From Bdellovibrionales bacterium (GTDB taxonomy: Bacteria; Bdellovibrionota; Bdellovibrionia; Bdellovibrionales; UBA1609), in NCBI GenBank assembly GCA_965116175.1, contig OZ220490.1, positions 1,283,548-1,347,547 of the forward strand: 64,000 nt of DNA, in the 5' to 3' direction. How positions within the stretch are numbered: position 1 is the stretch's first letter; each line of letters opens with the position of its first letter. The notes below the pieces were generated by a model, which searched no databases, was not told where the DNA came from, and was given only the letters and a program-made list of their open reading frames with translations. The translations under genes and the position numbers were made by a program. Positions 1 to 64,000 of this stretch are shown here, one piece after another.

Positions 1-417
1 GATAACTGGTCATGCAATTCCATGCATATCTTTAACTAACTTAGAAAAAATTATAATTCCAAATCCAAACAGAATAATTCAAAAAAGGATTTCTAAGAAA
101 ATAAAATGAGTAATTAGTTTAAGTCAAACTCAACATAAAGAAATGTTATCTATCAAAAAATACATAGAACTCACAAAACTAAATAGCTTAAATTGATTTA
201 ATTTCTTTCATTTTTTTTTGAGAAATTTTAGAAATATAAAAAATTTTTTCAACAAAAAAACTCTTTTGTAAAATCTTTACTGAAAATTTACGGGATACTC
301 TATTTAAGAAAAGTTATTGGAGTTATCAAAAGAATCTGAAAGGAGCGTTTTATTGGTTTTCTTGATTATTTTTGTGTTTTGAAGTATTGTTCTGCACAAG
401 ATTCTTTATTGACAATG

Positions 418-684
418 CTATTTACTTTTATCTTTGTCTATAGCCTCTAGGCATTTTATTATTTGATTCCTAAAACTATCAGGGTTATTAACATTATGCT
501 CTCTTATGAAATTTCTTTTTTGATTTTCTGTCATATTTTTCGTAGAAGGATCATTAGCCGTTTCTACCAACAAACTTTCATCCCTCTTAATAGAGGTGTT
601 TTTTTGATTATTCTCCTCTGCTGCAAAAGACAGTTCTGGACTGATAATTAAAAAAATAAGACATAACTTTATTATTATCGGCAT
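418..684 (-). CDS. small hypothetical secreted protein
   Basis: 88-aa ORF with a hydrophobic N-terminal leader (MPIIIKLCLIFLIISPELSFA) followed by a polar Asn/Lys/Glu-rich tail. No family recognised. Confidence 0.3.
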   Translation of the reverse strand: MPIIIKLCLIFLIISPELSFAAEENNQKNTSIKRDESLLVETANDPSTKNMTENQKRNFIREHNVNNPDSFRNQIIKCLEAIDKDKSK

Positions 685-1071
685 ATTTACATCTGGCTAA
701 GAATTATTTTTTCCTTTTGCTTATGTCCCGGTTGTATTTTTAATAATTATAGGAAATACTTAATTCACTAACCCCTCTCTTTAGAAAAAAGTATGATTAA
801 GGAACTCACTTCTTTTAAAGTTAACTGTTGTTTTGTATATTTCATTAATATGATGTTGACTTTAGCATAGCCCTAATGAACCACAAATAGAACAAGATTT
901 GATCTATGACACAGTTTAGAATAAACGAGTTATTCAATATTGAATTCAATTTTACAAAATCTGGCAATAGGAATAAATCCACCCCCCCCCTATTATTTTG
1001 TCCTGTTTTATATTCATCCTATAATAAATTTATATAGACCTCATACTCTGTTTTTTATACAATTCTTCATA

Positions 1072-2259
1072 ATGTCTGAGCAAAAAAGTTTTTCTCTTTT
1101 TAACCCCAGCTCTGAGCATAAAGCGCTTAGAGATATGACAGCTGACTTTGTTCAAAAAGAAGTGGAGCCTCAAGCTTTGGAATTTGACAAAAAAGAACAG
1201 TTTAATTTGAATTTGTTTCGCAAATTAGGCTCCTTGGGCTTGCTCGGCCTTCTTGTAGGAGAAGAAAGGTTTGGCGGTTCTGGCATGGACTTAACAGCTA
1301 TGGTTTTGGTTCATGAGGAGTTAAGCCGCTCTGATCCCGGTTTTTGTCTGACTTATTTAGCTCATAGTGTTTTATGCAGCTATAATATCTATAGAAACGC
1401 CGGTAAAGAGCAAAAACAAATGTGGCTCCCCGGCTTATGCAGTGGTGAAAAGATTGGAGCTATGGCTATGTCTGAACCTAACTGCGGCACTGATGCTCTC
1501 GCTATGAAAACCAGAGCCACTAAAAAAGGAAACAAATACATTTTAAATGGTCGAAAAATGTGGATCACTAATGGAGCTGTCAATCATCAAAAAGAGCCTT
1601 GTGATTACTGCTTGCTCTATGCCAAAACTGGAGATAAAATTTCTACTTTCCTGGTAGAAAAAGGATTTAAAGGTTTTTATGTTGGTCAAAAAATTGAAGA
1701 TAAACTGGGCATGCGGGCTTCCAACACAGCAGAGTTGGTTTTTGATTTCTGTGAAGTTCCCGAAAGTCATTTGATAGGGGCTGAGGGAGACTCCCTTATT
1801 CACATGATGAAAAACCTTGAAGTGGAGAGATTGGCTCTTGCCTCCATGTCATTGGGTATTGCCGGCAGAGCTCTAACAATTATGAATAAGTATGCTTCTG
1901 AAAGGAAATCCTTTAAAAAAAGGATTCGCTCTTTTGGTCAAATTCAAAAACATATTGCAAAAAGTTATTCAGAATATCAGGCCATTCGGGCCTATATATA
2001 CAGTACAGCTAGAAAAATAACAGACCAGCCCTCACAAAATCATAGATTAGACTGCGACAGCGCAAAACTCTTGGCTGGAGAGGTAGGAAAAAACATAGCT
2101 GACAGAGCCATACAAGTTCTTGGAGGCTATGGCTATGTGGGAGAGTATATTGTAGAAAGGCTTTGGAGGGACGCTAAACTCTTGGAAATTGGCGGAGGAA
2201 CAAATGAAGCTTTGGAAAAAAACATAACAGGGGACCTTAAGGGTGTAGATCTTGTCTAA
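1072..2259 (+). CDS. acyl-CoA dehydrogenase (isovaleryl-CoA dehydrogenase-like)
   Basis: The track ORF is 940..2259; the ATG at 1072 (MSEQKSF) is the plausible start. ACAD motifs: MSEPNCGTDA, KMWITNG, QVLGGYGYVGEYIVERLWRDAKLLEIGGGTNE (IVD-like EIGxGT). Confidence 0.9.
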   Translation: MSEQKSFSLFNPSSEHKALRDMTADFVQKEVEPQALEFDKKEQFNLNLFRKLGSLGLLGLLVGEERFGGSGMDLTAMVLVHEELSRSDPGFCLTYLAHSVLCSYNIYRNAGKEQKQMWLPGLCSGEKIGAMAMSEPNCGTDALAMKTRATKKGNKYILNGRKMWITNGAVNHQKEPCDYCLLYAKTGDKISTFLVEKGFKGFYVGQKIEDKLGMRASNTAELVFDFCEVPESHLIGAEGDSLIHMMKNLEVERLALASMSLGIAGRALTIMNKYASERKSFKKRIRSFGQIQKHIAKSYSEYQAIRAYIYSTARKITDQPSQNHRLDCDSAKLLAGEVGKNIADRAIQVLGGYGYVGEYIVERLWRDAKLLEIGGGTNEALEKNITGDLKGVDLV

Positions 2260-2329
2260 GGAATTAATATAATGATCCTGTTTCAAACAGGAGGGGTATA
2301 TTTGTTAAAAAAACATTTTGGAAAAGTTT

Positions 2330-3067
2330 ATGGCTAATATCAAATTTAATTTTTCCGGAAAACGGGCTCTTATAACAGGCGGTGGTCAAGGTATTGGCAA
2401 AAAAATAGCTGAAAATTTTTTATCTGCCGGCGCTGAAGTGATTGTTTGGGAGTATTCCTCAAAAAATTTGGAAACACTAAAAAGTCTTTCGTCAAAATTG
2501 ACAGCAGAAAAAGTGGATGTTTCATCCAAAGAAAGTTGTATGAAGGCCGTGGAATCTTTAAAAGGGCATATAGATTTCCTAATCAATAATGCTGGTATTT
2601 TAAAAGATCGCAGTCTTTCTAAAATGACATGGGAGGAATACTCTGCTGTTATTCAAACAAACCTCAATGGTGTATTTTTTGTCACAAAATCTTTGCTTAA
2701 TTCCTTTAATAAGGATTCCTTCTTTAAAAGAATCGTAAATCTTTCAAGCCTTGTCGCCCTTCATGGCAATTTTGGCCAAAGCAATTATGTAGCCGCTAAA
2801 GCGGGTGTTATAGGACTTACAAAAGTTTGGGCCAGAGAGCTGGGGCGAAAAGGTTTTACTGTAAATGCCATAGCCCCAGGCTTTGTTGATACAGATATTC
2901 TAAAAAATATACCTGAAGAGGTAAGAGAAAGTTTTATCAAAAAAATTCCTGTGGGGCGTATAGGAAAAGTGGAGGATATTTCCAAAACCTGTTTATTTCT
3001 CTGTTCTAAAGAGGCTGACTATATCAATGGAGCTGTCATAGAGGTCAGTGGCGGAGTTTCCGTTTAA
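2330..3067 (+). CDS. short-chain dehydrogenase/reductase, FabG-like 3-oxoacyl reductase
   Basis: Contains TGGGQGIGK, NNAG, the S...YVAAK catalytic set and PGFVDTD. The ATG at 2330 (MANIKF) is preferred over the track start. Confidence 0.88.
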   Translation: MANIKFNFSGKRALITGGGQGIGKKIAENFLSAGAEVIVWEYSSKNLETLKSLSSKLTAEKVDVSSKESCMKAVESLKGHIDFLINNAGILKDRSLSKMTWEEYSAVIQTNLNGVFFVTKSLLNSFNKDSFFKRIVNLSSLVALHGNFGQSNYVAAKAGVIGLTKVWARELGRKGFTVNAIAPGFVDTDILKNIPEEVRESFIKKIPVGRIGKVEDISKTCLFLCSKEADYINGAVIEVSGGVSV

Positions 3068-3703
3068 TTATTCTTTATTTTCCAATTATTGGAAATTCTC
3101 AAAGACTGGAAATACGATTTTGACCATGAAAAGAAAAAGAAACTTACAAACGCTCTCTATAATTTGTTAACACAAAAAAACTCCTCGTCCTATAAAAAAA
3201 ATATAATACTATAGGTGAATGGGAAATTTACTGGCTCATTTTGAAAAAATAAAAAAACTATGGAGGAACTTAAAAAGTCTTTTTTAGATTTTTTGACATA
3301 GCATATAAAATGTCTGTTTGTTAAGCAGATTGTAAAAAAATGTCTCACTTATAAAAGCCAAAAACTTTCTAAAAATTAAATTTTTTTCAATAATTTTGTA
3401 AAATTTTCAAATTTTTCATTTTATTTTGGACTTTTTTTTTTTTATGTTATTTAGTCAGTCTTACATGAAGTTTAACTTCATTAAAATTTTATAAAATGCT
3501 GACAAAAGTTAGACAAATTAACAACAGTCGGGCAAATCAAAAAAAATTTTAAAACTTATTTTATAGAGAACTCATAAATGGATTTTTCTCTAAAAGTATG
3601 TCCTGGTAAAGGCATTCTAAAGATGATTGCCGACTCAGAAAGTTATTCTTTATGGATTTTAACTGTCATTTAGGGTTAGCTTTAACGAAAGGAGACAAAC
3701 ATC

Positions 3704-4417
3704 ATGAAAAACGGGAAAAAGATATACAAAGCCAATGCTGTTCTTATTCTAAACAAACCAAGCGTAATTACAGAAAATAATTTCTATATGGAGGTTTTTC
3801 GTATTCCAGAAGTTTTAAACCGACTCAGACAATATAGAGAAATTTTAAATGAAAATGATATACACATTCCTATCTGGGTGTATTGTCTTACTCAAAACAT
3901 CAAAAATCTTATGGGCAACCCTCAACCCTTTGTTTTAAGTTTTTTAATTAACTTGGGGCTTTTTGACCGCTATGTAGGGAGAAATGGTTGGCCCTCTTAC
4001 ATCATTGGTTCCGATCCTTTAATATCTCTTATTGCGGGTGAAATCTCATTTGAAGAGCAAATTCTTTTATTAACCAATGGTTATTGTCATGAAAGTGGAT
4101 TATTCCAACTTTATCAAGCCAATTCCTATTACAACAATCAAACAGGTTCTTTTTGCCTTACAAACTTAAAGCGTAGAAACAAGGGAAACTCTATAAAAGA
4201 AATCTCCACAAATTTAATACAAAAAAATGAGAGCTGGACAGATTGGAATTTTCAATTGCTTTCCCCTCATGATGAGGATTTTATGGATAATTTAAATTCT
4301 TTTGGAATTTTCCCTAAAGACTTTTTGGAATGGGATCAGGATTTAAAATGGCTTTGGCCAATATGGAAAAAAACCCAAATACAGTATATCAAAAAAAGAT
4401 CTGCCCAAATTTGCTAA
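3704..4417 (+). CDS. hypothetical protein, possibly a degenerate FabD-like acyltransferase fold
   Basis: 237-aa ORF with GGAG-type RBS (aaaggagacaaacatcATG). By eye, PQPFVLSFLINLGLF...PSYIIGSDPLISLIAGEISFEEQILLL parallels FabD QPALL...GHSLGEYSALVxAGxxxFxDAxxLV, but the GHSLG motif is degenerate. Confidence 0.4.
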   Translation: MKNGKKIYKANAVLILNKPSVITENNFYMEVFRIPEVLNRLRQYREILNENDIHIPIWVYCLTQNIKNLMGNPQPFVLSFLINLGLFDRYVGRNGWPSYIIGSDPLISLIAGEISFEEQILLLTNGYCHESGLFQLYQANSYYNNQTGSFCLTNLKRRNKGNSIKEISTNLIQKNESWTDWNFQLLSPHDEDFMDNLNSFGIFPKDFLEWDQDLKWLWPIWKKTQIQYIKKRSAQIC

Positions 4418-4432
4418 ATGCAGCCTGAAAAC

Positions 4433-7399
4433 TCAAATAGGTTCATTATCCTCTCCCTCTAAAATAGGGGGACAGGAGCAAAAGGGGTTAATATCTCCAA
4501 AAGCATTCTCTATCCGTGAAACAGGAGGCCAGAATTTTCTCTCCTGAACCCAAGACAAAGGATAAAAGGCCTGCTGTTTGGAATAGGCAAAAGGCCACTG
4601 ATCCAGAAGAGCATCCTCCAAAGTGTGAGGAGCATTTTTAAGGATTGAATTCTTACTTCTATCTCCCTCCGCCTGCCTTATCTCCTTTCTTATGGAGATA
4701 AGACTTGAACATAGTTTATCCACTTCTTTTTTGCTCTCACTCTCGGTTGGCTCAATCATTAAAGTCCCAGGCACAGGCCAGGACATTGTAGGGGCATGAA
4801 AACCATAATCCATCAAACGCTTGGCTACATCATCCACTGTGATATCCGCTGAGTTTTTAAATTTTCTCAAATCAATAATACACTCATGAGCCACCCGTTT
4901 ATTTTTGCCGGAAAAAAGAATCCGATAATGGGGTTTTAATTTTTCAGCTATATAATTGGCATTGGCTATAGCTGTTTGTGCTGACTTTCTTAACCCTTCC
5001 AACCCCATAAGTTTTATATAAAACCATGAAACAACAAGTATCCCTGCACTCCCATAAGGAGCAGAGCTTAAAGCCCCCACTTTTGTTTTTTCCCTAAAAA
5101 GAAAATGGTTTGGTAAAAAATCTTTTAATGCTTTACTGACACCTACAGGACCCACTCCAGGCCCCCCTCCCCCATGAGGAATACAAAAAGTTTTATGCAA
5201 ATTCAAATGACAAACATCAAAACCTAAGCTTGCTGGCTTACATAGCCCAAGCAGGGCATTCATATTAGCTCCATCCAAATAAACCAAACCTCCTTTATTA
5301 TGAATTTTATGACAAATACTCTTCATCCCCTCTTCAAAAAAACCATAAGTTGAAGGGTATGTGATCATAATGGCCGCTAAGCTTTTCCCATAAAAATTTA
5401 ACTTGTATTCCAAATCTTTTTTATCAATCAAACCTTCCTTTGTACATTTAAGAGGAACAACTTTAAATCCCGCCATGACAGCGCTGGCGGGATTTGTCCC
5501 ATGAGCGGAAGAGGGAATAAGACAAATATTTCTATGAGATTCGTTCTCTGATTCATGATATTTTTTAATTGCTAAAAGCCCGGCATATTCCCCTTGAGAA
5601 CCGGCATTGGGCTGAAAGGAAAAAGCCTTAAAACCTGTAATTTCACAAAGCTGTTCCTCCAACTCTTTGATAAGTTCTCTATAACCATTACTTTGTTCAA
5701 CAGGAACAAATGGATGAATTTCAGAAAATGCCGGCCAACTTATAGGGCTTAACTCTGAAGCAGCATTTAACTTCATGGTGCAAGATCCAAGAGGAATCAT
5801 AGAATGCGCTAAAGACAATTCCTTATTTTGTAATCTATGTATATAGCGCAATAGCTCTGTTTCAGAATGATAGGAGTTAAAAACAGGGTGAGTAAGATAA
5901 GGACTCGTCCTTAAACAGCTTTCAGGGATAGATTGATAGCCGCTTTGACTATTAGCTTTAAATCGACCATCTTCAAAAACAACCTGATGTCTGTCTGATT
6001 TTTGCTGGATTAACTTTTCCTTAAATGCAGAAGTTTTAATAAGAGTTTTTTCTAAAATGTTTTGAATTTGAGCAATATCCTTTTCTGTGCTGGTTTCATC
6101 AAGAGTAAAAGAAAACTTATTTTCACTAGAAAAACCCAAGTTAATCTGCTCTTTCTGAAAAGCAGAATAAATTTTTAAAGCCAGCTCTTTTGAAGCAAGC
6201 TCCCATTCTAAAGTATCAAAAAAAGTGTTATTGATATTTTTTGTCTCTTTAAAATTTTTAAGAACAGCATAAAGTTTTTTCGCAAGAGCATTAATTCTTA
6301 AAGCTATCCTCTTTAAACCTTCTGGACCATGATAGACAGCATAAAAACTGGACATGACAGCTAACAAAGCCTGAGCGGTGCATATATTGCTTGTGGCTTT
6401 TTCCCTTCGTATATGCTGTTCTCTTGTTTGGAGGCTCAGCCTGTAAGCCTGTTTTTTATGTCTGTCTTTTGAAACGCCGACAATCCGTCCGGGAATGAGG
6501 CGAATAAACTTTTTCCTCGTTGCAAAAAAAGCGGAGTGAGGCCCTCCAAAAAACAAAGGCAGACCAAAATTTTGAGAAGAGCCTACCACAACATCCGCAC
6601 CCATCTCCCCTGGAGCTTTTAATAATGTGAGGCTTAAAAGATCCGTGGCAACAATACTAAGACAGTTGTCTAAAGCTATGTCTTTTAAAAAAGATTCTAT
6701 GTTTTTTATAGAACCTCCAGAGTTGGGATACTGAAGGATAACAGCAAAATAACTCTTCCCGGCTTTAAAACTTTCAAAATCCCCTGTTATCATCTCCCAG
6801 CCCAAGGCTTCACTGCGGGTTTTTAAAACATCAAGGCTTTGAGGAAAAAGCCTGGAATCTACAAAAAACTTTTTGGCCTGTGCTTTATTTTCATTAGCAT
6901 TTTTAGCCAAGGCCAGAGCTTCAGCCAAAGCTGTGCCTTCATCCAAAAGAGAGGCATTGGCTATTTCCATCCCTGTTAAATCTACAACCATTGTTTGAAA
7001 ATTCAAGAGAGCCTCAAGTCGTCCTTGAGCCAGTTCTGCCTGATAAGGTGTGTAGGAGCTATACCAAACAGGATTTTCCAAAATGTTCCTTTGTATAACC
7101 GCCGGTATGATAGAAGGCTTATAACCCATCCCAATATAGGACTTAAAATTTTTATTTTTATCTGCCTTGATTTTTATTTCTTTTAAAACCTCCTGCTCTG
7201 TTAAAGGAGAGGGGAGTGAAAATTTATCCTGATTGTAAATTTCATCCGGCAGAGTGTTTTGCATCAAATCTTCTAAAGAAGAAACATTTAGAGTTTTCAG
7301 CATTTGTGACATTTCAGATTTTGAAAGACCAATATGCCTTTTTATAAAGTTGTCTTGAACTGGTTTCTCTTTTTTAGGATAAGGCTTGTTTTTTGACAT
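4433..7399 (-). CDS. gcvP: glycine dehydrogenase (decarboxylating), single-chain P-protein
   Basis: 988 aa. Contains YTPYQAELAQGRLEALLNFQ, PLGSCTMKLN and the PLP-lysine context NLHKTFCIPHGGGGPG. Confidence 0.95.
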   Translation of the reverse strand: MSKNKPYPKKEKPVQDNFIKRHIGLSKSEMSQMLKTLNVSSLEDLMQNTLPDEIYNQDKFSLPSPLTEQEVLKEIKIKADKNKNFKSYIGMGYKPSIIPAVIQRNILENPVWYSSYTPYQAELAQGRLEALLNFQTMVVDLTGMEIANASLLDEGTALAEALALAKNANENKAQAKKFFVDSRLFPQSLDVLKTRSEALGWEMITGDFESFKAGKSYFAVILQYPNSGGSIKNIESFLKDIALDNCLSIVATDLLSLTLLKAPGEMGADVVVGSSQNFGLPLFFGGPHSAFFATRKKFIRLIPGRIVGVSKDRHKKQAYRLSLQTREQHIRREKATSNICTAQALLAVMSSFYAVYHGPEGLKRIALRINALAKKLYAVLKNFKETKNINNTFFDTLEWELASKELALKIYSAFQKEQINLGFSSENKFSFTLDETSTEKDIAQIQNILEKTLIKTSAFKEKLIQQKSDRHQVVFEDGRFKANSQSGYQSIPESCLRTSPYLTHPVFNSYHSETELLRYIHRLQNKELSLAHSMIPLGSCTMKLNAASELSPISWPAFSEIHPFVPVEQSNGYRELIKELEEQLCEITGFKAFSFQPNAGSQGEYAGLLAIKKYHESENESHRNICLIPSSAHGTNPASAVMAGFKVVPLKCTKEGLIDKKDLEYKLNFYGKSLAAIMITYPSTYGFFEEGMKSICHKIHNKGGLVYLDGANMNALLGLCKPASLGFDVCHLNLHKTFCIPHGGGGPGVGPVGVSKALKDFLPNHFLFREKTKVGALSSAPYGSAGILVVSWFYIKLMGLEGLRKSAQTAIANANYIAEKLKPHYRILFSGKNKRVAHECIIDLRKFKNSADITVDDVAKRLMDYGFHAPTMSWPVPGTLMIEPTESESKKEVDKLCSSLISIRKEIRQAEGDRSKNSILKNAPHTLEDALLDQWPFAYSKQQAFYPLSWVQERKFWPPVSRIENAFGDINPFCSCPPILEGEDNEPI

Positions 7400-7977
7400 T
7401 TTGTTTTAAATCATTGGGGGTTTGAATTAATAAAGATAACAGTTTCATTCCACTTAGTTGATCCCGAAAAAACATAATTTTTTTAATATTCACAATGTTT
7501 AAGAAACACCTCATCTTTATTAACGGATTGCCGCTAAAAAAAGCAATCTTAAAGATATATTTGCTGCATAAAAAATAAAGTGTCTAAACCGTCCTTTTGA
7601 AGGATATGTATAATTTTTTAACATTTGCAAGGATTTTCTTTCTTATCAATTCTATCTATAAAAAAAGTTTATGTTAAAACTATTAAAACAAATGCAAGTG
7701 GTTTTAAATCCTTTAAGTCCTTTAAACAATAGAAGACTATATTCCTATTTGTCTTTTGACAGCTATAGCCAATAAAATAATAAAAATACGGATTTTTACT
7801 TGATAAGCTAATTATTGACTAACTTTGAAAGTTTAATTTTGTAAAACTTTCATTAAATCCATAAAAAGTTGACATAAAAGACTTATTCTTTTTAAAATCC
7901 TCAACTAAGCTGGTTTTTTTATAAGTTTTAATCATTGAAATTTGGATTTTATTTTATTTAAACACCTGCAAAGAAGG

Positions 7978-8751
7978 ATGTTCACATTGAAAAAAATAAT
8001 AATCTTTGTTTGTTTCTTATTGCCCTTTATATCAGAAGCTATAAAACCAGAAACTATAGAGCTAAAAGCTATAGAACCAGAAGCTGTTCAAATAGGAATG
8101 CCTGAACCTTCAGATCCTTGTCACAACAGCATTATTTCCTTCAAAAAAACTTCTAATCTAAATTTTTCATTTCAAAGAAGAAATCTATCTGATAAAGACA
8201 TTCAGGATCTGATAGATTTAGCAACAACAAAACTCTTTAAAACAGAATTTCGCACCACAGGAGAACTTGATTTACAGTGGAAAAATAAAATATTGGAAAA
8301 CGCCTCTAAAATGAGTCCTAGTCAAACAGTTACAATTATACACAATATTACAGAACTCTACAAATATAGTAATTCTAGGGCTAACGTATCTCAACTGATT
8401 GAAAAGTTCTTACAGTCCCTGCTTCAAGAAACAATACCAAATCTTGAAACCTTTGATAAATATCAACTTATAGATATACTTTGGCCATTTAGATATTTAA
8501 GTATTAAAGTCCAACCTGAAATTATGACCACTTCCAAATCTGAAATTATACCCACTTCTGAATCTGAAATTGCAGCCACTTCCGGATCTAAACTTGACCC
8601 TGACATTGATTTCGTTAAAACATGGAATAAAGTTGCTAAAAGAAAAAAGTATACACCGGACGAAATCTCATACCTCAGACAGCTTTTTAAAGATCTCAAG
8701 ATTACTTCAGAATACAATTACAAAAATGGAGCTTTAAATGGAGGGGGTTAA
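7978..8751 (+). CDS. hypothetical secreted protein with internal short repeats
   Basis: ATG at 7978 follows agaagga. Signal-peptide-like MFTLKKIIIFVCFLLPFISEA. Internal repeats IKPETIE/LKAIEPEA and TTSKSEII/PTSESEIA/ATSGSKL. No family recognised. Confidence 0.5.
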   Translation: MFTLKKIIIFVCFLLPFISEAIKPETIELKAIEPEAVQIGMPEPSDPCHNSIISFKKTSNLNFSFQRRNLSDKDIQDLIDLATTKLFKTEFRTTGELDLQWKNKILENASKMSPSQTVTIIHNITELYKYSNSRANVSQLIEKFLQSLLQETIPNLETFDKYQLIDILWPFRYLSIKVQPEIMTTSKSEIIPTSESEIAATSGSKLDPDIDFVKTWNKVAKRKKYTPDEISYLRQLFKDLKITSEYNYKNGALNGGG

Positions 8752-8880
8752 GATATTCCTTAATTTGAAGCTGATTCTTTCTTAACCTCTTGCTTAAAAC
8801 TCATAAACTCTTTTATTTCTTAGATAGATAGAGATAAAAAAGGGAACTTTAAAGACAACCTAAAGATAGGTTTTCTCGCT

Positions 8881-10470
8881 TCATTTTTTCTCTTTGGATA
8901 AAAACAGATGATAAAATCTTTCTGAGCCAAAAGGCTTTATGACATAACCTTTAACTCTTGGTGAAAGGGCTACATATTTATAGGCATGAGCAATGGGAAT
9001 AAGAGGAATATCCTGATTAAAAACAACCTGCGCTTTTTTATAAAGCTGTTCCGCTTTTTTCTGACTGGCTGTGATCATAGCCTTCACAATAAATTGATCA
9101 TATTTTTTGTTACACCACCGGGATAAATTGGAGCCTGAGGCAATAGCGTCACAAGTTAACAGAATCTGCAGAAAATTACTGGGGTCAGCAATATCCGCCG
9201 ACCAGCCCAACTGAATCATTTCATGCTCCCCCTGAGAGCTTTTAGCCAGATAAGTCGGCCAATCATAAGTGACAAGCTGGACAGATATACCCACTTTTTT
9301 TAAATCCGCCTGCATCAGCTCCCCCATTTTTTTCCCATTAGGATTGTAGGGGCGGGAAACAGGAAGCGTCCAAAGCTTCACTTTGAAGCCTTTTTCAAAA
9401 CCGGCAGACTTTAAAAGCTGTTTGGCTTTTTCAGGATTGTACTCTGGAAGCCTGACTTTTGAGTTGTGCCCCCAAAGAGCCGGAGGGACAGGGGTATCCA
9501 AAGTTTCAGCAAGCCCTTTGTAAATGGCTGAAATATAAAGCTTTCGGTTAAGGGCATGGGCAATGGCCTTACGGACTTTTTTATTATTTAAAGGGGCTTT
9601 TGAAGTATTCATAGAGAGATAACCTAGATTGTGATCCATTCCCTCCATAACACGAATGTTTTTATGCTTTTTCATAGCAGGGACATCTGTTGGCTGAGGC
9701 TTAGCTGAAAAATGACATTCCCCTCTTTTAAGCTTTTGAAAACGAACACTGGGATCAGGTGTTATAGAAAAAACAATTCTCTTCAGTTTTGCAGGGCCAA
9801 GGTAATAATTTTCATTTCTCTTATAACGAATAAGATTCCCTTTAACATATTTTTCCAAAATAAAGGGGCCTGTTCCCACAGGCTCAAAATCTATCTTTCC
9901 CGCCTGCTTCTTCTCTAAAAGAAAATCAGCATACTCTTTGGACAAAATAACAGCAAACTCCATAGCCATAATTTTAGGAAATAACAGCATTGGTTTTTTT
10001 AAAACAAATTGAACTATGTAATCATTAACTTTTTTTAGGGCCACAATTTGATTGTGTAAATCAAGAGACTGAAAAAACTTATAGCCTCCGCCGTTTATAC
10101 TGTAAAAAGAATGCTTTTTGTTTTTTTGCCGATTGAAAGAGAACAAAACATCATCCGCATTAAAAGGACGTGAAGGTTTAAAGCCTCCTCTGGGGTAAAA
10201 CTGAACATTTTTTCTTAAATGAAATGTATAGGTTTTTTTATCTTTGGAGAGAGTCCATTTTTTTGCCAAACCAGGAATCAGCTTTTTCCCTTCAAGATCA
10301 AATTCCATAAGACGGCTGTAAAGCAAATTACTGGCATCAAAGGCGGAACCGCTGAGAGACATTTGAGGGTTAAAGTAATCCGGACTGGCCTCAGAACAGT
10401 AAATTAAAGTTTCACAAACAGAAAAACCAGGAATTAAAAAAAGAGCTACGCTTAAAAATATACTTTTCAT
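8881..10470 (-). CDS. ABC transporter substrate-binding protein, family 5 (peptide/nickel, DppA/OppA-like)
   Basis: 529 aa with a signal peptide. The overall pattern is typical of SBP_bac_5 (ASPDYFNPQ, WTLSKDKKTYTFHLRKNVQF, GPF.. region). Confidence 0.85.
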   Translation of the reverse strand: MKSIFLSVALFLIPGFSVCETLIYCSEASPDYFNPQMSLSGSAFDASNLLYSRLMEFDLEGKKLIPGLAKKWTLSKDKKTYTFHLRKNVQFYPRGGFKPSRPFNADDVLFSFNRQKNKKHSFYSINGGGYKFFQSLDLHNQIVALKKVNDYIVQFVLKKPMLLFPKIMAMEFAVILSKEYADFLLEKKQAGKIDFEPVGTGPFILEKYVKGNLIRYKRNENYYLGPAKLKRIVFSITPDPSVRFQKLKRGECHFSAKPQPTDVPAMKKHKNIRVMEGMDHNLGYLSMNTSKAPLNNKKVRKAIAHALNRKLYISAIYKGLAETLDTPVPPALWGHNSKVRLPEYNPEKAKQLLKSAGFEKGFKVKLWTLPVSRPYNPNGKKMGELMQADLKKVGISVQLVTYDWPTYLAKSSQGEHEMIQLGWSADIADPSNFLQILLTCDAIASGSNLSRWCNKKYDQFIVKAMITASQKKAEQLYKKAQVVFNQDIPLIPIAHAYKYVALSPRVKGYVIKPFGSERFYHLFLSKEKK

Positions 10471-10578
10471 TAATTCATCCTTTGTTTAAAATGTTTTAAA
10501 TTGACAGCCCACTCTGCTTGAATATTTAATTATAAAAACAATCTTGCTCTATGTCCAATAATTCTTAATAAAATGGTT

Positions 10579-11274
10579 TTAAAATTTTTCCCTTAGGTGG
10601 GAAGACCAATCAATAGGTTCAATGCCGTTGGACTTTAAAAACTCATTGGCTTTTGAAAAGTGCCTGCATCCAAAAAAGCCCTTATCAGCGGAAAAGGGGG
10701 AAGGATGCGCGGCTGTTAAAACACAGTGTTTAGCTGTGTTGACAATACGGCCTTTTTCTCCGGCAAAGCGCCCCCAAAGAAGGAAAACCAGATTTTCCCT
10801 CTCCTCATTTAACAACTGAATAATCTGATCAGTAAATCTCTCCCATCCTTTGTCTTTATGGGAGCCAGCTTTGCCAGCCTCCACAGTTAAAGTGTTGTTT
10901 AAAAGCAAAACCCCCTGTTCAGCCCAGGATCTTAAAAAGCCGTGATGAACAATGGGAATATTTAAATCCTGTTTTAACTCTTTATAAATATTTACAAGGG
11001 AGGGAGGAACAGAAACTTTTGGAAGAACAGAAAAGCATAGACCATGAGCCTGATTGGGGCCATGATAAGGGTCCTGACCTAAAATAACCACTTTAACTTT
11101 TTCAAAAGGAGTAAGATCCAAAGCTAGAAAATACTCTTTGCCTTTAGGGTATATTCTTTTGTTGTTTTTTATCTCCTCCTGCAAAAAAGCCTTTAAATTT
11201 TTCATATAGTGCTTTTGAAATTCAGGCAGTAAACGGCTTTTCCAGGATGATTCCAATTGGATGGTTTCAGACAT
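10579..11274 (-). CDS. ung: uracil-DNA glycosylase
   Basis: Contains the [18 protein letters not shown] motif and the C-terminal HPSPFSA motif. Confidence 0.95.
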
Positions 11275-11757
11275 AAAATTTCTCTTTTCTTTTTTGTGTT
11301 GAACAATTCTGTTTGAATTTTTCCATTATCTATATTTTGATCATTTCCAACTGATAAATAAAAATCATCTAAGTTAAAAGTTCAAACAGAATCAAAGGTG
11401 TTTCCAGTTCTTACTGTTTTTTGCTCAAAAATGAGTCATACTTATAAACTTTTAAAAGACAAACCCTAGAATCAAAAAATGTCAAGCTATATTGATTTGT
11501 CAGTACTTTAAAAAGCGCCGGTGGTTATTTCCTCAAAACCCAACAAAAATCCAAACTATTCGCTGCCTCGTAAAAGAGGGTTTTATGTTATTATTGGAAG
11601 TGATGGACTATATAGAGAAAGAGTTTAATTTATCAGAGAATAAATGGGAGAGGGTAATAAGAGAGACAACAAATTATAATCCCCTTTTTGCAGAAAAAAG
11701 TTTTTCCATTGATATTTAAGCTGGACATTCTCCATCCCTTTTTTTTAAATACAATAT

Positions 11758-12360
11758 ATGAAGTCTTTACAGCAAAGTTTCTTTATGAAAGAGACAACAC
11801 AGGTGGCAGAAAAGCTTTTAGGCTGTTATCTTGTGAGAAAAATAAATGGACAAAAACTGATTGGCCGTATTGTAGAGACAGAAGCTTACTTGGGGTTTAA
11901 AGATCCCTGTTGCCACAGTTTTAATGGTTCTTACACTGACAGAACCAAAACCATGTATTTTTCCGGTGGTCACAGCTATATCTATTTTACATACGGAATG
12001 TATTACTGCTTTAATGTGGTTACAGGTTCTGAAAAGAAACCAGAGGCGGTTTTAATTCGAGCCTTAGAACCTCTTACGGGCCTTAAAGAAATGAAAGAAA
12101 ACAGAAAAAGAGAGGCTTTAACTGATCTTTGCTCTGGTCCTGGAAAACTTTGTCAGGCTTTTGATATTACCAAACTCCTTAATGGCAAAAATTTAAGCCA
12201 AGAAGGGAAAATCTATATTTCTGGAGGAGAAAAAATCCAAGAAGTGGAAGTGGACAGCCGTGTAGGGCTGCCCCTGCATGAAGATTCAGCTTATTGGTTT
12301 TTGAGATTTTATCAAAAAAACAGCCCCTTTGTTTCCCTGAAAAAGAACCAAATCAATTAA
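11758..12360 (+). CDS. mpg: DNA-3-methyladenine glycosylase (Mpg/AAG family)
   Basis: Contains IVETEAYLG..DPCCHSF, GGHSYIYFTYGMYYCFNVV and IRALEPLTG. Confidence 0.88.
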   Translation: MKSLQQSFFMKETTQVAEKLLGCYLVRKINGQKLIGRIVETEAYLGFKDPCCHSFNGSYTDRTKTMYFSGGHSYIYFTYGMYYCFNVVTGSEKKPEAVLIRALEPLTGLKEMKENRKREALTDLCSGPGKLCQAFDITKLLNGKNLSQEGKIYISGGEKIQEVEVDSRVGLPLHEDSAYWFLRFYQKNSPFVSLKKNQIN

Positions 12361-12456
12361 TTTTTGTAATACAACGCATATATTTAGCAAAATTATCTTA
12401 AAAATAAGTCTTTTTTAGAGTTTTAAATTAAAAAAATAAATATTTAAAATAAAGTA

Positions 12457-12484
12457 TTGACAAAAATCAGGACTATAGTATTAT
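12457..12484 (+). promoter_or_regulatory. sigma70-like promoter candidate upstream of tolB
   Basis: TTGACA (12457-12462), a 16-nt spacer, then TATTAT (12479-12484). Confidence 0.4.
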
Positions 12485-12611
12485 AGAGGTTGCTCTAAGG
12501 ATGTCCACCAAAGTCCCCCGGGGCGGCGGTGGCTTTCTTGAGCGTTTTTTTTGCTTATTCTCAATCCATGCTCTCTTGAAAAAATATCTTTTTTTGTTAA
12601 ACATTAAAAGA

Positions 12612-13979
12612 ATGAAAAAAACTTTTGTCAGTTTTATCTGTCTGATCTTTTGCTTTTCAGCTTCTGCAAAAATTTATGTCAATATAGGCGCTCCTAAAAA
12701 AGTAAAAAAAAGCCTGATTGCTATTTCCCCTTTTGTCCTTCAGGACTTAAATCCTAACTCGGACAAATTGATCATAGGCCAGGAGATGACCGAAAGGTTT
12801 AAAAAAAATCTAAAATTTTCTGCTTATTTTAATCTTTTATCCCCTAAAGCCTTTATAGAAAATCCTATTAAAAAATCCCCTTTTCCCTATCCTAAAGATC
12901 CTGATGGTTTCCGCTGGCAAAATTGGAAACTTATAGGAGCTGATTTTCTCTTTTTTGCAAATTATTCCATTCAGGAAGATGTGATGTTGATCAATGCATC
13001 CTTTCACAATGTTAATCTACAGAGAACCTTTTTTAGAAAAAAATACACAATCAATATCAACCAATCTTCTCAAGCTGTAGATAAAATATCCAATGACATT
13101 ATGAAAAGCCTTACCGGTAAAAATGGTGTCTTTGAAACACAAATACTAAGTGTAAGAAACACAGGCGGAACAAAAAAAGAGCTTTTTATAATGGATTGGA
13201 ATGGTGAAAACAAAAGAAGATTAACTTACCATCGCTCTATCGTTGTGTCTCCAGCCTGGTTTAATGACAAAAGCAAAGTGGCTTATAGCGCCTTTGTTTA
13301 CAATAAAAAACTAAAAAAAAGAACAGCCACTTTATTTATGTATGATTTTAAAACAAACAAAATAAAAATTTTATCCAGTCAAAATGGCGCAAATTTAGGA
13401 TCAGACTTCTTTCCCAGAGGTCAAAATATGCTTATTACTCTTGGCTCAGGAAAAGGTCTTTCAGATATTTTTAAATTAAATTTAAGATCTTTGACAACCA
13501 CTCCCCTGACAAAAGGCCCTTGGGGAGTTATCAATGTAGAGCCCAGCATTCACCCACAGACAAGAAAAATTGCTTTTTCCTCAGATAAGGGAGGCAATAC
13601 CATGATCTATGTCATGAATCCCAGTGGCAATAATGTTAAACAGTTGACTTTCTCCGGCACTCATAATTCCAATCCTGATTGGCACCCGGAAAAAGATGAA
13701 TTGGTCTTTTCCGGTCTATCCAACGGACGAATGGATTTATTTCTTATCTCTTCTAAGGGAACTCGTTTAAAAAGGTTAACAAGTTTAAAAAAAGCAAATG
13801 GCCGTTGGGCAAATTGTGAATCACCAAGTTTTTCACCTGATGGAAGGTTTGTTGTTTTTAGCAGTGATATTTCAGGCGCCTACCAGCTTTATGTCATAAG
13901 TTTGGAAGACCTCTCTATTGAAAGAATTACTTTTGATCGCTACAATTACAAGTCTCCAAAATGGTCTCCCTATTTTTAA
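12612..13979 (+). CDS. tolB: TolB-like periplasmic beta-propeller protein
   Basis: The ATG at 12612 gives the signal peptide MKKTFVSFICLIFCFSASA. Repeated propeller-blade motifs: SPAWFNDKSKVAYS, NPDWHPEKDELVFS, SPSFSPDGRFVVFSS, SPKWSP. Confidence 0.8.
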   Translation: MKKTFVSFICLIFCFSASAKIYVNIGAPKKVKKSLIAISPFVLQDLNPNSDKLIIGQEMTERFKKNLKFSAYFNLLSPKAFIENPIKKSPFPYPKDPDGFRWQNWKLIGADFLFFANYSIQEDVMLINASFHNVNLQRTFFRKKYTININQSSQAVDKISNDIMKSLTGKNGVFETQILSVRNTGGTKKELFIMDWNGENKRRLTYHRSIVVSPAWFNDKSKVAYSAFVYNKKLKKRTATLFMYDFKTNKIKILSSQNGANLGSDFFPRGQNMLITLGSGKGLSDIFKLNLRSLTTTPLTKGPWGVINVEPSIHPQTRKIAFSSDKGGNTMIYVMNPSGNNVKQLTFSGTHNSNPDWHPEKDELVFSGLSNGRMDLFLISSKGTRLKRLTSLKKANGRWANCESPSFSPDGRFVVFSSDISGAYQLYVISLEDLSIERITFDRYNYKSPKWSPYF

Positions 13980-14060
13980 ACAAGTATTCATACCACAATT
14001 TGTTGAGCTGTCAAATCGGCTGAAAATAACTTGATTATCTCCCTAAATTTAGCCTCCGTG

Positions 14061-14145
14061 ATTCTTGAACAGATAAAAGGCTTGTTTTTCATTGTAAATA
14101 CAATAAGTTAACCGAATCTTAAGTCAGCTTAAAGTGTCTTGAACC
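14061..14145 (-). repeat. about 85-bp dispersed repeat related to the leader of the IS1595-like fragment at 45.65 kb
   Basis: By eye, the reverse complement aligns at roughly four-fifths identity to 45646-45725. Shared blocks: ggttcaWgaYactttaag, ggttaac, ttgtatttaca, atgaaaaa, gttcaaga. Confidence 0.55.
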
Positions 14146-14589
14146 ATTTGTTAATTGCAGTTTTTATATGGTTTTAAGTTCATTTCTCCAAGCGCCAATA
14201 TATATCTTGCCACAAATCCAGATTTGAGTATAAAAAAACCCAGTTTTTCATAACCTTTTTACAAAAATCTTACAAAAAATAAAAAAATTTAAAAAAGGTT
14301 TAAAAAGTTCTTTGCCTATGGTATAGGTAAGGAGTATATGTTTCAGGAAAATTCTGAAGACTTTTCGGATAAGCGACCACAAAAGTCCACTCTACAATCC
14401 CTATTTTTAAAAATACTATCTTTTAAAGAGGTTTCTGACCTCCAGTAATTTATGTTTAAAAATCCAATTGTTTTTTTATTTCCCGATTTATATGTTCTTC
14501 GTTTAAATTTTTCCTGCTCGGTTTTTTTATTCAAGGTGAAAAATATGACTTTAAATCCCATACTAACTATATTTTAATCTGGCTGTCCT

Positions 14590-15624
14590 GTGTTCCTTCT
14601 TATATTTTATTTTTCTTTAGCTGTTTTTGTCTCTTTTCTCTGTTCCTTATTGGAGTCTGTAATCTTATCTGCCTCCTACACCCATATTGAAATGCTCTCC
14701 CGTAAAGAAGTGCATTATGCCCCTATGCTAAAAAAAATGAAATATCAAATTTCCCGTCCGCTCTCAGCTATCCTGACAGTAAATACAATCGCCAACACTC
14801 TAGGAGCTGCTGGAGTGGGGGCTCAGGTCCATAAGCTTTATGGCAGTCACCTTGTCACCATTTTTTCCATTGTTTTAACTTTTGTGATTCTTGTTTTTTC
14901 TGAAATCATACCAAAAACTCTGGGTTCTTCCTATTGGCGTGTTTTTTTGCCAGCTTCTGTTTATGTCATTCAGTTTCTCATTTTTATTTGCTATCCTTTT
15001 GTTAAACTCTCTCATTTTGTGAATAGGATTTTTCGCACACGCTCCCGCCATATCACAAGAGAGGACATTATTGGCGCAGCTAAAATGGGCGTTAATGAAG
15101 GAGCCATCTACAAAAATGAAGGGGGGTTAATTCAAAACATTTTAAAACTAAAAAGCCGTAAAGTCTCTGAGATTATGACTCCCCGGACAGTGATCACTGC
15201 TTTCGATAAAAAAATGACTATTGAACAGGTTTTAATAAAGTATCAGCCTCTCCGTTTTGCCAGAATCCCTGTTTATGATGGTAATTTGGATCATGTGATT
15301 GGCATGGTTCACCGATATAAAATTTTAGAAGCCCAATCTCAATCCTGTGGAAAGTTAACTGTGGACAGTTATTTAAACCCTATACATACAGTTCCAGAAA
15401 ATATGTCTGTAACAGCCGCTCTCAATCAATTTACCAAAAGAAAAGAACATATTTTTCTCGTTGTGGATGAATATGGCTCTTTATCCGGATTAGTTTCTAT
15501 GGAGGATGTTGTGGAAACCATTTTAGGTATTGAAATTGTAGATGAACTGGACTCTGTTGCTGATCTCAGAGAACAGGCTTTAAAACAATGGAAACAAAGA
15601 AAAAATAAAAACAGAAAACATTGA
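14590..15624 (+). CDS. CNNM/HlyC-CorC family membrane protein (DUF21 plus CBS pair)
   Basis: N-terminal TM block followed by a CBS-pair region (VSEIMTPRTVITAF, ARIPVYDGNLDHVIGMV, FLVVDEYGSLSGLVSMEDV). Confidence 0.8.
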   Translation: MFLLIFYFSLAVFVSFLCSLLESVILSASYTHIEMLSRKEVHYAPMLKKMKYQISRPLSAILTVNTIANTLGAAGVGAQVHKLYGSHLVTIFSIVLTFVILVFSEIIPKTLGSSYWRVFLPASVYVIQFLIFICYPFVKLSHFVNRIFRTRSRHITREDIIGAAKMGVNEGAIYKNEGGLIQNILKLKSRKVSEIMTPRTVITAFDKKMTIEQVLIKYQPLRFARIPVYDGNLDHVIGMVHRYKILEAQSQSCGKLTVDSYLNPIHTVPENMSVTAALNQFTKRKEHIFLVVDEYGSLSGLVSMEDVVETILGIEIVDELDSVADLREQALKQWKQRKNKNRKH

Positions 15625-15625
15625 A

Positions 15626-16267
15626 TTACTTTTGGGCGTCAGGCTGGTTTTTCGGCAAAGCTTTTTCAAAAGCAGGCAGCTTAAGACAGTGTTTATTGAT
15701 TCTCTCAAGCGTGGGAAAAACTGACATATCCACTTTAAATCTTTCAGCATTATAGATTTGAGGAATAAGAAAACAATCCGCCAAACTCACCTGATTCCCA
15801 AAACAAAAAGAGCCGGCGCGGCTTTGTAAAAAAACTTCGCATGGCCTAAGCCCCTGTTCAATCCAATGTTTTGACCATTGAAATTTATCTGATTGCGTTT
15901 TGGTTTCAACATAGTTTAAAACAGAAAGATTTTGCAAAGGCTGGATTCCGCTGTTAATCATTTCACAAAAAGACAAGACCTCTGCCTTTTGAAAAGAGTC
16001 TTTTGGCAGTAAAGCCGGTTCTGTCTGTCCCTCTTCTAAATAAAGAAGAATAGGAAGGGATTGAATTAAGTTTTTTTCTCCATGCTTTAAACAGGGAACC
16101 TGAGAGAAAGGATTTATTTTTTTAAAATCGTCATGAAACTGCTCCCCTCCAGATTTAACCAAATGCACAGGCTTATAGTCAAAAGACAATCCTTTTAAAT
16201 AAAGTCCAATTCTTACACGGTAAGAGCATGAAGAGCGATAATAGCTGTAAAGAGTAAGGCTTGTCAT
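15626..16267 (-). CDS. maiA: maleylacetoacetate isomerase (GST zeta class)
   Basis: The N-terminal YSYYRSSCSYRVRIGL motif is typical of zeta-class GSTs. 213 aa. Confidence 0.8.
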   Translation of the reverse strand: MTSLTLYSYYRSSCSYRVRIGLYLKGLSFDYKPVHLVKSGGEQFHDDFKKINPFSQVPCLKHGEKNLIQSLPILLYLEEGQTEPALLPKDSFQKAEVLSFCEMINSGIQPLQNLSVLNYVETKTQSDKFQWSKHWIEQGLRPCEVFLQSRAGSFCFGNQVSLADCFLIPQIYNAERFKVDMSVFPTLERINKHCLKLPAFEKALPKNQPDAQK

Positions 16268-16391
16268 CTCTAAGAAAGTTAATCGGTCAAAAGAAAAGGG
16301 TCAATCTTTAGTTTAAAAGAGAATGAAATATGTATTGCAACAAATATAAAAAACAGATATTCTTTAAGCTTTCAAAGTATAAAGGAGAAAC

Positions 16392-17369
16392 ATGAAATTA
16401 GGAACCTTGAAATCACCTTCAAGAGATGGACAACTTGTTGTTGTTTCAAAAGATAATAAAAAAGCAGCATTGGCTGATCATATTGCCCCTAATCTCAGAA
16501 CAGCTATTGAAAACTGGTCCAGAGTCAAAACAGAACTGGAAAATCTTTATACAGAACTTAATACCGGAAAAGCTCCCTCACAAACTCTTAAAGAGGAAGA
16601 GCTATTATCCCCCCTTCCAAGAGCTTTCCAATGGATTGACGGCTCTACATTTATCCAACATATCAAACTCGTCCGAAAATCCAGAAATGCCCCTTTACCG
16701 GAAACACTGACAACAATTCCTCTTGTTTATCAAGGAGCGGGAGACTGCTTTCTAGGGCCCAGGGAGGATATTCCCCAAAGGGATGCTTCACACGGCACAG
16801 ATTTTGAAGGAGAGGTTGCCGTTGTTGTGGATGATGTCCCCATGGGTGTAAGTCCAAAAGAGGCTTTAAATCATATTATTTTATTTATGCTTGTCAATGA
16901 TGTTTCTCTTAGAGCTTTAGCTCCTGAAGAGTTAAAAAGAGGCTTCGGCTTTTTACAAAGCAAGCCCTCTTCCTCTTTTGCACCCTTTGCTGTTACAAAA
17001 GATGAACTAGGGGACAACTGGAAAGAGGGTCGCATTCAACTTCCTCTTCTTGTAGATTTTAACGGGCAGTTTTTTGGAAAAGCCCATGCCGGGGAAATGC
17101 ATTTTCATTTTGGACAGGTTATTGCCCACTGTGCAGAAACCAGAAAACTGACAGCGGGAACTATTATTGGAAGCGGCACAGTCTCTAATGAGGACCCTGC
17201 AAAGGGGAGCAGCTGCCTTGTGGAAAAAAGAACATTGGAAAAACTCCAAACTGGCTCAGCCAAACAGGCTTTTATGAAAGAAGGGGATCATATAGAAATA
17301 AAAATGTTGGATGAAAAAGGCCATAATATTTTTGGCTCTATCTCACAAAAAGTGGCTTCATCCCCTTAA
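16392..17369 (+). CDS. fumarylacetoacetate hydrolase family protein
   Basis: 325 aa. Contains DFEGEVAVVVDD and GTIIGSGTVSN, as in the FAH fold. Divergent from maiA. Confidence 0.8.
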   Translation: MKLGTLKSPSRDGQLVVVSKDNKKAALADHIAPNLRTAIENWSRVKTELENLYTELNTGKAPSQTLKEEELLSPLPRAFQWIDGSTFIQHIKLVRKSRNAPLPETLTTIPLVYQGAGDCFLGPREDIPQRDASHGTDFEGEVAVVVDDVPMGVSPKEALNHIILFMLVNDVSLRALAPEELKRGFGFLQSKPSSSFAPFAVTKDELGDNWKEGRIQLPLLVDFNGQFFGKAHAGEMHFHFGQVIAHCAETRKLTAGTIIGSGTVSNEDPAKGSSCLVEKRTLEKLQTGSAKQAFMKEGDHIEIKMLDEKGHNIFGSISQKVASSP

Positions 17370-17394
17370 GATTTTACACTGTTTTTCATAGCGC

Positions 17395-18528
17395 TTAAGG
17401 CATTTTTAGTTCTTTGCAAAAAGTTTCAAATGGCAAAACACGAACTCCCTTGGACTCATAATCCTTTTGTTTGAAATGAACCTGATAAAATTTAGGAATT
17501 TTTGTTCTCTTTTGAAAGTAAGAGATAGGGGATGAAAGAGATGTCCCCGATTTACATTCCACTGAAAAAACTGGCTGTTTGTTTTTTAAAATGACAAAAT
17601 CCAATTCTCTTTTATCTGTATCCCTTAAAAACCTGAGCTCCATTTTTTCCCCTTCTGTATCTTCTATAAAATGGCAATACTTAAGAAGCTGGCAGGCCAC
17701 TAGATTTTCAAAACGCGCGCCTGGATTGTTAATGGATGACCAATCATAAAGATATAATTTTTTCTCTTTTTTAACAGCCCGTATTTTAGCAGAACCAAAG
17801 GGCAAAATACGAAAACAAACAAATAAACTTTCAAGAATACATATCCACCTTTCTACTGTTTCATGAGACACTTCCAGATCCTCCTTTAAGCTTTTTATAG
17901 ATAAAGGGGAGCCTATTTTTTGAGGAAGAGTATCTATAAGGATTTCCATTATATCCAATTCCCTTATTCTCTCTAAATCTCTAATATCCTCTTGGATCAA
18001 CTGAGATAGACGCTCATTTCTCCATTTATTTAGAATTTTTTGCGAACCTGAAAAAAGCGGCTCCGGAAATCCGCTCAAATTTAACAAAGTGTTAAAATCC
18101 TCTTTTGTGGGGCTGGTATTTAATTCTCTTAAAGAAAAAGGATGCAAACGATAGGAATAATAACGGCCTTGTAAAGAATCCCCTCCCCTATTGTAATGCT
18201 TTAAATTTCCTGAACCGGTTATAAGAAAATATCTTGAAGATTTTCTTTTGTCATAAAGACCTTTTAGAAAATTTCTCCATCGGGAATATTTGTGAATTTC
18301 ATCAAAAATTAAAAGTTTTTCATGGGGGGGAAATTCTTCAGCCAATATCTTCTTTCTATCAGCTCTGTAATCCCAATTAAAGTAAGCGGGATGACTTTCT
18401 ATTCCTTTCTTCAATAAGGCCAAAGATAAAGTTGTTTTTCCCACTTGTCTTGGACCATATACAAACACCATTTTTTGCTTTAAATCCTCTCTGATATGAG
18501 TTGTTAAATACCTTTTTCCTATTTTCAT
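17395..18528 (-). CDS. AAA+ ATPase of the DUF4143-containing family
   Basis: Walker A VYGPRQVGKTTL and Walker B LLIFDEIHK. The C-terminal region is typical of DUF4143 ATPases (ELDFVI...ECK). Confidence 0.75.
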   Translation of the reverse strand: MKIGKRYLTTHIREDLKQKMVFVYGPRQVGKTTLSLALLKKGIESHPAYFNWDYRADRKKILAEEFPPHEKLLIFDEIHKYSRWRNFLKGLYDKRKSSRYFLITGSGNLKHYNRGGDSLQGRYYSYRLHPFSLRELNTSPTKEDFNTLLNLSGFPEPLFSGSQKILNKWRNERLSQLIQEDIRDLERIRELDIMEILIDTLPQKIGSPLSIKSLKEDLEVSHETVERWICILESLFVCFRILPFGSAKIRAVKKEKKLYLYDWSSINNPGARFENLVACQLLKYCHFIEDTEGEKMELRFLRDTDKRELDFVILKNKQPVFSVECKSGTSLSSPISYFQKRTKIPKFYQVHFKQKDYESKGVRVLPFETFCKELKMP

Positions 18529-18752
18529 AATGTCATATTAGCAAACTTTATATTATGAGTAAAGTCATATAGACTCTATTTTACTCATAAGTAAAATCAC
18601 ATTGACCTTACTTTTTTAATATTCAGCCTGTTATTCAAAAAGCCTTCCTATAGTCCTGAATAAAAAGAATCCGCTTAATAAACTGGAGAGTTTTAAACAG
18701 GACTAACATAATGATTTTTACAATTTTTTTTATTTTTCAACCAGAATAGGTT

Positions 18753-19262
18753 ATGATGTATTTCTATAAAACGAGATATGCAGGTAAAAAAGTGAATATT
18801 TTTCAAAAACTTAAAGATAAAATCAAGAAAAAGCTTTCTTTAGCTCCTTTGCTTACTTTAGCCGGTTTTGTTCTTTTTCTCGGTATTTCCTGGTTTTACA
18901 TATCTCAACCCTCTATAGAAGAGGAGGAACAAATGCATGGCCTCCTTCAGGATAAGTTTCAAACCCTCATCTCTAATTTTGTAGCCAATAAACATCCCGA
19001 AGTGAATCAAATTGTCTTCCACAAAGTATGGACAAAAAATACTTCTGACCCTAATCAAATAGAAATATTTTTTAACTACTCCTTATTTACAGAAGGGCCT
19101 GAAGGGGGAGAGCTTTTCATAATAGGGGAATCTATATTGGAAAAGTCACAGGAACAAGAAGATCTGTGGACTGTTCAAAATTTCAAGGTGACAGACAGCT
19201 CTGTAGGTTTTTCTGAACCCCTTATTATAAAAGGAAGTCTTCCTCAGAAAGAGGTCAACTAA
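18753..19262 (+). CDS. hypothetical membrane-anchored protein
   Basis: 169-aa ORF with one TM segment (LAPLLTLAGFVLFLGISWFYI). The start is uncertain and no family was recognised. Confidence 0.45.
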   Translation: MMYFYKTRYAGKKVNIFQKLKDKIKKKLSLAPLLTLAGFVLFLGISWFYISQPSIEEEEQMHGLLQDKFQTLISNFVANKHPEVNQIVFHKVWTKNTSDPNQIEIFFNYSLFTEGPEGGELFIIGESILEKSQEQEDLWTVQNFKVTDSSVGFSEPLIIKGSLPQKEVN

Positions 19263-19270
19263 ACCAACCT

Positions 19271-20065
19271 TCAATTAGCATAATTCAAAAATTTTTTTAA
19301 GGCTCTTATAAAAGGTTCAGGTTGATCAGCATGAAGCCAGTGTCCACTATCTTTTATCTCTTTCCCAGTTATAAAAGGATTGAGCTGTAAAGTTTTTTTA
19401 AAATCAGACAACAAAAAGTGCTTTGAATTTTTCCCCCTTAAAAAAAGAATTGGTATTTCTAAAGTTTTTATCAAGAAAGGGTAATAATATTCCCTTATAT
19501 TAAGCAGGAGCTTTAAAAGTCCTTTTTTGTCAAATACAAAATTTATAGCGCCATCACTTTTTTTCTCCAAACTAACCATTAAAAAATCTGCCATGGATTT
19601 TGAAAAAATCCCTTTTTCAATGGACTGTTTGAAAAAGTCACTGGCCGCAGAGCGATTAGAAAAAGAGTCAGGAAGATGTAACAAAATAGCTCTTATTTGT
19701 TCTACTGAATGAGCCTGCGGCCAAGGGGAGCCATCCACAATAATTATTTTCTCAACATAGTCTGGATAATTATGGCTAAACAGGATGGACACATAAGCCC
19801 CTAAAGAATGTCCAACAATAGTAACCTTATTCCATTTAAGATGTTCTAAAAGATTTTTTAAATCTTGAGCCAACTGTTCCACTGTATAAGGCTCTTTATG
19901 AAAAGATCTTCCATGTCCTCTTTGATCATAGAGAAGACCTGTGTAATCTTTTTTAAAAGCCTGACTGATACTGTAAAAATTCCGCCAGAAACCCAAGATT
20001 CCATGAATAAAAACAAGAGGCTTGTCCCCTTCTCCTATAAGTCTGTAATAAATCTTTTCTTTCAT
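19271..20065 (-). CDS. alpha/beta hydrolase
   Basis: Contains FIHGILG, the nucleophile elbow GHSLGA and a C-terminal GHWLH. Confidence 0.85.
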   Translation of the reverse strand: MKEKIYYRLIGEGDKPLVFIHGILGFWRNFYSISQAFKKDYTGLLYDQRGHGRSFHKEPYTVEQLAQDLKNLLEHLKWNKVTIVGHSLGAYVSILFSHNYPDYVEKIIIVDGSPWPQAHSVEQIRAILLHLPDSFSNRSAASDFFKQSIEKGIFSKSMADFLMVSLEKKSDGAINFVFDKKGLLKLLLNIREYYYPFLIKTLEIPILFLRGKNSKHFLLSDFKKTLQLNPFITGKEIKDSGHWLHADQPEPFIRALKKFLNYAN

Positions 20066-20147
20066 TGAGTTTTTTAAATTTTTTTAAAAAAAGTATTAAA
20101 AAATACTTAACAATACTATTACTTGTTAACTTTTTCCTTAGGACAAA

Positions 20148-20561
20148 CTAAAATTTATCTTTAGGATTTTTTATAAAACTTTTGATTTCAATACAGTGTC
20201 CAAAGGGGTCTTTAAAAAACATGGTTTTTTGCTCTCCCTCTTTACCCTCAAACCGGATTTGTGGTTTCAAAATAAACGAAATTTTAGTTTTGTCCAATAA
20301 CTCTTCCAATGATTTAAAATCTTCAAAAGGGACAATCAAACCAAAATGAGGGATGGGTACTGATTGCCCGTCCACCGGATTATACTGAATGAAAGAGCTT
20401 GCTTTTTCAATTAAATGACAGCTCAGTTGGTGACCAAAAAAGTTAAAATCCACCCAAAGCCTATCCGAACGACCCTCTTTTGCGCCAAGAACACCTGTAT
20501 AAAAATCTCTTGCTTTTTGAAGATTTGTCACTCCAATAGCTAAGTGAAAAGCCGTTTTCAT
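20148..20561 (-). CDS. VOC (glyoxalase/dioxygenase) family protein
   Basis: 137 aa. The N-terminal FHLAIGVTNLQKARDFY and C-terminal FKDPFGHCIEI are typical of VOC folds. Confidence 0.7.
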   Translation of the reverse strand: MKTAFHLAIGVTNLQKARDFYTGVLGAKEGRSDRLWVDFNFFGHQLSCHLIEKASSFIQYNPVDGQSVPIPHFGLIVPFEDFKSLEELLDKTKISFILKPQIRFEGKEGEQKTMFFKDPFGHCIEIKSFIKNPKDKF

Positions 20562-20819
20562 TTATTTCCTCTCAAGGTTTTTGCTTAATATACATCATCT
20601 TATTTTTGTTTTAAAGCCCTTTTGCATCCTAAAAAAATAACAAATGCAATAGCAAAGCTGGCCCGAATATTATACCTTTTAGAAAAGCCTATTAGTCTCC
20701 AAACAAGCCGGCGGCATAGTCCTTTGAATGCTAAACTTCTATATAAAATATGTTTACAGCAATAATTTGACTTTTAATCTTATAGGACTTAAACTTAATA
20801 AAAAGTTATAGGAATTTAT

Positions 20820-21020
20820 ATGGCTCCATCTTTCTGGCAAATTCTTATTGTAGTGGCACTCCTTCTTATCCTTTTTGGCCCAAAAAGGATACCAGGCTTA
20901 GGTAAATCCCTTGGAGAAGCCATTAGAGGTTTTAGAAAAGGCATTAAAGAGAATGATAAGGCTAATGATGATTCTGTAAAAGAAGAACCCACTGAATCTT
21001 CTGATCAGGATAAAGCTTAA
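20820..21020 (+). CDS. tatA: twin-arginine translocase subunit TatA/E
   Basis: Contains WQILIVVALLLILFGPKRIPGLGKSLGEAIRGFRKG. Confidence 0.9.
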   Translation: MAPSFWQILIVVALLLILFGPKRIPGLGKSLGEAIRGFRKGIKENDKANDDSVKEEPTESSDQDKA

Positions 21021-21055
21021 TTTCTCCTAAATGTTGTTTTTGCCAACTTTCCCTG

Positions 21056-21090
21056 AAATGAGATATTCTCTCATTTTATGTTCTTTTTTA
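21056..21090 (+). terminator. weak intrinsic terminator candidate after tatA
   Basis: Stem aaatgaga / tctcattt with loop tattc, followed by a T-rich tail (tatgttctttttt). Confidence 0.35.
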
Positions 21091-21164
21091 TATGGATTAA
21101 GAGTTTTTACTGATTTTGTTAAAGTTCAGGGTTTATCTATTCTTAAAAAAATTTTGAAATCCGA

Positions 21165-21953
21165 TCATCTATGCGGATCAAAGTAATCTCTTAAAGCTTC
21201 TCCTAGGTAATTTAAACTTAATAGAAAAAGAAATAAAACAAGTCCGGGGAAAAAGACTATATGGGGAGCAGAAAAAATATAAGTCCTCCCCATACCAAGA
21301 AGGCCGCCCCAGGAAGGGTTCTCCAAACTGGCTCCAAGCCCCAAAAAGCTAAGCCCTGACTCAGCAATTAAAACACCAGCAGATTGAAAAATACTGTGAA
21401 CAGCCATCAAGCCAAAAAGGTTTGGCCAAATATGCCTGTAAATCAGAAAAAAAGAGCTGGCTCCGGCGCTCTTAGCCTGAAGGACATACTCTTTTTTTCT
21501 TAAGTGTTTTATTTCTCCTCTTGCAAGACGAGCAAAGCCCGCCCAGGTAGAAAAGCTCAAGGCAAAAATAAGATGTGAAAGAGAGCCTCCCAACATGGCA
21601 ATTAAGGCCAGAGCCATAAGAAATTTTGGAAAAGCCAAAACCAAATCCACTAAAGCCATGATAACAATTTCTGCCCAGCCTCTAAAATGAGCAGCCACTG
21701 TTCCCATAACCAAACCAATTATAAAACTTAAACCCACTACACTAAAAGTGACAGCTAAACTTATTCGTGATCCATAAATGACTTGCGTAAAGAGGTCTTT
21801 CCCATTTTCATCCAAGCCAAAGATATGAGGCCAAGAAGAGCCTGTAAAACTTTTTGAAAGATCAATAGCATAAGGATCATAAGTAAAAATAAAAGGGCAC
21901 AAAACGGCCATCACAACAATGAAAACAAGAAAAAAAATAGAAAAATATTTCAT
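21165..21953 (-). CDS. ABC transporter permease (DppC/OppC-like)
   Basis: 262 aa, multi-TM. EAA-loop region QAKSAGASSFFLIYRHIWPN. Confidence 0.85.
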   Translation of the reverse strand: MKYFSIFFLVFIVVMAVLCPFIFTYDPYAIDLSKSFTGSSWPHIFGLDENGKDLFTQVIYGSRISLAVTFSVVGLSFIIGLVMGTVAAHFRGWAEIVIMALVDLVLAFPKFLMALALIAMLGGSLSHLIFALSFSTWAGFARLARGEIKHLRKKEYVLQAKSAGASSFFLIYRHIWPNLFGLMAVHSIFQSAGVLIAESGLSFLGLGASLENPSWGGLLGMGRTYIFSAPHIVFFPGLVLFLFLLSLNYLGEALRDYFDPHR

Positions 21954-21954
21954 T

Positions 21955-22872
21955 TTAAGATGATCTCATAAGAGGATGCACAACAGTGTAAAGCCAGTCT
22001 GTCCAGCGATTGATAAAAATATAAGTAAGAGCGATAAATAAAACCAAGCCCTGAACAAGAGGGTAATCTCTACTCACAATGGATATATAAAGCAAACTGC
22101 CAATACCCGGACGGTCAAAAATAGTCTCCACAATCACTGTCCCAGTGAGTAGAGCCCCTAACTGTAAACCTAAAACAGTGATAATGGGAACCAAGGCATT
22201 TCTCAAAACATGATAAAAATAAACCTGTGAAAAAGACAAACCCTTGCTTCTGGCTGTGCGAACAAAATCTGAAGACAAAACTTCCAAAATAGAAGCTCTT
22301 GTAACCTTCATTAGCACTGCCCCTAAAGGCAAGGCCAAACTAAGAGCTGGCAAAAACAAATAAGAAAAAGAACCTGCCCCGCTTACAGGAAACAAAGAGA
22401 GTTTGACAGCAAAAAACCATATTAAAACAGGCGCCGAAACAAAAACAGGGATAGAAAAAAAGACAAGAGGAAAAAGATCAAAAAGTTTTTCAAATCTTCT
22501 AAAAAAAGGATGAGCAGATAAAATACCAAAAGGAATCCCCCATAACAAAGCCATGAATAGGGAGAGAAGACTTAAAAAAAATGTAAAAGGGAACTGCCGG
22601 CCAATAGACTGAATCACAGATTCCCCTGTATGAACAGATTTTCCTAAATCTAAATGAGTTAAATTCCAAATAAAATGAAAATACTGTTCAATAAAAGGTC
22701 TGTCCAAACCCATTTCCCGCCTAAGCAGATTTTTATCCTCTAAACTAGCTCCATCTTTTAAAATAAAATCTACAGGGTCACCAGGGATAAGAAATAAGAG
22801 AAGAAATGTGAAAGAGACAATAGAAAAAACAACCAGAATATTGGATAAGGTTTTTTTTGAAAAAGCTTTCAT
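21955..22872 (-). CDS. ABC transporter permease (DppB/OppB-like)
   Basis: 305 aa, multi-TM. Contains FVRTARSKGLSFSQVYFYHVLRNALVPIIT. Confidence 0.85.
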   Translation of the reverse strand: MKAFSKKTLSNILVVFSIVSFTFLLLFLIPGDPVDFILKDGASLEDKNLLRREMGLDRPFIEQYFHFIWNLTHLDLGKSVHTGESVIQSIGRQFPFTFFLSLLSLFMALLWGIPFGILSAHPFFRRFEKLFDLFPLVFFSIPVFVSAPVLIWFFAVKLSLFPVSGAGSFSYLFLPALSLALPLGAVLMKVTRASILEVLSSDFVRTARSKGLSFSQVYFYHVLRNALVPIITVLGLQLGALLTGTVIVETIFDRPGIGSLLYISIVSRDYPLVQGLVLFIALTYIFINRWTDWLYTVVHPLMRSS

Positions 22873-22973
22873 CTCTTTTTATTTTATATTCTTAATTTTT
22901 ACACGAATTGATTTACATATAAAGCAGAAAATACAATGATCCTATTTAAAAATAGAAATAAGACAACAAAAAA

Positions 22974-25433
22974 TTAAGAAGCCCCTATAGAACGACTTTC
23001 TTTTTTGATAAGAGGAATCCTTTTTGGCCAGGTTTCATGCAAGGTCTTAAAAATTTTATCTGCTGAATCAATCTCCAAAGCTTCCATCAAAACTTTATCC
23101 ACCTGTTCCACAGGAAGAATTTTAACATCCTTCAAAACTTTTTTAGGAATATCTTTTAAATCCTTTTCATTTTCTTTAGGAATAATCACTGTTTTAATTT
23201 GTGCACGGTGAGCAGCAAGAACTTTTTCTTTTAAGCCTCCAATAGGCAATACTCTTCCTCTTAAGGTAATTTCTCCTGTCATGGCTACGGTATTTTTTAC
23301 AGGAACACGCAAAATAGCAGACATTAAACTGGTAACAATAGCTATACCAGCAGAAGGTCCATCCTTAGGAATAGCCCCTTCCGGCACATGGATATGAAAA
23401 TCATGATCTTTAAAATATTTACTATCCAAATTAAAAAAAGAGGATAAAGATCGGACAAAGCTCAAAGAGGCTGAACAGGATTCCTTCATAACATCCCCCA
23501 GTTGACCTGTAAGATGATATTTCCCTGTTCCAGGAACAACAAGAGTCTCCACCGCAAGGGTGTCTCCCCCCGTCTCTGTCCATGCCAACCCTGTAGCCAA
23601 ACCAACCATGCTGGCACTTTCCAACTCAGTGAAACGAAATTTTCTTGGACCAAGCAATTTTTCCAATTCTTTTCTGGAAGTGAGTTTGATTTCTTTTTTC
23701 TTACTTGATTTTCCTTTTTTCTCGGTTTTATTTGAATCTTTTTCTCCCTTAATTACAATCTCTTTTGCAAACTTACGAAAGATACTGGCTAAAGTTCTCT
23801 CAAGCTGTCTGACACCAGCTTCTTTTGTGTAATAAGCAATAATCTCTTTTAAAATGTAATCAGGCATTTCCAATTTGTAACCAGAAAGACCATGTCTTTC
23901 CATCTGACGGGGGATAAGATGCCTTTTGGCAATATTGATTTTTTCCTCTTCTATATATCCCTCAATAGAAATGGCTTCCATTCTATCCAATAAAGGGCCT
24001 TTTAAAGAATGAACAGAATTGGCCGTGCAAATAAACAGGACAGGAGATAAATCATAATCCACTTCCAAATAATGATCCTGAAAGGTATGATTTTGTTCAG
24101 GGTCTAAAATTTCAAGCAAAGCTGAGGAAGGATCACCTCTAAAAGAACCCATACCCATTTTATCCACCTCATCTAAAAGGATAACAGGATTCCCTTTCTT
24201 GACTTTTTTTAAAGCCTGGATGATTTTACCAGGCATAGAGCCTACATAAGTTTTTCTATGCCCTCTTAACTCCGCTTCATCCTGAACACCACCAAGAGAA
24301 ATACGGGTAAATGAACGGTTAAGGCATCTGGCAATGGATTGAGCCAAAGAGGTTTTCCCGACTCCAGGAGGCCCAACAAAACAAATGACAGGGCTTTTCA
24401 CATTTTGACTTAAACGGCGAACAGCCAAAAATTCGGTGATTCTCTCTTTGACTTTTTTTAAACCCCAGTGATCAGCATCCAGTATTTCCTGAGCTTTACT
24501 AATGCTGTTTTTTTCCTGAGAAAAATCAGCCCAAGGCAAATCCAAAAGCCAATCCACATAATTTCTTACAACAGTGGCTTCAGCGCTCATAGGAGACATC
24601 ATTTTTAACTTTTGTATTTCTTTTTTAAATCTCTCATTAACCGTATTGTTCCATTTCTTTTTGACCCCTCTCTCTTCCAGATTTTTAACCTCATTTTGAA
24701 AGTCATCCTTATCTCCTAATTCTTTTTGAATAGCCTGCAGCTGTTCATTAAGATAATATTCCTTTTGAGATTTTTCCATTTGCTCTTTAACTCTTGTGCG
24801 AATCTTTTTCTCCACTTTAAGAATTTGTATCTCTCTGGTGATAAGTTTTAAAACCTCCTTTAATCTTTGAATCGGCTCTATAATTTCCAAAATTTTTTGT
24901 TTATCCTCAAAACGCAAATTAAGATAAGCAGCAATGGTATCCGCCAACTCCCCACAATTATCAATAGTGGAGATTTTAGCCATAGCCTCTGAGGGAATAT
25001 GTTTGTTAAGCTTCACATAGTTTTCCACTGAAGTATAAACTGTTCTAAGAAGAGCCTCTGCCTCCATAACATTAGGCGCCTTTTCAATCAAAGGTTCAAC
25101 TTCTACTGTAAGGTAATTTTTTAAATCAATATATTTTTTTATGCGGACACGCTGTTTACCTTCCAAAATGGTTTTTACAGTGCCATCAGGAATTCTCAGG
25201 TGTTGGATTATAGAAGCCAAAGTGCCAATTTCATAAATCTGATCAGGAGAAGGATCATTGATTTTTGCTTTTTTTTGTGAAGCTAAAACAATATCCGTCT
25301 TGTTGGAAATGGTTTGCTCCAAAGCATTTATGCTTTTTTCTCTTCCGACAAAAACAGGGATCATCATATAAGGGAAAATAACCATATCGCGAAGAGGCAA
25401 AAGCGGCAATGTTAAGTGAGAAGATTTATTCAT
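22974..25433 (-). CDS. lon: ATP-dependent Lon protease
   Basis: 819 aa. Walker [10 protein letters not shown] and catalytic serine context [10 protein letters not shown]. Confidence 0.95.
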
Positions 25434-25561
25434 TTGTCATTCACTCTACTCTATTTACTGGAGAAGGTCAAAATATACCAGCATTGTTTATGAACAGAGA
25501 TTTGCTCATTGAAAATTTTAAGATAAGACAAAACTATAGAAAGAATAAAAATGATTTAAGT

Positions 25562-26824
25562 CTATGCGCTGGCTTTTTGAGACTTTGAACTTGATTTTTT
25601 CTTGGTTTTATAAACAAATTTTGGACTTCCTGTTTTTTTAATAACCTCTTCTGTAATTAAACAGGACTTTATATCATCATTTGAAGGCACTTCATACTGA
25701 ATGTCAAGCATACTGTCCTCCAAAACTTTTCTCAGCCCTCTGGCCCCTGTTTTATTCATAAGGGCCATTTCAGCTATAGCTTCAATAGCCGATTGTTCAA
25801 ACTCCAACTCCACACCATTATAACTAAAAAGCTTTTGATACTGTTTAACAAGAGCATTTTTTGGCTCTTGTAAAATTCTGATAAGAGCTTCTTTATCAAG
25901 AGAATCCAAAATGGATACACCCGGAAGCCGGCCAATAAACTCAGGAATCAAACCGTACTGAACAAGATCAGATGGTTCTAATCGGGAAAGAATTTCTGAT
26001 CGGCTGATTTTATCCGGAGTTTCCACCTTAGCTGAAAAACCAAGAGAACGGCTGGAAATGCGGTTCTGGACTATCTTTTCCAAACCCACAAAAGCCCCTC
26101 CCACAATAAACAAAATGTCCGCTGTGTTGATCTGTATAAACTCTTGCTGAGGATGTTTTCTTCCCCCTTTTGGAGGCACATTGGCCACTGTTCCTTCCAG
26201 AATTTTTAAAAGAGCCTGTTGAACACCTTCACCACTAACATCACGAGTAATAGATACATTTTCCCCTTTGCGGGTGATTTTATCAATTTCATCAATATAA
26301 ATAACTCCCTTTTCCGCTTTTTTAACATCATAATCAGCGGCCTGAAGTAAACTTAAAACCACATTCTCTACATCCTCTCCAACATAACCTGCCTCTGTAA
26401 GAGTTGTTGCATCCGCCACAGCAAAAGGGACATTTAAAATACGGGCTATAGTCTGTGCCAACAGAGTTTTACCTGAACCTGTAGGGCCAATAAGCAACAA
26501 GTTGCTTTTGTCAACCTCCACACCGTCCTTTTTGGACTGATCCATCATATTGATTCTTTTGTAATGATTGTGAACAGCAACGGCTATAGATTTTTTGGCT
26601 CTGCCCTGGCCTATAATGTATTCATCCAAACGGGCTTTAATTTCTGCAGGCGGGGATACTTTAAGTTTTTTTCTTGAAGAAACAGCATCCTTCTTTTCTT
26701 CATCATGAAGAATTTCATTACATAATTCAATGCACTCATTACAAATATAGACCTGAGGCCCTGAAATAAGCTTTGAAACATCTTTTTGATTTTTTCCGCA
26801 AAAGTTGCAATTATTTACTGCCAT
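25562..26824 (-). CDS. clpX: ATP-dependent Clp protease ATP-binding subunit ClpX
   Basis: C4 zinc finger CNFCGK...CNEC, plus GPTGSGKT. Confidence 0.95.
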
Positions 26825-26907
26825 AATAAAACACCAAGTTTCCTAACACACAAATGATTATTATATAATTTTTTTCATAAATCAAAAGGAATAAATCTGC
26901 TTAAATT

Positions 26908-27549
26908 TTACCCATTTTTATCATCTGTCTTATTTTTTCTGTTTTCCACAATATGATCTATAAGACCTAGTTCTTTTGCTTCCTCAGCTCCCATATAGCG
27001 ATCCCTGTCCATCATCTTTGTAAGTTTTTCTACATTGTGACCTGTGTGCTTCGCATAAATGTTTGTAAGCTGTTTTTTTGTATAAGACATTTCCTTTGCA
27101 TGAATTTCAATATCACTCACCTGCCCTGAAATTCCCGAGCCTGCAATAAGAGGCTGATGAACCATCGTTCTAGCATTAGGGAGAATATATCTCTTGTTTT
27201 TAGCTCCTGCACAGAGAAGCATAGATCCCATACTTGCTGCCAAGCCTATACAATAAGTGGCTACATCACAACGAACAAATTGCATAATATCATAAATGGC
27301 AAGACCTGCATGAACACTGCCCCCAGGGGAGTTGATATAAAGATTTATATCCTGAGAGGCATCCTGCATTTCTAAAAAAAACATTTGGGCAATAACACTG
27401 TTGGCAATATTGTCATCAATACCTGTGCCTAACATAATAATTCTGTCTTTTAAAAGACGGGAATAAATGTCGTAGCTTCTCTCCCCTTTTGGGGTTTGCT
27501 CAATAACTATAGGGACTAAAGACAAAACAAGCTCCTGCTCTTCAAACAT
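26908..27549 (-). CDS. clpP: ATP-dependent Clp protease proteolytic subunit
   Basis: Contains [30 protein letters not shown] (Ser) and MVHQP (His). The ATG at 27549 (MFEEQ) gives a canonical N-terminus. The track start at 27609 (GTG) would add 20 aa. Confidence 0.9.
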
Positions 27550-27554
27550 GAGTT

Positions 27555-27696
27555 TTAAAACATTGATTCTATCTGTTTTTTCAGCTTTTTTTAGGAACAA
27601 CGCTGACACACAATTCCAAAAAATCCCAGACTTTTTTAAGACAAAATCAATATAACAGCTTGTCGGCTTTTTTGGATTGAACTTAAATTTTTTTAT
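27555..27696. repeat. direct repeat copy 1 (clpP 5' and upstream region)
   Basis: 27571-27658 is identical over 88 bp to 30092-30179. Flanking similarity with a few mismatches extends the repeat to about 142 bp. Confidence 0.9.
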
Positions 27697-28017
27697 ATAA
27701 CTGAAAACAAGCTTTTATTTCTGTCTGTTTTTTACCTGTTAACTGAAGTCTTTTACAGAATAAAAAGAAACTATTATCTGGTCTTAAGAAGTTTTATAAG
27801 CCTTTTGCTAGATTTCTTTTTTGAAATATCAAAAGGAGTCTCACTTTTATTGTTTTTAACGGCAATATTTGCTCTCTTTTAATGAAGATGTTTGCGCGCC
27901 TCATTATGCTTGAAATTCTCAAGTGATAGATAGCGCAGTCAAAGAGTTAAATTTGAATGTAATCCCGTATGAAACATTTGATTGATCATTGAAATAGAAC
28001 TTGCATTACATTTCAGT

Positions 28018-29736
28018 TTATTTTTTCTCTTTATTTTTTAAATAGTTTTTAAGCAGTTCATTAATTGAAATTTCAGGTAATTTTGACTTTTGTCTCACTC
28101 TCCAATCTCTTCTTCTTTCCCCTTTTTCCATAAAACCGTTTTTTTCCCATTGTTGAAACAGCTTTGATAATTGCACTATTTCTGATTGACTGTTAGATAA
28201 ACCAAAAAGTTGTCTTGCCTCTTTGTTTGTTATATAACCGTCCCGATTTTCTCGATATGCATGATTTTGTAATATTTCTTTAAATTTATTTTCTTCTGCT
28301 TTTGAAAATACTTTTGACTCCTGACCTTCTAGTTGAACTTTTACCCATCGCTTTAAAAGAATTTTTGCTACTGGTTTTTTCTTGTTTTTTTGCGGGTATT
28401 CAGTTGTTAATAAGAAAGGGGAATCATTATTTGAAAGAATCTCACTAATAAGTTTTTTGTGATACTCATCTATGCAGCTAAAAATTTCTTCCAGAGTTTT
28501 ATCTCTCCACAATACCAAAGCCGCTGAAATTTTGTATTTATCTGTATTGCTTTCATATAGTCTTTTAAACTTTTTAAGGAGCTTTAAAAAATTTTTATTT
28601 GGTTCTTCGTTATATATAGTTACTGACCATATACCATAATTATCTGAGACTTTTTGATATTCAAAGAGAGGTTCTCTTCTTCCACTTTCAATCATATATT
28701 TAAAAATTTTATTTTTTCCTGTTCCAAATTCATCAGAGAACTTAGCTTTCCTTAAAACTTTCATTAAGAAAGGATTATAAGAAAAATGAACTTGAGAGAA
28801 TTTTTTATTGATAAAAGCTGTAGCTTTGGCTGAACAGTAATTTGAAATCTTAATTCTGTTTCTATACAATTCTACTGTTGCTTCTCTTTCTCTTTTTTCA
28901 AAAGCAGAATGGGCAACAGCATTAACAAGCACTTCTCTTAAAACAGAATCAGGATATGGTTTTTCTTCTGTAATAGACAAAGAACCGGGTCTTAAACTGA
29001 TTCCTTTAGTTCTTGTCCATGACTGAATATGTTGGATAAAGTCTTCTTTTAGTAAAGAGTATAGACCTTTTTTCTCATCTTGATCTGTAAGTTCAGATTT
29101 CTGATTATAATGCGCAACTCTAAAAGAAAAATCTCCAAATAAAATTCCTGAAACATTTTTATCTTTTATATTCAGTTTAGACAAAACATTGTCTGCTGAT
29201 AATTTCACCCAATCTTCACTGCCATTTTTTAAGAATTTTGCAAAATCTAAAACTAAAGAAGAAGTAACTTTACCTTTGTAATTAAGACTTGAAAAATCAA
29301 AGCCAGGGCGGTTTAATTCCAATTCTTGTTGTTCTCCTAGAGTCATCTCTTCTGTTCTTGATCCTACTCTTTTATAAAATTTTCCATTCCAAGAAACTAC
29401 TGCTTTGGGGTTTATGATTTCAATAAGTATAAATTTTTTGTTATTTACATTTTCAACAGAAATAGATTGCACTGTGGAATTAGGTTCAAGATATTGACTG
29501 ATATGATTTTCTATATAAGCTTCTTGTTTTTTTACCCAATCTGAGGATTTATCCAATAAAAGACCTTTATCATCAGTACCGATAATCAACCATCCACCAT
29601 CTTCTTCATTGCCAATAGCAGAGATGCTTTTCCCATGATTTTGATGCCATTTGGACTTGAACTCCACATTTGTGTTTTCAGTTAATTGCTGAGAAGATAA
29701 TTTTTCTAACAAGACTGCTTTCGTGTTGGAATTCAT
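28018..29736 (-). CDS. AlbA_2/Schlafen-like DNA-binding domain protein with HATPase_c_4-like region and C-terminal wHTH-like tail
   Basis: 572 aa. The N-terminus ENTNVEFKSKW...SISAIGNEEDGGWLIIGTDDKG matches the AlbA_2 pattern (E.K...A.aN..GG.l.iGv.d.G). The middle region VLREVLVNAVAHSAFEK...VELYRNRIKISN matches the pattern of RecG-like 'ATP-dependent DNA helicase' transcriptional regulators. Confidence 0.7.
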   Translation of the reverse strand: MNSNTKAVLLEKLSSQQLTENTNVEFKSKWHQNHGKSISAIGNEEDGGWLIIGTDDKGLLLDKSSDWVKKQEAYIENHISQYLEPNSTVQSISVENVNNKKFILIEIINPKAVVSWNGKFYKRVGSRTEEMTLGEQQELELNRPGFDFSSLNYKGKVTSSLVLDFAKFLKNGSEDWVKLSADNVLSKLNIKDKNVSGILFGDFSFRVAHYNQKSELTDQDEKKGLYSLLKEDFIQHIQSWTRTKGISLRPGSLSITEEKPYPDSVLREVLVNAVAHSAFEKREREATVELYRNRIKISNYCSAKATAFINKKFSQVHFSYNPFLMKVLRKAKFSDEFGTGKNKIFKYMIESGRREPLFEYQKVSDNYGIWSVTIYNEEPNKNFLKLLKKFKRLYESNTDKYKISAALVLWRDKTLEEIFSCIDEYHKKLISEILSNNDSPFLLTTEYPQKNKKKPVAKILLKRWVKVQLEGQESKVFSKAEENKFKEILQNHAYRENRDGYITNKEARQLFGLSNSQSEIVQLSKLFQQWEKNGFMEKGERRRDWRVRQKSKLPEISINELLKNYLKNKEKK

Positions 29737-29882
29737 TTTTTAAACTCTTAACAGTATCTATAAAACTTTTTTAAATACAAACAATCCTTATTTACAATCA
29801 GGTAGCACACAGACGACATAACCTTCAAAGCTCCTATTATATTGCTGTTTTATGCCTTTTTGTCCAAAGAATTGATAAAAAT

Positions 29883-30083
29883 AGACGACATGAGGCTTAA
29901 AATCATTGATTTTACAGGATTTTTTTAGACGGCTGGAACCATAATCAACTGTATGAAGTCAGACGACATGCAGACGACATAAGGATTAAAATCATTGATT
30001 TTACAGAACTTTTTTAGACGACTGGAGCCATAATCAGCTGTATGAAGTCAGACGACACGCAGACGACATGAGGCTTAAAATCA
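29883..30083. repeat. tandem repeat, 89-bp unit, about 2.25 copies
   Basis: Unit starts fall at 29883, 29972 and 30061 (agacgacatRagg...). Each unit boundary carries a doubled 11-mer, cagacgacaYg cagacgacatR. An extra solo agacgacata lies at 29811. Confidence 0.9.
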
Positions 30084-30217
30084 TTGATTTTATCTGTTTT
30101 TTCAGCTTTTTTTAGGAACAACGCTGACACACAATTCCAAAAAATCCCAGACTTTTTTAAGACAAAATCAATATAACAGTTTGTCGGTTTTTTTGGCTTG
30201 AACCTTAATTTTTTTGA
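30075..30217. repeat. direct repeat copy 2 (duplicate of the clpP 5' and upstream region)
   Basis: See copy 1. It ends at aaccttaattttttt (30201-30215), where the sequence switches to amidohydrolase-derived DNA. Confidence 0.9.
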
Positions 30218-30416
30218 AGAAATGGGGACAGAGGCAAAATTACAGGCTCTTAAATATGGAAATGAGTTTCCAAAAACCCAACAGATATTTAAAATGCAAA
30301 TCTTGAAGGAGCGAGGACTATGAGTTTGGAAAAAGAGATTGGCAGTATTGAAGTGGGAAAACGGGCTGATATTATTGTTTTGGATTTAAAACAAGCCTCT
30401 TTTCATCCTTTTTACA
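30216..30416 (+). pseudogene. fragment of MtaD-like amidohydrolase gene (paralogous to 44251-44473)
   Basis: Translates to EEMGTEAKLQALKYGNEF..QQIFKM..., then after a frameshift MSLEKEIGSIEVGKRADIIVLDLKQASFHPFY. The intact gene reads EEMGTGAKLQALKYGDECLTAQQIFKMASLEGARAMGLEKEIGSIEVGKRADIIALDLNHASFHPFY. Confidence 0.85.
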
Positions 30417-30523
30417 GAGTTTTTTTTGGATGGATTTTTGTCTGTCATCAAAACTTCACATCCGGATTTAGCCAATACAACTCCTAAAGATAAGCCTATA
30501 CACCCTGAACCAATAATTGTCAT
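30417..30523 (-). pseudogene. 5' fragment of the UDP-glucose dehydrogenase-family gene (paralogous to 42651-42760)
   Basis: The minus strand reads MTIIGSGCIGLSLGVVLAKSGCEVLMTDKNPSKK. The intact gene reads MKVSIIGSGRIGLSLGVVLAKSGCEVLMTDKDPSKK. Confidence 0.85.
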
Positions 30524-30536
30524 TTTACACCCTCCT

Positions 30537-40003: not shown

Positions 40004-40177
40004 ATGAAAAAACTATTTATAATTTTATTTTTATTTCTAAGCTGTGAAACGCACTTAGAGACAAAACGAGTTTGTATATTACCTCCTGGAAAAAAAATTG
40101 AAGATGTTGATTATAGCAACCTAGAATATGACAAAGAATGTGAGATTTGGGAGGAACATGAGCATACTATTTAAGTT
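40004..40177 (+). CDS. small putative lipoprotein (57 aa, below the ORF-track cutoff)
   Basis: ATG at 40004 follows aaggaagag. MKKLFIILFLFLSC has a lipobox-like L-S-C. Confidence 0.4.
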
Positions 40178-40454
40178 CATTTTATTTTTTTCTTTAAATT
40201 CCTATGCTAATAAAATTGAGAGTTTAATAAAAGAATTTGATAGCGGAAATACTAGATTTTGCTTTGTCCCTTACAAAGAGAGGTGTGTGAAATCTTTTAG
40301 AAGTCCAGCAAAATTTAGGGTTTCAAGAAGAATTTACTCAGCTATTAGCACAAGGACAAAGATTGTAAATGATCACTTTGATTCTCCAATTGTGGTATTT
40401 CAAGCAAGCCAAAGTTTTATAGAATATAGGAGATTGACGGATCGAGTTGTCTAG
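40158..40454 (+). CDS. small hypothetical secreted protein
   Basis: The internal ATG at 40158 of track ORF 40128..40454 gives the signal-peptide-like MSILFKFILFFSLNSYA. It overlaps the end of the upstream small ORF. Confidence 0.4.
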   Translation: MSILFKFILFFSLNSYANKIESLIKEFDSGNTRFCFVPYKERCVKSFRSPAKFRVSRRIYSAISTRTKIVNDHFDSPIVVFQASQSFIEYRRLTDRVV

Positions 40455-40474
40455 TTGAAATGGAGGTCAGGACA

Positions 40475-41056
40475 CTACATAGAAAGATAAAGGTTTAAAT
40501 TTTTATCCAGCTTTTTTAAAAGAGTCTGCTTTTCCTCCCCGTCCATTTCAAAACCCTGATGCTCCTTTAAAGCACTTTTTAAAATTTCAGGATGAGCCAA
40601 TTCCTTGGGTAAAACCCCCTGTAAAAATAAAATTTTAATTTGAAAAAACAACTTTAAAGAATCCAAAGAGGGACTATTTTGCGCCAGCATAAGAGCATTG
40701 CCAAGAAGATGAAACAACTCCTCCGAATCTTCTGTTCCCTCCTGGCTGATCTCATCAAGGACTTTTAAAAAATAAAGTGCTAAACTTAAACGATTATAAT
40801 CCTTTCGGAGATTGGGAAAATCCTCTAAAAACCAAGCCTGCTGCAGCCTGTGAAGAGATTTTTTGGAAGGGCGATATTCTAATTCAATATAAGCTGTAGG
40901 CTCTAAAACACCTCCCGAAAAGCGTTTTTTACTTTTTAAAGCCCCTTTAACTATAAAAGAAAGTTGACAGCCCTTTGCATTTAAACCCCGAACTATCAGA
41001 TCAGATTCAGAAAAAGGCTGATTTTTTAAAACAATAATACGATCGCGAATGAGCAT
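40475..41056 (-). CDS. recO: DNA repair protein RecO (short form)
   Basis: 193 aa. The N-terminal OB-fold pattern IVLKNQPFSESDLIVRGLNAKGCQLSFIVKGALKSKKRFSGGVLEP is typical of RecO. Confidence 0.8.
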   Translation of the reverse strand: MLIRDRIIVLKNQPFSESDLIVRGLNAKGCQLSFIVKGALKSKKRFSGGVLEPTAYIELEYRPSKKSLHRLQQAWFLEDFPNLRKDYNRLSLALYFLKVLDEISQEGTEDSEELFHLLGNALMLAQNSPSLDSLKLFFQIKILFLQGVLPKELAHPEILKSALKEHQGFEMDGEEKQTLLKKLDKNLNLYLSM

Positions 41057-41304
41057 TGTATGCTAAATCTTGTTTGAAATTTTCAGTTTTTGTGCTTTTA
41101 TTATCTAAATAAATATCCATTTATCAAGTGAAATTTGGTTTGGTTCCTAATGACTAGACACTTCCAATGGAAAAAAAATTCTGATTCAAAGCTTTTTGCT
41201 TTAAATTCCTTTTCTTTTATAGTATTTTGCCTTACTCAGCTTCTATATTGAAAAAGAGATATAATGAAAAAAATTACAACTCAATAAAATTTATAGGTGA
41301 AGTG

Positions 41305-42489
41305 ATGAAAACTCATAACAGTATGAAAATTTTAGTTCTTTTTGGTTTAGTATTTTCGCAATTAGGTTTTGCAAATAAAGAAAAACGGCCTTTACCAAAT
41401 GGACAATTTCAATCTCTTTTTACAAATCGAGAAGATTATCCGGCTGTTGTGCAAATCTACAATAAATTTGGTTTTGGGACTGCTTTTTTTATTAGTCCTG
41501 AACTTGTGGTTACAAATTTCCATGTTATTCTTTTGGATTTTAAAGATTCAATAGATAACACTTTTATAGAAACTGTGAATGAAAAAGAAATTCCAATCAA
41601 ATCAATTGTTGCTCTTGACGGTATAAATGATTTAGCTATTTTACAAGTGAAAGATTACCAATCTGAAGACTATTATGAGCTTCGTTTTAATAATAAACCA
41701 ACAAGTTTAAATCAAAAAGTTCACACAATGGGTTTCCCTGGGGGTGAGTTTAGGTATGGACAGGGGAATATTCATAAAAAAACTTCTAACAACATTTATG
41801 CTAATATTCAAGGAATGAGGCCAGGATTCAGTGGTTCGCCGGTATTTTCCAATACAGGAGAGTTAGTTGGTGTTCTTAGCGTCTCAACAGGATATAGTGT
41901 AGGTTTAGTGTCTTTTGAAAAATTAAAGGAACTTTTATCTAAAGGTTCTTTGAATTGTGATTCCAGTATTTGTATAAGTGAAGAGATAGGGAGAATTAAA
42001 GACTTAGCAGAACAAGGAGATAGAAAGGCTCAATTTATGTTAGCGAGAATGTATTTTGAAGGTCTAGGAGTGGAGCAAAATTATGAAGAGGCTTTTAAAT
42101 GGTTTGAGATGGCAGCTCTTCATATAGAGGCTCAATTTAATTTAGCGGTAATGTATTTGGAAGGTATAGGAGTAAAGAAAAATTATGAAGAAGCTTTTAA
42201 ATGGTTTGAGATGGCAGCTCTTCAAGGAGATAGAAAGGCTCAATTTGAATTAGGGTACATGTATTTTGAAGGTTTAGGAGTGGAGCAAAATTATGAAGAG
42301 GCTTTTAAATGGTTTGAGATGGCAGCTCTTCAAGGAGATAGAAAGGCTCAATTTGAATTAGGGTACATGTATTTTGAAGGTTTAGGAGTGGAGCAAAATT
42401 ATGAAGAGGCTTTTAAATGGTTTGAGATGGCAGCTCTTCAAGGAGATATGGAGGCTCAATCTTATTTAGATAAGTATTTTAAAAGGTAG
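41305..42489 (+). CDS. secreted trypsin-like serine protease domain fused to 4 Sel1 repeats (paralog of 30537..32282)
   Basis: ATG at 41305 follows aggtgaagtg. Same signal peptide and triad contexts as the paralog (VVTNFHVI, NDLAILQV, GFSGSPVF). Four Sel1 units and the identical tail EAQSYLDKYFKR. Confidence 0.85.
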   Translation: MKTHNSMKILVLFGLVFSQLGFANKEKRPLPNGQFQSLFTNREDYPAVVQIYNKFGFGTAFFISPELVVTNFHVILLDFKDSIDNTFIETVNEKEIPIKSIVALDGINDLAILQVKDYQSEDYYELRFNNKPTSLNQKVHTMGFPGGEFRYGQGNIHKKTSNNIYANIQGMRPGFSGSPVFSNTGELVGVLSVSTGYSVGLVSFEKLKELLSKGSLNCDSSICISEEIGRIKDLAEQGDRKAQFMLARMYFEGLGVEQNYEEAFKWFEMAALHIEAQFNLAVMYLEGIGVKKNYEEAFKWFEMAALQGDRKAQFELGYMYFEGLGVEQNYEEAFKWFEMAALQGDRKAQFELGYMYFEGLGVEQNYEEAFKWFEMAALQGDMEAQSYLDKYFKR

Positions 42490-42620
42490 AGGAGTGGAGC
42501 AAAATGATGAAGAGGCTTTAAAATGGCTTGAGAAGGCAGCTCTTCAATAAGATATGGAGGCTCAATTTTAAATTAGCGAACATGTATTTTGAAGGTGAGG
42601 AGTGGAGCAAAATGACAATT
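42490..42620 (+). pseudogene. decayed Sel1 repeat units downstream of the stop codon
   Basis: The sequence after the TAG still reads GVEQNDEEALKWLEKAALQ*DMEAQF*..MYFEG.GVEQND, with stops and frame breaks. Confidence 0.8.
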
Positions 42621-42647
42621 ACTTATTTATGATTATCTTTTAAAGTT

Positions 42648-44048
42648 ATGAAAGTTTCAATTATTGGTTCAGGGCGTATAGGCTTATCTTTAGGGGTTGT
42701 ATTGGCTAAATCCGGATGTGAAGTTCTGATGACAGACAAAGATCCATCCAAAAAAAAATCTGTAACAGGTGAATCCCTGTCCTTTTATGAGCCAAATTTA
42801 CAAAATGACATAAAAGAAAGTCAAAACAATCTGGAATGGACAAGCTACACAGAAAAAATCATCTCTTCTGATTTAATCTTTTTATGTTTAAGCGCTCCAT
42901 TAAACAAGTCAGGGGATCTGAATTTAACAGAAATTCTGGAATGGGCAAAACTCATTGCTGAAAACACTAAAAAAGAAAAACTCTTGATCATTAAAAGCAC
43001 TCTTCCCATTGGAACAAACCAAAAAATTCATTCTATTGCTAAAGAGAGAAAAGCCCCTTTATCTGTTATCACCTGTCCTGAATTTTTAAGACAGGGGCAG
43101 GCTTTAAAAGATATGTATTCCCCTGAGAGAATTGTTATTGGATCAAGAGATTTACATATAGGCAAAAAATTGGAAGCGCTTTATAAAAAATTCTCAAATC
43201 CAAAACACATTATTCATACAGATCCGGAAACAGCAGAATTGTCAAAACTAGCCTGCAATTCTTTTTTAGCTGTAAAAATCAGTTTTATCAATGAGTTTGC
43301 AGGACTTTGTGAACAAGTGAAGGCTAATCCTAAAACATTACAACTTATTTTAGGAACAGATCCTCGTATAGGGAAAGATTTTTTAAACTCTGGTCTCGGT
43401 TATGGAGGCTACTGTCTTCCCAAGGATATTCAGTTAAGTGTCCGTGAAGGGCAAAAAAGAAGTCAAAATATGAACATATTAAAGAGCGCTCAACAAATAA
43501 ATAACTCCCTTACAAAAGAATTTTTCCAAAAGATCAAACAGCATTATAAAAATTTAAAGTTTATTTCTCTGGCTTTTTGGGGCCTCAGTTTTAAACAAAA
43601 TACAGACGACTTAAAAAACTCCCCGGCTTTAAATTTACTTTGCCAGCTTCTAAAAATAGGAGCTGAAATTCATGTTTATGATCCTCTCTTTATTAAAGAA
43701 AAAACTTTTATGTTTTTTAAAAGTGATTTAAAAAAACAGGGGGTTTATTTTAATAAGTTTTTTAAAGTCCTGCCTGTTCAAAAAGAGGATCAAATAAGTT
43801 TTTTAAAACAAAAAATAATGGCTGGAAAAGTTTTATTTCACAAAACAGCTCTGGACAGTCTTGATGGCAGACAGGGGTTGATCATTGGTTCCGATTGTGA
43901 GGAATTTAAGCAAATTTCTCTATCACAAATTAAACAGAAACTCAGTCAACCTTTTCTTGTTGACGGCAGAAACCTGTTTTCAGCAAAGGATTTACAAAAA
44001 GAAAATTTCTCTTTTTATCAAAGAGGATACTCTTTTATAAAAAAATAA
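42648..44048 (+). CDS. UDP-glucose/GDP-mannose 6-dehydrogenase family protein
   Basis: N-terminal Rossmann IIGSGRIGLSLG and catalytic Cys context GYGGYCLPKD. Confidence 0.88.
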   Translation: MKVSIIGSGRIGLSLGVVLAKSGCEVLMTDKDPSKKKSVTGESLSFYEPNLQNDIKESQNNLEWTSYTEKIISSDLIFLCLSAPLNKSGDLNLTEILEWAKLIAENTKKEKLLIIKSTLPIGTNQKIHSIAKERKAPLSVITCPEFLRQGQALKDMYSPERIVIGSRDLHIGKKLEALYKKFSNPKHIIHTDPETAELSKLACNSFLAVKISFINEFAGLCEQVKANPKTLQLILGTDPRIGKDFLNSGLGYGGYCLPKDIQLSVREGQKRSQNMNILKSAQQINNSLTKEFFQKIKQHYKNLKFISLAFWGLSFKQNTDDLKNSPALNLLCQLLKIGAEIHVYDPLFIKEKTFMFFKSDLKKQGVYFNKFFKVLPVQKEDQISFLKQKIMAGKVLFHKTALDSLDGRQGLIIGSDCEEFKQISLSQIKQKLSQPFLVDGRNLFSAKDLQKENFSFYQRGYSFIKK

Positions 44049-44068
44049 CTTTTTAAATATCTGAATTT

Positions 44069-45391
44069 TTAATCAAATGATCTTTTAGTTGATTTTAAAA
44101 AATCTTTAATTTTGCCGGCAAAAAACTCACTCTCTTTGAAAACCTTTTGTTTATCCAAAGTTTTTAGCTTATAGTTCTCCATTAAAACCCGGCCTTCACA
44201 CATAACAAAACTCACTTCATTTCCCAAAGCTGTATAAACAATGTTTGAAATGGGATTGTAAAAAGGATGAAAAGAGGCATGGTTTAAATCCAAAGCAATA
44301 ATATCAGCCCGCTTTCCCACTTCAATACTGCCAATCTCTTTTTCCAAACCCATAGCCCTCGCTCCCTCAAGGCTTGCCATTTTAAATATCTGTTGGGCTG
44401 TTAGACACTCATCTCCATATTTAAGAGCCTGTAATTTTGCCCCTGTCCCCATCTCTTCAAAAAAATTTAAGTTATTGTTAGAGGCTGAGCCGTCTGTCCC
44501 CAAGCCTACAACAACACCTTTTTCCAAAGCCTGTCCAACAGGCGCTATGCCATTGGAAAGCTTCATATTGCTTTCAGGGTTATAGGAAAGGGATGTTTGT
44601 GTTTTGGACATGATTTCTAAATCTTTTTCATTCACATGAACACAATGAACAAATAAAGAATTTTTACCTGTCACTCCCAAACTGTGAAGATGCTGGACAG
44701 GGGTTTTGTTATATCTTTTTTTAATTTCTTCTTGCTCCCATACACTTTCTGAAACATGGATGACAAGAGGCAGATTTTCTGATTTGGAAAACTCTCCTAT
44801 TTCCAAAAGAGTTTTTGGCTCCACAGTGTAAGGCGCATGGGGAGCAATACCTATATGAACTCTAGGATGATCTTTAAAAAGGTTTTTTATATCCAATGTT
44901 TTTTTCCTCCATTCCATCCAATCCTTTTCCACACTGGGAACACCTAATCCCACAATTCCCCTTAAACCAGATTCATCTAAAACCTCAGCAATAGCTTTGT
45001 TATAAAAATACATATCGTAACAGGAAGTTATGCCGGATCGGATAAGCTCCACTAAAGAGAGTTTTGTACCCGCCCGGACAAAATCCTCTTTCACCAAGCC
45101 CTCTTCCAAAGGGAAAATATAATCTTCCAGCCAAACTTTTAAAGAAAGATTATCTGCCAATCCTCTAAATAAAGACATTGGGAGATGTGTATGGGTGTTA
45201 ACAAACCCCGGACAAACTAAATGATTTTTTAAATGGTAAGTCTGTTTTGCTTTTAAGCTGGATGAAGGTCCCCCAAGATAAGAAATCCGCCCCTGCTGCA
45301 AACCAACAGCTCTATTAGATTCAAGGACAAATTCATCCTCTTTACATATTAAAATTTTGTCACATAATAAAAGGCTATCGTATTCCTGCAT
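44069..45391 (-). CDS. amidohydrolase, 5-methylthioadenosine/S-adenosylhomocysteine deaminase (MtaD)-like
   Basis: ATG at 45391 (MQEYDSLLL); the track's 60-aa N-terminal extension runs into repeat DNA. Contains GFVNTHTHLPMSLFRGLADN, HVSES and GLGTDGSASNN. Confidence 0.85.
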   Translation of the reverse strand: MQEYDSLLLCDKILICKEDEFVLESNRAVGLQQGRISYLGGPSSSLKAKQTYHLKNHLVCPGFVNTHTHLPMSLFRGLADNLSLKVWLEDYIFPLEEGLVKEDFVRAGTKLSLVELIRSGITSCYDMYFYNKAIAEVLDESGLRGIVGLGVPSVEKDWMEWRKKTLDIKNLFKDHPRVHIGIAPHAPYTVEPKTLLEIGEFSKSENLPLVIHVSESVWEQEEIKKRYNKTPVQHLHSLGVTGKNSLFVHCVHVNEKDLEIMSKTQTSLSYNPESNMKLSNGIAPVGQALEKGVVVGLGTDGSASNNNLNFFEEMGTGAKLQALKYGDECLTAQQIFKMASLEGARAMGLEKEIGSIEVGKRADIIALDLNHASFHPFYNPISNIVYTALGNEVSFVMCEGRVLMENYKLKTLDKQKVFKESEFFAGKIKDFLKSTKRSFD

Positions 45392-45425
45392 AATTTTTTT
45401 ATACTGATCCTGTTTGAAGTTTCCA

Positions 45426-45608
45426 CCTGAGTTCGCCCTTTTGACCTTTAATCTAGTATTATAACATTTTAAAAACTTTATAAATACAAAGATTTTTATT
45501 TTTTTTCCTAGTATGTCTATTTTTTCCCAATATGTCCTCTGACATAAATAAAACATAGTAAAATCAATCATTTATAGGAATCAGGATCTTTGAAAGGGCG
45601 AACTCAGG
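45426..45608. repeat. 16-bp perfect inverted repeat pair enclosing 151 bp (MITE-like or long hairpin)
   Basis: cctgagttcgcccttt (45426-45441) pairs with aaagggcgaactcagg (45593-45608). Confidence 0.6.
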
Positions 45609-45645
45609 AGTTTCCAGTTTTTATTTTTCAAGCAAAAATAACAAA

Positions 45646-45984
45646 GGTTCATGATACTTTAAGTGGCCTTAAAAGTTGGTTAACCTATATTGTATTTACA
45701 TGAAAAATAAGTATTGGTTCAAGACTAGTTAAGCCTACTGTGATAGGAGTTAATGAGTTGAAATGACTGGAAAAAACAAGTATTTTACCCTTTCCCGCAT
45801 TTCTGAGAAGAAATTTAGGGAAATAATCAAGCTCTTTTCAGCCGATCTGACAGCCTCTCAAATAACTTTTTTGACACAAACAAACAGAAATACAATCCAT
45901 AAAATTCTAAAAAATATCAGGATGAGAATCTGTGAGATTTGTGAAAAAGAAACTCCTCTTGAAAAGGGTTTTTCAACAGTCTGA
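45646..45984 (+). mobile_element. truncated IS1595/IS1016-like element: duplicated leader plus the first 73 codons of the transposase
   Basis: MTGKNKYFTLSRISEKKFREIIKLFSADLTASQITFLTQTNRNTIHKILKNIRMRI resembles the IS1016-type N-terminus (SRLSxYKQNKLIELFVAGVTARTAAELVxVNKNTAAFYFHRLR). The ORF stops where the TIR element begins. Confidence 0.6.
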
Positions 45985-45985
45985 C

Positions 45986-46286
45986 GACATGATCTGACAC
46001 CTGTTGAAAAATCCTTTAAAACTTAACCCCATTAAGTTTTATTAAGTATAGACTTGATCCTTTCTTTTTTTAAGCCAAAAAGTAAAATGTATCTCTTGAA
46101 AAGCCCATCACCTTACAGGCTCTTGACACATTACCGAGTTGTTCTGCTAAATTCAGCAAACCAACTTTATTCTTTATGATTTTTCTGTTAGTTTCTATCA
46201 TGGGTTACCTCCTTTATGTTTTGATAGATTTACATCCTTATCAAAACGGGTAACCCTGATCTTTTCAAACAGTGTCAGATCATGTC
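45986..46286 (-). mobile_element. 301-bp miniature element with 15-bp perfect terminal inverted repeats, carrying a truncated HTH transposase N-terminus
   Basis: TIR gacatgatctgacac at 45986-46000, with its reverse complement at 46272-46286. The minus-strand ORF 46070..46201 has a perfect SD (aaggaggtaacccATG) and reads MIETNRKIIKNKVGLLNLAEQLGNVSRACKVMGFSRDTFYF, then a stop. Confidence 0.65.
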
Positions 46287-46459
46287 TTAACTAGTACACC
46301 TAATACCATGGTACCATGGACATTCTTTATTTTGTGACCTGTGGCAGTATCTGCATGACACAAAAAAGAAAAAAACAAACTTGAAAAAATAAGCCACAAA
46401 AATGCTTCCATATTATAATCTCGCTCTTTTACTGGTTTAATGGACTGATTAGTATTTCT

Positions 46460-46849
46460 TTAAAGTTCAAAGGGGATTTCCTGTGAAAGGCTTATTTGTT
46501 TTCTGATATTTTTTATTTTTTTTAATCTCGCCTCTAAAATAGATTTCTGCTGCTTTTTAAACTTTTTATACTCTCTTTTATAGTTTAAAAAAGCCTGTTT
46601 CCGGCGATCTTCAAATTGTTTTTTTTTCTCTTCATATTCAAGAAAAGCTTTTTCTTTCTGCAAAGAATCTCCTTGTGCCCTAATTTTTTTCAATTCTTTT
46701 AATCTCTTTTTCAAAAGATTTTTTCTTTTATTTTTAAACATTTCCTGTTTATTTTTATGTTTTAAAAAGGAGGGGTGCATTCCCATGACTGAAAAGGAAA
46801 AAGCGGGAAAGCAAAGTAAAGCAAACAAAATATAACAAAGCAATCGCAT
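46460..46849 (-). CDS. hypothetical secreted Lys-rich coiled-coil protein
   Basis: Signal peptide MRLLCYILFALLCFPAFSFS followed by highly charged K/E/R heptad-like sequence. Confidence 0.5.
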   Translation of the reverse strand: MRLLCYILFALLCFPAFSFSVMGMHPSFLKHKNKQEMFKNKRKNLLKKRLKELKKIRAQGDSLQKEKAFLEYEEKKKQFEDRRKQAFLNYKREYKKFKKQQKSILEARLKKIKNIRKQISLSQEIPFEL

Positions 46850-47019
46850 AAAGTAAATATACCCTGTTTTAAAAACTTGTAAAAGAATAAATAAGCAACT
46901 GGACTTTAATTGATCAACATAAAACCTGTCTCATAAATACAAATATAGAACAGAACCATACCATGAATGCAGCCCAGGCATGACACAAAAACAATGTGAG
47001 GACTTAAAAAAAATTTAGT

Positions 47020-47769
47020 TCAAACAGAATCAGTATATGCCGGAGCCTTGCCTTTTGCCTTAGGTATAAGTTCTTCCAAACTCAAACCTGTTAAAATTTT
47101 TAGCTTTTTTAAAATCCACCAAAGCAAAAAAACCGTAATAAAAGTTAAGGGCAGAGCAATAAAAACATAGCCCATCCAAGTCATATCTGCCACCTGTTCA
47201 TTAATAAGCTGTCTTTTTGTTTCCTCATCAAGTTGGGGATCAATATCCTTAAAAACCCAAATGGCAATTACAAAATTTAAAACAGCGCTTAACACAAAGG
47301 AGCCACTTAACGCCAAAGTGGAAGTATTCATAAGTTTTTCAAAATCTTTTTCCTTATTGTTTTCTTCAAGTTTATTTTTAATAAGATCAGTATCAAAAAG
47401 TGAGGTTTTAAAAACAAAAAGCTCAGCCAATGGTTTTTTTAAAAAAATAGAACCCAAGGCAACAAAAGCCAAAACCATAGGAATAGCGCCCTCTTTAATG
47501 GCAAAATAAATGCCTTCAAGCTGGAGCAAAGCCAATCCCCCTGTAAGGGCAATACTGACAAGACCAATAAGAGAAACAGCATTAATTTTTCTGGCTATTA
47601 TAAAATCCTTTAATCCATATAAAAAAGGGAAGGCTAAAGCAATAAGCAAAACATAAACAGGAGCGGATTCAGAGGATATAAATTGTTGCCCTTTATTTAA
47701 TACAACAACAGGCAAAACAATATTAAAACCTAAATTATAAAAAGGATTTTCTTTTTTAGACTGTATCAC
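47020..47769 (-). CDS. hypothetical polytopic membrane protein
   Basis: 249 aa with about 6 hydrophobic segments. The N-terminus ENPFYNLGFNIVLPVVVLNK is reminiscent of VC0807/septation-protein-like families (from memory, unverified). Confidence 0.55.
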   Translation of the reverse strand: MIQSKKENPFYNLGFNIVLPVVVLNKGQQFISSESAPVYVLLIALAFPFLYGLKDFIIARKINAVSLIGLVSIALTGGLALLQLEGIYFAIKEGAIPMVLAFVALGSIFLKKPLAELFVFKTSLFDTDLIKNKLEENNKEKDFEKLMNTSTLALSGSFVLSAVLNFVIAIWVFKDIDPQLDEETKRQLINEQVADMTWMGYVFIALPLTFITVFLLWWILKKLKILTGLSLEELIPKAKGKAPAYTDSV

Positions 47770-47798
47770 AAGACGCTGATGTATTTAATGTAAAGATT

Positions 47799-48113
47799 TT
47801 ATTTTGAAAGGGAATGCTGTTGGCTTCTGGTTTTATTCCAAGTAATGATTTTATCAAGAAACTGTTGTTGAAGGGACTCTATAGAATCTGAAATTCTATC
47901 TTTTTTGGAATAAATTTCAAAAGAACAAGTTCCCGCAGATGAAACTTTTAAACGAGCTTCATAAAGCTTCCCTTTTTTAGTAAGAGAAGCTGTTTTTTTG
48001 GAATCACTGGGAGCGCGGCTCTCAATAAGACTGTAAAAAAACTGGCTCTGTTCTTTGACAGAATTATTGGGAATAAAGCCATTAAATTGAAAGTTATTTA
48101 GTTCTTTGCTCAT
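47799..48113 (-). CDS. hypothetical protein, possibly ribosome hibernation factor (HPF/RaiA)-like
   Basis: 104 aa. The C-terminal pattern LKVSSAGTCSFEIYSKKDRISDSIESLQQQFLDKIITWNKTR loosely follows the HPF beta-alpha layout. This is a weak call. Confidence 0.3.
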   Translation of the reverse strand: MSKELNNFQFNGFIPNNSVKEQSQFFYSLIESRAPSDSKKTASLTKKGKLYEARLKVSSAGTCSFEIYSKKDRISDSIESLQQQFLDKIITWNKTRSQQHSLSK

Positions 48114-48388
48114 GGCTTAATCATAGCAAAGAAACCTATATTAAAGTCAATCAAGCAAAATTATTGCAGTGCATTAAATTACATTTTCTGTCAAAAAAAT
48201 GACAAACTGTCAAAAAAACTATTACTCAAACTTATTTTTCAATTTACTTATAGTTATATAAGCCCCTTTCTTATGATTTTACATCTCTCTTAATAAAGGG
48301 AAATCTTAAAATTGCTTATAAAGATTAAATCAAATAAGAGCCATATCAAAACCAACAAACTTAATTTGTAGAATATTTAAACAAATCT

Positions 48389-48601
48389 TTACTGTAAAGA
48401 GTGATTTTTTACCCTAACCACAGTCATACAACTATGGCATTGAGCTCTCTCTACAACAAAGTGACTTTGAGGCAAATACTCAACATGAGTATCTAAAGCT
48501 TTCCCACAGAGATAACATTCATTTTGCACCTTAAGGAAATCCTTTTTTGTTGTATTTTGACTTTTTTCTTCTGGTTTATTTTTTTGGCTGTATTTACTCA
48601 T
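48389..48601 (-). CDS. small zinc-ribbon protein
   Basis: 70 aa with two CxxC pairs (CYLCGK ... CHSC). Confidence 0.45.
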   Translation of the reverse strand: MSKYSQKNKPEEKSQNTTKKDFLKVQNECYLCGKALDTHVEYLPQSHFVVERAQCHSCMTVVRVKNHSLQ

Positions 48602-48796
48602 ATATCCTTTCCAGTCATAAAGACTTTTTTGTTGTCATACATATCTACTGCAAAAAAGATTCCAAACTGACTGGACTTAGGTATAAAAAATAAAGTTTTC
48701 TGCTCTTTTTGAAAAATATTAAGAAGTTTTCTGATGGATATTTTGAACCTACTTTTGACTTGAGAAGTAGCATTTATTCAGTTAAAAAAACCAAAT

Positions 48797-51700
48797 ATGC
48801 TTTCTCATCACTTAGAGTTATTTGGTATAGAGGCTATATCCAGTCTGGCTTTTCTTTTTGAAAAACAAGAGTTTCTTCAAAAAAAAAATCTGATTATTTC
48901 TACTAATAAAGATTTGGAAAAACTAAAATCTTTTTTGCAGTTTAAAAAAGTTAAATTTCCCTTTTATGATCTTCCTCCCTTTCCCAAACCAAAATCCCCT
49001 TACTCAGAGCTGGCAAGACTGAAAAGAATAAAATGGCAGTCCTGGGCAAACTCAATCAACCAGCCTGCCCTTTTTCTGGCAAGCCCGCAGGCTTTACTCA
49101 AAAAAACCAATAACCCCCTAAACAAACACATCATTAAAAAAAATGAAAGTTTTAATCAAGAGGTATTAACCGATTATGAAGAAACATCTTTTGTTGAACA
49201 AGCGGGGGAGTTTTCCTCAAGGGCTTTTTTAATAGATATATTCTCCCCTTCTTATGAAGCTCCTCTAAGAGTTCAGCTTCAGGGGGATAAAATTCAATCC
49301 ATTCATCTTTTGGATAAAGATTTCAAAAGAAGAACCAAAGAGCTGGAACAGGCCCTTGTCCCCTCCCTTTATGAATGGAGCTTTAAAGGAGAGGACAGAA
49401 AAAACCTTTGCGCTTATTTAAAAAAACAGGAGGGCTTATTGGGCAAAACTCTGCCCTCAGAACTTTTTAAAAATTTTTCCCGCGGGAAAGTTTATTTTGG
49501 ATTTGAACACCTCCTTAATTGTCTGGATAAAATTTGCTCATTGGATTTTTTTCCCGAACCGCCTAAAATATGGCTGTTTGAACCGGAAAAAACAAAGGCT
49601 GACTTTTTAGAGGAAAAATCAAAGTTGGAAATGGAACATCCCTTTTTTACGGAACAAAATCTTTTTTTGGATTGGGAGAGAATAGAAAAACAACAAAACC
49701 CCCAGCCTCAAAAAACAAAAAAAAATGCAGAAAGTGAATTGCTCTCCTTTATAACAGTCAGGGCCTCTTCCTCTAAAAGCTTTCTGACAGAAAACGCAAT
49801 AACTCCCTCTGTATTACAAAACTTCTCCTCCTCTCTTTTTAAAAAAACCAAAAGTTTAAAGGAGGATTTAAAAAAACTTCCCGTCTATAACATTGTTTTC
49901 ATAGGGATAAAAATGGAGGATTTAAAAAAACTTTTACTAAAAGAAAAAATTTTAACTTCATGGGATACAGATTTTTTTGAAGAGAAAAATCTTATTTTTT
50001 TATCAGGCCATATCAAGGAAAGCTTTTACTGCCAAAAAGACACAGCTTATTTGAAGGTTGAAGATTTTCTGCCAAACAAAAAACAAAATCTCAGCCACTT
50101 TGACTTTTTTCGGCAAAAGGCAAAGGCTTTGGAGTTTTCAAAGCTGGAAACTGGAGATTTGTTGGTTCACAGACAGCATGGAATAGGAGAGTTTGCCGGT
50201 CTGCAATCCCTTAAAATGCATGGAAAAAAAGAAGACTTTATAGTTCTTAATTATAAGGATAGAGATAAGCTCTTCGTGCCGGCCTACAAGGCTGACCAAG
50301 TTAAAAAATATTCACGAAAAAGAGCTGATCAAATCACAAAAGCCCTTTTGGATCGTTTAGGGAATCCAAAAGCTTGGGAGAGAAAAAAATCTCAAGCCAA
50401 AAAACATATTCAAAGTTTAGCTATTGAATTGATTGAACTTTACCGTTTGAGAAAACAAAAAAAACGAAAAGCCTTTGATCCAGTTCAATCAGCTATGGAT
50501 CGTTTTGCGCAAGATTTCCCCTGGAAGGAAACACCGGATCAAAAACGGGCTATTCAGGAAATTATGACTGATATGGATAGAGAACATCCTATGGATCGCC
50601 TCTTAACGGCAGATACAGGCTTTGGGAAAACAGAAGTCGCCTTAAGGGCCTGTTTTAGAGCTTTGGAAAATAATTTACAGGTGTGTTTTCTTGCTCCTAC
50701 AACTGTTTTAACATTACAGCATTTTGAAAATTTTAAACAGAGGTTTAAAAACACCCCTTTTAACCTGGAGCTTTTAAATCGTTTTGTCTCTAAAAAACAA
50801 AGAGAGAAAATCTTTAAACAGGTTAAGGAGGGAAAAATTGACTTGTTGATTGCCACTCATTCGGTTTTTAATCCTCAGCTTTCTTTTAAAAATTTAGGGC
50901 TTTTGATTTTAGATGAAGAGCATCGCTTTGGAGTCCGTCAAAAAGAAAGGCTTTTTCGTTTTAGAAAAAATCTGGATGTTTTATCCTTATCTGCCACACC
51001 TATCCCTAGAACTTTAAATATGGCTTTAACAGGCATCAAAGATATTAGTGTGATAAGCCAGCCGCCTGCAAAAAGAAAGCCTGTTAAGATGATTTTTAAA
51101 GGATGGAATGAAGGAGCTGAGCATTGTATTGTGCAGGCCTGCAAAAAGGAAAAAGCTCGCAAGGGGCAAATCCTTTTCGTGCATAACCGCATAAGAACTT
51201 TGTACCAAAGGGCGAAGCAGCTTCAAAAACTTTTGCCTGACTTTAAAATAGCCCTAGCCAAAGGGCAAATGGATAATTTAGATAAAATTATGCTGGATTT
51301 TTTTGAAAGAAAATATGATCTTTTAATTTCCACAAATATCATTGAGTCGGGAATGGATATGCCTCAAGCCAACACTTTATTTATTGACAGAGTTCATGAA
51401 ATGGGTTTAAGCCAGATCTACCAGCTTAAAGGACGGGTGGGACGCGGATCAGAACAGGCTTTTTGCTACCTGCTGTTTCCGGAAAGAGATCGCCTTTCTG
51501 TTTTAGCCAGAGAGAGACTGGAAATTTTGGAAAAGTATGCTGGTCTTGGGGAGGCTTTTCAACTGGCATTAAATGATTTGGAAAATCGCGGAGCGGGATC
51601 ACTTTTTGGATCTGAACAAAGCGGCCACCTGCAAAATCTTGGAGAGGATTTGTATTTTGAAATTTTAAATGAACAGCTAACTGATCAAAAAGAGATTTTT

Positions 51701-52123
51701 ATAGAGCCCGAAATCTTTTTGCCTTTTGCTACAGGCATCCCTGACAGCTATATAGCGGAACCCCGTTTAAGGCTTCTGTATTATAAAAGTCTTTCTTCAA
51801 CTTTGGAGAAAGAATCCCGTTTGGCCGTTAAATCCGAGCTTTTAGAAGAGTTTGGCCCCTTTCCTGAGGAGTTAAATCAGCTATTTTTCCTTTTGGAAAT
51901 AAGAGATTTTTGCAAAAAACTTCTTATACAGGATTTTAGAGCCGGAGAGCAGTCTGTATCCCTTACTTTTCATGAAAAAACTCCTGTTGCCTCTGAGAAA
52001 ATGTTAAAAATTCTTGAGTCCAAAAAAGGACAGCTCATTTCTGACTTGACCTGTAAAATTCCTGTTAAAAAGAATAACTTTATTAAAGAAGTGGAAGGGC
52101 TTTTGCAGGAGCTTGACAGTTAA
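48797..52123 (+). CDS. mfd: transcription-repair coupling factor
   Basis: 1108 aa. Contains the CarD-like HRQHGIGEF, the helicase motifs TGFGKTEVA and LILDEEHRFGV, plus TPIPRTL and LKGRVGRG. Confidence 0.93.
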   Translation: MLSHHLELFGIEAISSLAFLFEKQEFLQKKNLIISTNKDLEKLKSFLQFKKVKFPFYDLPPFPKPKSPYSELARLKRIKWQSWANSINQPALFLASPQALLKKTNNPLNKHIIKKNESFNQEVLTDYEETSFVEQAGEFSSRAFLIDIFSPSYEAPLRVQLQGDKIQSIHLLDKDFKRRTKELEQALVPSLYEWSFKGEDRKNLCAYLKKQEGLLGKTLPSELFKNFSRGKVYFGFEHLLNCLDKICSLDFFPEPPKIWLFEPEKTKADFLEEKSKLEMEHPFFTEQNLFLDWERIEKQQNPQPQKTKKNAESELLSFITVRASSSKSFLTENAITPSVLQNFSSSLFKKTKSLKEDLKKLPVYNIVFIGIKMEDLKKLLLKEKILTSWDTDFFEEKNLIFLSGHIKESFYCQKDTAYLKVEDFLPNKKQNLSHFDFFRQKAKALEFSKLETGDLLVHRQHGIGEFAGLQSLKMHGKKEDFIVLNYKDRDKLFVPAYKADQVKKYSRKRADQITKALLDRLGNPKAWERKKSQAKKHIQSLAIELIELYRLRKQKKRKAFDPVQSAMDRFAQDFPWKETPDQKRAIQEIMTDMDREHPMDRLLTADTGFGKTEVALRACFRALENNLQVCFLAPTTVLTLQHFENFKQRFKNTPFNLELLNRFVSKKQREKIFKQVKEGKIDLLIATHSVFNPQLSFKNLGLLILDEEHRFGVRQKERLFRFRKNLDVLSLSATPIPRTLNMALTGIKDISVISQPPAKRKPVKMIFKGWNEGAEHCIVQACKKEKARKGQILFVHNRIRTLYQRAKQLQKLLPDFKIALAKGQMDNLDKIMLDFFERKYDLLISTNIIESGMDMPQANTLFIDRVHEMGLSQIYQLKGRVGRGSEQAFCYLLFPERDRLSVLARERLEILEKYAGLGEAFQLALNDLENRGAGSLFGSEQSGHLQNLGEDLYFEILNEQLTDQKEIFIEPEIFLPFATGIPDSYIAEPRLRLLYYKSLSSTLEKESRLAVKSELLEEFGPFPEELNQLFFLLEIRDFCKKLLIQDFRAGEQSVSLTFHEKTPVASEKMLKILESKKGQLISDLTCKIPVKKNNFIKEVEGLLQELDS

Positions 52124-52240
52124 ATCACTTTTCGTGTGAGAGCCTAATCTATATCTCCGCATTCAGACATTATAACATAACTTTCTTTTCACCTAAGGCA
52201 AGAGCTTTAAACCCCTTTTAAAAGTGTTTATGAGACGCCT

Positions 52241-53281
52241 CTAATTGTCAGAACAAAACTTTAATACAATCTCATGCTCCAGTTTTCCCCTCCATGAAAC
52301 AGATGGACCTAAAACTGTATTGCTAAGCTGGCTTTCCTCAAAAAAGTTAACTTCAGCGCCAAGCACAGCCGGGCCTTTCAATGTCAAATTTTCCAACCCG
52401 TTAACACTTTTGGGAGCTAAAAGAGGATAACCAAGTTTTTTGCTCTGAGCTTGACCGTTTCCCAAACCCACTGTTTTATCTTCTGGATCAAAGCGATTAA
52501 AATATTCCAAGAGGAGTTTTTTTAATTTCCCTTGACCCTTGTTAGAAAGAGCATTGAGACAAAACTTTGTAGCTGAAAGATAAGCCGGTATTTCCCCCCC
52601 TTCCAAAATCTGGGCTTTTTCATCCACAAAAACTTTAAAGTTGTTTTTCACAAGAAGAGGATTTACAAAATCATCAAACAAGTGAACAGAATTGTAATTC
52701 AGTGTTTCAAGAAGCTCGCTTTTAAACAAAGCTAAACCGCTGAAATGAAAAGGCTGAAGGCTTCTATGCTCTGCCGATAGACTTCTTTTGGCGCCAATAA
52801 ATTTCAAATTCAGATCTTTATCACACCATAAGGCTCCCCTTTTAAAGTTTTTATCAGGTACCGGAGATACAAAAAAAGAGCCGTCAGCCTGCGTTTTAAA
52901 AAAGTCCTTTTCAAAAAAAGAGAGCTGATCCTTTTTGGAGGGAAAAAACAAGCTGTCTCCATTGATGTAAAAAAATACTTTTTCCTTCTGTAATAATTTT
53001 TTTAATTTATATAAGGCGCCTGCGCCACCTAAACATTCAGCTTCAGGAAGTATGTCTACTTTTTGATGAGCTTGTGATATAAATTGGACAGTTCTTCCTA
53101 ACTTTTTAGGAAAAAGATGGGCATTCAATAAAAAATGGGAGACAGCCAGCTGCTCCATGTAAAACCAAGATAAAGAAAGCAAAGGCAGATTTAAAAAAGG
53201 CATACTGGCTTTAGGCAAAGCATGGCTGTAAGGTCTAAGTCTTGTAGCCTTGCCACTGCAAAGTATAAGAGCCTGTTTCAT
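52241..53281 (-). CDS. sugar-phosphate nucleotidyltransferase family protein
   Basis: The N-terminal LILCSGKATRLRPYSHALPKASMPF matches the GxGTRLxPLT-type signature. 346 aa. Confidence 0.7.
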   Translation of the reverse strand: MKQALILCSGKATRLRPYSHALPKASMPFLNLPLLSLSWFYMEQLAVSHFLLNAHLFPKKLGRTVQFISQAHQKVDILPEAECLGGAGALYKLKKLLQKEKVFFYINGDSLFFPSKKDQLSFFEKDFFKTQADGSFFVSPVPDKNFKRGALWCDKDLNLKFIGAKRSLSAEHRSLQPFHFSGLALFKSELLETLNYNSVHLFDDFVNPLLVKNNFKVFVDEKAQILEGGEIPAYLSATKFCLNALSNKGQGKLKKLLLEYFNRFDPEDKTVGLGNGQAQSKKLGYPLLAPKSVNGLENLTLKGPAVLGAEVNFFEESQLSNTVLGPSVSWRGKLEHEIVLKFCSDN

Positions 53282-53666
53282 GTCTTCTTATTATCCCTTT
53301 CTATCATAGATATTATTACTTTTTAGTTTAGAAACCTAATTGACTGTATCAGGGAATTGATTTTTTCTCAAATCCGATTTTTTTATGCATTGATAAAAAG
53401 ACCTATCAAAAGATAAATATTTAGACTGTTTTATAACTCCCTTAAGTTCTCTTGAAATAAAAAACAAAGATTCTGCCTCCTATTTTAACCAGAGAGTTTA
53501 AATTTTAGATAAGATTCATTATATAAAGTAGCACTTTATCTGATTTGAAAATTATAGAAAAAAGATTTTCCCAAAATGTTTTTACAGCAACCCTATTAAA
53601 TCATTATTTATTGACTTTTTGAGTAATAAGCAAGAAAATATTTGTTTTAAAAATCAGGAATGAAAC

Positions 53667-55751
53667 ATGAAAAAAGGGTTATTTAAAAATTCTGCTCCTC
53701 CAAAGGCTGAAAAGCAGCATCTTATTCATAATAAATTTGAGGACAAAAGATTAGATCCTTACTATTGGTTAAGGAACAGGGATGCTCCTGAAGTGTTAAG
53801 TTACCTTAAGGAGGAAAATACATATACTGATAGCAAGCTCAAGCCTCTTGAAGATTTAAAAACCAAGATTTTTGAAGAGATGAAAAATCGCCTTCCTGAA
53901 AGGGAAGATCAGGAGCCTGTTTCCATGGAAGAATATTTGTATTATAGAACATGGGAAAAACAAAAACAGTATCCCATCCATAAAAGAAAAAAGAAATCAA
54001 ACAATAAGGAAGAAACCATTTTAGATGAGAACATTATTAAAACAAAAAGTGGTTATGCGGATATAGCTAACCCCACTGTTTCCCCTAACCATAAAATTTT
54101 GGCTTATGCTTTAGATGATCAGGGAAGAGAGTTTTATGATATATACTTTAAAAACTTACAGACGGGTCAACTGTTAAATCATTCTATTTCAAAAGTCACT
54201 TCTGATTTTGTATGGGCCAATGATAATAAAACTGTGTTTTATACACAACAGGATAAAGAAACTTTAAGGTCTTTTCAGGCTTATCGCTTCAATATAGAAA
54301 CAGGAAAAAAAGAGCTTGTTTTTGAAGAAAAAGATTTAAAATTTTCTATTGTTTTAAACAAAACTCTCTGTAAAAGCTGGATTACTATTTTATGTTTTAG
54401 CAGTCAAACCACAGAGTATCACTATTTACCCGCCAATCAGCCTGAAAAGGATTTTGTTTTATTTTGTAAAAGAAAGCAGGGCCATGAATACCATCTGAAT
54501 TATGGAGATGGATTCTTTTATATCCTAAGCAATAAAGATCAGGCTTTTAATTTTAAATTGATGAAAATTCATTTTAATAAAAAACAAAATAACGAGGAAG
54601 CTTACCCCCAATCCTCATGGATGGAGTTTATACCCCACAAACCGGATGTTTTTATTGAAAACTATGAAGTGTTTAAGGATTTTATTGCTTTGCAAACCCG
54701 ATTTGAAGGACGGCAAAAAATAGAAATTTTTGATAAAACAAAGCCAGATTTATACAGTGTGGATTTTCCCGAAGAGGTTTATTCCGTTAAATTAGATGAT
54801 AATGAAGAGTATGAAAGTCCTTTTGTCCGGCTAAAGTTCCAATCTCTCAACCAACCGGAAATCGTTTTTGATTATTCAGTTTCTCAAAGAAAACTGCATT
54901 TCAAAAGCCAAATACAGGTAAAAAGCGGCTTTGATTCCAAAAACTATATCTCTAAAGCAGAATATGCCTTAGCTGAAGACGGTTCTAAAGTGCCTATCTC
55001 TTTAGTTTATAAAAAAGACATTAAACTTGATTCATCCACTCCTCTTCTTCTTTATGCCTATGGCTCTTATGGTTATAGTACAGAACCCATGTTTAGCAGT
55101 ATTCGTTTATCCCTTTTAGACAGAGGCTTTGTATACGCTATTGCCCATATCCGGGGAGGAAGTGAAAAAGGCAGAAAATGGTATGAGAATGGGAAGCTTT
55201 TAAAAAAGAAAAATACTTTTTCCGATTTTATCTCCTGTGCAGAATATCTGATTGATAAATCCTACACTTCAACATCTCATCTTTATATTATGGGAGGGAG
55301 CGCCGGTGGACTTCTTATGGGGGCTGTATTGAACGAAAGGCCGGATCTTTTTCGTGCCGTTGTTACTTCCGTCCCTTTTGTTGACTGTTTAACAACTATG
55401 CTGGATAAAAGCATCCCTCTTTCAACAGGAGAATATGAAGAATGGGGAAATCCCAATGATAAAAAATATTATGATTATATGAAATCCTATTCCCCTTACG
55501 ATAATGTGAAAAAAACAAACTATCCTCATATTCTTATTCAAACTGGCTATCATGACCCCAGAGTTCAATATTGGGAACCAGCTAAATGGACAGCTAAAAT
55601 TAGAGATAATAAAACAGATGACAATCTTCTTTTATTATTAACAAATATGGAAAGTGGCCACTTTGGCGCCACGGGCAGACTAGAGAGGTTAAAACTGTAT
55701 TCTTTATATTATTCTTTTTTAATTGGTATAGAGCAATCTTTGATCAGTTAG
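53667..55751 (+). CDS. ptrB: oligopeptidase B / prolyl oligopeptidase family S9A
   Basis: 694 aa. N-terminal DPYYWLRNRD and a beta-propeller region. Catalytic serine context GGSAGGLLMG, then DPRVQYWEPAKW and a His context SGHFG. Confidence 0.9.
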   Translation: MKKGLFKNSAPPKAEKQHLIHNKFEDKRLDPYYWLRNRDAPEVLSYLKEENTYTDSKLKPLEDLKTKIFEEMKNRLPEREDQEPVSMEEYLYYRTWEKQKQYPIHKRKKKSNNKEETILDENIIKTKSGYADIANPTVSPNHKILAYALDDQGREFYDIYFKNLQTGQLLNHSISKVTSDFVWANDNKTVFYTQQDKETLRSFQAYRFNIETGKKELVFEEKDLKFSIVLNKTLCKSWITILCFSSQTTEYHYLPANQPEKDFVLFCKRKQGHEYHLNYGDGFFYILSNKDQAFNFKLMKIHFNKKQNNEEAYPQSSWMEFIPHKPDVFIENYEVFKDFIALQTRFEGRQKIEIFDKTKPDLYSVDFPEEVYSVKLDDNEEYESPFVRLKFQSLNQPEIVFDYSVSQRKLHFKSQIQVKSGFDSKNYISKAEYALAEDGSKVPISLVYKKDIKLDSSTPLLLYAYGSYGYSTEPMFSSIRLSLLDRGFVYAIAHIRGGSEKGRKWYENGKLLKKKNTFSDFISCAEYLIDKSYTSTSHLYIMGGSAGGLLMGAVLNERPDLFRAVVTSVPFVDCLTTMLDKSIPLSTGEYEEWGNPNDKKYYDYMKSYSPYDNVKKTNYPHILIQTGYHDPRVQYWEPAKWTAKIRDNKTDDNLLLLLTNMESGHFGATGRLERLKLYSLYYSFLIGIEQSLIS

Positions 55752-55767
55752 CTATACTGAATTCTTT

Positions 55768-56658
55768 TTAAAATCTAAAAGATACCCAAGCAGAAAAAGT
55801 TGGAAAAATCCATCCCTTGTTCCATAGAAATTCTTTAAAATCCTGTTTTTGTTCTGCAGAGAGAAGTTCAGTATCTAATGCTTCTTTATCTAAAATATGC
55901 GCGCCTAAAATTTTAATTAGTCCCAGTTCAATATTTAATTTTACTCTTTCAAAGGGTATTTGATAACCGATGTGTATTGTAGTATTATAGGCATTTGTTT
56001 TAACAGAATATCCTTTTGATTTTTCAATGGGGTTATTTGTAATAATTTCACTTAAATCAGATCCTTTAAGTTTTCCATTTCCAAAAAACATGCCGGACAA
56101 TCCCAATTCCAAATAGGGGCCTCCTCCATCAATCGATTCCTTCATATAAGGCGCCCAGGCCAGGCGAAGATCAATATACATGGAGTTTTCAAAAGTTTTG
56201 GAAATTAAATTTGCTTCTTCTTCATTCAAATAGCCAAAAGAGGGAGACAGGCTTTTAAAGGAATCTAAAAAAAGACCAGGCATAAAACTCAGACCAACAC
56301 GGGAATAAATACTTTTAGTAATAAGATACCTGAAATGTATCCCAAAATTAATAGGATATTCTAAACCAAATTCCAAAAAACGGTAAGTATTTGGAAAATC
56401 TATTGCAGATTGTTTTTCCCAAAAAGAGTTAATTTCGCGACTTTCTTTATCCGTTTCTATTTGAGATAGAGCCTTTGTTCCCCCATTATTATTTTCCCCA
56501 TTTGAAGAGGAAGGGGGTTGTTTTTCCTGTGAACTGGCTTGCCGCTGACTCACAGTATTTGTATCTTCTGATTTTGTAACAGAAAGTAAAGTGTCCGGCT
56601 CAGCATATACTGAAGAACAGAAACCCACAAAAACAAACAAAAATAATTTTTTATTCAT
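55768..56658 (-). CDS. hypothetical outer-membrane beta-barrel protein
   Basis: The signal peptide after the ATG at 56658 is MNKKLFLFVFVGFCSSVYA. A Ser/Asn/Gln-rich linker follows, then alternating beta-strand patterns ending in a C-terminal Phe (WVSFRF). Confidence 0.55.
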   Translation of the reverse strand: MNKKLFLFVFVGFCSSVYAEPDTLLSVTKSEDTNTVSQRQASSQEKQPPSSSNGENNNGGTKALSQIETDKESREINSFWEKQSAIDFPNTYRFLEFGLEYPINFGIHFRYLITKSIYSRVGLSFMPGLFLDSFKSLSPSFGYLNEEEANLISKTFENSMYIDLRLAWAPYMKESIDGGGPYLELGLSGMFFGNGKLKGSDLSEIITNNPIEKSKGYSVKTNAYNTTIHIGYQIPFERVKLNIELGLIKILGAHILDKEALDTELLSAEQKQDFKEFLWNKGWIFPTFSAWVSFRF

Positions 56659-56793
56659 AAGCAAAAAATCTAAATAATTCAAAGTAGCTTTATTAACAAA
56701 TAATAGGAGCTTTTACAAGCCATAAAAAGGTAAATTTTTCTCTTTTTTGGTGGCAAAATAGCTTTAAAACAGGGTTTTATTTAAAACTTAGTT

Positions 56794-57327
56794 TTGAAAA
56801 ATAATGATATTTTCTTTAAAAAATCGTGTTTTTCAAAAAAACCACATATCTCAGCACTTAAAATTTCAGACAGAACATACACAGAAATTGGTTACCTGTG
56901 GAGTGAGGAATTAATAAATATCATTAACATGGAACAAGATAGATGGAAAAAAAAGTATGGAATCAATTTTATCATAGAACCAGGTTTTGATATTTCAAAC
57001 AGTGCTGGATTTTTAATTTCTTCTGTTACAGACTTATTTGAAAGAAAAGGCAAACATATTGCAGTTCTTGATACATCTGTTAATCATTCTCCTAATATTT
57101 TCTCCTTCCGAAGAACACCTGAAATTATAAATCACGGAGAAAATAATCTTTACTCCTATATTCTAGCTGGAGCAAGCTGTCTTGCTGGAGATGTCTTTGG
57201 AGAATATTCTTTTAATAACAAGCTTTCACTAGGAGATAAAGTGGTTTTTAAAAATATAGGAGCTTATTCTTTTGTTAAAGCTAATAAATTTAATGGCCTT
57301 GAAATTCCTATAGTTTACATGAGATAA
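56794..57327 (+). pseudogene. nspC: C-terminal fragment of a carboxynorspermidine decarboxylase-like gene
   Basis: IIEPGFDISNSAGFLISSVTDL...IAVLDTSVNH...ILAGASCLAGDVFGEYSF...GDKVVFKNIGAYSFVKANKFNGL matches the C-terminal half of NspC (EPG..., LGG.TCLAGD). The N-terminal PLP-binding barrel is absent. Confidence 0.6.
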
Positions 57328-57457
57328 GAACTCTCTAAAATAAATTGAATATTTCTTAGAGAGTGCAGGTACTGCAATTTGTTTGAAAAAATTTCTGAAC
57401 TAAAATTTGTATGAAATATTTTATTCGCAAAATACAGAATTTTCATAAGATCATACT

Positions 57458-60400
57458 TTACCAACCATTTTTAAATAGAGAAAAAAGTTTTTTTCCATCT
57501 TCAATAACAAGCACAGCACAAGGGACCCAAACCAAAGTTAATAAAGTGGCTGTGACCAACCCCCAAAAAAGAGCCAGTGTCATAGGCATAAGCAGAGGTT
57601 CAAAACCAGCAATCCCATAAGCTGTAGGTAACAGTCCGCCCAATGTTGTTAAATTGGTAATCATTATAGGGCGAAAACGCAGTTTAGAGGATTGAACTAC
57701 AATGTCCTGTAAAGATTTGTGTGGGTTTTCTTTCTTTGAATTTAAAATAAAGCTTATAAGAATAATAGCTGAATTAACCACAACACCCGCTAAACCCACA
57801 ACTCCAACAAAAGCAAAAAAATCTAAAGCCCTTTGATGCAAAAAGAAAGCCCAAACCACACCAATAAGCCCCAAAGGGATACAACTCAAAATAAGAAAAG
57901 AAAGCAGGAAGCTTTTAAACAAAAAAATCAGAATAATAAAAATGGCAAAAAGAGCAATAAAGAAAGCATTGAAAAGAGAACGTAGAGCCTCATCCGTTGT
58001 CTCCTTCTCCCCTATCATCTTAAAAGTTAAAGAGGGGTGGTGTTTAATTTTTTCCTCAATAATTTTTTTAGCTTTTATATTGAGCTCAAGACTTGTTGTC
58101 TCTTTAGGATTGATGCCTGCCTCTAAAAAAACAACAGGCTCAAAGTTATATTTTTTTTTGTCCGGTTCGGTTTGAATCTCCTGTATTTCAGCCACTTCAC
58201 TTAAAGGGATCAGTCTTCCAAAAAGTTCTTTAATTTTTATCTTTTTTATATTATCCAGAGAAGAAATATAATCTTCATCATGTTTGACTCGTATAAAAAA
58301 AGATTCATTGTTTTCTATCAGCTCTGTTATGATCTGACCTTCAAGGGCTGTTCTTAAGGTCATGCCTACAGCCTGATAGTTTAAACCCAATCGGGCCAAA
58401 GTTTCAGGATCAATATAGACTTTATACTCCCTTCCTGTTTCCCGATCTGGATGGATTTTTAAATTGACAAGCCCATGAATTTTTTCTATCTCAGGAAAAA
58501 TTTCATCAATAAATTTTCTGATTTGTTTTCTATTCCCGGATTGGATGGCTACCTTAAGAGATTCCCCCACTGGGGGCCCTCCAGTCAATGTGTTGAACTT
58601 AAGAGTTTTTAAATCCCCTTTATCTGTTTTTCTTAATTCATTGAGAATATTTTTGTATTTGAGTTTTCTCAAAATAGAAGGTTTTACCCTAAGAAGAATT
58701 CGTCCCTCCCGATGATTAATCTGGACAGACATCCATGCAATCGCTTTGTCCCCTCCAAAAACAGATCGCATCCTGCTTGCAACTTGTTTTGTCTTTTCAT
58801 CAGTAACAGAAAGAGGGGCATTGGCTTTTGGCTCAATAAAAGCTGTATAAAACTCCGGACTTTTTGGAACAAAAAGATCAACTCGGCTTTTAATGAAAAA
58901 AACAAGCGCCGTTAAAACAATCAAAAGAGTAATAAAACCAAGACTGATATACTTTCTGGCAACAGTCTTTTTTATAAATCGTTCAAACATATCTTCAATT
59001 TGAGAGATTAAATTAAGAAGAACAAATTGATGCCGTCCTGGTTTTTTAGGAGACAGCCATTGGAGTCTATTGGGGAGGAGATAAAAAGATTCAAACAAAC
59101 TTATCAACAGCGCTGTTGTGACAACAATAGGTATCCATTTGACAAATTGACCCATAACTCCTGTTGTTACAAGCATGGGGAGAAAAGCTGCTATGGTTGT
59201 AAAAACTGTAGCTGTTATTGGCTTTGCAAACTGCTGAACAGACTGAAAAGCAGCAGACTGAGGGGATATCTCCTTTTCTGTAATAAGCCGTGAATAATAC
59301 TCCGCAATGACAACAGAATTATCAATAAGCATTCCAATACAAATCACAAAAGCGAGCATTGTAATTGCATTAAAACTGACATCCAAAAAGGGGAGCAGAG
59401 CAAATGTCCCTAAAACAGATAAAGGGAGGCTGAAACTAACCATAAATCCCACACGAAAGGGAAGGAATAGAAAAAACACAATAAAAACAAGAAACAGTCC
59501 GGTTAAGGCATTATTGATTACAACAGCAAGCCGGTTCTTTGTATTTTTTCCTTCATCAAACCCAACAAGAGCTTTGTATTCTTTATTTAAGTTTCGGTTA
59601 AATTTTTCAACAGCCTCTTTAACATTTTCAATCAGTGTAATTGTATCTGCTTTTACTGTTTTCATTATGGAAAGAGAGGTAACAGGACTTAAGCTATAAG
59701 ATTTTTCTTTTTTAGATTTATAAAAATACTCTTTCTCTGTTTCTTTTTCATGCCCGTCTATAACCTTGGCAATATCCTTTAAAAAAATCTTTCTTCCGGA
59801 AAAATTGGATCGGATAATTGTGTTTTCTAAGTCTTTTACAGTTCGTGGTTTACTGGGTACACGAACAAGTTTTCTAGTTATATTTGATTCCAGATAACCA
59901 GCAGGGGTGTCCATTTTTCTCTGTTCTAAAGCTGAAAGCACATCAATTGAAGAAATATAATGCCTTTCCATCTTTTCCTGAGAAAGAAGAACAACCAATT
60001 CCCGTTTTTTATAGTTGCTTAACACAATGTCAGAAACACCGGGAATTTTTTCCAGCCTCGTCTTTAAATCCCAACTGATCTTATCTCTCTGTCTGTTATT
60101 GTCAGGTCCGGAAATCATTAGGTTAATGACTGGCTTTTCATTGTTGGATTCAATATGGACAAGTTTTGGAGGATCCAAAATTTCAGGAGGCAGTCCCTGA
60201 ACATTTTGAAGAGTCTGATGCATTTTATTGACAACTTTTGTTGTATCGGCATTATCTATATCAATCCGTATACTAATAAGGCTTAAACCCGGCTGTGATA
60301 TGGAATGGACATCCTTTAAATGATCAACAGACCGAATCTCATCCTCAATTTTTGCTGTAACAAGCTCCTCCACTTCTGCAGAGGAGGATCCGGGATAAAC

Positions 60401-64000: not shown

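Follow-up and report, generated by a model that had tools for sequence, protein, structure and literature searches.

A Schlafen-GHKL ATPase gene linked to an upstream iteron array, and a chimeric direct repeat beside clpP in a Bdellovibrionales genome

The window, which is the whole stretch of 64,000 nucleotides that we analysed, belongs to a contig of a Bdellovibrionales bacterium and carries clpP, the first gene of clpP-clpX-lon, on its minus strand (26908-27525). Upstream of clpP lies a pair of direct repeats on the same strand. Copy 1 (27546-27703) is directly upstream of the clpP Shine-Dalgarno sequence, and copy 2 (30066-30224) is upstream of the tandem array of a Schlafen/GHKL ATPase ("Schlatpase") gene. 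This gene (28018-29736, minus strand, 572 amino acids) was identified by Pfam, motif and AF2 fold. The original prediction had placed one gene and a tandem block between the two copies, and this is the arrangement we found: the Schlafen gene, which is the sole ORF of more than 58 codons between the repeats, an array of 89-bp units, and a non-coding spacer of 314 bp (27704-28017) between the Schlafen stop codon and copy 1. ORFs in the spacer do not exceed 58 codons, no intrinsic terminator is predicted there, and none of the orthologous loci shows homology to it. The neighbors of the Schlafen gene in the window are clpP and a Sel1/trypsin gene.

Both domains named in the original prediction scored above their Pfam cut-offs. 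PF04326 (AlbA_2) matched residues 20-132 with 51 bits (cut-off 25.3), and PF13749 (GHKL, or histidine-kinase-like, ATPase) matched residues 285-361 with 32.3 bits (cut-off 26). The Ex4ExK motif, defined for the family as Ex4(E/D)xK [PMC13056530], is intact (E20-NTNV-E25-F-K27, that is, E20-x4-E25-x-K27), and E20, E25 and K27 were invariant in an alignment of 37 homologs. The AF2 model (pLDDT 86) matched 3LMM, the structural-genomics protein DIP2311, over its full length in Foldseek (E 1e-18). The N-terminus matched the SLFN13 N-domain, and the GHKL part gave weak matches to the VanS CA and PDK domains. In the C-terminal third the model has two helix/strand modules of winged-helix type (approximately 381-470 and 479-550), for which Foldseek returned weak kleisin and cullin matches and Pfam returned no HTH match even at E<=10. 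Searches of NCBIfam gave nothing, and a sequence search of the PDB gave nothing useful. The sole PADLOC result, a match to Cas11a, was spurious. The same two domains and the invariant Ex4ExK motif define pSlfn-HisKinase-HTH [PMC13056530], also described as the "Schlatpase" supradomain [bioRxiv 10.64898/2026.05.29.728809]; the family mechanism is described in both reports. More than 90% of Schlatpase C-terminal tails carry an HTH [bioRxiv 10.64898/2026.05.29.728809], and the modeled tail of the window protein has a topology that may be winged-helix-like. Among bacterial Schlafens, the Schlafen-GHKL-HTH proteins form the largest class, and one with no known function. The Schlafen-HisKinase fusions that were tested gave no phage protection, and no function has been demonstrated for any HTH-class member of the prokaryotic Schlafens [PMC13056530].

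Upstream of the Schlafen gene, repeat analysis identified a tandem array of 2.4 copies of an 89-bp unit (29883-30092, minus strand). Each unit contains two 11-bp iterons (RTGTCGTCTGY) and a palindrome, AAAATCAATGATTTT. Between the array and the gene is a proximal promoter-like region (29810-29867, minus strand) with TTGGACA at 29861-29867 and TATAAT at 29836-29841, and just downstream of these elements is a single iteron, TATGTCGTCTG (29810-29820). The proximal promoter-like region and the single iteron were kept in an alignment of eight loci that included all seven close orthologs. A homologous array was also present upstream of the gene in 7/7 close orthologs, with at least 2 to 10 units, these counts being minima because contig ends cut some arrays. 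At L001, L082, L083, L084, L207, L208, L209 and L210 the arrays consist of 79-109-bp units, each of which holds 2-5 iterons; the L210 protein is 62% identical to that of the window. Array and gene occurred together at all eight loci with a homolog of at least 62% identity. Two of the three more distant loci also had an array. L212 (40% identity) carries a variant, ATGTCGTCG, and L211 (45%) has no such array, so that an array was present at 10/11 loci with protein identities of 40-100%.

When 1.25 Mb of related DNA without the Schlafen gene was scanned for the iteron dimer, no copy was found. The dimer did match more than 120 unrelated metagenome contigs (GC approximately 0.44, one motif pair each), which we judged irrelevant because none encodes a Schlafen protein; two viral contigs with iteron matches likewise had no Schlafen gene (no AlbA2 homolog). 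In limited literature searches, we did not find a description of an iteron array upstream of Schlafen-GHKL-HTH genes. The window gene differs from the described Schlatpase-HTH genes in that it behaves as lineage-conserved and almost always has an iteron array upstream.

Plasmid Rep iterons and ParR-parC-type 11-bp repeats are arrays bound by the product of the neighboring gene. The array described here resembles them in its 11-bp direct repeats, which are spaced by one helical turn and extend into the adjacent gene's promoter region, in its adjacency to a gene for a putative DNA-binding protein, and in a copy number that varies between lineages. Unlike them, it is chromosomal with no replication or partition genes nearby, its iterons are set within higher-order units of 79-109 bp, and the protein is a nuclease-ATPase fusion. 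The tie between iterons and Schlafen gene across Bdellovibrionales-type loci (40-86% identity) provides a concrete candidate DNA ligand for the HTH part of the protein. We conclude that the iteron-Schlafen linkage is more interesting than the 150-bp repeat, which as such is ordinary.

We found approximately 50 full-length or near-full-length homologs of the Schlafen protein (54-86% identity), many of them on contigs larger than 1 Mb; homologs at 60-86% identity were numerous. The ortholog loci that we read come from related assemblies of approximately 1-2.5 Mb and lie at a different genomic site in each, and none of those examined is adjacent to clpP. Their neighbors include a type I restriction-modification system (L207), DarT and AAA_15 (L210), SNF2/SMC (L083), and Vsr, Fic and Dcm (L082). 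In the one relative whose two loci could be assigned to a single assembly (2,207,895 bp), the Schlafen protein was 83% identical to that of the window, as compared with 89% for ClpP, 84% for ClpX and 81% for Lon. A search of plasmid DNA for the module, which comprises the array, the proximal promoter-like region and the Schlafen gene, gave no match. From the protein identities in that one relative, inheritance of the Schlafen gene looks vertical. We found no sign of a foreign origin of the 2.5-kb module, which on the sequence comparisons is lineage-conserved.

The conserved start of clpP is probably the TTG at 27525, preceded by the Shine-Dalgarno sequence GGAG (27532-27535); relatives L002-L008 have the same arrangement. 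Two upstream codons are in frame with clpP. The ATG at 27549 originates from array-derived sequence, and the GTG at 27609, which the original prediction had offered as a possible start that would put the first clpP codons into the repeat, is an extension made by the ORF finder; the repeat contains no clpP codons. A search for an empty site covered 80 clpP loci of GTDB species representatives, the closest with a ClpP 89% identical to that of the window. The only part of the repeat recognizable upstream of clpP in relatives was its promoter motif, the remaining intergenic DNA being too diverged, and an array-like piece was absent from the clpP region of every relative compared. Among these species-level representatives, neither an empty site, which the original prediction had suggested looking for, nor an intermediate state was seen.

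The direct repeats are real and lie where the original prediction had put them. With blastn, 27546-27694 and 30066-30215 were 94% identical over 150 nt, and a repeat search paired 27554-27703 with 30075-30224 at 92%. The identical run is 89 nt (27570-27658 and 30091-30179) and not 88. A 53-nt probe from this core had two exact copies in the 64-kb window and 0 in 100 shuffles, and the core had no match in JGI metagenome contigs. Nine differences, one of them an indel, separate the copies, which disfavors an assembly duplication. The overall divergence of 6% shows that the arrangement is old and stable. The perfect core lies between edges that are approximately 12% diverged, a pattern that counts against the history favored below unless gene conversion or selection is added.

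Comparison with relatives divides the repeat into three parts. The outer approximately 45 nt hold a promoter-like motif known upstream of clpP in related Bdellovibrionales, where TTAAG-N10-16-RCCGAHAAR is kept 33-61 nt before the clpP TTG start. In the window this motif occurs only inside the two repeat copies (27659-27686 and 30180-30208, both minus strand and both called by conservation in relatives). We derived its AAAARCCGAHAAR part from sequence upstream of clpP in L002-L008. The sole occurrences of this part in the window are 27659-27671 and 30180-30192, with 0.13 expected, and the expectation falls to 0.04 when the TTAAG partner is included. A simple sigma-70 scan of the minus strand of the repeat found no promoter, so the promoter call comes from conservation and from nothing else. 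The middle of the repeat is a unique leader of approximately 65 nt, which scored significantly neither as a decayed array unit nor as an ortholog array flank (171/1000 shuffles scored at least as high).

The inner approximately 30-40 nt (TAAAATCAATGATTTTAAGCCTCATG) are sequence of the Schlafen-gene array unit. Only at copy 2 does this piece (30066-30104, minus strand) run on in register into the array. In copy 1 it is truncated (about 27546-27575, minus strand), ending at CATGT, where it joins the native clpP leader TGAAGAGCAGGAGC (compare TGAAACTCAGGAGC in L002). Consistent with these limits, homology between the window and the seven close orthologous loci ran to 30064-30104 from the stop codon or, at loci with a complete gene, from no more than approximately 45 nt away from it. 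The proposal that the repeat was copied from the clpP 5' region therefore stands in part, as the clpP upstream motif is included, and fails for the inner end, which is an array piece. We conclude from sequence that the repeat is a chimera of a clpP promoter-like motif, a unique leader and the edge of an array unit.

The differences between the copies are distributed unevenly. Copy 1 has the ancestral state, as judged from the relatives compared, in the -35-like TTAAGTT and in the AAG that follows CCGAC, and most derived substitutions of the promoter elements sit in copy 2. Conversely, copy 2 has the ancestral state at all four array-part differences. We used the nine substitutions and the two junctions to infer an order of events. 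In the history that we favor, and consider somewhat more probable than all others together, the module entered the clpP leader, and a later 150-bp copy of promoter, leader and array edge re-equipped clpP. In a first step, the module would have settled inside the clpP leader, so that transcription from the clpP promoter entered the array and then the Schlafen gene; this promoter belongs to the present copy 2. In a second step, a 150-bp copy spanning promoter, leader and array edge would have landed approximately 10 nt ahead of the Shine-Dalgarno sequence of clpP, forming copy 1, and clpP-clpX-lon would have regained a promoter. After the duplication, each copy would have retained the part that works locally, the promoter bases in copy 1 and the array bases in copy 2, and recombination between the copies could still delete the module. 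Such a history would make the locus a minor natural case in which the two copies of a duplicated regulatory region decayed in complementary ways. It does not predict that the outer edge of copy 1 should lie within approximately 15 nt of the junction between copy 2 and the adjacent amidohydrolase gene fragment, and this coincidence may point to one complex rearrangement instead.

The amidohydrolase gene fragment (30201-30416, plus strand) is an inverted, 91% identical copy of 44257-44473 and forms the outer end of an inverted segmental duplication (30201-32405 and 41179-44473, 88-95% identity). It abuts copy 2 at the 15-nt AACTTAAATTTTTTT, which is also the outer edge of copy 1. These observations allow a single microhomology-mediated template-switch event during replication, in which copy 1 is original, as promoter and leader of clpP, and copy 2 arose together with the left arm of this duplication. 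The path would have run from the inverted Sel1/amidohydrolase block through AACTTAAATTTTTTT into 150 nt of the clpP promoter and from there to array-unit homology. The boundary of the repeat coincides with the amidohydrolase junction, the divergence of the repeat (94% identity) is similar to that of the inverted duplication, and the edge of copy 1 (27680-27694) matches the parent amidohydrolase sequence (44459-44473) exactly over 15 nt, whereas copy 2 differs at two positions. Such an event, however, would require several switches at once and a native array-like sequence in the clpP leader, which the relatives do not have. Further, the A-run and TTTAAGTT are of low complexity, and in L003 and L006 they belong to the conserved -35-like element of clpP; part of the 15-nt match may therefore be coincidence. 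We therefore consider this event unlikely.

A similarly low probability attaches to a Campbell-type integration, in which a 2.5-kb circle consisting of the 150-bp segment, array, Schlafen gene and spacer recombined with a resident segment upstream of clpP. The exact product of such a single crossover is an A-B-A layout with one gene between 150-bp repeats, able to loop the cassette out again. The perfect 89-nt core with diverged edges would fit a crossover in the best-matching stretch, and the neighborhood of the module differs in every genome examined. An array-like piece would, however, have had to lie upstream of clpP beforehand, no module-bearing circle, plasmid or phage emerged from the plasmid DNA search or the viral-contig matches, and the Schlafen divergence is like that of core genes. 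Direct-repeat duplications, amplifiable units and Campbell insertions all share the A-B-A layout with this locus, and here the duplicated segment carries a promoter. As in amplifiable units, the 89-nt exact repeat is long enough for RecA-dependent deletion or amplification. This is no simple tandem duplication, because clpP follows copy 1 and the array follows copy 2.

The original prediction had read the segment as an islet with an att-like duplication left by an integration event, or as a duplication-mediated capture, with a captured clpP promoter. Spelled out, the integration reading is a foreign islet inserted upstream of clpP by site-specific recombination, with the repeats as attL and attR. 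A single gene bracketed by direct repeats fits this reading, as do the slightly lower GC inside the repeats (0.29-0.30 as compared with 0.33-0.40) and the ortholog neighborhoods, which often hold restriction-modification, DarT, Fic, AAA_15 or Vsr genes. Short direct repeats around a small segment beside a housekeeping operon are also what att-flanked islets look like. The prediction was right that no integrase or transposase ORF lies inside or beside the segment; the nearest IS remnants are 16 kb away, and ARAGORN found no tRNA in 15000-48000. These absences count against site-specific insertion, and in contrast to att-flanked islets the repeat mixes promoter and cargo and does not look like a target sequence, and the cargo is present at other sites in the related genomes examined. 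In addition, att cores do not typically measure 150 bp with 94% identity, and the gene is clade-wide, with numerous homologs and core-like divergence. Promoter capture is not needed, since the conserved proximal promoter-like region and iteron operator lie directly upstream of the Schlafen gene in the close orthologs (7/7); the concentration of derived substitutions in the promoter elements of copy 2 also speaks against it. We regard a foreign islet as very improbable. The even less credible option of an assembly artifact, a falsely duplicated segment, conflicts with the nine differing positions and the indel among them, with the different and biologically coherent flanks of each copy, and with the position of the structure inside a long contig. 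Nothing specific favors it beyond the source, which appears to be a metagenome-derived chromosome, as judged only from an identical protein recorded on a single 1.89-Mb contig. Direct repeats around a single "defense-like" gene are thus insufficient to call a mobile islet, and the repeat here looks like a promoter/cargo chimera from local rearrangement.

The linkage between array and gene allows a model for the protein. The C-terminal part, predicted from the AF2 model to be of winged-helix type, may bind the iterons, in which case the lone copy downstream of the promoter would mediate autorepression and the array would be a platform for loading or titration. The Schlafen domain at the N-terminus would be a latent Mn-dependent effector of the tRNase type, and by analogy with other Schlafen-GHKL proteins, for which this has been shown, the GHKL ATPase would activate the tRNase by oligomerization. 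More tentatively, the array could be a chromosomal platform that loads the latent tRNase or holds it inactive, and from which it is released once binding is disrupted or competed for by a signal. This possibility, which we consider doubtful, has a parallel in Schlafen-Argonaute, which is reported to form inactive filaments. If true, the most common and function-less class of bacterial Schlafens would gain a defined DNA ligand, and in this lineage the duplicated clpP promoter would link Schlafen expression with the ClpXP/Lon stress regulon.

Three minor observations concern the surroundings of the locus. An 82-nt match between the downstream flank of L207 and 46224-46304 of the window was first taken as the synteny anchor of an 18-kb inversion. 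We dropped it because it lies beside an IS-type HTH remnant (46070-46201) and between two short inverted repeats, which were seen by eye. An Rfam search of 27-31 kb returned nothing credible, and the repeat RNA can form a 15-bp long-range stem (z = -3.1 and -2.3, for two near-identical copies only). Finally, Sel1 and ankyrin genes occur in this repeat-rich genome of approximately 1.9 Mb, and from these genes the genome may be host-associated.

The Schlafen gene was found between two copies of a direct repeat with an identical core, as had been proposed. Copy 1, upstream of clpP (27546-27694), and copy 2, upstream of the Schlafen array (30066-30215), are 94% identical over 150 nt, with similarity fading out to 27703/30224. 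The exact run inside the repeat is 89 nt (27570-27658 and 30091-30179), compared with the 88 bp claimed originally. The window is AT-rich, and a 53-nt core probe found two copies in it and none in 100 shuffles. The two copies differ at nine positions, which excludes a trivial assembly duplication. What lies between them agreed with the original description of one gene, about 320 bp of non-coding DNA and a tandem repeat block: we found the Schlafen gene (28018-29736, minus strand, 572 aa), a spacer of 314 bp without an ORF longer than 58 codons, and a tandem array with 2.4 copies of an 89-bp unit (29883-30092). Mobility genes are absent from the Schlafen segment, again as described: neither the ORF list nor a Pfam profile search yielded a recombinase ORF between the copies, and no tRNA was found. 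No intrinsic terminator was predicted between the Schlafen gene and clpP, so read-through is possible.

The clpP (from 26908), clpX (25562-26824) and lon (22974-25433) genes are all on the minus strand and are closest to those of metagenome-assembled Bdellovibrionales, the best ClpP being 89% identical (OZ241840.1). In seven related clpP loci (L002-L008), the clpP frame starts with TTG just ahead of S/A-L-V/I-P-I-V, with a GGAG-type Shine-Dalgarno sequence 6-7 nt upstream. The window has the same layout (GGAG at 27532-27535 and TTG at 27523-27525, 6 nt apart), and this conservation points to TTG 27525 as the likely clpP start. It had been suggested that the repeat includes the first clpP codons if GTG 27609 is the start. 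That GTG, where the mechanical ORF list begins clpP, is an ORF-finder extension, and because the repeat ends at 27546, conserved clpP coding sequence is absent from it. An in-frame ATG (27549) falls in the final bases of the repeat, inside a CTCATG common to the repeat and the array units.

On the minus strand, in transcription order, the repeat divides into three parts. The outer ~45 nt are a clpP promoter-like motif (TTTAAGTTCAATCCAAAAAAGCCGACAAGCTGTTATATTG in copy 1), and its architecture is common to the clpP upstream regions of relatives, 33-61 nt ahead of the TTG start (TTTTAAGTT-N-AAAAGCCGATAAG in L003; TTAAGTTCAAGTC...AAAAAACCGACAAG in L006). The relative-derived pattern AAAARCCGAHAAR matched the window at the two repeat copies only, with 0.13 matches expected, and the expectation drops to 0.04 when TTAAG-N10-16 is added. 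The middle ~65 nt are unique and were assigned to neither parent. The inner ~30-40 nt are array-unit sequence, (C)AGATAAAATCAATGATTTTAAGCCTCATG. In copy 2, this inner part continues in register into the array, which ends at 30092 by TRF, with orthologue homology reaching 30092-30104. In copy 1, it breaks off at CATGT, where the native clpP leader TTGAAGAGCAGGAGC takes over (compare TGAAACTCAGGAGC in L002). Judged by these parts, the repeat is shown to be composite, a putative clpP promoter/Schlafen array junction that is present twice. The claim that the repeat was copied from the clpP 5' region thus stands for its outer part and fails for its inner part. The junction would predate its duplication, and the array fragment stranded ahead of clpP marks copy 1 as the probable secondary copy.

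The clpP motif may resemble the sigma-28-class consensus, TAAA-N15-GCCGATAA. More distant relatives have, in place of the close-relative motif, a CTTG...CCATAT pattern upstream of clpP that is presumably sigma-32-like. Across the loci, TTAAG...AAAARCCGAHAAG was observed ~30-60 nt upstream of clpP in L002-L008, and presumably resembles sigma-28-type promoters; CCCGAGAAGTTCTTGTCAGAACT...CCATATTG, presumably sigma-32-like, was observed ~40-80 nt upstream in more distant Pseudobdellovibrionaceae (L010-L040). The two conserved patterns suggest a switch in clpP control within the Bdellovibrionales.

A tandem array is present upstream of all seven close Schlafen orthologues and of a 62%-identical one (L210). 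Its units of 89-109 bp carry two to five direct 11-bp repeats apiece (RTGTCGTCTGY, the iteron), and range in number from at least 2, in an array cut by a contig end, up to 10. The palindrome AAAATCAATGATTTT is also found in each array unit of the closest loci. In the array of the 40%-identical homologue at L212, the units are 79 bp long and carry the variant ATGTCGTCG; the 45% homologue at L211 has a different repeat. Within the window, the iteron 9-mer occurs upstream of the Schlafen gene only. In 1.25 Mb of related DNA without the gene, the iteron dimer was absent and the 9-mer occurred twice, against ~9.5 expected. By this distribution, the iteron is specific to the Schlafen gene.

Immediately ahead of the start codon, a promoter-like block (TTTTTAATCAATTCTTTGGACAAAAAGGCATAAAACAGCAATATAAT) followed by one further iteron occurs in eight loci; in the window, these are TTGGACA (29861-29867), TATAAT (29836-29841) and a single iteron (29810-29820). 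Since the block is common to eight loci, the Schlafen gene appears to own a promoter, and the iteron in a putative operator position suggests autoregulation. At Schlafen locus L208, a 13-bp tandem duplication (AATTCTTTGGACA x2.2; ~1460-1487, -153 to -126 from the gene start) sits exactly on the conserved -35-like element of this promoter and may be a natural promoter variant. Separately, more than 120 JGI metagenome contigs with a GC of ~0.44 (L085-L204) have one occurrence each of the 20-nt iteron dimer TGTCGTCTGYRTGTCGTCTG, and none of them encodes the Schlafen protein. Many of them presumably come from one group of projects, judging by accession series. The dimer there is probably a dispersed repeat without any relation to the module, and may derive from a host genome.

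A homologue search returned an identical protein on a 1.89-Mb contig and ~50 full- or near-full-length Schlafen homologues at 54-86% identity, many on contigs larger than 1 Mb. Only one pair of loci could be assigned to a single genome (L002 and L082, on one 2,207,895-bp assembly). Compared with the window, its Schlafen protein is 83% identical, while identity is 89% for ClpP, 84% for ClpX and 81% for Lon; for this one genome, the divergence of the Schlafen gene suggests vertical descent. At none of 80 related clpP loci does the Schlafen gene lie within 10 kb, and its neighbours differ at each of the ten orthologue loci read (type I R-M; Vsr/Fic/Dcm; SNF2/SMC; DarT/AAA_15; IS3 fragments; ankyrin and Sel1 genes). 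At the DNA level, the seven close loci match the window in the gene and its upstream region only. The match begins at the stop codon, or up to ~45 nt from it in loci with a complete gene, and ends at 30064-30104; the spacer and the remaining repeat lie outside it. These results show that the gene, array and promoter-like block form a conserved module, with no sign of a foreign islet. Some relatives have a split or truncated gene (L207 7610-9338; proteins P0025, P0026, P0029 and P0032), with pieces of 55 aa and 445 aa and the upstream array kept in L207, indicating gene decay in some lineages despite wide conservation.

The proposal of an att-like integration did not survive these comparisons, as the region differs from an att-flanked integrative islet on most membership tests, with neither recombinase nor tRNA and, for the one genome compared, core-like divergence of the gene. 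We conclude that the repeat is most likely no att scar but a local duplication, old and ordinary in kind, within a genome rich in rearrangements. The part worth following up is the tight, long-conserved linkage of Schlafen gene and iteron array, of which a limited literature search found no description.

The AlbA_2/HATPase_c_4 assignment was upheld by profile search, with PF04326 (51 bits) and PF13749 (32.3 bits) each above cut-off. E20-x4-E25-x-K27 fits the Schlafen catalytic motif Ex4(E/D)xK, and each of the three residues is invariant in 37 homologues, showing the predicted motif to be intact. An AlphaFold2 model (mean pLDDT 86) matched 3LMM (DIP2311) from end to end (E 1e-18); SLFN13 was the match for its N-terminal domain, and its middle part weakly matches GHKL kinase domains. 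Neither PADLOC nor NCBIfam recognised the protein. The gene joins a known, largely uncharacterised family: fusions of Schlafen with 'HisKinase' (34%) and 'HisKinase-HTH' (19%) are the most frequent bacterial architectures, and those HisKinase-Schlafen fusions tested gave no phage protection, whereas two other Schlafen architectures are anti-phage through trigger-activated, Mn-dependent tRNA cleavage (PMC13056530). The SLFN+GHKL pair was named 'Schlatpase' in a 2026 preprint, where an HTH is reported in >90% of C-terminal tails (bioRxiv 10.64898/2026.05.29.728809). Here, the C-terminal third is modelled as two winged-helix-like modules and has no Pfam HTH match.

The nine differences between the copies carry polarity. 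In the array part, four of four are derived in copy 1, including loss of one palindrome base and GC to AA ahead of ATG. In the promoter part, copy 1 preserves the ancestral -35-like TTAAGTT and the AAG that follows CCGAC, which in copy 2 have become TTAAGGTT and AAA; one spacer position has the opposite polarity. It is suggestive that each copy would retain the half functional in its setting; the polarity fits, though nine differences are not proof. Uniform decay would be unlikely to leave an 89-nt centre perfect (0.94^88 = ~0.004), which argues for gene conversion or constraint. As RNA, the centre has a predicted 15-bp long-range stem (z = -3.1 and -2.3).

We propose that the module settled downstream of the clpP promoter, within the clpP leader, and that a 150-bp copy of promoter, leader and array edge would later have been placed ~10 nt upstream of the clpP Shine-Dalgarno sequence, restoring direct promoter control of clpP-clpX-lon. 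Copying could have occurred by tandem duplication then deletion, or by template switch. The copy 2 promoter may still read into the array, would be dispensable, and seems to be decaying. The winged-helix tail may bind the 11-bp iterons, with autorepression through the iteron downstream of the Schlafen promoter; the array would serve as a loading or titration platform, and the Schlafen domain would be a latent tRNase under the control of the GHKL ATPase. A tentative and rather doubtful idea is that the Schlafen-GHKL-HTH protein has the array as its cognate DNA ligand or platform.

The main point without explanation is a coincidence of boundaries. Just outside copy 2 lies an amidohydrolase fragment (30201-30416) that duplicates, in inverted orientation and at 91% identity, an internal stretch of the intact gene at 44069-45571. 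It joins the repeat at AACTTAAATTTTTTT, a 15-mer that the parent gene and the outer edge of copy 1 share without mismatch and that overlaps the conserved TTAAGTT in the clpP promoter. Two readings are open: the junction arose by microhomology at the promoter, or copy 2 was the template for copy 1 once the junction was in place. As the repeat boundary and the amidohydrolase junction coincide, a model with a single template-switch event also stays alive.

Adjoining the fragment, 30412-32405 duplicates 41179-42765 in inverted orientation, and the latter segment holds the second Sel1/trypsin gene. The inverted segmental duplication as a whole (30201-32405 versus 41179-44473) is 82-95% identical and includes paralogous Sel1-repeat/trypsin-like proteases (30537-32285, minus; 41227-42489, plus). 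Its left arm lacks 1.49 kb found between the segments on the right, with a UDP-glucose dehydrogenase gene (42648-44048). The amidohydrolase C-terminus survives as a remnant 55-aa ORF (30320-30487). In the 582-aa protease-Sel1 protein, the Sel1 repeats are encoded by nine to ten 108-bp tandem units with 87-92% identity (30532-31612), and only this stretch has strong GC skew (-0.4 to -0.5). IS debris was observed at 45700-46310, comprising a 43-aa HTH_29 (transposase-type) fragment (46070-46201), a 73-aa ORF without a Pfam match (45763-45984) and GTGTCAGATCATGTC-type inverted repeats around 45985 and 46275, and also at 14007-14089 and 37413-37486, where short dispersed repeat copies of 74-83 nt (~78% identity) lie at 14.0 kb and 37.4 kb.

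Follow-up and report, generated by a model that had tools for sequence, protein, structure and literature searches.

An inverted duplication of a protease-Sel1 gene around an 8.8-kb housekeeping block in a Bdellovibrionales bacterium looks like the scar of a past rearrangement, not a switch

Introduction

When two similar genes stand in inverted orientation at the ends of a block of housekeeping genes, do they form a switch that turns the block over, or do they mark a rearrangement that happened once? This question is raised by a locus of an uncultured Bdellovibrionales bacterium, which we analysed within a single 64-kb stretch of DNA, referred to here as the window. The original prediction for this locus described an inverted, partly deleted segmental duplication around a block running from rpsD to recO, and proposed that homologous recombination between the two arms would invert the block and swap the promoters and 5' parts of two protease genes, as a shufflon-like source of variation. 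Invertible segments driven by an invertase include the Rci shufflon of R64, the Hin and Gin systems and the invertons of Bacteroides.

Results

Anatomy of the duplication

Based on BLASTN and repeat finding, window positions 30204-32405 were identified as an inverted, partly deleted copy of 41179-44485; the limits first proposed, 30216-32415 and 41172-44473, were right to within about 10 bp. The match consists of three inverted, collinear blocks with E-values of 0 to 1e-45, far above chance:

Block 1: left 30204-30416 against right 44471-44257, inverted, 91.6% identity, an internal piece of the amidohydrolase gene
Block 2: left 30412-30519 against right 42765-42658, inverted, 95.4% identity, the first approximately 36 codons of ugd
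Block 3: left 30520/30951-32405 against right 42613-41179, inverted, 87.8% identity (gapped), the protease-Sel1 gene with about 112-123 bp upstream

These blocks bear out the predicted anatomy, including the degraded state of the left arm, which measures 2.2 kb against 3.3 kb for the right arm. The arms are diverged gene copies of mosaic identity, differing by 5-12% overall, with a uniform divergence of 5-8% at neutral sites. The repeated region upstream of clpP described below and the non-coding sequence upstream of the protease genes gave similar values (94.6% identity each), as did the dead fragments of ugd (95.4%) and of the amidohydrolase gene (92.0%), while the unusually diverged parts are a patch around the catalytic-serine loop and the Sel1 arrays. 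Thirty-one exact matches of at least 25 bp connect the two arms, the longest being 106 bp. As judged from these alignments, the inverted copy of the secreted protease gene and its neighbours is real and moderately old.

The arms enclose the predicted housekeeping block, which was confirmed as a single-copy spacer (rnpB scoring 199 bits with Rfam):

32406..41178, 8,773 bp, single-copy spacer with a cold-shock-domain (CSD) ORF, orf200, rpsD, the L31 gene, rny, pdxH, rnpB, sodB, hisS, orf108 and recO

The two protease-Sel1 paralogs

The protease genes and their flanks occupy the following positions:

30537..32282, minus strand, left protease-Sel1 gene, 581 aa (Pfam Sel1 7e-121, Trypsin_2 9e-15)
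32283..32405, minus strand, repeated sequence upstream of the left gene, at the inner end of the left arm
41179..41304, plus strand, repeated sequence upstream of the right gene, at the inner end of the right arm
41305..42489, plus strand, right protease-Sel1 gene, 394 aa, four Sel1 units, identical to database protein P0007
42490..42622, plus strand, decayed Sel1 unit past the stop codon of the right gene, absent from the left arm

The left product is laid out as a signal peptide, an S1B-like serine protease domain and nine Sel1 units of 108 bp each, and the right gene gave Pfam matches to Sel1 (8e-56) and Trypsin_2 (2e-15). Both genes face outward from the spacer, as had been predicted, and start at a common ATG (32282 on the minus strand for the left gene, 41305 on the plus strand for the right gene), with a common signal peptide and a common upstream sequence. 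Approximately 110 bp upstream of the two genes are 94.6% identical and include the same -10-like TATAGT; in promoter scans, shuffled sequence gave counts that were at least as high. At least three genes of this family lie on the 1.89-Mb chromosome, and the triad H75/D112/S180 is invariant in all three paralogs compared. In PDB, the protease domain matched the Jep (1.3e-8), V8 and Spl proteases, and by these domain matches both genes are recognized as encoding S1 (S1B-like) serine proteases with Sel1 repeats. Like these S1B proteases, the paralogs vary chiefly at their specificity loops; unlike the staphylococcal V8, Spl and Jep proteases, they carry a C-terminal Sel1 array fused to the protease, and instead of forming a tandem operon the copies lie dispersed, in inverted orientation. 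A few further database proteins (P0001, P0012, P0014, P0022 and P0118) likewise combine a protease with a C-terminal Sel1 array.

Comparison of the left with the right gene gave an overall dS of 0.107 and dN of 0.093 (dN/dS approximately 0.9), and around the catalytic serine, at codons 145-210, dN was 0.27 against a dS of 0.17. Under neutrality, the left ORF would have remained free of stop codons with a probability of 0.001-0.06, and its internal indels are all in frame. These observations indicate that the left ORF, with its invariant triad, is maintained, although one of the copies may instead be under relaxed constraint, given the dN/dS of about 0.9. The dS was approximately 0.05 in the first 145 codons and 0.17-0.19 downstream, a contrast that rests on about 15 synonymous differences. 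We considered gene conversion between the arms and did not adopt it; this heterogeneity of dS is suggestive but not decisive, and three paralogs permit no topology test.

The Sel1 arrays carry signatures of their own, E-M-AAL in all four right-arm units and E-K-AAL in all nine left-arm units, and each array has its own recent unit duplications, with no exchange of units between the two. Neither concerted evolution nor chimeric copies were seen in the comparison of the arms. The fixation of K or M in each array, together with the 5-12% divergence of the arms, speaks against frequent exchange.

The right arm and the ancestral gene order

Next to the right protease gene, the right arm covers ugd and part of the amidohydrolase gene:

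42648..44048, plus strand, intact ugd at the ancestral position beside recO
44069..45571, minus strand, intact amidohydrolase gene, inside which the right arm ends at about 44471-44485

The conserved ugd leader TTTATGATTATCT is kept at 42625-42647. In three relatives (L154, L155 and L156), whose genes are 78-81% (recO) and 69-74% (ugd) identical to those of the window, recO and ugd are direct, divergent neighbours without an intervening protease gene. The window retains recO beside the intact ugd, with the right protease-Sel1 gene inserted between the two. The adjacency in all three relatives points to the right arm as standing at the ancestral site and to the reference orientation as the original one. 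GC skew was uninformative on the history of orientation, as it follows the coding strand only. Other assemblies of this locus were sought by exact-protein look-ups with recO, rpsD, P0007 and P0009, and none was on record. A genome scan with rny found 64% identity in the best relative, with synteny limited to pdxH-rny-L31-rpsD, and in a metagenome scan with hisS the best match was 47%, indicating no close relative in the metagenomes scanned.

The gene order of relatives also bears on another origin of the repeats, namely, an inversion of the spacer by staggered breaks that left the breakpoint sequence duplicated at both ends of the inverted segment. Relative to mfd, the core of the spacer from rnpB to rpsD does run in the opposite direction to that seen in four relatives, a point in favour of such an event. 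However, this inversion would need recO to have been far from ugd beforehand, while the relatives show their adjacency to be ancestral; a block from s67 to orf129, which lies outside the arms, is likewise inverted in place; and other breakpoints are marked by IS debris. We thus rejected inversion with breakpoint duplication as highly improbable, and the inverted spacer core is better explained by separate, older rearrangements. Remnants of insertion sequences were also detected close to the right arm:

45690..46290, IS debris just outside the right arm, weak family matches

This debris is an IS1595-like N-terminal remnant (E 0.011) split by an element of approximately 300 bp with terminal inverted repeats, which carries an IS481/HTH_29-like remnant (IS481 E 0.004; only HTH_29 is above the Pfam cut-off). 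From these traces, the region is evidently rearrangement-prone and IS-scarred.

Junctions and dead fragments of the left arm

The left arm and its outer flank contain the following features:

27546..27694, minus strand, clpP start codon and upstream region, copy 1, ancestral (ClpP by NCBIfam; homologous clpP upstream region in relative L157)
28018..29736, minus strand, AlbA_2 / HATPase_c_4 gene between the two clpP-upstream copies (Pfam PF04326 2.5e-13, PF13749 1e-7)
29883..30102, approximately 2.5 tandem 89-bp units, incomplete and diverged copies of the clpP start region, with the motif GACGACATG
30066..30215, minus strand, clpP-upstream copy 2 (150 bp), outer end of the composite patch, 94.6% identical to copy 1
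30201..30215, novel junction J1 with the 15-bp microhomology AACTTAAATTTTTTT, from a three-way alignment
30216..30416, plus strand, dead internal amidohydrolase fragment with a 1-nt frameshift, matching right 44459-44257
30412..30519, minus strand, dead ugd 5' fragment

The 15-mer AACTTAAATTTTTTT is common to the clpP upstream region and, inverted, to the amidohydrolase gene (right arm, about 44472-44486). In L157, the clpP upstream region is homologous to copy 1 through this 15-mer and approximately 20 bp past it, which marks the joint between copy 2 and the left arm as the new one; the AlbA_2 / HATPase_c_4 gene does not adjoin clpP in this relative. Both parental continuities are retained at this joint, copy 1 running on into 27695 and beyond and the amidohydrolase gene being intact. 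The inverted segment is joined to the 150-bp clpP-upstream copy, which has diverged to the same degree as the arms. Further inward, the ugd fragment meets the amidohydrolase fragment at a 5-bp microhomology, TTACA, where 1.49 kb equivalent to right 42766-44256 is absent, and a 42-bp deletion has removed the ribosome-binding site and ATG of the ugd fragment. At 32405/32406, where the left arm ends on its inner side, and at 30065/30066, both in AT-rich or repeated sequence, no clear microhomology was detected. Taken together, these junctions identify the left arm as a derived patch, in which a clpP-upstream copy was joined to the middle of the amidohydrolase gene and the 1.49-kb deletion occurred later.

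The same features bear on whether the left arm is a chimera or mis-join of the assembly. In the protein collection, which includes neighbouring proteins from this contig, the left protease is missing, a point in favour of an artefact. Against this, the arms have diverged by 5-12%; nine Sel1 units, three private deletions and one frameshift give the left arm a structure of its own; the outer junction shares just 15 bases, too short to mislead an assembler; and the left-arm divergence equals that of the adjacent clpP-upstream repeat. An assembly error is extremely improbable on these grounds.

Does the block invert?

The original prediction dispensed with a dedicated invertase, and this agrees with the window: no integrase, invertase or transposase domain was found among the ORFs of 90 aa or more across the 64 kb, and only the decayed N-terminal transposase remnants at 45.7-46.3 kb were detected. 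In repeat analysis of the arms, no discrete pair of short inverted crossover sites stands out at the limits of the block. The locus resembles a shufflon in having two inverted genes with a similar 5' part and differing 3' parts. In contrast to shufflons and invertons, it has neither a recombinase gene nor short specific crossover sites, and instead of a constant 5' part with silent 3' cassettes there are two cassettes only, both of them complete genes that have separate starts and identical promoter regions of their own; the shufflon-like architecture is not borne out. The predicted swap of promoters is moot, since the same upstream sequence lies in both arms. The 5' halves, described as highly similar, are 95.5% identical, which is the baseline of the non-coding upstream sequence, the dead ugd fragment and the clpP-upstream repeat, and a crossover in the 5' part would trade almost identical sequence.

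Two inverted gene copies may nevertheless serve as crossover substrates, and such inversions have precedents. In Salmonella, recombination between tufA and tufB gives inversions in up to 50% of events, and the tuf genes evolve in concert (PMC6735719); in Staphylococcus aureus, inverted hsdMS paralogs with a nearly perfect repeat of 1,748 bp flip the chromosome (PMC6778178). The present locus resembles these systems (PMC6735719, PMC5485169, PMC6778178) in the arrangement of its copies, and the substrate for homologous recombination postulated by the original prediction is indeed present; nothing shows that inversion takes place. While the tuf and hsdMS repeats are near-identical, concerted or seen to flip, the arms here are only 88-95% identical overall and have exchanged no repeat units, and no alternative orientation of this locus is known.

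RecA crossovers that invert the 8.8 kb at a meaningful rate, generating chimeric protease/Sel1 variation of the surface or secretome without a recombinase, would be compatible with the inverted arms, with their exact matches, with the precedents and with the predicted secretion of products carrying variable repeat arrays. However, the arms have not been homogenised, and one study describes a log-linear fall of RecA-dependent recombination with sequence divergence (PMC4824099). The separate Sel1 arrays and the restriction to two cassettes also argue against such crossovers, as does gene order, since the ancestral recO-ugd adjacency is kept in the window and no alternative orientation occurs among the three relatives. 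Since the two arms share their promoters and 5' ends, a flip would alter little. We consider such flipping unlikely; that populations turn the block over often enough for meaningful chimeric combinations, as a two-state switch, is very unlikely. Rare RecA-driven flips as a side effect are possible, and the structure looks like the scar of a past rearrangement, not a switch.

Discussion

The arrangement of this locus is, with good probability, the result of a past illegitimate duplication that left a second, diverging protease gene, an ordinary case of paralog birth. In the history that we propose, recO and ugd would at first have been divergent neighbours, and clpP would have had one upstream region. 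A secreted serine-protease/Sel1-repeat gene would then have entered between recO and ugd. Subsequently, a composite patch, made of the 150-bp clpP-upstream copy and an inverted copy of the protease gene, ugd and the 3' part of the amidohydrolase gene, would have been set approximately 2.5 kb upstream of clpP, most likely by replication template switching of the MMBIR/FoSTeS type, as suggested by the junctions only. The redundant ugd and amidohydrolase pieces would have been killed by a frameshift and by deletions at microhomologies, which took away 1.49 kb at TTACA, another 42 bp and one decayed Sel1 unit, while the second protease gene was presumably kept by selection as it diverged. Its Sel1 array would have grown to nine units and its catalytic-serine loops changed faster than synonymous sites, the outcome being a second secreted protease of different build. 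A rare RecA-dependent inversion of the 8.8 kb might still occur between the inverted arms, and would swap near-identical 5' ends and identical promoters.

MMBIR and FoSTeS are replication-based, microhomology-mediated routes to complex duplications. The likeness here lies in an inverted duplicate with a 15-bp microhomology joint, a templated 150-bp insertion from a nearby locus, the preservation of the parental junctions and later deletions at 5-bp microhomology. Tandem-inversion duplications in bacteria have reportedly been described by Roth and colleagues; in contrast to these, the present locus has no symmetrical three-copy form and its copies lie 8.8 kb apart, and in place of an unstable amplification intermediate there is an old, fixed event in one genome.

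The practical value of these results lies mainly in the annotation of a little-known, rearrangement-rich Bdellovibrionales lineage. An inverted repeat pair flanking essential genes need not be a switch, and the gene order of outgroups can tell which arm is original. The locus would represent a clean, datable case of growth of a secreted-protease gene family in a bacterium, in which a microhomology-guided copy-and-invert event may have produced passenger fragments, now in decay, and a single paralog that was retained and is diverging in its specificity loops and its number of repeats.

Structure of the inverted duplication

Self-comparison of the window by BLASTN and repeat finding confirmed the inverted segmental duplication, which consists of three collinear blocks and which the original prediction had described and placed correctly to approximately 10 bp. 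The duplication is genuine and allows its origin to be reconstructed. Genes of the arms and the spacer were assigned with Pfam, NCBIfam and Rfam; the arms encode a fusion of a trypsin-like peptidase with Sel1 repeats, a UDP-glucose dehydrogenase (ugd) and an amidohydrolase.

Blocks of the inverted duplication (identities by BLASTN), spacer and protease–Sel1 genes
Block 1: left arm 30204–30416 = right arm 44471–44257, 91.6% identity
Block 2: left arm 30412–30519 = right arm 42765–42658, 95.4% identity
Block 3: left arm ~30520–32405 = right arm 42613–41179, 87.8% identity (gapped)
Spacer: 32406–41178, 8,773 bp; cold-shock-domain ORF, orf200, rpsD, L31 gene, rny, pdxH, rnpB, sodB, hisS, orf108, recO
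Left protease–Sel1 gene: 30537–32282, start ATG at 32282; 581 aa, nine 108-bp Sel1 units
Right protease–Sel1 gene: start ATG at 41305; 394 aa, four Sel1 units and one decayed unit past the stop codon

The left-arm passenger pieces are dead: a 42-bp deletion removed the ribosome-binding site and the start codon from the ugd fragment, the amidohydrolase fragment carries a 1-nt frameshift, and 1.49 kb between the two was deleted at a TTACA microhomology.

Ancestral site and rearranged neighbourhood

The proteins of the window, which stems from the chromosome of an uncultured member of the Bdellovibrionales, are singletons in the protein collection, and the nearest relatives reachable were found via ugd homologues of 69–74% identity. 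In three contigs of these relatives (L154, L155 and L156), recO and ugd lie side by side in divergent orientation, separated by 46–100 bp that contain no protease gene, and the ugd leader TTTATGATTATCT is retained in the window at 42625–42647. These observations indicate that the right arm lies at the ancestral recO–ugd site, that the protease–Sel1 gene was inserted between recO and ugd, and that the left arm arose as the derived copy. Since the reference orientation keeps recO beside the intact ugd, no net arm-mediated inversion has been fixed in this genome. The gene convergent with ugd in the relatives (389–427 aa, no Pfam domain; L154 11419–12702) is not homologous to the window amidohydrolase, and thus the position of the latter (44069–45571) is lineage-specific. 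Its Pfam domain starts at residue 118 of the 500-aa ORF, the exact product of which was not found in the protein collection; the true start is probably further downstream.

The order rnpB–pdxH–rny–L31–rpsD–s67–orf104–VC0807–orf129–mfd is kept collinear in four relatives (compared contigs L146, L147 and L150–L153). In the window, the rnpB–rpsD core (33507–37320) and the s67–orf129 block (46460–48601) are both in inverted orientation with respect to mfd and approximately 9 kb distant from each other, an order that takes two or more older reversals to explain, none of them connected with the arms. The inverted core could be read as the product of arms that flipped the spacer, or the arms themselves as the by-product of an inversion; both readings are disfavoured by the ancestral recO–ugd adjacency. 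In the closest relative (ERZ25072543 contig_2, comprising L154 and L157), recO–ugd and clpP–clpX–lon are separated by approximately 28 kb of entirely different genes, and their relative orientation is opposite to that at 22974–44048 of the window. On the other side, the synteny of lon–clpX–clpP–opp–abhydrolase is conserved. The neighbourhood is rearrangement-prone.

Origin of the left arm

The outer end of the left arm adjoins a second copy of the clpP start with its upstream region (30066–30215, 94.6% identical), and the junction falls on the 15-mer AACTTAAATTTTTTT, which the clpP upstream region shares with the amidohydrolase gene, where it is inverted and lies precisely at the right-arm end. 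In L157 (clpX 91% identity), the clpP upstream region is homologous to the first copy through and past the 15-mer, indicating that the first copy is parental and that the second copy plus the left arm form the new joint. Both parental continuities are still present, and the clpP-upstream repeat has diverged to the same extent as the arms. No clear microhomology was detected at the inner junction of the left arm. From the junctions, we infer one complex replication-type template-switch event, which would have produced a composite patch of the clpP-upstream copy and the inverted protease–ugd–amidohydrolase 3′ part, trimmed later by microhomology deletions.

The 150-bp direct repeat (27546–27694 and 30066–30215) flanks an AlbA_2/HATPase_c_4 gene (28018–29736), and beside its second copy lie 2.5 tandem 89-bp units (29883–30102), which partially duplicate the clpP start region in diverged form. 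Because the second copy is directed into these repeats and the AlbA_2 gene, the latter may now be read from the duplicated clpP promoter.

Decayed insertion-sequence ends were found at 45690–46290. They include an IS1595-like N-terminal remnant (a weak match at E 0.011). It is split by a ~300-bp element that has the terminal inverted repeats GACATGATCTGACAC..TGTTGAAAA and contains an HTH_29/IS481-like remnant. The IS1595-like element recurs as partial copies at 37407–37490 (+) and 13962–14157 (−). The motif GACGACATG is confined to the end of this debris element and the 89-bp repeats (4 matches versus 0.04 expected). In translation, the rnpB–sodB interval (37424–37687, −) matches two intergenic places in L154 (2799–2912 and 9013–9123) over 37–38 aa at 47–51% identity (E down to 3e-9), and may be a small repeat element common to the clade.

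Potential for inversion of the spacer

The arms offer a substrate for general recombination, with exact matches of up to 106 bp, 31 of them 25 bp or longer. Inversions account for up to 50% of recombination events between the Salmonella tuf genes (PMC6735719), and inverted hsdMS paralogues flip the S. aureus chromosome (PMC6778178); those repeats are near-identical, whereas the present arms are 5–12% diverged. According to one study (PMC4824099), RecA-dependent recombination falls log-linearly with sequence divergence. The protease genes do point outward from the spacer. Further evidence against a switch is that no exchange of units between the arms was observed and that the 64 kb carry no recombinase gene. 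The proposed promoter swap was not borne out: the upstream sequence, including a −10-like TATAGT, is the same in both arms, so that a flip would not swap promoters and a 5′ crossover would exchange almost identical sequence. Rare flips of the spacer may occur, but the interpretation as a switch is unsupported and unlikely.

Divergence of the protease–Sel1 genes

Both protease genes use the same start ATG, share approximately 112–123 bp of upstream sequence, and encode a signal-peptide-like N-terminus, MKTHNSMK(F/I)LVLFGLVFSQLGFA. All neutral or near-neutral comparisons of the arms gave 5–8% divergence (identities of 94.6% for the upstream non-coding region, 95.4% for the ugd fragment and 92.0% for the amidohydrolase fragment). 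The high similarity of the 5′ halves emphasized in the original prediction is not special, as the 95.5% identity over the first 145 protease codons equals this baseline. Overall, the protease part showed a dS of 0.107 and a dN of 0.093. Around the catalytic serine (codons 145–210; 31650–31850/41740–41930), dN was 0.27 versus a dS of 0.17, the latter approximately threefold that of the 5′ part; diversifying selection on the specificity loops could explain this patch, as could gene conversion from another paralogue. The left ORF is unlikely to be open by chance (P ~0.001–0.06) and its internal indels are all in frame, suggesting that both protease copies are maintained. The Sel1 signature is E-M-AAL in all four intact right-arm units and E-K-AAL in all nine left-arm units, and each array has a private recent unit duplication (left units 5/6, 99%; right units 1/2, 95%); the arrays evolve independently.

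The nearest solved structures to the protease are the staphylococcal Jep, V8 and Spl proteases. Neither exact look-up nor homology search found the intact 581-aa left protein in the protein collection, where the right copy, ugd and other products of this 1.89-Mb contig are present; the left gene may be uncalled in the source annotation, or the deposited sequence may differ there. A third protease–Sel1 paralogue (P0009, 426 aa) is encoded outside the window on the same 1,894,270-bp chromosome, bringing the family to three or more members in this genome. In the N-lobe, it shares 89.7% identity with the left copy and 83.3% with the right. The left copy is about equally close to P0009 and to the right copy, and the first Sel1 region of P0009 is partly degenerate. 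His75, Asp112 and Ser180 are unchanged in all three paralogues. In the more distant relative L001 (OZ241840.1), the L31 gene and rpsD are separated by an inserted Sel1-repeat gene (12573–13169). In these genomes, Sel1 genes appear to be mobile. Taken together, the feature is an ordinary inverted segmental duplication whose outcome is a diverging protease paralogue, and the third paralogue elsewhere on the chromosome points to an actively expanding gene family.
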